DNA from: a virus
Lineage: Duplodnaviria; Caudoviricetes
DNA: 41,783 nucleotides
Virus record (IMG/VR): IMGVR_UViG_3300023275_000006
Span: 1 to 41,783 of that record
Strand: one strand, 5' to 3'
Shown here: piece by piece, positions 1 through 41,783 of the stretch
Numbering within the stretch: the stretch's first letter is position 1
How the letters are laid out: every line of letters starts with the position of its first letter
Notes under the pieces: generated by a model
What the model was told of the DNA's origin: nothing
The model's database searches: none
The model's input: only the letters and a program-made list of their open reading frames with translations
Made by a program: the position numbers and the translations under genes

Positions 1-55
1 GGGGTATTCTAATCTCTCTGGGGTAAGCGAAAAGCTTTACAACCTATTGAAAACA
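1..55 (+). repeat. Left copy of degenerate terminal direct repeat
   Basis: Ungapped manual alignment of 1-55 with 41716-41770 gives 45/55 identities (core TAAGCGAAAwGCTTTACAACC). Confidence 0.75.
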
Positions 56-198
56 AACGTCACTAGTACCATGTAATCTGCGGAAACTGTGTGTTATTTG
101 TACGGCTTCAATACGCTAGGTATACGCCAGCCATAAAAAAACTTTAGTACTGGGGGCCTAAAATCCACACTTTCCTTACTTTCTAAATTTCAGAATAC

Positions 199-411
199 CT
201 TGCGAAGTTGGCCTATAGAACACGGAAAATTAATAATTGGTTCTTCTTCTGGAGTATTGAATTTCCCACATATGCTGCGAAGTTGACTTATAAAGAAGTG
301 AAATTAATAAAAATGGGGTGTTTTTGGGGCCATACGGGTCGGTATTTATTACGGGGCAGGGAACAGTAATTGGCGCATATGTTGCGAAGTTGGCCTATAG
401 GGAATGGAAAA
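199..411 (+). repeat. Three degenerate ~30-nt direct repeats (core TGCGAAGTTGrCyTATA), CRISPR-repeat-like
   Basis: Cores start at 201, 276 and 383. Copy 3 is GTTGCGAAGTTGGCCTATAGGGAATGGAAA (381-410). Confidence 0.8.
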
Positions 412-420
412 AGCCGAGCC

Positions 421-440
421 GGCCCCTCCGCGGGGTTTTT
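421..440 (+). terminator. Possible weak intrinsic terminator
   Basis: CCCC-TCCGC-GGGG hairpin followed by TTTTT. Confidence 0.35.
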
Positions 441-495
441 ATCCGGGTAAAATATGATTCTATCCGGGTAATAATCGCTGGAGGCCAGGTATCGC

Positions 496-508
496 TAACT
501 TGTTGATT
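496..508 (-). promoter_or_regulatory. IHF-consensus binding site
   Basis: TAACTTGTTGATT is the reverse complement of a perfect WATCAANNNNTTR match. Confidence 0.5.
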
Positions 509-784
509 CTAAAGAATAATGATCTTCGCCTTCTCTACAGCCAAAAAAGAAAAGGCGAACAAAAATATCGTTTCCTTGCCACCTAGAGCGCGCGCCATGC
601 GTTCAATAATTCCGACATCCCTACATAGCCTGAAAAATAACGATTGCTCACGGCTCGCTGTAGGCTCAATACGGGCATACGGTATTTTTTACGTTTTAAC
701 GATTTTCCCGTATCATTATATGCGACGAATTATGATTCCGCGGACGGTCCCATGCGGTGTTAAATCCCGCATCACAAATAAGTA

Positions 785-813
785 TTGACATTCCGCCCGA
801 ATGGGTTTAAACT
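785..813 (+). promoter_or_regulatory. sigma70-type promoter for rightward early genes
   Basis: TTGACA (785-790), 17-bp spacer, TAAACT (808-813). Confidence 0.75.
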
Positions 814-847
814 GGTCTTTCAGTCGGTGGTTTGGGACTGAGTGGTT

Positions 848-879
848 AGGGCCACGGCCCTTGTTTGACAACTGAATAG
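848..879 (+). promoter_or_regulatory. Hairpin plus boxA-like antitermination motif
   Basis: AGGGC-CACG-GCCCT hairpin directly followed by TGTTTGACAACTGAATAG, resembling bacterial rrn boxA elements. Confidence 0.45.
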
Positions 880-1077
880 CTCGGGCAGGCTTGAACCTGA
901 TACGCAACTCGCAACATAGCTCAGCGTAGCGCAGGCATAGAGCATCCAAAAACGAAAGGAGACTCCAATCGTAGAACATGAATACTGGAGATTACATAGG
1001 CGTGACGAACTGATAACCGTAGCGTCCAATGTAGCAGCCAATTATGACTGAACTACAAATACTATTTAGGAGAAATA

Positions 1078-1572
1078 ATGACACCTTCAGAGATCGAAAA
1101 TGTGCCAAACACGGCACCTGTTATTGATACCGCCACCGGAGTAGAGACCGTAGAATTTACGGTCCAAACACAGTTATTCGATTTGGACACTGTGGACTAT
1201 GTAACGGTAGAACGCAAGGCAAAGTATCCCGCCATCGTAAGTGATGCGGACTTCGTTGCTCGCGTTCCTGATCTTACGTTGAGGCTTGAACTGTACAAAA
1301 TCGCATTTGAGATTGTACAACGTCGTGAGATTAAGAAAAGCACTGACCTTGATCCGCATTCTTGGATCGTTAAGGGTACAGATAAGAACTTCGCAGGAAC
1401 AGCGGCTCCGGACAAAGCATTCAACCAGACTGTTAACGGATTGATGCAGCCGTCATTGCGGGATGATATGACAGCAGAGGAAAAGGCGGCGTTACGCGCT
1501 AGTGTTATTGATGACATCAAAAACTCACCGCGCGTTATCGCCAAGCTAAAGGCGCAATTGTTAGCAAAGTAA
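1078..1572 (+). CDS. Hypothetical early protein (164 aa)
   Basis: ORF with strong RBS (AGGAG); first gene after the promoter at 785. Confidence 0.8.
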   Translation: MTPSEIENVPNTAPVIDTATGVETVEFTVQTQLFDLDTVDYVTVERKAKYPAIVSDADFVARVPDLTLRLELYKIAFEIVQRREIKKSTDLDPHSWIVKGTDKNFAGTAAPDKAFNQTVNGLMQPSLRDDMTAEEKAALRASVIDDIKNSPRVIAKLKAQLLAK

Positions 1573-1650
1573 CAATACAGGTTAAGGCGTTCCTGATAAA
1601 AACGCCAAACATTAATAGTCGAGAGACTTTAAATCCTGAAAGGTTACACA

Positions 1651-1923
1651 ATGGCTAAGACAGTAAAGAATGAATCACACTACGTTGTGACAATGACGCC
1701 CGATACATATTATCGGCTCCACAGTTTCGCTCAAAAGCATCTTAAAGAGATGTCGGACGAACTGATTAAGACCTCGAACAAGGGCATCACGGGATGGTCT
1801 TTCGAGCATGATCTTAAAGCATGGAAGCAGGCAGTCGAAGGAATGGCTTGCCTTGAATCGTTCGACTATAAGACAGTCGAAAAGATTGTGGAAACGCCCG
1901 ACGCAGATGAGGTAACAAAATAA
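1651..1923 (+). CDS. Hypothetical protein (90 aa)
   Basis: ORF with AAAGG RBS; TAATG overlap with the next gene. Confidence 0.75.
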   Translation: MAKTVKNESHYVVTMTPDTYYRLHSFAQKHLKEMSDELIKTSNKGITGWSFEHDLKAWKQAVEGMACLESFDYKTVEKIVETPDADEVTK

Positions 1924-2180
1924 TGTTTTCCATTTTGCGCCGTCAAAAGGTTGCGCGATTGAAGCTGTTAGTGCTGGCTATGTTGGACGCCGAATGCAAT
2001 AGCAGCCGCGATCCTTACGCGCAGTTATACGCGATGCTCCACATTGTAAGGGATTCCCGGCTTATGGGAATGCTGAGCGACACTGAACGCGTCTTAGCGA
2101 CAATGCTAGTGTACGGCTTAGATAAGGATGCCCCTGATATTAGGGGCGTCTCTTATGTTGCGGAGGTTTATCATGCCTAG
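1923..2180 (+). CDS. Hypothetical protein (85 aa)
   Basis: Translationally coupled ORF with GAGG RBS. Confidence 0.7.
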   Translation: MFSILRRQKVARLKLLVLAMLDAECNSSRDPYAQLYAMLHIVRDSRLMGMLSDTERVLATMLVYGLDKDAPDIRGVSYVAEVYHA

Positions 2181-2364
2181 ATGTGAGGACTTCCCTTGTT
2201 GTGGGCATGAGCCTAACGACTGTCCAGACAGACATGGACGTTTCCGTTGTGTTGACTGCGGTAGAATGTTACGCAAGGGCGCTAGTAGTTCGCTGTGTTC
2301 CACATGCCTAGCGCGTATGTCTAGATCATATTGGGATCCCGATAGGGAGCTAGAATCTTACTAA
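2173..2364 (+). CDS. Small Cys-rich, probably Zn-binding protein (63 aa)
   Basis: GGAGG RBS at 2162; MPRCEDFPCCGHE...CVDC...CSTC. Confidence 0.7.
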   Translation: MPRCEDFPCCGHEPNDCPDRHGRFRCVDCGRMLRKGASSSLCSTCLARMSRSYWDPDRELESY

Positions 2365-2369
2365 ATGTC

Positions 2370-2412
2370 AAGTACCGATTTTCGATAGTACTCGGGAATC
2401 GGTACTTTTCTT
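2370..2412 (+). terminator. Intrinsic terminator ending the early rightward unit
   Basis: AAGTACCGATT/AATCGGTACTT stem extended by G-U pairs, followed by a T-rich tract. Confidence 0.7.
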
Positions 2413-2464
2413 CGATTATGATTTTCGCTTTTGTACTAGTCAGTACCCTATAGTACCGCGGCGT

Positions 2465-2521
2465 GTGCAATGATTGCGTAAGATTTAACAATCGGTCATT
2501 ATTACTGTGCAATGATTGCTC
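2465..2521. promoter_or_regulatory. Two operator-like palindromes GTGCAA-TGA-TTGC
   Basis: Copies at 2465-2479 and 2507-2521, 42 bp apart; related to palindromes at 41551 and 41678. Confidence 0.55.
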
Positions 2522-2876
2522 ATAATTTTACAATTATAGTAATTCTTACCGATTGTTAAATTTGATTCAATTAGTACTGGTACCACTCCCCGATCCGGTA
2601 CTAGTACTAAAAAATTCATCTCCGCCGCAGGCGGACTTACATCTCATACAAATTTTAAAAAAATCCGCTATTATTTTTCCGCAACTCGGGCTTCGCCCCT
2701 CTGCAATAAAAATTCAAGAATCATAACCTACCTATTAAAACCTTTAACACCCCCTTTAGAATTTTTTGAAAATTTTTCTGGCTCCGTTTGCCTTTTTATG
2801 GTACACTTGTCCTTAAAGCACAGCGCCCGTAGTGTAACTATTCGTGTTATTAACACCACGGGATTACTAGGATTCA

Positions 2877-3224
2877 ATGTTCTTATCTCAGCAAGAAGCT
2901 CAGGATCGTATAGACCATTCGCCATTAAAGGCGTTAGTCTCTGCACTACGGGCCGAGAATTCTTCTACTCAGGAATCTAACAATGCTCCTCAGACCACAG
3001 ATGGCGGACCCAATAGAGATACCGGCACAGCGGGCCGAGAATCAAGAGCCGGAACGGGTTCTGAATTCACCGTCCCCGATGCAACCGGAAATTCTACAGC
3101 AGCCGATTCCACCATCCGGCTCCACAACAACAAAGTCGGCAACATCAGTCTTAGAGGGCTTGGGCTTGTTACGTCCGAAAAGCGCGGCCCCGCCAACAAC
3201 ACCGGAGATATTAGAACGAAATGA
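2877..3224 (+). CDS. Possible hypothetical protein (115 aa) overlapping the next ORF
   Basis: ATG after AGGA; helical-looking N-terminus; 242-nt overlap with 2983-3492. Confidence 0.35.
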   Translation: MFLSQQEAQDRIDHSPLKALVSALRAENSSTQESNNAPQTTDGGPNRDTGTAGRESRAGTGSEFTVPDATGNSTAADSTIRLHNNKVGNISLRGLGLVTSEKRGPANNTGDIRTK

Positions 3225-3492
3225 TCTAACTGTTGCGGCAACGCTTGAGCAGTTGGGGGATCTTATTAAGACTTCGCAATCTGAGTCTATTAGGATTCAA
3301 GCTATCAAGATGCTTATGGAAATGCATCAGCTATTGAAGCCGCAGATTGCAAATGGGGGCCTGATTGTCTCGATTAACATTCTTGACTCTGAGGCCCCTA
3401 AGGGGTTGAACCCGATCTTAATACCCCGGCCCGAAGCTAGTATTCTAGATATGTCCATACTTCCGCAGAATATTGAAACTCATGCTGTATAG
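2983..3492 (+). CDS. Hypothetical protein, candidate terminase small subunit
   Basis: First genes of the late operon; SESIRIQAIKMLMEMH resembles the helical oligomerisation segment of small terminases. Function is inferred. Confidence 0.5.
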   Translation: MLLRPQMADPIEIPAQRAENQEPERVLNSPSPMQPEILQQPIPPSGSTTTKSATSVLEGLGLLRPKSAAPPTTPEILERNDLTVAATLEQLGDLIKTSQSESIRIQAIKMLMEMHQLLKPQIANGGLIVSINILDSEAPKGLNPILIPRPEASILDMSILPQNIETHAV

Positions 3493-3507
3493 AAAGAACC
3501 TACTCTT

Positions 3508-3813
3508 ATGTCCTCTGTGCTAACAAATCCCAATCTTGAGAACGTCCCGAACCCGACACCTGGAATCCCCGATGCTGTTGAAATAGCAAATGCAGTATCA
3601 ACATTAGCAGCCGGCGGAAATCTCTTTTGCATGTATTATCGTCATGGAGTGAATCCGGGCTTAACAAAGATCTTTTATTATTCCGGGAACTTTCAAGAAG
3701 CAAAGAAGCGAGCTGAATCCCACTGTGGTATTATGGGATACAAATTCATATGGCTCCGGCCCTTTGTTGTGGATCTTGATGCTGAAGAGGCAACACAGTT
3801 GAGTAGAGGTTAA
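3508..3813 (+). CDS. Hypothetical protein (101 aa)
   Basis: ORF tightly packed in the operon. Confidence 0.7.
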   Translation: MSSVLTNPNLENVPNPTPGIPDAVEIANAVSTLAAGGNLFCMYYRHGVNPGLTKIFYYSGNFQEAKKRAESHCGIMGYKFIWLRPFVVDLDAEEATQLSRG

Positions 3814-3814
3814 T

Positions 3815-4009
3815 ATGACCCTCATTACATTGATTCTGACATTCGTTGTAGTCGGAGTTGTCATGTGGGCTATCAATGCCTATATTCCAATGGAGCCGAA
3901 CATTAAGAGATTGCTTAACATAGCAGTCGTAATTATTTTAGTTTTGTGGCTTCTCAGTGTGTTTGGAATCATTGGGGCGCTCGATGTACCAATCAGGAGA
4001 GTTCAATAA
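3815..4009 (+). CDS. Two-TM membrane protein, Thivi_2564-family-like (holin candidate)
   Basis: Two hydrophobic helices around WAINAYIPMEPNIKRLLNIAVVIILVLWLL. Confidence 0.75.
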   Translation: MTLITLILTFVVVGVVMWAINAYIPMEPNIKRLLNIAVVIILVLWLLSVFGIIGALDVPIRRVQ

Positions 4010-4010
4010 A

Positions 4011-4334
4011 ATGTCACAGCCAGCACATCAAGAACGTGTAATTCAAGAGCACAAGACTTTAGTCGAAATGCTCGACAAGTTAAAGACCTTTATCAACGAG
4101 GCGCCGGAATTTAAGGATTTGCCCGTTGAAGAACAGTGTCTACTTCTTGAACAGCGGGATGCAATGGCGCAATATGCAATGATTCTCACGCGCCGGATTT
4201 CTATATTCCCGCCTGAACCAAAAATCATCGTAACACCACTGGGCGAAAATCCAGTCCACGCAACACCTGCTACTTTACCCCCTTCTACTAAAGACGCGCC
4301 CGCTGTTAAACAGACGGAAGCTACCAAAAAATAG
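4011..4334 (+). CDS. crAss001_48-like helical protein
   Basis: AGGAG RBS; HQERVIQE...LDKLKTFI...LLLEQRDAMAQYAMILTRRI pattern. Confidence 0.7.
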   Translation: MSQPAHQERVIQEHKTLVEMLDKLKTFINEAPEFKDLPVEEQCLLLEQRDAMAQYAMILTRRISIFPPEPKIIVTPLGENPVHATPATLPPSTKDAPAVKQTEATKK

Positions 4335-4349
4335 TAGTCTGGGGCCTCA

Positions 4350-6662
4350 GTGCCAACACTTGAATTTCAGGCGATTGTTAATTCACTACAATCAGCAATC
4401 TTCACGCCCGGGAATTTAGTAACCGTCAGTGCTATGACTACGGTGGCTAATGTCCCGGTGCTGGATTTAACAGTTAATCAAATTGACACTGACAGCTTTA
4501 CCCTTGACGAAACGACCACCCCGCCGACTTTAAGAATTACTGCCCATCCAGAACAATCCCCTTGGCATAGTCCCATTGATGCAGCAGGATTCTATGTATT
4601 TGATATTCAGTACATTCAATTCTCGGACGGAACAATACAAACCACAGCTTTTAATTCCGGGGCCGTAGGACAAACGCCTTGGCTCAGTGACATAGACGCT
4701 GATAGTCATAATCTTGACAATGTATTAAATTTACGATTCACTGATCTTACCAGCCAAGCAACAGCCTTTCCCGGAATATCATTTGTCCAAACTCCTTGGC
4801 TCCAAGATATTAATGCCAACGGATTTAAGCTTAGTGGGTTCAGTTATGTTGTTGGTGGCGGTGTAGAAATCAGGCCCGCAGTAGCACAATTCCCACTTAC
4901 TATTCGCAATTCTGCTAATACGGCTTGGGATTGGTATGTCGCCCCCGATGGGAATATGACCACGGATACGGGCCGGACAATAACAAAACTCGGGGCTATC
5001 GGGTTTGCAGACTTAACAACTCAGACTACAGCATACAAAGGCATTGCTGCTACTCAGACCCCGTGGCTCCAGAGCATAGACGGAGCGGGCCGGTCTTTAT
5101 CGAATGTGGCCACTCTAAATGTTAATGGGCTTATTGTTTCAGCCGCCCATGACATTCGTCCATTAGCCGCTACAAATCCTTGGTTAGTTTATAATTCAGG
5201 CGGAGTCATAGATTGGGGCATTGATGTTAATGGGCATCTTGCAAGTGATACCAACCGTTCATTAGCTCGAATTGGTGCAATTTCATTTAGTCCTACGGGC
5301 GCAGGAACATTAACTTTCAAAGATGGTACAGTCCAGACTACAGCGTTCGCAGCAGGATCAGGAGCACAGACTCCTTGGCAGACTAACATTGATGGTGGGG
5401 CGCACACACTTACTAATGTCAGCAGTATTAATGCTGGTGGAATTGTAGCGGGTGGAGGTGGGCTTGCTACAGCGGCAGGGGGTTTATTAATCCTCCCCAA
5501 AGCTGGAGACAATGCAGTTATTATTTACAACGCCGGAGCAACGGCTGCGGATTGGGCGATCACTCCAGATGGATCGTTGGTCACTAACACCGGGCGCGGA
5601 ATCTATAACATCTCCACTTTAAGATTCTCGGATTCCACAAATCAAATCACTGCATTCCCCGGTATCCCTGCAACACAAACTCCGTGGCTTCAGAATATTG
5701 ATGGTGCAAGAAAAACACTAAGCCAGGTTGGGCAAATTATTATTTGGCCCGTTGCGGGTGTGCAACGCTTCGGCATTACAAATGATGCAGGATCTGGATG
5801 GGATTGGCTTGTTGATTCTACTGGAAATTTAAGTTCCGCTACTTTCAAAAGCATTCTTACGCTTGGTTCTATTGGTTTTGCAGATACCACAGTTCAGACT
5901 ACAGCCTATTTAGGTGTAGCCGCAACACAAACTCCTTGGAAGCAAAATATTAACGGCGCAGGATTTAGTTTAACTTCTGCTGGTGCTGCTGTAGATGTTG
6001 CCTGTCTTGTTGTGCATGGAATTGCAGCCACTAATAGATTACTGATATTTGATACTAGTGGCGGCCTTGAGTGGTTCATTGATCCTAATGGACACTTGAA
6101 TAGCAATACTACCCGCAGCATCACCACAGGTGGGTATATCAATGGTGGTGCATTAATCATACGGCCCGTTGGTGTATCTCCGGTTCAGATTGTTAATCAA
6201 GCAAATACTGGTAATGACTGGGAAATTGATGGTATAGGTAATTTAACGAGTCCCACCCACCGTGAAATAAAGAACGCGCTGCATCTTATTATGGGGGATG
6301 GTACTAATTTCTCAGCAGTATTAAGTCAACAGGTGGGCTTGATTCTCGGACACCTTAAACCTATTGATTGGGCAAGCGGGCCGGATTACTATGGCACCAT
6401 TGATGTAAGATTGGCCCGAGCTTCAGCGGGCGTGCTCAGTGTATTAAATCCATCAACAGCCGCGTATGCTGACTTTAATTGTCATGCCTTAACCGCCTCA
6501 AATGTTATTCGAGCGGCGGCCATAATTGTAGGCCCGAGCGGGGATGTCAGATCTGATACATTTAGTATTACCGGTTTTGGGACTGGGATTACTGGGACAT
6601 TCACAACGGCGGGCGGCCAAACGGTTACAGTTCGGGGCGGCATTATTCTTAGTATTGTTTAA
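4350..6662 (+). CDS. Repetitive fibre/tail-spike-like virion protein (770 aa)
   Basis: Six FxDxTxQxTA..QTPW repeats and six [D/E]W-containing modules; C-terminal TVTVRGGIILSI beta motif. Confidence 0.8.
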   Translation: MPTLEFQAIVNSLQSAIFTPGNLVTVSAMTTVANVPVLDLTVNQIDTDSFTLDETTTPPTLRITAHPEQSPWHSPIDAAGFYVFDIQYIQFSDGTIQTTAFNSGAVGQTPWLSDIDADSHNLDNVLNLRFTDLTSQATAFPGISFVQTPWLQDINANGFKLSGFSYVVGGGVEIRPAVAQFPLTIRNSANTAWDWYVAPDGNMTTDTGRTITKLGAIGFADLTTQTTAYKGIAATQTPWLQSIDGAGRSLSNVATLNVNGLIVSAAHDIRPLAATNPWLVYNSGGVIDWGIDVNGHLASDTNRSLARIGAISFSPTGAGTLTFKDGTVQTTAFAAGSGAQTPWQTNIDGGAHTLTNVSSINAGGIVAGGGGLATAAGGLLILPKAGDNAVIIYNAGATAADWAITPDGSLVTNTGRGIYNISTLRFSDSTNQITAFPGIPATQTPWLQNIDGARKTLSQVGQIIIWPVAGVQRFGITNDAGSGWDWLVDSTGNLSSATFKSILTLGSIGFADTTVQTTAYLGVAATQTPWKQNINGAGFSLTSAGAAVDVACLVVHGIAATNRLLIFDTSGGLEWFIDPNGHLNSNTTRSITTGGYINGGALIIRPVGVSPVQIVNQANTGNDWEIDGIGNLTSPTHREIKNALHLIMGDGTNFSAVLSQQVGLILGHLKPIDWASGPDYYGTIDVRLARASAGVLSVLNPSTAAYADFNCHALTASNVIRAAAIIVGPSGDVRSDTFSITGFGTGITGTFTTAGGQTVTVRGGIILSIV

Positions 6663-6671
6663 CATGCTTTT

Positions 6672-6944
6672 ATGATTACTACTTCAGAACACAAACTAAC
6701 TCAGGCAGAACAAGAATACTTCAAGGCTAATCAGGACAAACTTCAGAAACTTGAAGTCAACTATTATGCTTTGGTCGGCAAGGCTAAAGAGATGCACGAT
6801 GAGCTTTTGGTCACTAAGAATGCCGTCGATCAACAATTAACCGTAATCGTTAAGAACGCCGGGCTGACAGCGGGCCGCATAAGGATAGCTCCCGACAGTT
6901 CTTGTCTGATCATTGAACAAGAAAGCGAGAACCAAATACAATGA
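6672..6944 (+). CDS. Coiled-coil protein, possible fibre assembly chaperone (90 aa)
   Basis: Heptad-like sequence located directly after the long fibre gene. Confidence 0.6.
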   Translation: MITTSEHKLTQAEQEYFKANQDKLQKLEVNYYALVGKAKEMHDELLVTKNAVDQQLTVIVKNAGLTAGRIRIAPDSSCLIIEQESENQIQ

Positions 6945-7522
6945 GCACAATCCCTCTCCCCCATGCAGCCATAGTCCAGTCAATTCAGTCCGTGCAGCCA
7001 TTTGCACCGGGCGACATTTTAATGATCCAATCGGCTACGACTCAGGCTAACATTCCAGTGCTGGTGCTCGGAATTAATAAACTCGACCCGACACAGTTTA
7101 TTCTGGATACCAGTACGGACCCGGATACTGTTAAGATCAATACTGGCGTCATCGTTGCTGATCCGGCTTGGACTTCATGGACTCCGGTAATTACATCGTC
7201 TCCTGCTGGAGCAACGACCAATGTTCTTCTCGTGGCTCGGAAATTAACAAAAGGCAAAACTGTTAGTTGGGAAATCGGGTGGCGGGGGACCATTGTTGCA
7301 GCCTCATCTCAAATCTTATTTACGGGACTTCCTGTTCCGGCCAATACTAATGTTCGTCATGCGGCTGCAATTTCAATGAACGATGGAAATGGCGTACACA
7401 TATCGGCATCAGCTTACATTGATGGAAATGGGGCTGTGAATGCAAATGGTCTTGCGGGTGCCCTTCCTGTTAATCCGGCACTAATATCAATCTACCTTTC
7501 TGGAACATACGAGATTCTGTAA
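6941..7522 (+). CDS. Short fibre/receptor-binding-like protein, paralog 2 (193 aa)
   Basis: N-terminal domain shared with 4350 and 7537; C-terminal beta domain starting WTSWTPVI. Confidence 0.7.
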   Translation: MSTIPLPHAAIVQSIQSVQPFAPGDILMIQSATTQANIPVLVLGINKLDPTQFILDTSTDPDTVKINTGVIVADPAWTSWTPVITSSPAGATTNVLLVARKLTKGKTVSWEIGWRGTIVAASSQILFTGLPVPANTNVRHAAAISMNDGNGVHISASAYIDGNGAVNANGLAGALPVNPALISIYLSGTYEIL

Positions 7523-7536
7523 TCGGAGACATCATC

Positions 7537-8157
7537 ATGCCCATACCCGTTGGAAGTACAGCATTTCCGCCGCCCTTGCCGGTGAGTCCTAATAAAGTCT
7601 CCACGGTATTAATGTCAGCGCCCGTTGATCCCGGTGACATTCTTGTTGTGCAATCAGCAACGATGCAGGCTAATACTCCGGTGTTGGCACTACGGGTTGC
7701 AAAACTAGACTCGGCGCAATTCATTGTTGACATGGGAGTGGACCCGCCGACAATTAAGAGTATTGCGCCCGGTGTTACGGCAGCTTGGGCAACATTTACG
7801 CCAACTATTAGTTCAAGTACTGCTGGAGTTACATTTACCCCTAGTTCATTAAATGCTAAATATACCCAATCGGGCAAGATTGTGATGTTCTCAATTGATT
7901 GGCGTGGAACTCTCAGTATTGCAGCTAATGATATCGCATTCACGCCGCCAGTTCTATTAAAAGATCAAGGCGGTATTTTTGGGATGGCGTTGTCTGTATT
8001 TGCTAATGTTGGTGGAACGCCACTAGCTGTTAGTAGTCAATATATTTCAGCTGCTGCTCAAGCAAGTCAAAGATTATTTGCTCAACTTGTAGGTCAGCCA
8101 TTTCCTGCTGGTCCGACAGTAGCATTAAAAATATCTGGAGCTGTTGAAGCGTTTTAG
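7537..8157 (+). CDS. Short fibre/receptor-binding-like protein, paralog 3 (206 aa)
   Basis: Same N-terminal domain; C-terminal WATFTPTI...AKYTQSGKIV...WRGT domain homologous to 6941. Confidence 0.7.
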   Translation: MPIPVGSTAFPPPLPVSPNKVSTVLMSAPVDPGDILVVQSATMQANTPVLALRVAKLDSAQFIVDMGVDPPTIKSIAPGVTAAWATFTPTISSSTAGVTFTPSSLNAKYTQSGKIVMFSIDWRGTLSIAANDIAFTPPVLLKDQGGIFGMALSVFANVGGTPLAVSSQYISAAAQASQRLFAQLVGQPFPAGPTVALKISGAVEAF

Positions 8158-9638
8158 TGGACTACAATTTCAAATTCGCCAATCCACCGCAGCGGGAGTG
8201 CTTTTATAGCACGGCCCGGAATATAGTATTTTCTGGTGGATTCAACAACGGCAAGACATTCATTGCTATTGTTCGTAACCTGGTACTCCATGCAGAGTTT
8301 CCGAATTATAGATCTCTCATGGCACGCCAGACGTTTACTGCATTGAATAAAACAACGATGCAGACGTTCTTTCAAATTGTGCCGCCCGAGATGATCTTAT
8401 CTCACAATGAACAGAAAGGGCACACAGTCTGGAAAAATGGCGGAATTACATTTTGGCTGCATCTTGACAAAGCGGATCAGAATACGTTACGCGGCTTTGA
8501 AATTAATAATTGTACGGTTGACCAAGCGGAAGAAATCGAGGAAGGGACGTTCGACATTCTCGACTCGCGTGTTGGGCGATGGTCGGGTGTTGAAGTTCCC
8601 CAAAGGTTACTAAATGCCTTTCCTGAATGGCCTGTCTCTAGATTCACTGGTAGACCATTGGCCCCTAGTTATATGTTATTGTTGTCAAATCCAGATTTAC
8701 CCCACCATTTCATCTATCGTAAGGCACACCCTGATAGTGAAGAACGATTGCAAGGGTGGCACTGGATTCATGGACAATGGGACCCGCAATTAGGAAGTAG
8801 CGAAACATATCTAAAGCTCATAAAGGAAAAAGACCCGGAATGGATATCTCGTTACATTCGTGGTGAGTGGGGATATAGTGATGCAGCAATCCATACAATG
8901 CACCGGGAATCGTTGTTAGAGCCAACAGCAGAACTGTTATCGAAGATAAAAAGTAAGGGCAGTCTGCATCGTATTCTGGATCATGGAGATTCCGCTCCAA
9001 CTTGTTGTTTATGGATGGCTGTTCTGGATGGCAATATCATATTTTACCGCGAATATTATGTACCGGGCCGCCCGATCAGTTATCACAGGAAAGAGATCAC
9101 AGCATTAAGTGAAGGAGAGGAGTATTCAGCTTCTTATGCCGACCCTTCGATCTTTAAGAAAGCCAGCCAAAAAGACGGTGGGTTCTGGAGTGTTGCGGAA
9201 GAATATCAGGACGACGCAATCAATGCCCCCGAGCTTTATTTCCTACCAGCGGATAACAATGAGTTCGCAACTAGGAACCGTATTAACGAAGGGCTGCTCA
9301 TCTCTGAAAGAAACGCTCATCCGGTTACGGGAATCCGACCGGCTCCTGGTATTTACTTCGTTAAGAAAACGCCTGATTATCCCAATGGCTGCTCTCATGC
9401 TTATCAGCAACTTCAGGCACAACGAAAACTCTTACTTAGCACAGTCAACGGGAAGAACTTCTACGCAGATGACCGCGACAAGAATGTAGTTGACCACGCG
9501 TATGATTGCACGAGATATGGTATTGCCATGCACGGATCGAATAGGCCCGTCGAGAAGAAGCGGCCCCCGGTTCGTAGTTTCGCTCGATTTAATCAATTTC
9601 TAGCATTACAGATGTCGAGAGGTCCACAAGTTGGCTGA
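8157..9638 (+). CDS. terL: Terminase large subunit
   Basis: Walker A GGFNNGKT, Walker B VDQAEE, coupling motif SNP, nuclease motifs LDHG, ADPS and DHAYDCTRY. Confidence 0.93.
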   Translation: MDYNFKFANPPQRECFYSTARNIVFSGGFNNGKTFIAIVRNLVLHAEFPNYRSLMARQTFTALNKTTMQTFFQIVPPEMILSHNEQKGHTVWKNGGITFWLHLDKADQNTLRGFEINNCTVDQAEEIEEGTFDILDSRVGRWSGVEVPQRLLNAFPEWPVSRFTGRPLAPSYMLLLSNPDLPHHFIYRKAHPDSEERLQGWHWIHGQWDPQLGSSETYLKLIKEKDPEWISRYIRGEWGYSDAAIHTMHRESLLEPTAELLSKIKSKGSLHRILDHGDSAPTCCLWMAVLDGNIIFYREYYVPGRPISYHRKEITALSEGEEYSASYADPSIFKKASQKDGGFWSVAEEYQDDAINAPELYFLPADNNEFATRNRINEGLLISERNAHPVTGIRPAPGIYFVKKTPDYPNGCSHAYQQLQAQRKLLLSTVNGKNFYADDRDKNVVDHAYDCTRYGIAMHGSNRPVEKKRPPVRSFARFNQFLALQMSRGPQVG

Positions 9639-11511
9639 GAATATTTGGGATCAAAAATTAACGGTGGGCGAGGACGGGAAGCGGATCTGGGAACATGAGT
9701 TCGAGATTCCTAAGATTAACCGTTACTTTGAGGGCAAGCAATGGAAGAATCCTCAGACGCCAGCACCCGTCGAACATCCATATACTCTGAACTTAGTACA
9801 ATCCACGATTCGTATTAAGCTCGCATCATTGTGCTTTCACAATCCTAAATTTATCCTGACCCCTGAACCGGGAATGGCAAATTGGAATCTTGACAGTGCT
9901 GTAAAGATGGCACAGCTTAAGCAAGACGCACTTAATAGCCAAGTGGGAATTAAGAGATTACGTTTTGCAAAACAGATCAAACGGTGCTGTCAAGACAGTT
10001 TTTTCCAGTTCGGAATTATGGAAGTCGGGCACGCAGCGGATTATCGAAATCCTCTTGCTCTGGCGCCATACGGGACCGAACCTAGTGCTTATGGGGAACC
10101 AGCTGAGGGCAAGATCATTGAGCCCGAGGAATTAACAGTAACGGAATCCCTGTATTTCAAGCGTGTCAATCCTACCAGATTCATAACCTGTGTAACTGAT
10201 GAACAGGACCTTGAGGATATTGAATGGTACGGGTATTGTGATTACTATTACACAACACAGCTTGAGAAGGTGGACGGGATTGACAAAGCTAAGATCCGCG
10301 AGGATTCATACTCCGGGTCAGTTTCAGGAAGCAGAGCTATTAGTACCGTAGAATTGACAGACCAGCTACGGGCCATGCTTCGTGAAGGGCAGATAACTAA
10401 GGTTTACCATGTGTTCGATAATGTTGCGAAACAACGACGGCTCCTCAACTCTTGTGGAGATGAATTGTGGGCAGAGCCATTTGAACGAGGATTGCTGGAC
10501 CTTAGATGGATGTTTCGACAAGAAGGGTTTTATCCTATACCACCAGTTTACTCTTGGCTTTCTCCTCAGGATGAAATTAATGAATCTCGCCAGCAGATGC
10601 GGTCATACCGGCGCCGATTTACCAATAAGTACCAAGTATTGAAAAACAAAGTTGACACGGAAGAAATCGACAAATTTACGGCAGGTGGCGAAGGAACTGT
10701 TGTCGTTGTCAAGGAAATTGATGCCCTTCGTGGAATCACAAATCCGAACCAAACACAGCAAACTACAGAAGACTTCGTGGTCAGTAAAGATGATTTCAAC
10801 CAGATGTCTGGAACTTCGGCTGAAGCAAGAGGTGTCGCAGATCAACAAACGGCAACGCAAAGCAAAATCATAGCTATGCGGGCCAACATTATTGAATCCA
10901 GTGAATTATTGGATTTCGGGAACTTCGTTGCGGACTGTGGGCGGTATGCTTTGCTTACTATGCAAGAGAAGTTCGAGGCTCCTATTTGGGTGAAATTAAC
11001 GCAGGACCCACAGGTGCAATCTCAGGTATCACCGCCTGTGCCAGAAGAACAAGTTATGGCCGCGGAATATCAACAAGTCTATGCGGCGCAATTGATGGAC
11101 GGGCACGATTTCAGTATTCGGCTGGATGTAACAGATGCCACGCCCGCAGCATTACAGCAAGATCAACAAGCCTTCCAGCTTTTCAATTCTCTGCTTATAC
11201 AGTTTCCTCATCTTGCAATGGATGGCGACTTAGTAAGAGAGACAGCATTTAAGAGTGGCTACAGGAATGAGAAAGTTATTCAAAAGATGCAGTCAGCTAT
11301 TTTAGCGCAGCAACAAGTTCAACAATTGCTGGAAGAACAGAAAAAGGCGGAAGGTGGAGGCCAAGCCGGTGGAAACACACAACCTCGTCAAAAACAACAA
11401 AATACGTCTAGTGGTGAAAATCCCGCAAACGCAGCAAGAGCACTTGCAGGACAGTTGGCTACTCCCGGCGACCAGCAGATTACCAATCAACTTACTAACC
11501 AAGTACAATGA
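9631..11511 (+). CDS. Portal protein
   Basis: 626 aa directly after terL; Q-D-E-I-N helix, SGTSAEARG and TATQ motifs typical of podovirus portals; Q-rich tail. Confidence 0.8.
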   Translation: MAENIWDQKLTVGEDGKRIWEHEFEIPKINRYFEGKQWKNPQTPAPVEHPYTLNLVQSTIRIKLASLCFHNPKFILTPEPGMANWNLDSAVKMAQLKQDALNSQVGIKRLRFAKQIKRCCQDSFFQFGIMEVGHAADYRNPLALAPYGTEPSAYGEPAEGKIIEPEELTVTESLYFKRVNPTRFITCVTDEQDLEDIEWYGYCDYYYTTQLEKVDGIDKAKIREDSYSGSVSGSRAISTVELTDQLRAMLREGQITKVYHVFDNVAKQRRLLNSCGDELWAEPFERGLLDLRWMFRQEGFYPIPPVYSWLSPQDEINESRQQMRSYRRRFTNKYQVLKNKVDTEEIDKFTAGGEGTVVVVKEIDALRGITNPNQTQQTTEDFVVSKDDFNQMSGTSAEARGVADQQTATQSKIIAMRANIIESSELLDFGNFVADCGRYALLTMQEKFEAPIWVKLTQDPQVQSQVSPPVPEEQVMAAEYQQVYAAQLMDGHDFSIRLDVTDATPAALQQDQQAFQLFNSLLIQFPHLAMDGDLVRETAFKSGYRNEKVIQKMQSAILAQQQVQQLLEEQKKAEGGGQAGGNTQPRQKQQNTSSGENPANAARALAGQLATPGDQQITNQLTNQVQ

Positions 11512-11654
11512 GGCTATTGACCGGCGCAACGAATTAATAAGGACGGGGAGTTACAAAGACGTGAAATATGTTAAACCCCGGCCCGGTTTTCAAGGCTGGC
11601 GTGGTAAGCCATTACAGGCGGAGCGGCCCGAAACAAGATTGTTGAGTGAATGAA

Positions 11655-11792
11655 ATGCCACTGAAATCAGGATCGAGCAAAAAGGTGATTGGCGAGAATA
11701 TCGCTACGGAACGAGACTCAGGAAAGAGGCTAGCTCAGGCTGTAGCTATTGCCATGAGTAAAGCTAAAGCTACGAAAAAGAAAGGTTCTTAA
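11655..11792 (+). CDS. Small basic phage protein (45 aa; MPLKSGSSKKVIGENI...QAVAIAMSKA)
   Basis: Translated manually, below the ORF-track cutoff; matches a recurrent small head-region phage protein pattern. Confidence 0.75.
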   Translation: MPLKSGSSKKVIGENIATERDSGKRLAQAVAIAMSKAKATKKKGS

Positions 11793-11793
11793 T

Positions 11794-12636
11794 ATGTCTG
11801 ACCAAACTGCTATTACAAATTTAGATGATGCTATTTCTCGGGCGGCCGGGAATATGGATTCGGAGGCAGGAGAAGCGCCTGTCACTGACGGCGGGAGTCA
11901 AGTTGATAAAAGTCAATCTGCGGCTCCCGCTGAAAATAAAGAATCCACGCCGCCTCCCGCGCCCGTAGTTGATCCCGTCGAGGCTTTCTTAAAGTCCAAG
12001 GGTATTGACAAAGAGGCATTTGATAACGCTGTCAATCTCTATCAGGCCGTAAATGATGAAAAGCGGGCCGGTGGAGTTATCAAATATCTACAAGAGAACT
12101 GGGAAGCACATCAGGGTCGAAAAGCTGCGGAACCCACAGTTGTTGATCTCGTCAAGGCTGAATTGGGGCCTGAGTTCTCAGATTTCGCGGAGAAGATTGC
12201 GCCCGCAATTGAGCGGATCGTAGATAAGAAAATGCGGCCCGTACAGGCGAGGTTCGCACAGACAGACCAAGCCGCAGCAACGCAATCGAATTTACAAATC
12301 ACACAAGAATTTGCAAAGGAATTCATTGGTGAGGACAACTTACCAGATCACATTGCAGATGAAATGACCCGACTTGTTGCTATTCTGCCCCCTAGTGGAA
12401 AGATCCCAGTTAAGGATTACATTAGATCTATCGGGCAGATGGCATTACAAAATCTCAATATTGCTCCTAAATCAAAACCTTCTTCTACTCCAAGGCCAGC
12501 AGCGCCACCTTCTCCTATTAGCCGTTTGGCTAAATCAGCAGCAAAACCAAGTGAAGGTGTATCTGCTGCACCAAAAGACATTTCCCTTGATGAAGCCATT
12601 AAAATGGCTGATGCTAACATTGCGGGAAAAAGTTAA
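11794..12636 (+). CDS. Capsid scaffolding protein
   Basis: Lies between portal and capsid; acidic/Pro-rich disordered ends with a helical core. Confidence 0.7.
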   Translation: MSDQTAITNLDDAISRAAGNMDSEAGEAPVTDGGSQVDKSQSAAPAENKESTPPPAPVVDPVEAFLKSKGIDKEAFDNAVNLYQAVNDEKRAGGVIKYLQENWEAHQGRKAAEPTVVDLVKAELGPEFSDFAEKIAPAIERIVDKKMRPVQARFAQTDQAAATQSNLQITQEFAKEFIGEDNLPDHIADEMTRLVAILPPSGKIPVKDYIRSIGQMALQNLNIAPKSKPSSTPRPAAPPSPISRLAKSAAKPSEGVSAAPKDISLDEAIKMADANIAGKS

Positions 12637-12662
12637 TTTTAGATAAAGAGAGGGCCTAAATT

Positions 12663-13784
12663 ATGGCTATGGTATTTGGGGACGTAGGGGCACCGAGTCA
12701 GATTACTGTCTACTTGGACTCCTTGTTTTCTCAGTCTCTTAGTTTGTATCGCAAAAAACTAACGGACAACATCGGCGCGATGAATGCTATTCTGTACGAG
12801 ATATTGCATTCGGACGCATATGAATCGGGCGACGGTGGAACTGACATTCGTGAACCTATTATGTACCAGTTGGCTCCGGCTGACTCGTATGATGGGTACG
12901 ACGAATTGTCAACTCTGCCCGTCGATGGAATCACTCAGGCTGTATTTGAGTGGCGTCAGAAGGCATCGCCCATTGTATATGCAATGAGTGATGTGTTGAA
13001 GAATTCTGGACAAGGTCGTCTTATTAACTTTGTCAAGTCCAAGATTCAGCAGACGGAACTCGGCTTGCAAGAATCTTGGGCGCAGGATTTCATGCATGGC
13101 AACCAACCAAATGGGGGCCTGCTTTCTGATCCTCGGCAGTCTGGTGTCAACGGGTCTTTGTCAATCAACCCGATTAGCCAGATCATCAGCTATAATACCA
13201 CGACTCTTTCTGTGGGAAACATCGCTGAGAATCTCTACCCGTGGTGGAAGAACCAGTCATTCACAAGCACGGCTACTACATATTCGAATTACATTTATGA
13301 AATCACGAATATGTATAACACCTGCTCTTTGGGAACGGGCGGGCCTCCAACAGTACTTCTGGCGGATCAAGTAAGCTACCAGAATTACATTCACGCGTAT
13401 TTCTCGCAGTACAAGGCCAATCCCGATGCGCTTGATTTTTCATATCCTTTCGAGGGTAAGAAATTCATGAAAGCAAAGATCATCATGGATGACAAAGTCC
13501 CTGATGTCTTCTCGGGCAAGGCACCTGTAACCATCGGTGGTATCGGCCAGCCGTCTTCGTTAACTTGGGGATCTATCTATGCTGCAAATACCAAGTTCAT
13601 GAAGATTCGTTATATGACGGGCCGTGACTTCGAGATGCTAACTGATGAGCAAGGCAAAACATTCGCCAAGCCTATCAATGGTGACAGCCGTATTGGTCAT
13701 CTGGCATGGATGGGTCAAGTCACAACTAACAATCGCCGCAAACATGGTGTTCTGGGCAAGATCCCACGCACCTTCGCTAGCTAA
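12663..13784 (+). CDS. Major capsid protein (HK97 fold)
   Basis: 373 aa after the scaffold; GGTDIREPIMY, YDGYDEL, A.FEW.Q and TTNNRRKHGVL motifs. Confidence 0.88.
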   Translation: MAMVFGDVGAPSQITVYLDSLFSQSLSLYRKKLTDNIGAMNAILYEILHSDAYESGDGGTDIREPIMYQLAPADSYDGYDELSTLPVDGITQAVFEWRQKASPIVYAMSDVLKNSGQGRLINFVKSKIQQTELGLQESWAQDFMHGNQPNGGLLSDPRQSGVNGSLSINPISQIISYNTTTLSVGNIAENLYPWWKNQSFTSTATTYSNYIYEITNMYNTCSLGTGGPPTVLLADQVSYQNYIHAYFSQYKANPDALDFSYPFEGKKFMKAKIIMDDKVPDVFSGKAPVTIGGIGQPSSLTWGSIYAANTKFMKIRYMTGRDFEMLTDEQGKTFAKPINGDSRIGHLAWMGQVTTNNRRKHGVLGKIPRTFAS

Positions 13785-13816
13785 GAATTCAGGAAAGATA
13801 AGGAGACTAATCAATC

Positions 13817-14323
13817 ATGAATTTCAAACGCGTTGGCGATAAGGCTGAGAAAATCTTCATTCCGGTGAAGAGCGATGAACCGACCGCAACTATGAAGTTG
13901 GGCACGCCTGTTGTGTTCAGCTTTGATGGCACTGACGACGGCGTGGCTGTTGTTCTGCCAAGCACAGCAGTTGCGGCAATGCAAGCAGCGGCGGCAGTTG
14001 GTATTTTGACGCAGGATCTTACTCCCGGTGTAACAGGACAGTGCCAAGTTTATGGGCTGTGCTTGAGCACCAGAATCGTGCGTGTCACTCGGGCGTTGAC
14101 TACTGATCCGTGGCCATCTGCTGCGGCGGTAACTACCAAGGGGCTGCAATTAACGATGGACGTGGCTAATAATGCGTTCATTGTTGGTGCGGCTGCAACG
14201 ACCAAGGTTAGCGTATTGCTAGCACAAAGCATCCCGGCTTATGTTGGCGGGCCTGCTGCGGTTGGTGATACTAGCTTAGTCCTCTATCAACAAGTGAAGT
14301 CATTTGTTAGAATGATGGGCTAA
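13817..14323 (+). CDS. Capsid decoration/cement protein
   Basis: Follows the capsid gene; AVGI...GQCQVYG pattern; strong AAGGAG RBS. Confidence 0.65.
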   Translation: MNFKRVGDKAEKIFIPVKSDEPTATMKLGTPVVFSFDGTDDGVAVVLPSTAVAAMQAAAAVGILTQDLTPGVTGQCQVYGLCLSTRIVRVTRALTTDPWPSAAAVTTKGLQLTMDVANNAFIVGAAATTKVSVLLAQSIPAYVGGPAAVGDTSLVLYQQVKSFVRMMG

Positions 14324-14337
14324 TAAGTTCTTCGATT

Positions 14338-14424
14338 GAGTCGTAGGGCTTTTTTGTCATTTTCTCCCTATGATTCTTGGAGAAGGGGGCCGGTTTTCTT
14401 TCCTGAGTTGGCCGGCCCTTTTAT
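14338..14424 (+). terminator. Tandem hairpins with intrinsic terminator after the head genes
   Basis: GAGTCGTAGGG/CCCTATGATTC stem, then GGGCCGG/CCGGCCC stem followed by TTTTATT. Confidence 0.7.
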
Positions 14425-14450
14425 TAAATTGACTTTCTACTAAAGGAGAC

Positions 14451-14663
14451 TTGCTTATGACTTTGCTTGAACTGCGTAATAAATTGATTATTCTGCCACC
14501 AGAACAACTAGGTGCAGAGCTACAAATGACACTGTATGGCTGGAGTCATGATAGATCAGATATCATGCAAAAGATATTTGTTGTAGATGATATCAGTGTT
14601 TCTACTGACAACAAGGTGGCTGTATTTGTTGGAAGTGAAGAAGTGTCGTCTACGGCAATCTAG
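14451..14663 (+). CDS. Hypothetical protein (70 aa)
   Basis: AAGGAG RBS. Confidence 0.65.
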   Translation: MLMTLLELRNKLIILPPEQLGAELQMTLYGWSHDRSDIMQKIFVVDDISVSTDNKVAVFVGSEEVSSTAI

Positions 14664-14678
14664 ACTTTCGGAGGAAAT

Positions 14679-15332
14679 GTGAATCGCGGGGAGTTAAGAT
14701 CAATAATCAAAGCTACCTTGGCTCTCAAGGGCATCGAAACCGGCTATTATCAAAACTCCGAAATTGATAATCATATCCAAGATGCGTATGATTACACGAT
14801 CGCAAATTCCCTGTGTCACATTAAGTTCTCCCCAAATATCAATTGGCTCAGCTACGAAAACTACTATGATTTTAAGAGTCTCGGGATTCAAGACTATATC
14901 GGAACAGTTGGAATCTTCAACAACAACGATAACCTTTGGCTTAGAGATAACGTGCCCGCAAGACTATTTGACGGACTTAGAATCGACTGGGAACTCTGGA
15001 TCGGGAATCCTCAGTTTTGGTCGCCTCATAGTCTTAGACATATCGCAATTGCACCGAGATTTAATGTCGCGGTTGGAACCCTTAGGTGTCTCTACTACGC
15101 AGAAGCCCCGGCGCTCAATAGTGATTCGGACGGGTTCGTAATTGCACCAGATCAACAGGACTTGCTTGAGTGGCGGGCCTTGGGAACATTACTTGAAGAA
15201 GCCGAGGAATCGCAGAAAGCCTTGACTTACATGAACGATTTCGAGGACAAGTTTGTATTGTTCCAAGATCGTTGCCGGGCATTTGCACGTAGTGACGCTA
15301 TTAAGAGAGTAGGAGAATCAATACCGCGATGA
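14679..15332 (+). CDS. Head-tail adaptor / tail tubular protein A-like
   Basis: Position; N-terminal ELRSIIK...EIDNHIQDAY helix pair; GNPQFW...IAIAP beta segment. Confidence 0.65.
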   Translation: MNRGELRSIIKATLALKGIETGYYQNSEIDNHIQDAYDYTIANSLCHIKFSPNINWLSYENYYDFKSLGIQDYIGTVGIFNNNDNLWLRDNVPARLFDGLRIDWELWIGNPQFWSPHSLRHIAIAPRFNVAVGTLRCLYYAEAPALNSDSDGFVIAPDQQDLLEWRALGTLLEEAEESQKALTYMNDFEDKFVLFQDRCRAFARSDAIKRVGESIPR

Positions 15333-15991
15333 TGAATATTGATTCCGCTGATCTAGAGTTGCTGGTCAATCAAGGGGAGAAGAGCATCTCTGATGAGATC
15401 AACTTCTTGAAAGACAGGTACTCGATTCCAGCAGAGGTGGGTAAAGCTGAGTACTTGTTGCCGGACTATGTGAATAGCATTACGCGCGTAACGTGGCTGG
15501 GATATAAGCTTGACCCAATGCCCAAACGGTACCAGAGTGAGATTTTTCAGGATTCCAAGCAATACGGGAGGCCATACTGGTATATCTATGATACCCTTGG
15601 CATTAGGAAGATTTCCCTTTTCCCTATTCCTAACCAATCATTACCTGTTGTCCCTGATCCTTGGGGCGGGCTTGGTATTGCTCGTGGTGCTATCTGTGAA
15701 TTTTGGAGGATTAGTGATAATGTTAACTTTACGCTCCCTCATTACAGCAGGCGCCAACTTCTTAGGTATTACCTTGCGCAGAAAACGTATCAACGTGAGG
15801 GGCGTGGAAATAAGATGTCCCTTTGGAAATATTACTCTGCACGGTGGGCTATCGAGAAAGCGAGATTTTCAGATTTTCTAGATTCAGTAAACACGAGGCC
15901 GCGCGGAATCGTTGTTCCCCAAGGAAGCTATGGGCGGACACTTCCACATGATCCAATGTTACCAATTGACAGGTTTGGAACAAGTGAGTGA
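15329..15991 (+). CDS. Second adaptor-like protein
   Basis: GKAEYLLPD, GRPYWY...ISLFPIP and LRYYLA motifs typical of podovirus adaptors. Confidence 0.65.
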   Translation: MMNIDSADLELLVNQGEKSISDEINFLKDRYSIPAEVGKAEYLLPDYVNSITRVTWLGYKLDPMPKRYQSEIFQDSKQYGRPYWYIYDTLGIRKISLFPIPNQSLPVVPDPWGGLGIARGAICEFWRISDNVNFTLPHYSRRQLLRYYLAQKTYQREGRGNKMSLWKYYSARWAIEKARFSDFLDSVNTRPRGIVVPQGSYGRTLPHDPMLPIDRFGTSE

Positions 15992-15992
15992 T

Positions 15993-16262
15993 ATGTTATC
16001 ACCTGAAGAAGAACGATATTACCGGAACACTATTAATGATTTCGGCTTGGGACACCCTAAGTATTCGCACACCTATTTTATCATTGCGGCGGGCGGTGAG
16101 TATATTTTGGGCTTACCTTTTACCCCTGTTGGTTACGTTACTGTTCGTATTAACAATGTTGTTCTTTCTCCGTCTAATTATTCTATTACTGGGAGCAATC
16201 TTCAAATCACTCCTGCACTTGTTAACGGAGATGTAGTTATTGTTGTTGGGGAAACAGCTTAG
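15993..16262 (+). CDS. Small beta-rich virion protein (89 aa)
   Basis: V.INNV...NYSITGSNL....L..GDVVIV pattern; ATG just after the previous stop. Confidence 0.6.
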   Translation: MLSPEEERYYRNTINDFGLGHPKYSHTYFIIAAGGEYILGLPFTPVGYVTVRINNVVLSPSNYSITGSNLQITPALVNGDVVIVVGETA

Positions 16263-16267
16263 TTGCG

Positions 16268-19200
16268 ATGCCACAAACAATCCTAGTTAATGATTTCTCG
16301 GCCGGGTGGATTCCCAGCGATGATCCAATTACGGGCCGGAAGAATGGGTTCTCGGATATTCAGAATCTGGAGCTGGAACAGAATGGTGCGGTACGGCTAA
16401 CGGGCGGGAGTTTAAGACTTGCTCCAGCTTATCAAGACACAGTCCGTGATTTGTACGTGACATACATGAATATGCTCCGTACTGATTATGCCGGGGACAA
16501 GGCTGGGAATATTTATAGAAACCGGGCCGTAATAGCTACAGGCGGTAGCGTTGATGCGTCGAACAAGTTTGCGAGAACGTGCTTCGCTGATGCTTTTGAC
16601 TTTACTCTTATTTGCTCTGGTGCTGTTCGCATTAAAGACAATGGGACGAGTACTGTTCCACTTGGACTTACTACCCCTAGTGGTCCCGTTGTTGGTACCT
16701 TCGAGATATTAAGCACGCAACATTTAGAAAATCAGCAATGGCAGATTGTGGGCGGAGTAACATATTCAGGCCCGGTCGCTAATTACCTGAATCCAACAAT
16801 CAACAATACTACTGTTACCTATGAATCTACTGGGGACATGAGTGCTGTGTTGGGGTTCATTCCTGATTACTCTAATTTCTTTGACACGCTTCCTCCGGTG
16901 CCCATTACAGGTGTCGGGCCGACAGATAGTGATATTTACTATTTCACGTTTGCGCGCCAAGTAGGATCTCTGCTGGATATCTCTAGGATCACTATTGAAT
17001 TCTTACTTGACCAGCCAAATGGAACGGGAAGTGTTTCTAATTTCTATCGCTACGTCTATGACAGGGCGCTGCCAGATACCAATATTGCCACGTTTAATGT
17101 AACGACTGGATCATTGAATATTCCGCGGGGATCTTTTGAGAAATTCGGGGCGTCTACTAAGAACTGGTCCACGGTTTATGGATTTCGCACGACTATTACT
17201 ACGACTGCAAATGTGCAGTTCACGATGCAATGGTCAACAACGGTTGGATTTCAGGGTGGCGATGTTCCACTGAGATACGGCTACGATGATTATCAATGGG
17301 TCCAGATCTATGTTTCTAAGAATGGCTCATATGTTGGTAAATCAATGCCGAGCGCGCCTCTTGCGCCTTACAGTCATACAAACCTTGCTAATGGCTTGGC
17401 TCGTCTTACTCCTAATCTTGGCGGTATTACTGCTGATGTTAACGAGATTTGGGTATTCCGTAGGGGCGGTGGTTTGGATCAATATTATAGGGTAATGGTT
17501 ATTAAACCTCCCGTAACACAGGTGAACGGGTATCCTGATTTAGTTACTGATGAAGAAGCTCTCTTTGAAAACATTATTCTTAACACGGATCTCGTATCTG
17601 TGGCTACTCTTACTGAGGACATTTTATCAATTGTTGGCCCGATGGAAGGTCGATGGTTTTATTTTACGAATAATTTTATCTATCCGTCTGAGATCAATAA
17701 TCCGGATCTCGTCGATATTGGAAAGGCAATAAGAATTAATGGCTCTAACAGTGAGCTATTCCTGTGGGCGGCCAAAGTAGCAGTAGCCACAATTATGGTT
17801 GCTACCACGAAGGATATTTATGTTCTTTCAGGCACTTTTCAGACTTACCCTGACTTTTCTATTGATATTTACTATCGCCCGCTTGGTATCAAGCATCCTC
17901 CTGTTATACGTCAGGTGGCTATCTACAACGGAATTTGCTATAGCCTTGCCAGCGATGGTTGGAGAATGTATGATTCTAGTGGCGGCGATGTTAACTTAGT
18001 TATACCGAATACTGATATTTTGTACTCGGGCATAACTAGTTCTAACTCATCGTTTATTCCGGGCCAAGCACCGGGAACTTACTTCTATCCTTGCGCTATT
18101 GATGGTGAGAAATTCTACGCCATTGTGTTTGAGAGGGTCGAGGTTTATCATATTGCCCGGAAATATTGGGCTACGCTACATTATGAAGGCTTCACGTCTG
18201 CATCTGTGCTAGCTAGTATTCCGGGCGGGGGCATGACTGCTGTATTGAATGTCGATAAGATTCAGCGGGATTTCGACAGGCGCAGTAATTTATTACTTAA
18301 CAACACAGACAAACAGAGCTTTTTCTATATTACCCCAGCATTCGATAATGGGCAGCCCGCGAACAATAAGGATCCACTTACATTCAAATGGCACGGGAAT
18401 CTTGGTGTAGCCGGAGATGTTGTTACTTTTGGAGTCATAACTGAGGGTGGGTTCTCTACTCCAATTGGCACTGTTAGTTTCACGGGCACGACACCCGCGC
18501 TGCATATCCTTAATGCCAACATCATACCGTCGAGCCGATTTTACCGATTCACAGTTAATGGCGTGGCGGCTAACTTTGTACAGGAGTGGATGTCTCTTGA
18601 TTACGAGGCGCATCCTGCACAGCTCACACATTTAATAATTCGGCCCAGTAACTTCGGGATCTCTAGTGAGAAGCGTGTTCGAGCATGGCCGTTTATAATT
18701 GATGCGCTGGGCAACAGTGTTACTTTCACGCCCAATGTCGATAACGTGCCCATTACACCGGATACGTTTAACCATAACTACAAAAAGACCTATGTTTACA
18801 AATTTATTGAAGACGCCTTTGGTACTGATTACGGCGGGGTATTTCATGGGGGTCCTTTTGAATACTGGGGGGAAGATGCTAGTGAAATCAATGGTGTTAG
18901 CAGCTTGGCGGGTCCACCAACAATAGTTGAGACACTTCCACAAGGTGTGAGATTTGATCAAGTCGGGCCGGAAGAGTTAGCTCGATATGGTAAAATCATG
19001 CAGTTTGATTTAAGACTACTTTCTCGGGGCACACCATTGCCTTGGAAGCTGTATTTTAACGACAACACGATGGCTACAGGTGAGCTAGAATGTCGTGTCA
19101 ATGAACAGTGGTCTTATAATATTTCTATGCCCAAAGGTGTGTCGGGTCATATTGTGCGAATTGAACTCGGGCCTGCGAATTATGATTTCCACAGATACTA

Positions 19201-19276
19201 TATCCGTATCCTTTGTGCCCGTAGTGGCGGAGATACACAGAACGAATGGATAGCACTAGGGGGCAAGAAACGATAA
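16268..19276 (+). CDS. Tail nozzle / tail tubular protein B-like protein (1002 aa)
   Basis: N-terminal NDFSAGW...N.ELE.NGAV motif, beta-rich composition, position after the adaptors. Confidence 0.7.
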   Translation: MPQTILVNDFSAGWIPSDDPITGRKNGFSDIQNLELEQNGAVRLTGGSLRLAPAYQDTVRDLYVTYMNMLRTDYAGDKAGNIYRNRAVIATGGSVDASNKFARTCFADAFDFTLICSGAVRIKDNGTSTVPLGLTTPSGPVVGTFEILSTQHLENQQWQIVGGVTYSGPVANYLNPTINNTTVTYESTGDMSAVLGFIPDYSNFFDTLPPVPITGVGPTDSDIYYFTFARQVGSLLDISRITIEFLLDQPNGTGSVSNFYRYVYDRALPDTNIATFNVTTGSLNIPRGSFEKFGASTKNWSTVYGFRTTITTTANVQFTMQWSTTVGFQGGDVPLRYGYDDYQWVQIYVSKNGSYVGKSMPSAPLAPYSHTNLANGLARLTPNLGGITADVNEIWVFRRGGGLDQYYRVMVIKPPVTQVNGYPDLVTDEEALFENIILNTDLVSVATLTEDILSIVGPMEGRWFYFTNNFIYPSEINNPDLVDIGKAIRINGSNSELFLWAAKVAVATIMVATTKDIYVLSGTFQTYPDFSIDIYYRPLGIKHPPVIRQVAIYNGICYSLASDGWRMYDSSGGDVNLVIPNTDILYSGITSSNSSFIPGQAPGTYFYPCAIDGEKFYAIVFERVEVYHIARKYWATLHYEGFTSASVLASIPGGGMTAVLNVDKIQRDFDRRSNLLLNNTDKQSFFYITPAFDNGQPANNKDPLTFKWHGNLGVAGDVVTFGVITEGGFSTPIGTVSFTGTTPALHILNANIIPSSRFYRFTVNGVAANFVQEWMSLDYEAHPAQLTHLIIRPSNFGISSEKRVRAWPFIIDALGNSVTFTPNVDNVPITPDTFNHNYKKTYVYKFIEDAFGTDYGGVFHGGPFEYWGEDASEINGVSSLAGPPTIVETLPQGVRFDQVGPEELARYGKIMQFDLRLLSRGTPLPWKLYFNDNTMATGELECRVNEQWSYNISMPKGVSGHIVRIELGPANYDFHRYYIRILCARSGGDTQNEWIALGGKKR

Positions 19277-19279
19277 CCT

Positions 19280-19501
19280 ATGCCAACTAATGAACTCAGA
19301 CAAGATCAACATGATGCGCTCATTACTCGGGACTTTGTCTTAAAGGGGCGCCGTGTACGGGAAGCTGCTGATGCAGAATTGCCCGGAGATTATATTACCA
19401 AACGTCAACTTGATGCTCTTATTGATAAACTTACTGCTTTGCAGGGGACTGTTGTAGCTCTCCAATTGCAATTGAATATTGTTAGGAAGAGGGCATCATA
19501 A
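19280..19501 (+). CDS. Small virion protein with fibre-type motif and coiled coil (73 aa)
   Basis: KGRRVREAADAELPGDYITKRQLD resembles trimeric fibre neck repeats. Confidence 0.55.
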   Translation: MPTNELRQDQHDALITRDFVLKGRRVREAADAELPGDYITKRQLDALIDKLTALQGTVVALQLQLNIVRKRAS

Positions 19502-21510
19502 TGGCGAGTTTTGCTAATGGGCTTACCAGTTATTTACAGAAAATTCCGGGGCTTAATTTCAATCCAGAGACTCAACCTACAGGTGGTGGTTCTGTGTGGG
19601 CGGACCTACTTAAGAATCTAGGTCAAATAACAATACCTGATCTTAATGGGCCGCAAGATCCTATAAAGATTCCAGGTGATCCGGGGCCGGGGACTACTGT
19701 ACCTACGGGTGGTACTGTCCCAATTAGCTCATTGCCGGGGGTTAACATTAATCAGGGCGTTAACCAAAAGACGGACCCTGCGATGTTCTCTTTGTTGATG
19801 GCGTTAGCGGGCGGTGCTGGTTATTTTGGTACACCTAGTAGTTCTACTACGAACACTACGGGCGCCACCAATACAAATACCACCGGAACAACGAATCAGA
19901 ATACTACTGGCACGACAACTCAGAGTGGTGTCAATACTACTACGCCGAACCTCTCGACAGGGCAGCAAGGTTTAATAGATTCGCTGACTCGACAGTATGG
20001 GAGCATTACTAGTGGAATCCCGGCTGCAATGCAAGGTATCAAGAATACCGGGATGCAGACGATTAATAGGGGCGCTCAGGCAGCACAAAGAGGACTTAGT
20101 GAGAATCTTGCTGCTCGTGGTCTTGCTAATTCTCCTGCGTCTGGTGTGGCAATAGGAAATCAGGACAATCAACGATTCGCTAGCCAGAACCAGTTCCTGC
20201 AATCATTACCGCTGACGCAACAACAGATGACCTTGAATGCTATGGGTCAAGCTGGTAACTTCGCACTTGGTATCCCGCACGGTCAAACAACGACGCAGAC
20301 TGGGACTACGGACACGAATCAACAGACTACGGGAACCACTAATCAGAGCACAATTGGCTCGACCACTGGAACATCGAGTACTGAAGAACAAAAAGGTGGT
20401 GGACTTCAAGGATTGCTGGGTGGTCTAGCTACTATTCTTAGTGAAGAGATGTATGGGAAATATCGTCAACCTGTCACATATAACATTAATAACAATCCTA
20501 GTGTGAATGCGCCGTCACAATCTACAACTGCTGCGGGCGGTGCAGGTGGAAGTGGCGGAAGTGGTGGAAGTAGCGATGGTGGTAGTTGGCTGGATACATT
20601 AAAGGAGATAGCTAAGAAGATTGGGGGAGGAATTAAAATCCCGGGTTTTAATGAGGGGGTTGAACCCCCGCAGTCAACAGAGCCAGTAACAACGCCCCCA
20701 ATTATAGCACCGCCAGCAAATATTGATTTTGAGCGGCAGCATCCGACACCCACGGCACCAACTCCGCCGAAAGAGCAAGTTGAGTCGAATATTGAATACG
20801 GGCCCGTAGTTGTTCCGCCCATAATACCAATACCAACAAGCCCAGAACCACAACCACCTGTAGAGAATATACCAACTCAGAATACTCAAGAAATTCCGCC
20901 ACAGCAGACTCAAGTAGATTCACAAATTTATTATCCAAGCCCGCCGTGGAATGGGCCACAAGGAGATCCGGGACCATTTCCTGAACCTCAACAACCTACG
21001 TGGCCTACTAGTGAGGAAGACACATCAGCGCCGGGCCGTGTTGTTTATGATCCGACGACAGGTGAGGTTCATGAGGATTCTGGTCAACCGGGGCCGAATA
21101 TTGATTACGGAAGTTTACCACCTGCGACGCCCGGTGAAATCAATTGGGAACAGTTTGATCCAAATTATCAAGATCCGTTCTATCAACCTGAACTGACTCC
21201 ACCTAATTTTGGTGGCGGTAGTATGGAAGCACCCGCTGAACAACAGCCGTGGAATCCTTTCGAGAATTTACAAGGAGATCCGGGAAACTGGGGCCAGCAA
21301 ATTAATGATCCTTGGGCCGCACCCACACAGGAATTTGGTGTTAGCTCGGATATTTGGTATGGGGACTCTGGTGGTGGCGGCGGGGAGACTGGATATGGCC
21401 AGAGCTTTGTTTCTGACTATGATCGTAGCACGTTCCCCGGTATGAGTGACGGTGAAATCTTGAGCATGAAGATGTCTGCTCCGTGGGCATTTCAGGATTG
21501 GCGAGGATAA
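19501..21510 (+). CDS. Putative internal virion/ejection protein (669 aa, low complexity)
   Basis: T/G/Q-rich N-half with LAARGL..S motif; Pro/acidic C-half; position after the tail genes. Confidence 0.65.
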   Translation: MASFANGLTSYLQKIPGLNFNPETQPTGGGSVWADLLKNLGQITIPDLNGPQDPIKIPGDPGPGTTVPTGGTVPISSLPGVNINQGVNQKTDPAMFSLLMALAGGAGYFGTPSSSTTNTTGATNTNTTGTTNQNTTGTTTQSGVNTTTPNLSTGQQGLIDSLTRQYGSITSGIPAAMQGIKNTGMQTINRGAQAAQRGLSENLAARGLANSPASGVAIGNQDNQRFASQNQFLQSLPLTQQQMTLNAMGQAGNFALGIPHGQTTTQTGTTDTNQQTTGTTNQSTIGSTTGTSSTEEQKGGGLQGLLGGLATILSEEMYGKYRQPVTYNINNNPSVNAPSQSTTAAGGAGGSGGSGGSSDGGSWLDTLKEIAKKIGGGIKIPGFNEGVEPPQSTEPVTTPPIIAPPANIDFERQHPTPTAPTPPKEQVESNIEYGPVVVPPIIPIPTSPEPQPPVENIPTQNTQEIPPQQTQVDSQIYYPSPPWNGPQGDPGPFPEPQQPTWPTSEEDTSAPGRVVYDPTTGEVHEDSGQPGPNIDYGSLPPATPGEINWEQFDPNYQDPFYQPELTPPNFGGGSMEAPAEQQPWNPFENLQGDPGNWGQQINDPWAAPTQEFGVSSDIWYGDSGGGGGETGYGQSFVSDYDRSTFPGMSDGEILSMKMSAPWAFQDWRG

Positions 21511-21516
21511 ATAATC

Positions 21517-23106
21517 ATGGGAATGGAAGCCGTTGAAACAATATTGAAGGCCATTCAAGGTGCCAAGGGCCGTAGGGCTGAGGGTGAAGAAGCTGCGGCT
21601 CGTTTAGAGTTTCAGCGTGAACAACTAAAACAGCAGAAAGATCAAAATGCTGCTGAATTAGCTTTTCGTGAAAAACAACATGCTTTGGCCGTTGCTATTG
21701 GGGAAGCCCAAATCGCTGCTGAGAAACAACGCATGGCGGGCGAGGAACAGAAAGTTCTTGCCGGTATTCAAAAGGGTGATCCTGCGCCCAGTGGATATAA
21801 GGTTCAAGCCCAGCAACGAATTGTCAATGCACCCCCCGTCGAGCAACAACAAACGGCGCCAAGTAATACGGCTATTGGATCATCAGCACCTAACTTTCCA
21901 CAATACTCCGGCCCGGGACAACAGCTGCGTCCTCAGGATCGTCGAAGTGTAACAACTCCGAGTGGACAAGAATCGGTGATGCTGACACCGCAGGACTATG
22001 CCACACAGCAAGGAACATTAAGTTTGATGAATCAAAAACCTGGCTTGGATTACAAAGCTGGACTTGATGCTCAGACTGCGAAGACGGCCCACGATTATGA
22101 AGTTGACGACGCAACACAGGCGTACAATCGTAGTATTGCCAAGGGTAGTGTTGACTTCATGTATCTTAAACGAATCCACGAACTTGATAATGCGGCTGCA
22201 CTGGAGCGGGCCAAGATTGAAGCAGCGAATCGTTGGTCTATTGCACAATTTAATAAACAAGGTGGCACAGAGTTTGACCCAATTCCAATTGCCAAGAAAC
22301 TCTTAAATGGGACGCACACCTTGGAGGAGCTTGCTGCACTTGGGCTGAAACAAGATGAGCGCAAGTTTGTAGAGAAAATAGTTGACGATATGGGCGGCGT
22401 AATTCCTAAGACCAAGCAAGTTGAAGGACTGCGGACTTATGGTAGTTTCATCCCTGTACTCAAGAATTATGAAGCATTGTACGAAAGAACACTTGAGTCA
22501 AGTAATAAACCCGCGGCCGTAGTCAACAACATGCTACGGAATTCTGCGGAAACTAAGGCTTTGGCTGAAGCTGTAAACGGAGCAAAGGTTAGTCTTGCGG
22601 CCGTATTAGCTGGGCAAGGTCGTCAAGTTTCCGGTTCTGAAGCTGATGCGGCTGTTAATCAGTACACGCCTAGTTTGGGCTTGTTTGGTGGTAGTGGCGA
22701 TCCTAAGACTGTCATTAAATTTAGGTTGGACAATCTCAAGGCATCTGCAAAACAATATCTTGAGGGCCTTACTCCGGGGATGCCCGATTGGCAACGTCGA
22801 GATATTATGCGAGGCCAAGGCATACCTGAGCAATATTTGTTTACGCGGGAAGATGTTGACAAGTATGATCCTGGGGCCTACGCAAAACAGAAATTTGGTA
22901 ATACGGGCGCGGGAACTACACCAACGGGGCCTGCTATTCCGGCTCCAAGTATTATTGAACCTCCAACACCGGGAATTAGAAATCTACAACCTCCACCACT
23001 ATTGACTCCGCCGCCGGGTACTACACCCCCGACCGGAAATCAACAAACTGCACCGATACCATTTAAGCCTGAAGTAAAGATTCCTCGTAATTTAAGGAGA
23101 CCCTAA
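21517..23106 (+). CDS. Putative ejection protein (529 aa)
   Basis: Helical/coiled-coil Q/A-rich protein in the ejection-gene position. Confidence 0.6.
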   Translation: MGMEAVETILKAIQGAKGRRAEGEEAAARLEFQREQLKQQKDQNAAELAFREKQHALAVAIGEAQIAAEKQRMAGEEQKVLAGIQKGDPAPSGYKVQAQQRIVNAPPVEQQQTAPSNTAIGSSAPNFPQYSGPGQQLRPQDRRSVTTPSGQESVMLTPQDYATQQGTLSLMNQKPGLDYKAGLDAQTAKTAHDYEVDDATQAYNRSIAKGSVDFMYLKRIHELDNAAALERAKIEAANRWSIAQFNKQGGTEFDPIPIAKKLLNGTHTLEELAALGLKQDERKFVEKIVDDMGGVIPKTKQVEGLRTYGSFIPVLKNYEALYERTLESSNKPAAVVNNMLRNSAETKALAEAVNGAKVSLAAVLAGQGRQVSGSEADAAVNQYTPSLGLFGGSGDPKTVIKFRLDNLKASAKQYLEGLTPGMPDWQRRDIMRGQGIPEQYLFTREDVDKYDPGAYAKQKFGNTGAGTTPTGPAIPAPSIIEPPTPGIRNLQPPPLLTPPPGTTPPTGNQQTAPIPFKPEVKIPRNLRRP

Positions 23107-25913
23107 TGCCTCAAGGAATGAAACTTACTCCTGAAGAAGAATTAGCACTTCAACTTTATCAATCACAGAAACCAACGCAGGCTAATAGTCCTAATAACGG
23201 GACTGGTAATTACAATGTTGACTTCGTAAAGGCACTTGGGGATGTTGGGAAATTCGGGATTGGTAATATTGGTGGTTTTGAAAAGAACTACCGTGACTCC
23301 AACCCGGCCGTAGACTATAAAACTCCGCCGCGTAGTCCTGTGATGCCCATTGTTTACGAGGGCTACAATAAGCCAAGTGAGGGTGGTACGGCCCCTAAAT
23401 TAAGCGACGCCGAAGTTCAGAATATTGCTGGGATGACAGAAGCGGAGGCAGCACCAGCGCCCGAAACTCCTATTCCTGCGAATCCTGAGGAAGCCAAATT
23501 AGTAAAAACGCAGCCGATTGCCCCTTACCAAATCCCTGACTATGGTGATTTCCGCAAGACTATTGATACGCTACGTCGTGGGGAGATGCCTGAATCTTAT
23601 ATTCAGAACAAACTCCAGCAAGAACAACGTGAAGCTACGTGGGAGGATATTTCAGAGAAGTACAAATTGAACTTAACTGATCCTAAGACGTGGACAACAA
23701 TAACACAGCGTGGAGATACATCAAAACCTCCTCCGTCTGGGGATACATTTCAGCTACTTTTCAAGAGTCCAGAATTTAATGCTGAGCCGATCCTAATGCA
23801 GCAGAAAGTTGCTGCTCAGTTAGATCCTGTGATTGGCCGATATTCTCCAGCGGAGTATTTTGAATTTCGTGCAAATTCTCCTTATCCGTTGCCTGAGTCC
23901 ATGCGGCCCGAGCCACCTAGTAAAGTTGACTATGCTATGGATTTTGCCCGGCCAATAATTGATGGTGCAATCATGGCATCAAAGTTGGGTGGATCTACTT
24001 GGCAGGGAATGACAGCTAGGACCATGTTATCGTTTATCATGGACAATGCAATTCAGTCTCAACTACATGATGAGCCAACTTCTGTTGCAGCGGAATTAGC
24101 AGGATTCGAGCCACATAGTTTCAAGGCCCGTGTCTTCAATACTCTTCAGATGCTTGGTTTGAACAAAGTAGGGGACAAGGCATTTGATAAACTAGGTATC
24201 GGTAAGTTCATGCTAGATGCTGCTGAGACTGCATTTGCCGTGCCCGCAGTTATTAAAAATTGGAAGAATCCTAGTACGGGAAATAAGGTTCTCGATGATC
24301 TTGGTGCGACGTACAGTATGTATAAGCAGAAGACCTTCGGAGATCGACCTATATCTAGAGTAATTGAAGACCTGTGGGCCACTACAAGAAAAGCCAACAT
24401 GCAAGATGAGGCTGCTCGTAGAACCTACCAAAAGGGTATCGGCTGGGCAGAGAAAGCTAGTGGAATTAAGAATCCGACGACAGCTGATCTGGCGTTGAGT
24501 TTACAGCGGCGCCTAGATTCTGGGTTGGCTCAAGTTAATGCTACGGCTGACAAGGAAGCTGAAACTTGGATAGCTCATGCTCAATTGAACCCGGCCCCAT
24601 CTTATGGATTTGAGCCGCCACAGTTGGCTAAAGTTGATCCCAAGTCAACATTAACAGCTACAACTAGTCAAGGAGTCAAGACACTCTATCCTCGAACAGT
24701 TTATGGTCCGATCCACGCTGATAATTCTGCAGCCGCTGCAAATGAGTATTTGATGGCGCAGCAAAAACTGTACCCTGATATGGTTGCGCCGGCTGATGAA
24801 TTGACTCGAATAGCATTAGCCAATCAAATCATGCGTATTACTACGGCACAAGTGGATGAGGTTGTTGGTAGTCCTACTTTTGGTCAAGTGATCTCAACAC
24901 AGCCGTTCAACTCTGAAGAAGTGTGGGGAGTTCTAAAAGGGCTTGGTGACGGTGGTTATGGAGATTTAGTAACTAAGTCCACAGCAACGAAATCCCAAAA
25001 GTTGTTTCAACAATTGTATGCTACTTTCAGGGATGACGCTGACAGAAGTATTGCAAATCCCTTAAATTTCAAGAACGGCTCACAATCAGCTAGCGATTCA
25101 TTTCGTAAGGCTGTTGGAACATTAGATTTGAAGTATTCTACTTTTGGCACAGAGGCTGAGAACAATGCTCTTTGGCAATTGGTTGAGAATAAGAATACTC
25201 CAACTCCACAGGTAGAGACAATCCTTAAAGACAAGAAGCTACTGGAGCGTGTAATCAAGGTTAACCAATTCACTACTCCTACAGGCACTAAGATTAAGTC
25301 TAAGGATATGCTTGGGGATTTGCAAGGTTACGTGATTAAGCAAATCATGGAGGCCGCAAAGATACCTGATCCGGGTAATAGAAACGTCTTCAAGCTAGAT
25401 CCTGAGAAGTTGGCGATCCCGTTTCAACAATTAGAAACTTCGGGGATTGGTGCGGTGCTGTTCCCTAATAAAGCAGCCAAAACAAAGATGATGGACTTTC
25501 TTAATGGGGCGGCCTTCACACAACAGAAGCCGTACTCTCAGTCTATCATTCCTGCATTATGGATGGCTCGCAATAGCATTCCCGTGATTAGTGGAACACT
25601 GTTAGCAGCAGGTGGGGCTGGTTATCATTTTGCTGGGTCTTATGGAGTTGGAGCCGGTGCTATTGGGGTGGGACTTGGTGGGATTGCACTATCTAAAGCG
25701 TTCACTAATGAACAATTAGCCAAAAGCTTATACAACTTGTCACAGGGGATGCCGCTTGGTATCTCGCAGGATGCATTTAATAAATTGTTCGTGGGGGCAC
25801 TTCAAGGATTTACGATTTACTTAGTTCATGAGGATGGCTCGCAGATACCTGGGACTTTCGATGGTAAGGAATTTGTCCCAATGGATAAGTACCTGAAAGA
25901 TCAACACAAGTAA
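23106..25913 (+). CDS. Putative large ejection protein (935 aa)
   Basis: Last late gene; helical, with a Gly-rich hydrophobic segment near the C-terminus. Confidence 0.6.
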   Translation: MPQGMKLTPEEELALQLYQSQKPTQANSPNNGTGNYNVDFVKALGDVGKFGIGNIGGFEKNYRDSNPAVDYKTPPRSPVMPIVYEGYNKPSEGGTAPKLSDAEVQNIAGMTEAEAAPAPETPIPANPEEAKLVKTQPIAPYQIPDYGDFRKTIDTLRRGEMPESYIQNKLQQEQREATWEDISEKYKLNLTDPKTWTTITQRGDTSKPPPSGDTFQLLFKSPEFNAEPILMQQKVAAQLDPVIGRYSPAEYFEFRANSPYPLPESMRPEPPSKVDYAMDFARPIIDGAIMASKLGGSTWQGMTARTMLSFIMDNAIQSQLHDEPTSVAAELAGFEPHSFKARVFNTLQMLGLNKVGDKAFDKLGIGKFMLDAAETAFAVPAVIKNWKNPSTGNKVLDDLGATYSMYKQKTFGDRPISRVIEDLWATTRKANMQDEAARRTYQKGIGWAEKASGIKNPTTADLALSLQRRLDSGLAQVNATADKEAETWIAHAQLNPAPSYGFEPPQLAKVDPKSTLTATTSQGVKTLYPRTVYGPIHADNSAAAANEYLMAQQKLYPDMVAPADELTRIALANQIMRITTAQVDEVVGSPTFGQVISTQPFNSEEVWGVLKGLGDGGYGDLVTKSTATKSQKLFQQLYATFRDDADRSIANPLNFKNGSQSASDSFRKAVGTLDLKYSTFGTEAENNALWQLVENKNTPTPQVETILKDKKLLERVIKVNQFTTPTGTKIKSKDMLGDLQGYVIKQIMEAAKIPDPGNRNVFKLDPEKLAIPFQQLETSGIGAVLFPNKAAKTKMMDFLNGAAFTQQKPYSQSIIPALWMARNSIPVISGTLLAAGGAGYHFAGSYGVGAGAIGVGLGGIALSKAFTNEQLAKSLYNLSQGMPLGISQDAFNKLFVGALQGFTIYLVHEDGSQIPGTFDGKEFVPMDKYLKDQHK

Positions 25914-25952
25914 AACTAGGGGCCGTAGAGTTTAATATTCCGCGGCCCGTAG
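25912..25952 (-). terminator. Terminator at the convergence of the two arms
   Basis: GGGCCGT/GCGGCCC stem; TTTT tract follows on the minus strand. Confidence 0.6.
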
Positions 25953-25964
25953 CTCTGCTACTTC

Positions 25965-27152
25965 TTATTCCCCAATTATCATCTTGTTACGTCCAACTTC
26001 GGTGAGATAATAATAAGTATCTGTGCCGTTGACGGCCGTTTTTATCATATCTCCCCCTTCTGCCACTGAGATGAAACTATCGAGAGTCTCGCCCGTGAAA
26101 TGTAGCCAGTGATCTCTTAATAGTTTCTTTCTACTTACCTTGTACCCTGCTTTAATGGCTTCCTCAGTTATTAAAGCGTCGAGCACTCTCCTTCCACATT
26201 CCGCAATATCACTAGTCCCACCTGCTGTTGTGAACATGACATAGTTGGGCAGCAATTTTAATGTTTCTGCAATTGCTTCTTCTATGTGATTAGCACTTAC
26301 CTCAAGTGTTAAATCGTTGGCCGCTAGAATGAGGGATAGTTTTAAAATCCCTGTGTGAATACGTCCGAGCACGCCAATAGTATCTTTCTTCTTTACCAGT
26401 GAGTTCTTAAATGGAATGTACCAAGAATCATACATATCTCGGGCAGCTTGTGTTATCGTGAACACGCCCTTGAGATTTGATATCATCTTGAGTTTACCAA
26501 GTAAGGCTGCGTATGCTTCTTTAGTATCTGGTAATGAGAATAGACTATTTGCAGGCCGAGTTTCGTTTGGTGTAATTACAAATGTGCGGGCCAGTAATCC
26601 ACCTTGCGTTGCACGATTGTCGTAGACTTCTTTAAGCAGAGCTTCATTACTAGCTGCAAAGAAATTAAAGACAATGTGTTCTAATACTATCTTCCCGCCT
26701 ACGAGTCCCTTATCATATTTCTCCTTGTATTCATAAATGTCCGTGATAATTCCCACGGCTGCTGGATCATTAACTAGCGCGGCTGTTAATTCCGGTGCAA
26801 AGAATATTGCGGCCCCGCCTTTCATTAGCTTTTGTGTAGTCGGATCAGTTTCTACTCTGGAGAGATCAACAAGAATTGCTTGGATTGAAGATCGTCCAGA
26901 AATGACTTTGATATTTTTAAGGTCACTGATAAGTTTAGTTGCGAAATCAACAGGTCGTCCTTTACGTTGGCCGGAGTCTGCCAAGAATAAGACGTAGATA
27001 TTCGGAAAGAGTTTAGAATCTCCTTGTTGAAGCCAACATGAATCTCTGAGTGCAGCGGCAATTGAGACGTATCCACTCCACTTCCAGAATGATGTTGGTG
27101 ATTCATAAGGTTTGGAATATTCAAGCAAGGTTTCGATGAAGGTATTGGACAC
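25965..27152 (-). CDS. DUF3987 (YfjI-like) P-loop protein, putative replicative helicase
   Basis: ESP..F..WS, FPNIYVLFLADSGQRKG, ELT and GGLLARTFVI motifs; possible C-terminal winged helix. Confidence 0.8.
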   Translation of the reverse strand: MSNTFIETLLEYSKPYESPTSFWKWSGYVSIAAALRDSCWLQQGDSKLFPNIYVLFLADSGQRKGRPVDFATKLISDLKNIKVISGRSSIQAILVDLSRVETDPTTQKLMKGGAAIFFAPELTAALVNDPAAVGIITDIYEYKEKYDKGLVGGKIVLEHIVFNFFAASNEALLKEVYDNRATQGGLLARTFVITPNETRPANSLFSLPDTKEAYAALLGKLKMISNLKGVFTITQAARDMYDSWYIPFKNSLVKKKDTIGVLGRIHTGILKLSLILAANDLTLEVSANHIEEAIAETLKLLPNYVMFTTAGGTSDIAECGRRVLDALITEEAIKAGYKVSRKKLLRDHWLHFTGETLDSFISVAEGGDMIKTAVNGTDTYYYLTEVGRNKMIIGE

Positions 27153-27167
27153 ATGAAGTTCCTGAGA

Positions 27168-27752
27168 TTAATCATTTGATTCTGGTTGATTTGCTTGACG
27201 CTCCCATTGTTGACGGCGTTGTTCTTCATATGCAGCGAGTACCGCGCCGCCAAACATGATTGCCCCCGCATTCTCCCAAAGCCCTTCTTCTGGTTCTCGA
27301 ATGATTCCTGTTTGAAGAATCTTTATGGCATCCATCGCATGTGCTATTAGGTGCTCCAGTCCTGCAATCACCCAAGCCTTAGTTAGCGCGGATTCATAAT
27401 TCATGGCGCCTGCATTCCAAGCTGAAGGCCCATGCTTGATTTGGCCAAGTTCAAACCGTTCAGCCATTGCATTGAGGGCTGCTTTAGGGATTAGCGAGTA
27501 TTGTGGTTTCTTGGTCCGTGTTACGTTGCCTGGGAATTTGAGCATGGGTTCGTTAGTGAGTCCTGCTCTGACATCTCCTCGTAAGATTCTGTCATGCATA
27601 TCAAATGTTGCTTTTTGTTGTGCAGCTCTCTCCATTTCCCGCCCGCACGTCTCCTTGTGAACTATGTAATCTGAGTAATCTTGAAACATCTCTTGACAAC
27701 TCCCACAAATGTAGAAGTGTCCTTTGCCTTGTATGTATGTTTTCTGTGCCAT
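27168..27752 (-). CDS. dATP/dGTP diphosphohydrolase-domain (DUF5664-like) protein with N-terminal Zn finger
   Basis: KPQYSLIP..AL..MA.RFE.G..KHG..AW motif; CGSC-x12-H-x3-C. Confidence 0.75.
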   Translation of the reverse strand: MAQKTYIQGKGHFYICGSCQEMFQDYSDYIVHKETCGREMERAAQQKATFDMHDRILRGDVRAGLTNEPMLKFPGNVTRTKKPQYSLIPKAALNAMAERFELGQIKHGPSAWNAGAMNYESALTKAWVIAGLEHLIAHAMDAIKILQTGIIREPEEGLWENAGAIMFGGAVLAAYEEQRRQQWERQANQPESND

Positions 27753-27764
27753 CTTTGTACCTTT

Positions 27765-30212
27765 CTATACCTTAACTTCCTGCATATCATACCAATTCTC
27801 ACCTATTGATGCTTCGGCCGGAATGGTGAGAACTATATCTCGTTTCAATGATCCATTTCTAAAGTCGATGGGAGTTTCGACAGCTTTTTTATGTTTATGG
27901 ATGTAATCATATTCCTGTCCCCTTGGTACCTCAACCATGATACCGTCGTGTGCTTCCGCCAAGAGCCGTGCATACCGAGCAGCGTTAAGTACTTCTGGAA
28001 GGCAAAATTTGGTTTGGTCCCCGACAATGCTTTGAGGTAAATAAGATATCGCTTCGTTCTGTATATTTTTATCTTGTGTTCTTCCAAAGAAATCTCTCCT
28101 GCGCCCGTTTGGTGCTATGAGCATCCTGTTAGTTTTAATTTCTGTTATTACGTCACGATGGAAAACTCCCACAATTTCTGGTTGGAATCCATGAATCTTA
28201 GCGAGCACTTTCTTGCAGAAGTTAATGTCATATCCGGTCATTGCATAGAGTCTTTCTGGACCCATATTTCTCTCGGCGGCATGGCGGACAGTCTTTGCTA
28301 AATGGTATCGTTCAACACCATCTACGAGTACTCTTTTCTTTATTTCTTCAGGAGGACAGTCAAAGACCCAAGAGCCTGTAAGTTTGTGTATACCAATACC
28401 ATTGTCAAAATACCTAAGTATATCGAAATTATTAGCGAGCACAGTATCAACCCGCGCCTCAGCGGAGGCCAAGTCGATTTCGACGAATACGTATCCATAA
28501 CTTGGTACAAACATGAGCCGAATGTCCTGACCATAAGTGATACCGTCAACGACATAACCGTGCTTGCCAATAGTCTGGAGAGAATGTCCCAATGATTTGA
28601 GTTCATATTTTCCTTTTTTGTTGATTATGAGTAATTGATCTGAAGTCTCGCCCCCTGAAGTGCGGCCATTTTTAGTACCTGTGAGATTGAACTCCCCGCG
28701 GAATCTCTTATCTGGGAAGAGTTCTAGATTGACGATTTCTAATACCTTGTGGTGTTTACGACACGCCTTGATTGTTTGGAGTACGTCGATACCAATTTCA
28801 CGCCCGCAGTTCTTGGGCACCCCATGAAGGATCATTAAATCAAGGGATTCCTCATCTGCACCCATTACGCCCCGTTGATGGCGATTATAGCCTAATTCTT
28901 CAAACACAAGATTCTTCATTTGTGTAGAACTGAGGGGATTTAGAAGTGGCTTATTTACTAATTGCTTCAGCTTTTCTTTGTAGATGTTGTAAAGAGTAGT
29001 GTACTTAGCCCAGACCTTGAGGCTCTGTTGTTCGTCAATCCTAATGCCATTACACTCCATCGTTTTGTATATGGGCATGAGTTGAATGAGCTTATCGTAG
29101 ATGTGTTTGACACCACCTTCGTTAAGTTCTTCTTGTTGCTTTGTGTATATCTGATGGGTAGCAAGAGAATCCTTAGCACAATAAAGATAGAGCCGTTCTC
29201 GATTGTGGAGATTAGGGTTGAACTCCTTTCCTTCATCTTTGAAATACGGCAAATCTGTGTAAATACTAGTTAAGAAGCCGAGGTTTTTAGGGTATTCTGG
29301 ATAGATACACCCGGCCGCTAACATGGTATCGCCAGAAATGTTGTTAATGAGGAATTTGAAACGATCTAGAATCTTAGTGTCGTACTTGATATTCTGATTG
29401 ACCTTTGGTAAAAGTGATGCAAGCATCTTTGCTACATAACTAAGCATCAAGGCCCGTTGATCGCGTGGGATTGAATGATCTAGGATTGGTACGGTTACTG
29501 ATTCAAAGCCATCGAAGCAAAAGCTAATACATGTGGGAATCTGTGCCCATGTTTCGATGTCGAATACTACGAACTGTGCAGTCTCGAAATGGCGATTGAA
29601 ATAGTTGCGGAGTGAATCTGCTGTGCGTGCTACCCATATTTTGTACAGATTATCAGGTATCGGCCCGCCTCCGCTGTTCTTAGCTACTTTGCCGAAATCT
29701 AGAACAGAGAGATTTTTAAGAGATTGATCTTGATTGATGTACGGGTAGGGACCAAGAATGGGGAGAACTTTGTAAACTGGAGAAACATTAAGTTCGATCG
29801 GCTTGTCGGGGCGGGTGTCTCGGGAAATGTTACTTGGCAGAACTGAGCCGCGGAACTTTCTAATACCTTTGAGATTTGTGAGTGCTTGGAAACTCAGCTC
29901 ACCCATAGGTATTAAAAGTGGCACGTCTAGTTGGCGAATCTCATTCTCGATTAGCTTTGTTGTCCACTCGGCAACTAGCTGGAGATTGGCTTTGTCTTTA
30001 TGGTAATCATGACCTGAGTTGATTGCTTGTTCTTTGAATAGGCTTGTCAGATAGAAGTTATCAATATGAAGCCCGTTGTGCGTCATCATGTCGATAAGAG
30101 TATTGCGTGTGAGTCCGCTTAATGCGTAGCCCGTAGCAAGATCCTCTTTTAATGGAATATCGCCAATGATGATTGCGGTTGGGCTGGCTGATCCATGACC
30201 CATGATTGCCAT
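27765..30212 (-). CDS. polA: Family A DNA polymerase with N-terminal UDG-like and 3'-5' exonuclease domains
   Basis: ExoI FDIET, ExoII NIKYD, ExoIII YCAKDS; motif A DLASAEAR, motif B AKTVRH, motif C AHDG. Confidence 0.93.
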   Translation of the reverse strand: MAIMGHGSASPTAIIIGDIPLKEDLATGYALSGLTRNTLIDMMTHNGLHIDNFYLTSLFKEQAINSGHDYHKDKANLQLVAEWTTKLIENEIRQLDVPLLIPMGELSFQALTNLKGIRKFRGSVLPSNISRDTRPDKPIELNVSPVYKVLPILGPYPYINQDQSLKNLSVLDFGKVAKNSGGGPIPDNLYKIWVARTADSLRNYFNRHFETAQFVVFDIETWAQIPTCISFCFDGFESVTVPILDHSIPRDQRALMLSYVAKMLASLLPKVNQNIKYDTKILDRFKFLINNISGDTMLAAGCIYPEYPKNLGFLTSIYTDLPYFKDEGKEFNPNLHNRERLYLYCAKDSLATHQIYTKQQEELNEGGVKHIYDKLIQLMPIYKTMECNGIRIDEQQSLKVWAKYTTLYNIYKEKLKQLVNKPLLNPLSSTQMKNLVFEELGYNRHQRGVMGADEESLDLMILHGVPKNCGREIGIDVLQTIKACRKHHKVLEIVNLELFPDKRFRGEFNLTGTKNGRTSGGETSDQLLIINKKGKYELKSLGHSLQTIGKHGYVVDGITYGQDIRLMFVPSYGYVFVEIDLASAEARVDTVLANNFDILRYFDNGIGIHKLTGSWVFDCPPEEIKKRVLVDGVERYHLAKTVRHAAERNMGPERLYAMTGYDINFCKKVLAKIHGFQPEIVGVFHRDVITEIKTNRMLIAPNGRRRDFFGRTQDKNIQNEAISYLPQSIVGDQTKFCLPEVLNAARYARLLAEAHDGIMVEVPRGQEYDYIHKHKKAVETPIDFRNGSLKRDIVLTIPAEASIGENWYDMQEVKV

Positions 30213-30487
30213 TAGAGAATACTCTCCAAATCTGGCGTGGACATTTTAAGCCCAATTCGTATTCCCACTTCGATCATTGTTATTGAAAGTGCAGGCAAGA
30301 TTAGACTTACTGGCATGAGGTGGGACATGACGATAGCTTCTATCATAATGGGGTCATTTTTGATTATCTTAACAATGTCATTATGCTCGGCTAGACATAG
30401 TTGGAGTGCTTCACAATAACAATCTTCGCCATGCCCGAGTGATGGCTGGTGAAAGACTTCGATTATTGCTTCTTCAAGGGTTTTCAT
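30212..30487 (-). CDS. Hypothetical protein (91 aa)
   Basis: TAATG-coupled to polA. Confidence 0.65.
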   Translation of the reverse strand: MKTLEEAIIEVFHQPSLGHGEDCYCEALQLCLAEHNDIVKIIKNDPIMIEAIVMSHLMPVSLILPALSITMIEVGIRIGLKMSTPDLESIL

Positions 30488-30717
30488 TTTAATGAATCTC
30501 TCAATTCCTGAGTTAGATTTTCCTGCTGTTGAAATAAATACTGTTGAACTACTGATTTTGCTTTTGCTTCTGTACTACACCGTGCAATTCTCTTGAGTTT
30601 CTTTGTTTCTTTGTCCCAGAACTGTACTACCCAGTCACATCGTTTTTTGTCGTATGTGTAATGTTTAGGTCTTCGGGTGAATGACATATTCTCTTTCTCT
30701 CTAGTTCTTATTTCCAT
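30484..30717 (-). CDS. AP2-like small DNA-binding protein
   Basis: YTYDKKRCDWVVQF...KRIARCSTEAKA, a three-strand-plus-helix pattern; may start at 30687. Confidence 0.55.
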   Translation of the reverse strand: MEIRTREKENMSFTRRPKHYTYDKKRCDWVVQFWDKETKKLKRIARCSTEAKAKSVVQQYLFQQQENLTQELRDSLK

Positions 30718-30774
30718 CCACTTTTTGAACTAGAATAATTGGGCAGCCGACTGGTCAGAGGAAACCCAATGATG

Positions 30775-30990
30775 TTACGGGATTATGGGCTTGTCGCTCT
30801 CTTCGTCTTCGTCCTCATCATACTCGTCATTTAAATCATCATCGTCCTCGTCGAGATCAAGAAATTCCGGGTCTAGTTCTTCGGAATCTTCTGGTGTGAC
30901 ATTCTCGATTGCTTCTAGTTCTTTCTTCTCTTCTTCAGCCATCTTTTTGGCCTCCTCTTGGTTTATCTGATTTTCTGCTTCTTGTGACAT
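30775..30990 (-). CDS. Highly acidic small protein (71 aa)
   Basis: AGGAG RBS; 33 of 71 residues are D/E. Confidence 0.75.
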   Translation of the reverse strand: MSQEAENQINQEEAKKMAEEEKKELEAIENVTPEDSEELDPEFLDLDEDDDDLNDEYDEDEDEESDKPIIP

Positions 30991-31165
30991 ACTAATACTC
31001 CTTTTCCTGAGTTCTAGAAAATAAGAAAATGGCGTCGGTGGGTCATATCCCAATTAACAACAGATTTACCAGTAAGGGATAGAATTGAATCTATTTGCTG
31101 GGTGATGTTGTTCTCGTTTTCTTTCATATCCGATATTTTATTCGCGCCATGAGTTTAACTACTGA

Positions 31166-31600
31166 CTACTTCGCCCAGCCACCTTCAGCTTTACCGAGCG
31201 GCAGGAAGTTGGTCACTTTATTAATGTAAAGCCCGCCCACCTGCTCGATATCAACAACGAGCGTCAACGATTTACCAATAAGGAGGTCAAGATCATAATC
31301 CCCCTCTGGTATTTCGTCGAGTTTAACATTGTCGATGGCCGCACGAAGACGGACGATTTCAAAGCTGGGGAACATCATCTGAGAGCCGAGCAACGATGCG
31401 TTCTTCATTGCATCATTAAACACGACTTCAAATTCCTTACCAGCATACTTTCCATCGCCCACCGAGAACACCATGCGGTGATTATGAGATTTCTCAGACT
31501 GAGATTTCTTCGACGTCACTTTGGTAATTACTACTGGATATGAGCCTGCTGGCGCTGTAATTGCCGCCAGCTTGTCTGCGAGTGTTGTTTGAATAATCAC
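31166..31600 (-). CDS. DUF669-like ssDNA-binding protein
   Basis: PAGSYPVVI, F.V.DGKYAGK, LIGK.L.LVV and NKVTNFLP motifs; located near the Sak4-like gene. Confidence 0.75.
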   Translation of the reverse strand: MIIQTTLADKLAAITAPAGSYPVVITKVTSKKSQSEKSHNHRMVFSVGDGKYAGKEFEVVFNDAMKNASLLGSQMMFPSFEIVRLRAAIDNVKLDEIPEGDYDLDLLIGKSLTLVVDIEQVGGLYINKVTNFLPLGKAEGGWAK

Positions 31601-31661
31601 TTGGATTTATTCTTCTTTCTGCCTCATTGATTTTACTACTTCCTAAGAACGAGGCCCATTC

Positions 31662-31841
31662 TTAGAGAAACTTGTTTTCGTTCGCTTCAATAACATCTAT
31701 GGAGCGACAATTTAAGAGATATGTCATAGCTTCAGTGTAACCACAGCTACAACCAACGCCATGTGATTTTATTGCTGGACAATCTTTAATATGACTGATT
31801 GTGGCAATGAGCTTGAGTGCATCTTCTATTTTTTGACGCAT
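31662..31841 (-). CDS. Small hypothetical protein with H-x3-C...C-x-C motif
   Basis: AGGA RBS; SHIKDCPA...GCSCG. Confidence 0.6.
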   Translation of the reverse strand: MRQKIEDALKLIATISHIKDCPAIKSHGVGCSCGYTEAMTYLLNCRSIDVIEANENKFL

Positions 31842-31851
31842 TCTTATTTTC

Positions 31852-32166
31852 CTATCGGTACCGAATTGACGGGACTTCAGGCGGACCCATATCGTCATGT
31901 TCTAATTCCTCATCTGGTGGTGCTAATCCCACAAGGTTAAAATATGGCGCGAATCGTTCAAAGCCGTGCTCGTGTAACCAAATCGGATATGTTGGATTAG
32001 GTTCTGATTTTAGCTTGACGATCCATAAGTCGTTGCGGACTTGTATGATCGCGGAAACATCGTTTGGGTCCACGAATGCCCGGCCGCACTTTACTAAAAT
32101 CGGGCGCGTGTCTTGGGGTCCCGGTTTGATTACTTTAGGCTTGGTTTTCTTGGTGGCGTTAAGCAT
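31852..32166 (-). CDS. Hypothetical protein (104 aa)
   Basis: AGGAG RBS before the ATG at 32166. Confidence 0.7.
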   Translation of the reverse strand: MLNATKKTKPKVIKPGPQDTRPILVKCGRAFVDPNDVSAIIQVRNDLWIVKLKSEPNPTYPIWLHEHGFERFAPYFNLVGLAPPDEELEHDDMGPPEVPSIRYR

Positions 32167-32167
32167 G

Positions 32168-33007
32168 TTATTTGACTCCTTTTGCCAAGTTAGCTTTATT
32201 AACTTTTTCAATTTGTTCCATGATTTGTGGAAAGAGCATGGTGTCTGTGATATCCACTTCTCCTTCTGGAAGTTCGGGAAATGTTGTTCCTTCATTCTCC
32301 CCCCTGAAGCGGACCTTATAACGAATCTTGTCTTGCCCGAGCATGACTTTCTTGAAGCTGAACGTGTGATTGAAGTAGATCAAGATGTCACTGGCAATCT
32401 TATCTCGAAGATGTACACGTTCCCCATCTTTAATAGATTCCGCGAACTGGTCAACGTCCCCGTTTGGTTTTTTAGGTTTCTTCCAGATTGGTACGACGTG
32501 TGCAGATATGATTACGTGACATGGGAGGGCGCGAAGGAAAGCCATAACTTGCGAAGTTGCTGTTGCCTCGTACTTATAGTCTTCCGGCCCGGCCAGTGCT
32601 AGTTTTTCGGCATAGTTACCGCGCAGGACTTTATTGTTCTTGTCCATTTCATGTGTGATCCGAACACCATCGAAGATGAAATTACGAGTGAGGCCCGTGA
32701 AAGAACAGAATGCAATAGTCTTGTATTCGAGCTGTCCTTTTGCTGCCTGTTGAATGAACATCTTTAGTTGATTTGTGATTTTCTCAACTGTGGTTTTAGC
32801 TTCGTCGGGAGGATAGTAGTCAAAGAATATATCCTTAGTGCTAACATGCTTGCTACCTGCAATACCATCAACCCGACCATCAAGGTCAAATATGTAAATT
32901 GGTTTTGGGAAGCTAGCAATAGCCGTCTTCTTTCCTGATTTAGTAGGCCCCATGAAAAGGCCCATAAACTTAGTTTCATTTTGTTTAACGTCTGAGAGTG
33001 CTGGCAT
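32168..33007 (-). CDS. Sak4-like / AAA_24 P-loop recombination protein
   Basis: GPTKSGKK, ASFPKPIYIFDLDG and HVIISAH motifs; flanked by nuclease and SSB genes. Confidence 0.8.
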   Translation of the reverse strand: MPALSDVKQNETKFMGLFMGPTKSGKKTAIASFPKPIYIFDLDGRVDGIAGSKHVSTKDIFFDYYPPDEAKTTVEKITNQLKMFIQQAAKGQLEYKTIAFCSFTGLTRNFIFDGVRITHEMDKNNKVLRGNYAEKLALAGPEDYKYEATATSQVMAFLRALPCHVIISAHVVPIWKKPKKPNGDVDQFAESIKDGERVHLRDKIASDILIYFNHTFSFKKVMLGQDKIRYKVRFRGENEGTTFPELPEGEVDITDTMLFPQIMEQIEKVNKANLAKGVK

Positions 33008-33010
33008 TTG

Positions 33011-33469
33011 TTATTTTTCCGTCTCCTGAGTTGGAAATATTCGTGATGGGAGCAAGAATCTAAAATGCTCCTGATTCTTATCTAGCGGCCCGTGATGCGG
33101 ACATATGAGTGTACACTCGACGGGGAATTGGTGTTTGAATGTTTCTGAGTTAGCTGACATTCGTACAAAGAAGCGGGTCTTGAGTTTCTTGTTTATTGTT
33201 TGTTTGAGATGTTGCCACCATGTTGCTGGGGCGTAAATAACATGCGTGAATTCTTCTGTTCTGTAGCTTTGTACTATTTCTCCTTTGAGGAACGCATTCT
33301 GCCAATAGAGAACACGGTTCATTGATATGTAGTCGAATTGTTGAATGATTTCCGTGTTACTTAGCAGCCCATTAATATAATCGGGCCCGAGTTCTTGCTT
33401 TGCGTGGATTTTGAATTTCTCCAAGACCACGTATTCAATCATGGGCATCTTCCAAGGTTCGTTAGCCAT
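33011..33469 (-). CDS. Hypothetical protein (152 aa)
   Basis: GGAGG RBS; PATWWQHLK motif. Confidence 0.7.
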   Translation of the reverse strand: MANEPWKMPMIEYVVLEKFKIHAKQELGPDYINGLLSNTEIIQQFDYISMNRVLYWQNAFLKGEIVQSYRTEEFTHVIYAPATWWQHLKQTINKKLKTRFFVRMSANSETFKHQFPVECTLICPHHGPLDKNQEHFRFLLPSRIFPTQETEK

Positions 33470-33755
33470 TAACAAATTCCTCCGGTAGAAAGAGTGAAAA
33501 CGAGAATGGTCCAACATCACCACAATAATCATATTCTTTAATCCAATTAGTTACTTCAATTGGAAGTGGAAATATGAAATGTGTAGATGTCTTGGGATCT
33601 GTTAATGATGCCTGCCTGTAATTAACTATTACTGGTAAAGCTGATTTCACTTTGCGTGTTATTGCCAGAGCTACTGGACATTCAGAACAATGTTGAGCCC
33701 GACCATGTCGAATGTCATGTTCTGTTACTTCGATGTCAACGAGAATTTCAGCCAT
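33462..33755 (-). CDS. Hypothetical protein (97 aa; CSECPVALAI motif)
   Basis: GAGGAG RBS; I.VT..DI..G...CPVALA pattern. Confidence 0.7.
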   Translation of the reverse strand: MAEILVDIEVTEHDIRHGRAQHCSECPVALAITRKVKSALPVIVNYRQASLTDPKTSTHFIFPLPIEVTNWIKEYDYCGDVGPFSFSLFLPEEFVNG

Positions 33756-34063
33756 TAGTTTGACTCCTCTCCTTTTGGAATTGGCATTTCTACTAATTTG
33801 AGGCCCGAGACTTTCTTGAGCTTCTTCTTTCGGACTATTGATTTGGCCCATTCGATGACTTTGATTGGCCCCGCCTCCAAGAAAGATATGCGGTTATGAG
33901 CCGTATAAAGAAGCCCGAGACACCAATGCATACCAAATAATACATCATCAACCACCCTGTCTTTCGCATTAGGATCGCTGGATTGGATTTTAGAAGCATC
34001 CAAGGTGAGGTGTGCAATGTCATTTAACATTCCTCCTATTGCTGCTGCTGTGTTGTCGTCCAT
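33755..34063 (-). CDS. Hypothetical protein (102 aa)
   Basis: AGGAG RBS; coupled to its neighbours. Confidence 0.7.
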   Translation of the reverse strand: MDDNTAAAIGGMLNDIAHLTLDASKIQSSDPNAKDRVVDDVLFGMHWCLGLLYTAHNRISFLEAGPIKVIEWAKSIVRKKKLKKVSGLKLVEMPIPKGEESN

Positions 34064-34444
34064 TTAGTCATCTCCTATGGGGTTTGTTAAATCCGCGCCC
34101 GGAAAGAGTGAGTCGAGGATGTTCTTAGTTTTGGGTGTGTGCATCCGCTGGATTTCATGTTCCAGAGTTTCGGAGCATTTCTGCGGGCATCTTGGTTTGG
34201 CACGTCGTAAGTCTTCGTTGGTTAATACGAACGTGTATTCCATACAATTGGGGCAGAGTGTCCGTTTACCCACAATGAGTTCCTGAGAGATTAAATACAT
34301 GCAATCAGGATCAGAGCACTTCCATTGAATCACGCCCGTCTTCGTCTTACCGTGACGAATGAACGAGTGAATGTGTTTCATGACTGTGCGAACTGCGATC
34401 TTTTGTGGATCTATGAGTTTACTAGGATTAATTTTTGCTGGCAT
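34064..34444 (-). CDS. Zn-finger protein (126 aa)
   Basis: HxH..C-x4-C, CPNC and CPQKC motifs. Confidence 0.7.
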   Translation of the reverse strand: MPAKINPSKLIDPQKIAVRTVMKHIHSFIRHGKTKTGVIQWKCSDPDCMYLISQELIVGKRTLCPNCMEYTFVLTNEDLRRAKPRCPQKCSETLEHEIQRMHTPKTKNILDSLFPGADLTNPIGDD

Positions 34445-34568
34445 CGTTATTAGTCTCCTCTATATATGGAACCCATGCGGGTAGGTCATGACAAAAATGA
34501 AATACTGCTTTGTCCCATGTGTTTGTTGCCCCGCAGTTTGGGCATCTTTCATGCGCTTGTAGTTTCAA
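34428..34568 (-). CDS. Small Zn-ribbon-like protein (46 aa, TTG start)
   Basis: AAGGAG RBS before TTG; CPNCG...HFCH; fills the gap between two genes. Confidence 0.5.
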   Translation of the reverse strand: MKLQAHERCPNCGATNTWDKAVFHFCHDLPAWVPYIEETNNDASKN

Positions 34569-35484
34569 TTGGAATCTCCTTTCCTTCCTTTTCTTCTTTC
34601 TTCCACGGTGTCCATGCGGGCTTGATACGATAAAGTTGTAATTTCTCTTGTGAGGCTGCCTTACTTGGTGCGTTGCATATTTGGGCAAATTCACAGATTC
34701 CCGAGCCGTATTTCTGGTCGCCGCACATTGCCCAATTGTGGGAATCATCATTGTTCCACTTCTCATATTGGAGGAAGTCAGCAACCTTGTCGAATATTCT
34801 AACTAATCTTTCTCCCCACAGTTCAATCTCATCGTAGTTGAATGATATGAGGTCACGTTTATAGGTTGTCTCTGTATATCCTTTTGTGAGCCGTACATAG
34901 TTGACCACGAACGTAGTTATCGGCCCGAGTAGTGGCCCGAGTTCACGATTCATGGCGTAAATGTAAGTTTTGAATTGAATCTCACGATTGAAGATATAGG
35001 ATTCACGAAGTTGGAATTTGTGATCCATGATAACTGTGAGACCTTGTAGTGTTCCGATTACATCAGTTCTGCCACATATGATATACTGGCGGGTAGCTGA
35101 CTCGAACAATGGTATTGAAAATCCAACTTCGACAGCATCTTTGTTAAGTGGGATGATGTCATTGGATTTGTATTTAGCATTGTGTCCCATTACTCCGGTG
35201 AGCACAGTTAAGCGATCGGCGTCATTAGGAAGCATGAGCACTTCTTCATTTGTCTCAGCCATGTTCACGGCCATGTGATTAGCCGTCTTGAAATCATAAT
35301 TCTCGGCCCGTAGTTCGTAGAACTTCTGTAGGCGTGTGTGCCCATAGGTTCCCATATTCATTGGGCGTTTGGAGTCTTCGGATTTGTTAGTTATGCGTTG
35401 GTTGTATTCGTAGTACCATTGCATAGGACATTTGAGGAATGTTTTGATTTGGCTAGCATCTAACTCTAAACGTAGTTTGTCCAT
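34549..35484 (-). CDS. PD-(D/E)XK nuclease, Cas4/RecB-like, probably with an Fe-S cluster
   Basis: S..KTF..CP, GT.GH, E, GRTD, DHK and QxxxY motifs; C-terminal C...C-x5-C. Confidence 0.85.
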   Translation of the reverse strand: MDKLRLELDASQIKTFLKCPMQWYYEYNQRITNKSEDSKRPMNMGTYGHTRLQKFYELRAENYDFKTANHMAVNMAETNEEVLMLPNDADRLTVLTGVMGHNAKYKSNDIIPLNKDAVEVGFSIPLFESATRQYIICGRTDVIGTLQGLTVIMDHKFQLRESYIFNREIQFKTYIYAMNRELGPLLGPITTFVVNYVRLTKGYTETTYKRDLISFNYDEIELWGERLVRIFDKVADFLQYEKWNNDDSHNWAMCGDQKYGSGICEFAQICNAPSKAASQEKLQLYRIKPAWTPWKKEEKEGKEIPIETTSA

Positions 35485-35691
35485 TTAGTCCTCCACCGCT
35501 TGCCTAATGAATCGACAAACTTGTTGAATTGCGGCCCCTGTTTCCATTTCATCAAGGCTTGTGTTAACATACTTTCCTGTGTCCGGGTCTTGCCAGCGGA
35601 TATAGATTCCACCGGAGTTTGTTTCAAGGCGTTTTAATACTTCTTCGAGGCGCATCCTGAGTTGCTTAGTTTGAGTGTTGGGGTCAGCCAT
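35485..35691 (-). CDS. Hypothetical protein (68 aa)
   Basis: GGAGG RBS. Confidence 0.7.
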   Translation of the reverse strand: MADPNTQTKQLRMRLEEVLKRLETNSGGIYIRWQDPDTGKYVNTSLDEMETGAAIQQVCRFIRQAVED

Positions 35692-35692
35692 T

Positions 35693-36070
35693 TTAAAGAC
35701 CCTCCTTATCTTCTGTGCCTTTGAGTCTTGCTTCCCTGAGCTGTTGAAGTTTGTCGATTAACATATCCCGAAATACATCTTGAATGGGCTGCTGGACTAA
35801 GAAAAGGTGAAACACGATAGCTCCACCATCTAACAGACATGAGCCAACATAATTAAGTGTCGATCCATTTGCGTTGTCGGGTATAAATTCGTCGCCCGTA
35901 GGCACAAGCATGAATTGTTGTTTCTTGGTCGGTACTCCTTTATCGTGTCGAATCCACATTGTTGGGCGATTGTGTTGTTCACGAAACATTAAAATCTCGC
36001 CCCCTTGTGGAACTTCGATAGTCTGGATTCGCTTTGTTTCGAGTGGGTATTTGTATATTACGTGTGTCAT
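35693..36070 (-). CDS. DUF7352-like phage protein
   Basis: IYKYPL...P.G.EIL...Q...P..W, TG, YVGS and VFHLF motifs. Confidence 0.7.
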   Translation of the reverse strand: MTHVIYKYPLETKRIQTIEVPQGGEILMFREQHNRPTMWIRHDKGVPTKKQQFMLVPTGDEFIPDNANGSTLNYVGSCLLDGGAIVFHLFLVQQPIQDVFRDMLIDKLQQLREARLKGTEDKEGL

Positions 36071-36081
36071 TTTTGTTCTTT

Positions 36082-36375
36082 CTAGAGTTCCTGATTCTCT
36101 GATTTGAGTGATTCGAGATACAATGATTTAGCTATTTCTGCACGCAGCGCAATTCGTTCTGCGACGTTAATCATTAAATTGAAGGCCGTGAGATGCTGTG
36201 TGTGGATTGCTGAATCTGGTGAATCATCTGGTATAGAATCAAGCCATTCACGATATGCGCTGAGATCTTCTTTTTCTGATTCTCGCATATGTGGACCCAT
36301 GAGTGAACCTTTGGTCATGGTTTTCATGAGTTCAACTGCGAGATCTTCAATGTTGATATTTTCTGGTGTTTTCAT
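36082..36375 (-). CDS. Hypothetical protein (97 aa)
   Basis: ATG immediately after the upstream stop. Confidence 0.65.
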   Translation of the reverse strand: MKTPENINIEDLAVELMKTMTKGSLMGPHMRESEKEDLSAYREWLDSIPDDSPDSAIHTQHLTAFNLMINVAERIALRAEIAKSLYLESLKSENQEL

Positions 36376-36376
36376 T

Positions 36377-36565
36377 TTAATATTCTTTTCTCTCTTTCTT
36401 TCTTGGTCTGATTTTGGGTTTCTGAATTTTACATTTTTGAATGCGGGAATCGAGGTAGTATCTGCTATTGACCCATTTAAGAGTAATTTCAAATATTTCT
36501 CTAAGCCGTGCTTCTGTCATATCTCGATCTTCTGGTGATGCCACTATTCTAATGTCAAAGTGCAT
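36377..36565 (-). CDS. Hypothetical basic protein (62 aa)
   Basis: GGAGG RBS. Confidence 0.6.
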   Translation of the reverse strand: MHFDIRIVASPEDRDMTEARLREIFEITLKWVNSRYYLDSRIQKCKIQKPKIRPRKKERKEY

Positions 36566-36710
36566 GAATTATGTGCCTCCATAGGCGCGCGAGAAATGTT
36601 ACGAAGTTGCCCCTATAATGAAAGGTTGATTGGTGATTCCCGGCCCGTAGCGGCAGTCGGACGCGATAGCTGGGAATTAAGGCTGGGCCGTGATTAATGA
36701 ATTTTCGCAT
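36555..36710 (-). CDS. Hypothetical basic protein (51 aa)
   Basis: TAATG-coupled start at 36710. Confidence 0.5.
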   Translation of the reverse strand: MRKFINHGPALIPSYRVRLPLRAGNHQSTFHYRGNFVTFLARLWRHIIHAL

Positions 36711-36850
36711 TAATGATTCCCCACGCCAAATATAGTCATGAATCCCCATACTGCCGCGGTTATGAATAGCACTTGCCATACGAATTTCTTACTCAGGAGC
36801 CATAGAAAAACTATGGCCCCCAAGAACATGATTACTCCGTCGCCGTTCAT
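36710..36850 (-). CDS. Small two-TM membrane protein (46 aa)
   Basis: Manual translation: MNGDGVIMFLGAIVFLWLLSKKFVWQVLFITAAVWGFMTIFGVGNH. Confidence 0.6.
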   Translation of the reverse strand: MNGDGVIMFLGAIVFLWLLSKKFVWQVLFITAAVWGFMTIFGVGNH

Positions 36851-36851
36851 T

Positions 36852-36932
36852 TTAGAACCACGCTTTCTTAATGATGTATGCTACACCGATAATGATGAGT
36901 GTGATGGAAAGATAGAGCGATGGGAATAACAT
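36852..36932 (-). CDS. Single-TM micro-protein (26 aa)
   Basis: Manual translation: MLFPSLYLSITLIIIGVAYIIKKAWF; AAGGAG RBS. Confidence 0.6.
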   Translation of the reverse strand: MLFPSLYLSITLIIIGVAYIIKKAWF

Positions 36933-36933
36933 A

Positions 36934-37770
36934 TTAGTCGGCTCCTTCAGAAGATGGGGATTCTAAGAGTTTCGTATACTTGACGGCTGGCCGTGTCATT
37001 AAATCTCGGAGCTGCCTTGCAAGGTGTCGAATTTCATTCTTGCAGTATTCAAAGGTACGGTAAGATTCATGATAAAAGAATCCTGTTGGCATGTTGTATT
37101 TGATACTCATGGCAAGCATACCGGGAACTAGGTCGCCAGCATGAGCGCAGTCAAATCCATATGTCCAGACTTTATAGTTTTCGAGCGCGCTGTGAGACAT
37201 TGGAAACTCACCGTAGTCTGAGAATGTTAATCCTCCGTGAACTACGATGTCGAGTTCCATTTCGTAGATGTTATTGTATGATTTGTCCCGTAATGGGTGA
37301 TTCGGCATGATACCGACGTAGCCGCACCATGCTCCGATTTTATTACGGACTGCAATACATGGGAATCCGTAAGCAATAAATTCGGCGCGGTCAGGTTCAT
37401 TGTCCCACGGTCCTTCTGGCCAATCAGTACGATCTACGTGCCAGAGATCAATGACGTCAAGATTGAGCTTTGAGGCTTCGTCATAAATGATTGGTTCTCT
37501 TATGTCGATGCCGGGGTCGAATACCTCCGGCGTGAGTACTAGTTGATTGTGATTGAGTCGATTTTCTAGTGTAGTCACGATCAATGAATTACAGCCCGGA
37601 CATCTAGTTGCTTTGGTATTGATATTTGAGGCTTCTCCACATTCTTTGCAAGTCCAGAATACGTAGCCCGGTATTTTATTTAAGTTTGTCATTTGTTGTT
37701 TTCTCTTTTTCAGCTTTTGCAGTCTTTTTAATGCGCTTCTCTTTGATAGTAGCTTCTTATTCTTGGGCAT
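36934..37770 (-). CDS. Conserved phage protein (Zn ribbon plus VHGGLT domain)
   Basis: GGGAGG RBS; CKEC..CPGC, GPWDNEPD, WCGYVG, VHGGLTFS and GFDCAH motifs; alternative start at 37692. Confidence 0.75.
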   Translation of the reverse strand: MPKNKKLLSKRSALKRLQKLKKRKQQMTNLNKIPGYVFWTCKECGEASNINTKATRCPGCNSLIVTTLENRLNHNQLVLTPEVFDPGIDIREPIIYDEASKLNLDVIDLWHVDRTDWPEGPWDNEPDRAEFIAYGFPCIAVRNKIGAWCGYVGIMPNHPLRDKSYNNIYEMELDIVVHGGLTFSDYGEFPMSHSALENYKVWTYGFDCAHAGDLVPGMLAMSIKYNMPTGFFYHESYRTFEYCKNEIRHLARQLRDLMTRPAVKYTKLLESPSSEGAD

Positions 37771-37784
37771 TCTTCCTCCCTGAG

Positions 37785-39791
37785 TTACAATCGACTTGAA
37801 ACTACCTTCATCATAAATTCCCGCCACGTTGCCGGATCAGATTCTACGTGCCAATCATTGTCGATCGTTTGATGAATGATGTCACGCTTGGTTTCTACAA
37901 GATCATAGAAGAATTCATCTATTGTTCCGCGGGCCACAAGATACTCGACATTGGTGATTTTGTTTTCATTGTCCGGCCAGCGATCACCGAGCCATGATTT
38001 CATACGTTCCCGCATCATTGGAATGTCAGGATTGTAGAATCGTTTCTCGAACTGATCTTCGTAGGCTGATGACCACTGACGTTCAAGGATTAGGACGTTT
38101 TCTACATACCAGAAATCCATACCTACGCCGCCCGCCAACATGTTGATTGCACATACACGTTCCGGCGAAGTCATGAAATCCCGCATTATGCGATCTTTCT
38201 CTTTTTTAGAATCGAGGCCCGTGAGTGTTTGAATCGGAGAGCCGAATGCTAATTCAAGAGAATCCTTAACTACATGATGATGAATCCCTATGGCGTACTT
38301 GGTGTAATCCGGGGCTGAATCAATAGATTCTTCGATCATCTGTGCTGCAAATTTAGTCTTTGCGAGGCCGCAGATTTGACGGAGGATAGCAATTTCACCG
38401 ATGCTGGTACCACGGGTAAAATTAGACTTTATCATGTCTTCTTCTATCTTATCGAGCGTTTGGTTGTAGAGCTTCTTTAATGTATCGTCCTCAATAGCAA
38501 CTAGCGTGAAATTACGATTTAGGATCGGTAGTTCAGAGTAGACATCCTTATATTCGCGCCGTAAAACGTAGGGTTCAACGAAGTTACGAAATGTTTCGAG
38601 TCGATGTGGGTGGATTCTTGAGAATTTGCCAGTGTTATGATCTTGGATTAACCAATCCTTGCGGAATCTGTGGAGACTTGGAACCTTGTCCGGGGCTAGA
38701 ATATGAAGTGGGACGTAGTATTCTTCGGCGTTGTTAACGATTGCCGTGCCGGACATCATTACGATTCCACATTGTGACCGTTCGAGCACTGGGGCTTGGG
38801 AAGTCATAGAAACGTATGCTTCACAAACTGGGCATTTCGATGCTTTACGAATAGTCTTAATTGTGTTGCGGTCATCTACTTGGACGATAACTTTCTCAGT
38901 CCATGTGATTTTAGTGCTCTTAGCATTGCCAGATAAGACTAGATCAGTGATAACTTTTTGATCTTTCTGGTATTGCATGAATGTATCAGTCGTGCCACCA
39001 TGATCCGGGTGAGCTTTAAGAGCTGCGAGTTTCATAGCTCTGAGAACATCATCCCCGGTGGCCGCATCAGAGAGTCCGTATTTTTCATAAAGTACCTCAG
39101 ATTCATGAGTCCACGGGCAGGTGAAAGTGTACTCTTGTTCCGTTTCATGCTGCGAGATGTTATTGAGGAATTGTAGCAGGCCGCGAGTTCTTGCTGTGTC
39201 AGTATTTTTAAAACTGTGGGCCTCGTCAACGCAGACAACCTTGAGTTGTAGTTCTAAGAGTTTTTCAACCATGCTGTCGCCATTAGGTTCAAAGATTCTA
39301 CAATCACAAGGATCTTTGGCTTTGCCAACTTTCATACCGCATCGTCCAGAACAATCTTCGTGCCGTTCAGCTACGTGCCCGCATGATTTGCAACGCCCTT
39401 TACGACCGATGAGATCCATTGAAATGATGTACATATCAATTCCATCGGGGATGAATCCGTCTTGGGATTGAATGATGAAGCAACTAAGATTGGACTTGGA
39501 ATACCATTTTTTGATTTCCCGTGCCCATTGAAAGATGTTAGCGGGCTTGAGAACGATAAGCATGGGGAAACGATCATCACCGTTCTTTTTAGCTGAGGCT
39601 GCTGCTAGTAGGAATTGATTTGTCTTACCGAGCCGCATTTGATCCCCGAGGAAAGCATTAAATCCGATGGGATTCATGGGATGGCCATTGTATAGAAAAT
39701 CGACGCCTATGGCTTGATAATCGCGTGCGTGCATCGAATTATCAACTGAGTCGAGAACAAGAGGTTTCTTGATATATGGTCGTTGGGACAT
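37785..39791 (-). CDS. SNF2-type SF2 helicase with inserted Zn-binding modules and J-domain
   Basis: Q motif DYQ, motif I DQMRLGKT, II DEAH, III MSGTA, V AGGVGMD, VI QFEKRF; HPD motif at 39003-39011. Confidence 0.9.
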   Translation of the reverse strand: MSQRPYIKKPLVLDSVDNSMHARDYQAIGVDFLYNGHPMNPIGFNAFLGDQMRLGKTNQFLLAAASAKKNGDDRFPMLIVLKPANIFQWAREIKKWYSKSNLSCFIIQSQDGFIPDGIDMYIISMDLIGRKGRCKSCGHVAERHEDCSGRCGMKVGKAKDPCDCRIFEPNGDSMVEKLLELQLKVVCVDEAHSFKNTDTARTRGLLQFLNNISQHETEQEYTFTCPWTHESEVLYEKYGLSDAATGDDVLRAMKLAALKAHPDHGGTTDTFMQYQKDQKVITDLVLSGNAKSTKITWTEKVIVQVDDRNTIKTIRKASKCPVCEAYVSMTSQAPVLERSQCGIVMMSGTAIVNNAEEYYVPLHILAPDKVPSLHRFRKDWLIQDHNTGKFSRIHPHRLETFRNFVEPYVLRREYKDVYSELPILNRNFTLVAIEDDTLKKLYNQTLDKIEEDMIKSNFTRGTSIGEIAILRQICGLAKTKFAAQMIEESIDSAPDYTKYAIGIHHHVVKDSLELAFGSPIQTLTGLDSKKEKDRIMRDFMTSPERVCAINMLAGGVGMDFWYVENVLILERQWSSAYEDQFEKRFYNPDIPMMRERMKSWLGDRWPDNENKITNVEYLVARGTIDEFFYDLVETKRDIIHQTIDNDWHVESDPATWREFMMKVVSSRL

Positions 39792-39974
39792 TTAGTTTAC
39801 GTCCTCCGCATGTTTATTGTGAAACGATAAAGGCGTGGCCCGTACCATTTCCATCGCGTCCTGTTTTGTAGGAAATGGTCCGAACAGTGGATTACCGTAA
39901 ACATCACAAACCATCCATTTACCGGGATACTGTTCTTTGTATTTGACTGGGATTAGTAATTTATCTTGAGACAT
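39792..39974 (-). CDS. Hypothetical protein (60 aa)
   Basis: W......GPFPTKQDA motif common in small phage proteins. Confidence 0.65.
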   Translation of the reverse strand: MSQDKLLIPVKYKEQYPGKWMVCDVYGNPLFGPFPTKQDAMEMVRATPLSFHNKHAEDVN

Positions 39975-40011
39975 GATTTTTAAGCTGTCGCTCTCTTTCT
40001 TGGATTGTTAA

Positions 40012-40791
40012 TTAGCTGCGTTTCTTAGATAGGAATTTCATTGCTTCTTCACGGGCTTCATTTTCATCTAGCCCGAGTTTCATGTAGGTTCCCATAACCT
40101 TAAAGAGTGTTTTTTCTTCTGGAGTCATGAGTTTGGTGTCACGTGAAAGCTTAACTGTCTCACGTTGTGATTTCTCGGCTCTTTTGATTGCTTTTTTCTC
40201 TGCTTTTGCTTCTTCAGTAGCACGGGACGAGAGAACCTGTTGTTTATCACGCGCCTTGATTCGAATGGTTTCCTTGTTCTTGCCGAGTATTGTATGAAGT
40301 GCCCCTGCCGCGGCCTCAAGTTTAACGAGTAGCAAGTAAATGTCGTCATGATTCAACTTGTGATTGTATACGATATTGTGCATCTCACGAATAGCAACGT
40401 CACGATTTGTCTGTTCCGTGAGAATAGGATTTACTTCCATGAATAAGCGGATGCGATTAAGATGCTCGAAATGTTTACGTGAGATGGTAACTTGTGTTTT
40501 ATCTTCGAGTAGGTTTTCACGCTGGGCATAAACAAGGGCGCATGATGCGTGCATTGGCTCGGAATCATTACGCACGCAGATATTGATATCTTCGGGGGAT
40601 AACAGCTTGGCACATTGTGTGCATTGGCGGTGATTATCGCAGACGGGAAATTCATGAACACAGGGCGTTGCACAATACGTGCAGGCATGTTCGGGGCCAT
40701 TATTAAGACCCTCGAATATTTCAGATGGACGCCGGAATGTTGATACGACCGCGGCGTCGGTGAGAGGAATTTCTTGTTCTGTGGGCGTCAT
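40012..40791 (-). CDS. Cys/His-rich Zn-binding plus coiled-coil protein (259 aa)
   Basis: CTYC, CDNH, CTQC and HASC motifs; GGAGGAG RBS. Confidence 0.75.
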   Translation of the reverse strand: MTPTEQEIPLTDAAVVSTFRRPSEIFEGLNNGPEHACTYCATPCVHEFPVCDNHRQCTQCAKLLSPEDINICVRNDSEPMHASCALVYAQRENLLEDKTQVTISRKHFEHLNRIRLFMEVNPILTEQTNRDVAIREMHNIVYNHKLNHDDIYLLLVKLEAAAGALHTILGKNKETIRIKARDKQQVLSSRATEEAKAEKKAIKRAEKSQRETVKLSRDTKLMTPEEKTLFKVMGTYMKLGLDENEAREEAMKFLSKKRS

Positions 40792-41042
40792 TATTCTACT
40801 CCTCCCATGCGATGGCTGGGATATAGTGAGGATACGATTCTTGATGTTCCGAATCGTGGTTTCACGGCATATGAGAACATCTGCTCGCCGTCGTGAAACA
40901 TGTTTTCATGTTGCTCGTACATTCTAGCTGCGATCCCGTCAGCTTCAAAGCGAAACATAGTTTCTGCGACATCGGTGATTTCCGGCCCGTGTGCCGTGAG
41001 CTTGGTTTCGACTACTTTCCAGAGATTTATTGATTTGGTCAT
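40791..41042 (-). CDS. Hypothetical protein
   Basis: AGGA RBS; alternative GTG start at 41060. Confidence 0.65.
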   Translation of the reverse strand: MTKSINLWKVVETKLTAHGPEITDVAETMFRFEADGIAARMYEQHENMFHDGEQMFSYAVKPRFGTSRIVSSLYPSHRMGGVE

Positions 41043-41043
41043 T

Positions 41044-41334
41044 TTATTTCCTGTAATCACTTATCCTTACGTCTACTTTCTTGTTAATGGTGCCCGCAGC
41101 GAAACTAGGCGGTAATTTATCGAACATTAAAACGTATTCCTCGAATGATACTACCTTTTCGGTGAGAATAACGTATCCTGATCCACCTTGTTCCGCTAAT
41201 TTAATAAACTTCAGCGCGCTATCTTTGCGGCCCGTCTTAAATACTTCGACGGGTGCCCCAATATGATTTGGCGAAGATACTATATAGATTCTATGGTGTC
41301 CTTTCCTTTTTGGTATTCTAGGTTTTAGTAGCAT
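41044..41334 (-). CDS. Hypothetical protein (96 aa), first leftward gene
   Basis: ORF downstream of the promoter at 41458. Confidence 0.65.
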   Translation of the reverse strand: MLLKPRIPKRKGHHRIYIVSSPNHIGAPVEVFKTGRKDSALKFIKLAEQGGSGYVILTEKVVSFEEYVLMFDKLPPSFAAGTINKKVDVRISDYRK

Positions 41335-41429
41335 ATTGTTTGACCGAATTTAAGAATTTAGGGGATTTAATACGCTATTCTGTTGACCCTGCCATGAGTG
41401 GCGGAGGCTGGGCGTAGGCTCCCCGTATG

Positions 41430-41458
41430 ATCTTACCACAGTACCCGCATGGTGTCAA
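41430..41458 (-). promoter_or_regulatory. Strong sigma70-type promoter for the leftward arm
   Basis: TTGACA, 17-bp spacer, TAAGAT with extended -10 TG. Confidence 0.8.
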
Positions 41459-41475
41459 CTAAATAAGTGGCTTAG

Positions 41476-41488
41476 AATCAAGGGTTTA
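41476..41488 (+). promoter_or_regulatory. IHF-consensus site upstream of the leftward promoter
   Basis: AATCAAGGGTTTA is a perfect WATCAANNNNTTR match. Confidence 0.5.
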
Positions 41489-41549
41489 GGGGGATTTTGG
41501 TACTTTTAGGGGTGATTAGTACTTTTTTACTGGAAGCACGACCCCGGAC

Positions 41550-41692
41550 AGTGCAATTTTTGCACTTGTAAGTTGTTGAAAAGAAAGGAGTTAATTTAGG
41601 CTGGTACTTTGCTATTGTTTTCTTTTTTTTATTATTTTTTTTTTTATTAAATCTTTTAGAATCACGACTTTGGGGATGTGTAAAAATTACAC
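41550..41692. promoter_or_regulatory. Two perfect palindromes GTGYAA-WWW-TTRCAC
   Basis: AGTGCAATTTTTGCACT (41550-41566) and GTGTAAAAATTACAC (41678-41692). Confidence 0.6.
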
Positions 41693-41715
41693 TTTTGCTT
41701 GTGTGTGGGGGGGGG

Positions 41716-41770
41716 GGGGTGTTTAAATCCTTCTGGGTTAAGCGAAATGCTTTACAACCAATAGAAAAAA
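41716..41770 (+). repeat. Right copy of degenerate terminal direct repeat
   Basis: 45/55 identities to positions 1-55; preceded by a poly-G run. Confidence 0.75.
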
Positions 41771-41783
41771 ACCTACAAGTTTA

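Follow-up and report, generated by a model that had tools for sequence, protein, structure and literature searches.

The replication of phage lambda uses DnaJ/DnaK, and the helicase of polyomavirus large T antigen belongs to superfamily 3 (SF3). Large T is a viral DNA motor with a built-in J-domain, which engages host Hsp70 and which contains the motif HPDKGG where the phage protein considered here has HPDHGG (PMC11720896, available part). It combines an N-terminal J-domain with an origin-binding domain and a hexameric replicative helicase (PMC11720896, available part), whereas in the phage protein the motor is of the SF2/SNF2 type and the J-domain is internal, optional and borne on an exchangeable cassette. 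The likeness is one of analogy, not of family membership, and implies no shared ancestry of the fusion, although the two proteins may work alike. The Rki protein of phage RB43 is likewise a phage-encoded type III J-domain, and it acts through host DnaK; unlike the insert in the 668-aa motor described below, it is a separate early protein that stabilises sigma-32, and the word helicase does not occur in the main text of the paper on it (PMC3486835). Class C (type III) J-proteins (PF00226) similarly join helices I-III and their HPD motif to an unrelated targeting domain, whereas the J-domain reported here is inserted in a zinc-ribbon knuckle inside an enzyme domain and is without helix IV and two of the helix II interface residues. 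SSO1653, a motor of the SNF2-Rad54 family, for its part lacks a ribbon between motifs II and III, its Walker A contains Gly and its motif VI keeps a second Arg, three points on which the phage protein differs.

A search of the literature found no fusion of a J-domain to an SNF2 motor; the survey of bacterial and phage J-proteins by Barriot et al. (2020), which lay outside that search, may list it, and the novelty of the architecture is provisional. The available portions of PMC3710099 and PMC12619734 describe no such fusion, neither 'helicase' nor 'SNF2' occurs in the main text or one supplement of PMC10410713, and the main text of PMC7824862, as far as available, mentions phage DnaJ domains and SNF2 helicases separately. 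The same search found no review of SNF2 insertion sites and, in the portions of the sources available, five passing mentions of DUF2786, a domain that is met again below. What follows concerns a real, selected and mobile J-domain in a phage SNF2 motor.

The virus record and its SNF2 motor

The whole stretch of DNA analysed, here called the window, corresponds to a virus record that is 41,783 bases long and has an estimated completeness of 99%. Its genes include those for a terminase, a major head protein, a Sak4-like protein, a PD-(D/E)XK exonuclease, a primase-like protein and a family A DNA polymerase with a UDG-like front. Window DNA is present in at least 24 runs from soil and leaf litter. 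In 15 of these at least half of the sampled words occur, two of the carrier runs may be its own source, and there is no RNA run among the listed carriers. Searches of the window for tRNAs and Rfam families gave zero matches. Annotated phages offer no close isolate for the helicase (11 records, 22-25% identity), and a scan of bacterial genomes for its relatives, covering 4 of 64 parts, gave one distant locus. An imperfect repeat of 56 nt (82%) lies near both ends of the record, at 1-56 and 41716-41771. The family A polymerase gene (27765-30212, minus strand), with its weak UDG-like N-terminal domain, is adjoined by a dATP/dGTP diphosphohydrolase-like gene (27168-27752, minus strand), a pairing whose sequences hint at modified-base metabolism.

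The motor gene and its landmarks are as follows.

37785..39791, minus strand: SNF2-family ATPase/translocase gene, 668 aa (protein P0001), from Pfam, PHROG 62 and a model match to SNF2 motors
39621..39644, minus strand: Walker A / motif I, in which Arg takes the place of the Gly of SSO1653 (sequence)
39300..39392, minus strand: optional Cys-rich finger before motif II, aa 134-164 (sequence)
39216..39227, minus strand: motif II, DEAH (sequence)
38742..38756, minus strand: motif III, MSGTA (sequence)
38025..38054, minus strand: motif VI, with Asn where SSO1653 has a second Arg (sequence)

P0001 matches Pfam SNF2-rel_dom (PF00176) at 72.8 bits, above the cut-off, and the helicase C-terminal lobe PF00271 at 19.3 bits, under it, and motifs I, II and III of the SNF2 family are present. 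Its best sequence match among solved structures is SSO1653 (PDB 1z63, E 7.6e-37), and the full-length model (mean pLDDT 86.7, pTM 0.80) matches CHD4, ISW1, CSB and SSO1653 in fold, with SNF2 motors at E about 1e-18. In 127 of the 138 members of the family set defined below, the Walker A Arg goes together with an Asn that replaces the second Arg of motif VI, so that the pair of motif VI arginines by which the SNF2 family is tested is not there; the outlier P0217 has both the usual Gly and the usual Arg. Judging from this pairing, the Walker A Arg may compensate for the lost one, as a relocated arginine finger. The ATPase may be weakened. ATPase activity of the motor is here an assumption, because the second motif VI Arg is missing from nearly the whole family. 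A Cys-rich stretch occurs at the place before motif II in 60 of 138 members, and an N-terminal Cys finger, absent from P0001, in 118 of 138.

A J-domain within a ribbon within the motor

The region between motifs II and III is made up as follows.

39105..39155, minus strand: first strand of the ribbon arm and its first knuckle, C225-x3-H229 (CPWTH at 39105-39119; sequence and model)
38907..39104, minus strand: J-domain insert of 66 aa, aa 230-295, with predicted helices at 231-237, 246-260 and 268-286 (sequence and model)
39003..39011, minus strand: HPD motif, aa 261-263 (sequence; invariant in 8/8 inserts)
38772..38906, minus strand: remainder of the ribbon arm, which includes its second knuckle, CPVC, at 38823-38834 (sequence and model)

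In the first-pass annotation of this DNA a J-type segment with HPD at 39003-39011 had been placed between DEAH and MSGTA and was thought to be mounted on a zinc-ribbon-type module. All of the motif positions agree, and the J-domain does lie within the first knuckle of a Cys-x2-Cys ribbon, a module shared by most of the family. The peptide quoted there comprises residues 234-281 of P0001. The J pattern is followed less closely than was then implied: HPD and helices I-III are found, with Met in place of the helix II Tyr, and the model of the window copy has no helix IV. The HPD tripeptide lies in the loop between predicted helices 246-260 and 268-286; its chance of occurring in 64 residues is about 0.003, and it is found anywhere in only 2 of 131 J-less relatives.

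When solved structures were searched for matches to the 55-aa insert, 34 sequences came back at E<=10, all of the DnaJ/Hsp40/auxilin type (best E 0.00083), including radial spoke protein 16, an Hsp40. Against a local J profile the window insert scores 37 bits (E 3e-12 within the family set). The Pfam DnaJ scan that had been proposed gave a divided answer, in that the excised insert reaches 16.9 bits against PF00226, below the gathering cut-off of 27.8, and whole P0001 gives no match, while four relatives pass. In the full-length model helices I-III occupy 231-286 between the ribbon strands, with block means of 71-91. Failure to fold as a J helical hairpin had been named as an observation that would speak against the assignment; the segment is predicted as helices I-III, and Foldseek ranks 1-13 with the segment model are all J-domain chains (probability 0.95-1.00, none at E<=0.001), with a best Z of 6.7 that falls within the range of common helical arrangements. 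An assembly artefact is rejected as the source of the insert, since contigs of other runs carry the region unchanged: that of run X3 covers 38400-39500 with zero differences from the window, and that of run X9 covers 38748-39500. The identification of the insert as a J-domain is supported by its fold, by the conservation of HPD and by selection.

Because SSO1653 is without such a module, the ribbon is itself an insert and the J-domain an insert within an insert. Strands 214-224 and 296-306 would pair and so hold the J-domain at a tip, the model predicts that this tip belongs to an arm that extends out from ATPase lobe 1, and C225, H229, C320 and C323 are likely to bind zinc. The first knuckle is C-x2-C in 98 of 109 plain rows of the family set and C-x3-H, followed directly by J, in 7/7 J rows and also in P0121; C-x3-H is found in two plain rows as well. 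Four helicases that have no J (P0020, P0049, P0074 and P0076) show C-x2-D at this place and are possibly J-loss derivatives or precursors.

Occurrence in the family

The homolog search gave 136 homologs, of which 120 were listed; in five of these 120, motifs II and III are separated by a stretch that includes an HPD insert. L025 is a further carrier, the one among 16 metagenome loci translated, and P0121 and P0122 raise the carriers to eight in all. A profile search of 1.84 billion representatives matched the whole segment in three proteins, P0002, P0121 and P0122, and a word search with aa 215-325 retrieved only P0001 and P0002. Among the best 120 of 139 matches of a profile search there were three new proteins, none with the HPD insert; the translated viral-contig helicases (9 helicase loci among 13 of 15 loci) had none with a J insert; and a feature search of the Atlas gave no usable match for either insert.

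The tree set of 138 rows combines 119 of the 120 listed homologs with five proteins from the profile search and 14 loci, and omits P0091 (which has an intein), the fragment P0121 and duplicate or partial loci. The homolog survey that had been called for thus finds relatives of both kinds, J being present in 7 of 138 rows (about 5% of the family) and absent from 131. The Pfam DnaJ cut-off is reached by four of the seven carriers scanned (P0004 at 47.5, P0006 at 40.3, P0038 at 55.5 and P0122 at 45.3), whereas P0002 and P0121 fall short of it, as does the window. Stand-alone viral J-proteins with the same HPDHGG loop are encoded on four unrelated contigs that were fetched through the J motif (L010:9953-10636, L013:10019-10405, L014:9986-10369 and L015:7472-7876).

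Conservation, selection and the face toward Hsp70

Loss of HPD from homologous inserts had also been named as evidence against a J-domain, and HPD is invariant in 8/8. The residues common to all eight are H, P, D, G and G of the loop, the Phe of helix III and two Ala of helix II, at a level of divergence at which six inserts are 24-59% identical, and the equivalent of K26 is K or R in 8/8. The window protein and L025 are identical at 647 of 668 residues. Over aa 234-286 they differ by 22 silent and 11 replacement changes (dN/dS 0.069, p 5e-8 against neutrality), the value outside the insert being 0.071, and in the HPD loop there are synonymous differences at the codons for His, Pro, His and Gly. 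On these codon comparisons the J insert is under purifying selection.

The face toward Hsp70 is less uniform. A preprint on DnaK-DnaJ assigns R22, Y25, K26 and F47 to the interface and cites Y25A as a change that costs growth (10.1101/2025.05.22.655504, available part), and K23, K26 and K51 are among coevolving contacts (PMC5519331, available part). In the window lineage, which comprises P0001, L025, P0121 and P0002 (4/8 inserts), Leu occupies both the R22 position and position 27, and Met or Ile occupies that of Y25, whereas K or R stands at the R22 position in 136, and Y or F at Y25 in 133, of 137 other J matches, a set fetched with a profile of these inserts and not a random sample. In the window protein, as mapped by HPD offset and alignment, L250 stands at R22 and M253 at Y25, K254 and F271 are the equivalents of K26 and F47, and K23 is kept as Arg. 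The other four carriers have an aromatic at Y25 and three of them Lys at R22, and they score 58-81 bits against the J profile versus 33-37 for the window lineage. Since the R22 and Y25 equivalents are lost in the window lineage and the aromatic and Lys are kept in the others, an activity on Hsp70 can be credited to the relatives with more confidence than to the window copy: stimulation of Hsp70 by the canonical relatives is quite probable, and for the divergent copy in the window the odds would lie only slightly on the favourable side.

Exchange of the ribbon between helicase lineages

On a tree of the motor from which the ribbon had been removed the J carriers occupy five separate positions, and a tree that holds them together as one group is rejected (p-AU 2.7e-6, 32 rows), which disposes of a single origin of J followed by vertical descent. 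A ribbon tree calculated without J (115 rows, 64 columns, weakly resolved) groups the seven carriers with one plain row at a support of 97. On a ribbon tree of 33 rows six carriers group at 88/81 with P0122 unplaced, and one origin is not rejected (p 0.49), a value that is no proof of it. P0006, a J carrier, shares with the J-less P0071 and P0068 an identity of 96% on one flank of the ribbon and 99-100% on the other, and of 37% in the ribbon itself, and the ribbon data reject its grouping with them (p 0.0017); the same test of P0122 with P0083 is not significant (p 0.27). Point mutation alone is excluded for P0006 by the 37% identity and the 57-aa insert between flanks that are 96-100% identical.

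Between the window and L025 silent divergence is 0.63-0.64 in J versus 0.17 elsewhere, and codons 301-360 are identical. One run contains the window allele and also a contig that shows 68 differences across 38886-39392; of these, 21 were compared and 20 agree with L025 (depth under 5). No J-skipping joint occurs among the contigs of eight runs, contig data being of a kind that cannot show absence. The simplest reading of these sequences is one insertion of J into a ribbon, after which ribbon and J together would have spread by recombination in the conserved flanks.

The arm is absent altogether from 5 of 138 helicases (P0037, P0070, P0087, P0090 and P0119), the three that were compared being 81-94% identical outside the ribbon to helicases that bear it. 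It also accommodates a second cargo, in that a DUF2786-like hairpin follows the second knuckle in 18 of 138 helicases with a patchy distribution (for example at aa 302-339 of P0081), a label that was set by pattern; of four such rows scanned with Pfam, three passed. DUF2786 also occurs in genes of its own in the neighbourhood of ribbon-only helicases (L032:7798-8469, L034:12687-13358 and L038:3768-4412), and the two of these genes that were scanned also have DUF7168. P0091, a family member of 988 aa, combines LAGLIDADG and Hom_end domains, which are intein-like, with DUF2786.

The proposed role and its alternatives

The first-pass annotation had seen in this protein a convergent design like that of T antigen. 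A fixed design of this kind is not supported: because J is rare (7/138), is missing from near-identical helicases and moves with the ribbon as a swappable cassette, it is an accessory. The reading preferred here, at a probability of roughly 0.48, is that J, as an optional accessory, brings the Hsp70 of the host to the motor on its DNA and so helps to remodel a DNA-bound complex. The J-domain, carried in a swappable and probably zinc-binding ribbon arm of a phage SNF2-type motor, would recruit host Hsp70 (DnaK) wherever the motor works on DNA, and the recruited chaperone would help to loosen a DNA-bound protein complex, which would itself be the client rather than the helicase or a bystander. 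The replisome, RNA polymerase and defence proteins, which the first-pass annotation had named, would be candidate targets. No other part of the protein is exchanged as much as the arm, which for this reason most likely faces a factor of the host, and the Hsp70 partner would be that of the host, because there is no phage Hsp70 among the scanned ORFs (42 with PHROGs and 24 with Pfam). Since 131 of 138 relatives are without J and five without a ribbon, Hsp70 would not be needed for the core job of the motor.

It is possible, if rather doubtful, that the ribbon is more generally an exchangeable tool arm loaded with recruiters of host factors, J in one allele and the DUF2786 hairpin in another; J would then turn the motor into a machine that tracks along DNA and delivers Hsp70 to pull RNA polymerase, nucleoid proteins or defence proteins off it, a counterpart of T antigen in a bacterial virus, built on a different motor. 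DUF2786 would serve as a further adaptor, so far unrecognised, through which a proteostasis or remodelling factor of the host is engaged.

It seems unlikely that the arm serves instead as a tolerant, early-expressed surface on which J diverts or ties up DnaK, in the manner of Rki or against a chaperone-dependent defence, with motor and J independent of each other. Several observations would suit such an arrangement: J is dispensable and passes between lineages by recombination, one run contains two alleles of it, and the arm is shared with a DUF2786-like cargo (18/138) that also exists as stand-alone genes near ribbon-only helicases. To these may be added that Rki, in the available part of its description, interferes with DnaK and is not a generic co-chaperone, and that an NLR-like defence protein needs DnaJ (PMC12619734, available part). 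A decoy could be a stand-alone protein, yet among 44 loci scanned in all there is no other J-domain in those of the helicase family, the only stand-alone J genes being those of the four unrelated contigs, and in 8/8 the insert keeps one site and the same Cys-to-His knuckle.

Less likely again, the domain in the window lineage may have become J-like, keeping HPD for a specialised Hsp70 or some other partner, so that only the canonical relatives stimulate housekeeping DnaK. The occurrence of hydrophobic residues where R22, Y25 and R27 would stand, in 4/4 proteins of the lineage, their low J-profile scores (33-37 bits against 58-81) and the long branch of the lineage on both trees point that way. 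T-antigen J-domains, however, can be species-specific, with identities down to about 35%, and still act on Hsp70 (PMC11720896, available part). The window lineage also keeps the equivalents of HPD, K26 and F47, and its HPD-loop codons change only silently.

A slightly lower probability still attaches to the proposal that J brings DnaK to the helicase itself, for folding, solubility or a switch of assembly state. J-domains act on clients held close to them; yet J-less helicases exist that are 96-100% identical outside the ribbon, and folding of the motor would for that reason not need J. That J is a functionless fragment which landed once in a tolerant loop is very improbable, for all its rarity (7/138) and dispensability, since a dN/dS of 0.07 equal to that of the rest of the gene largely refutes neutrality, the motif facing Hsp70 is the invariant part at 24-59% identity, and the cassette is found in five lineages.

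Meaning for phage SNF2 motors

The recruitment of host Hsp70 to a DNA-bound motor can be tested directly, because natural pairs of helicases (P0006 versus P0071 and P0068) are 96-100% identical except in the arm, and the same pairs provide a handle on the role of phage SNF2 proteins and on the binding partner of DUF2786. If J works in cis, a phage DNA motor would by itself aim host Hsp70 at DNA-bound complexes. The logic of T antigen and of the use of DnaJ/DnaK by lambda would then have been reached on an SNF2 motor.
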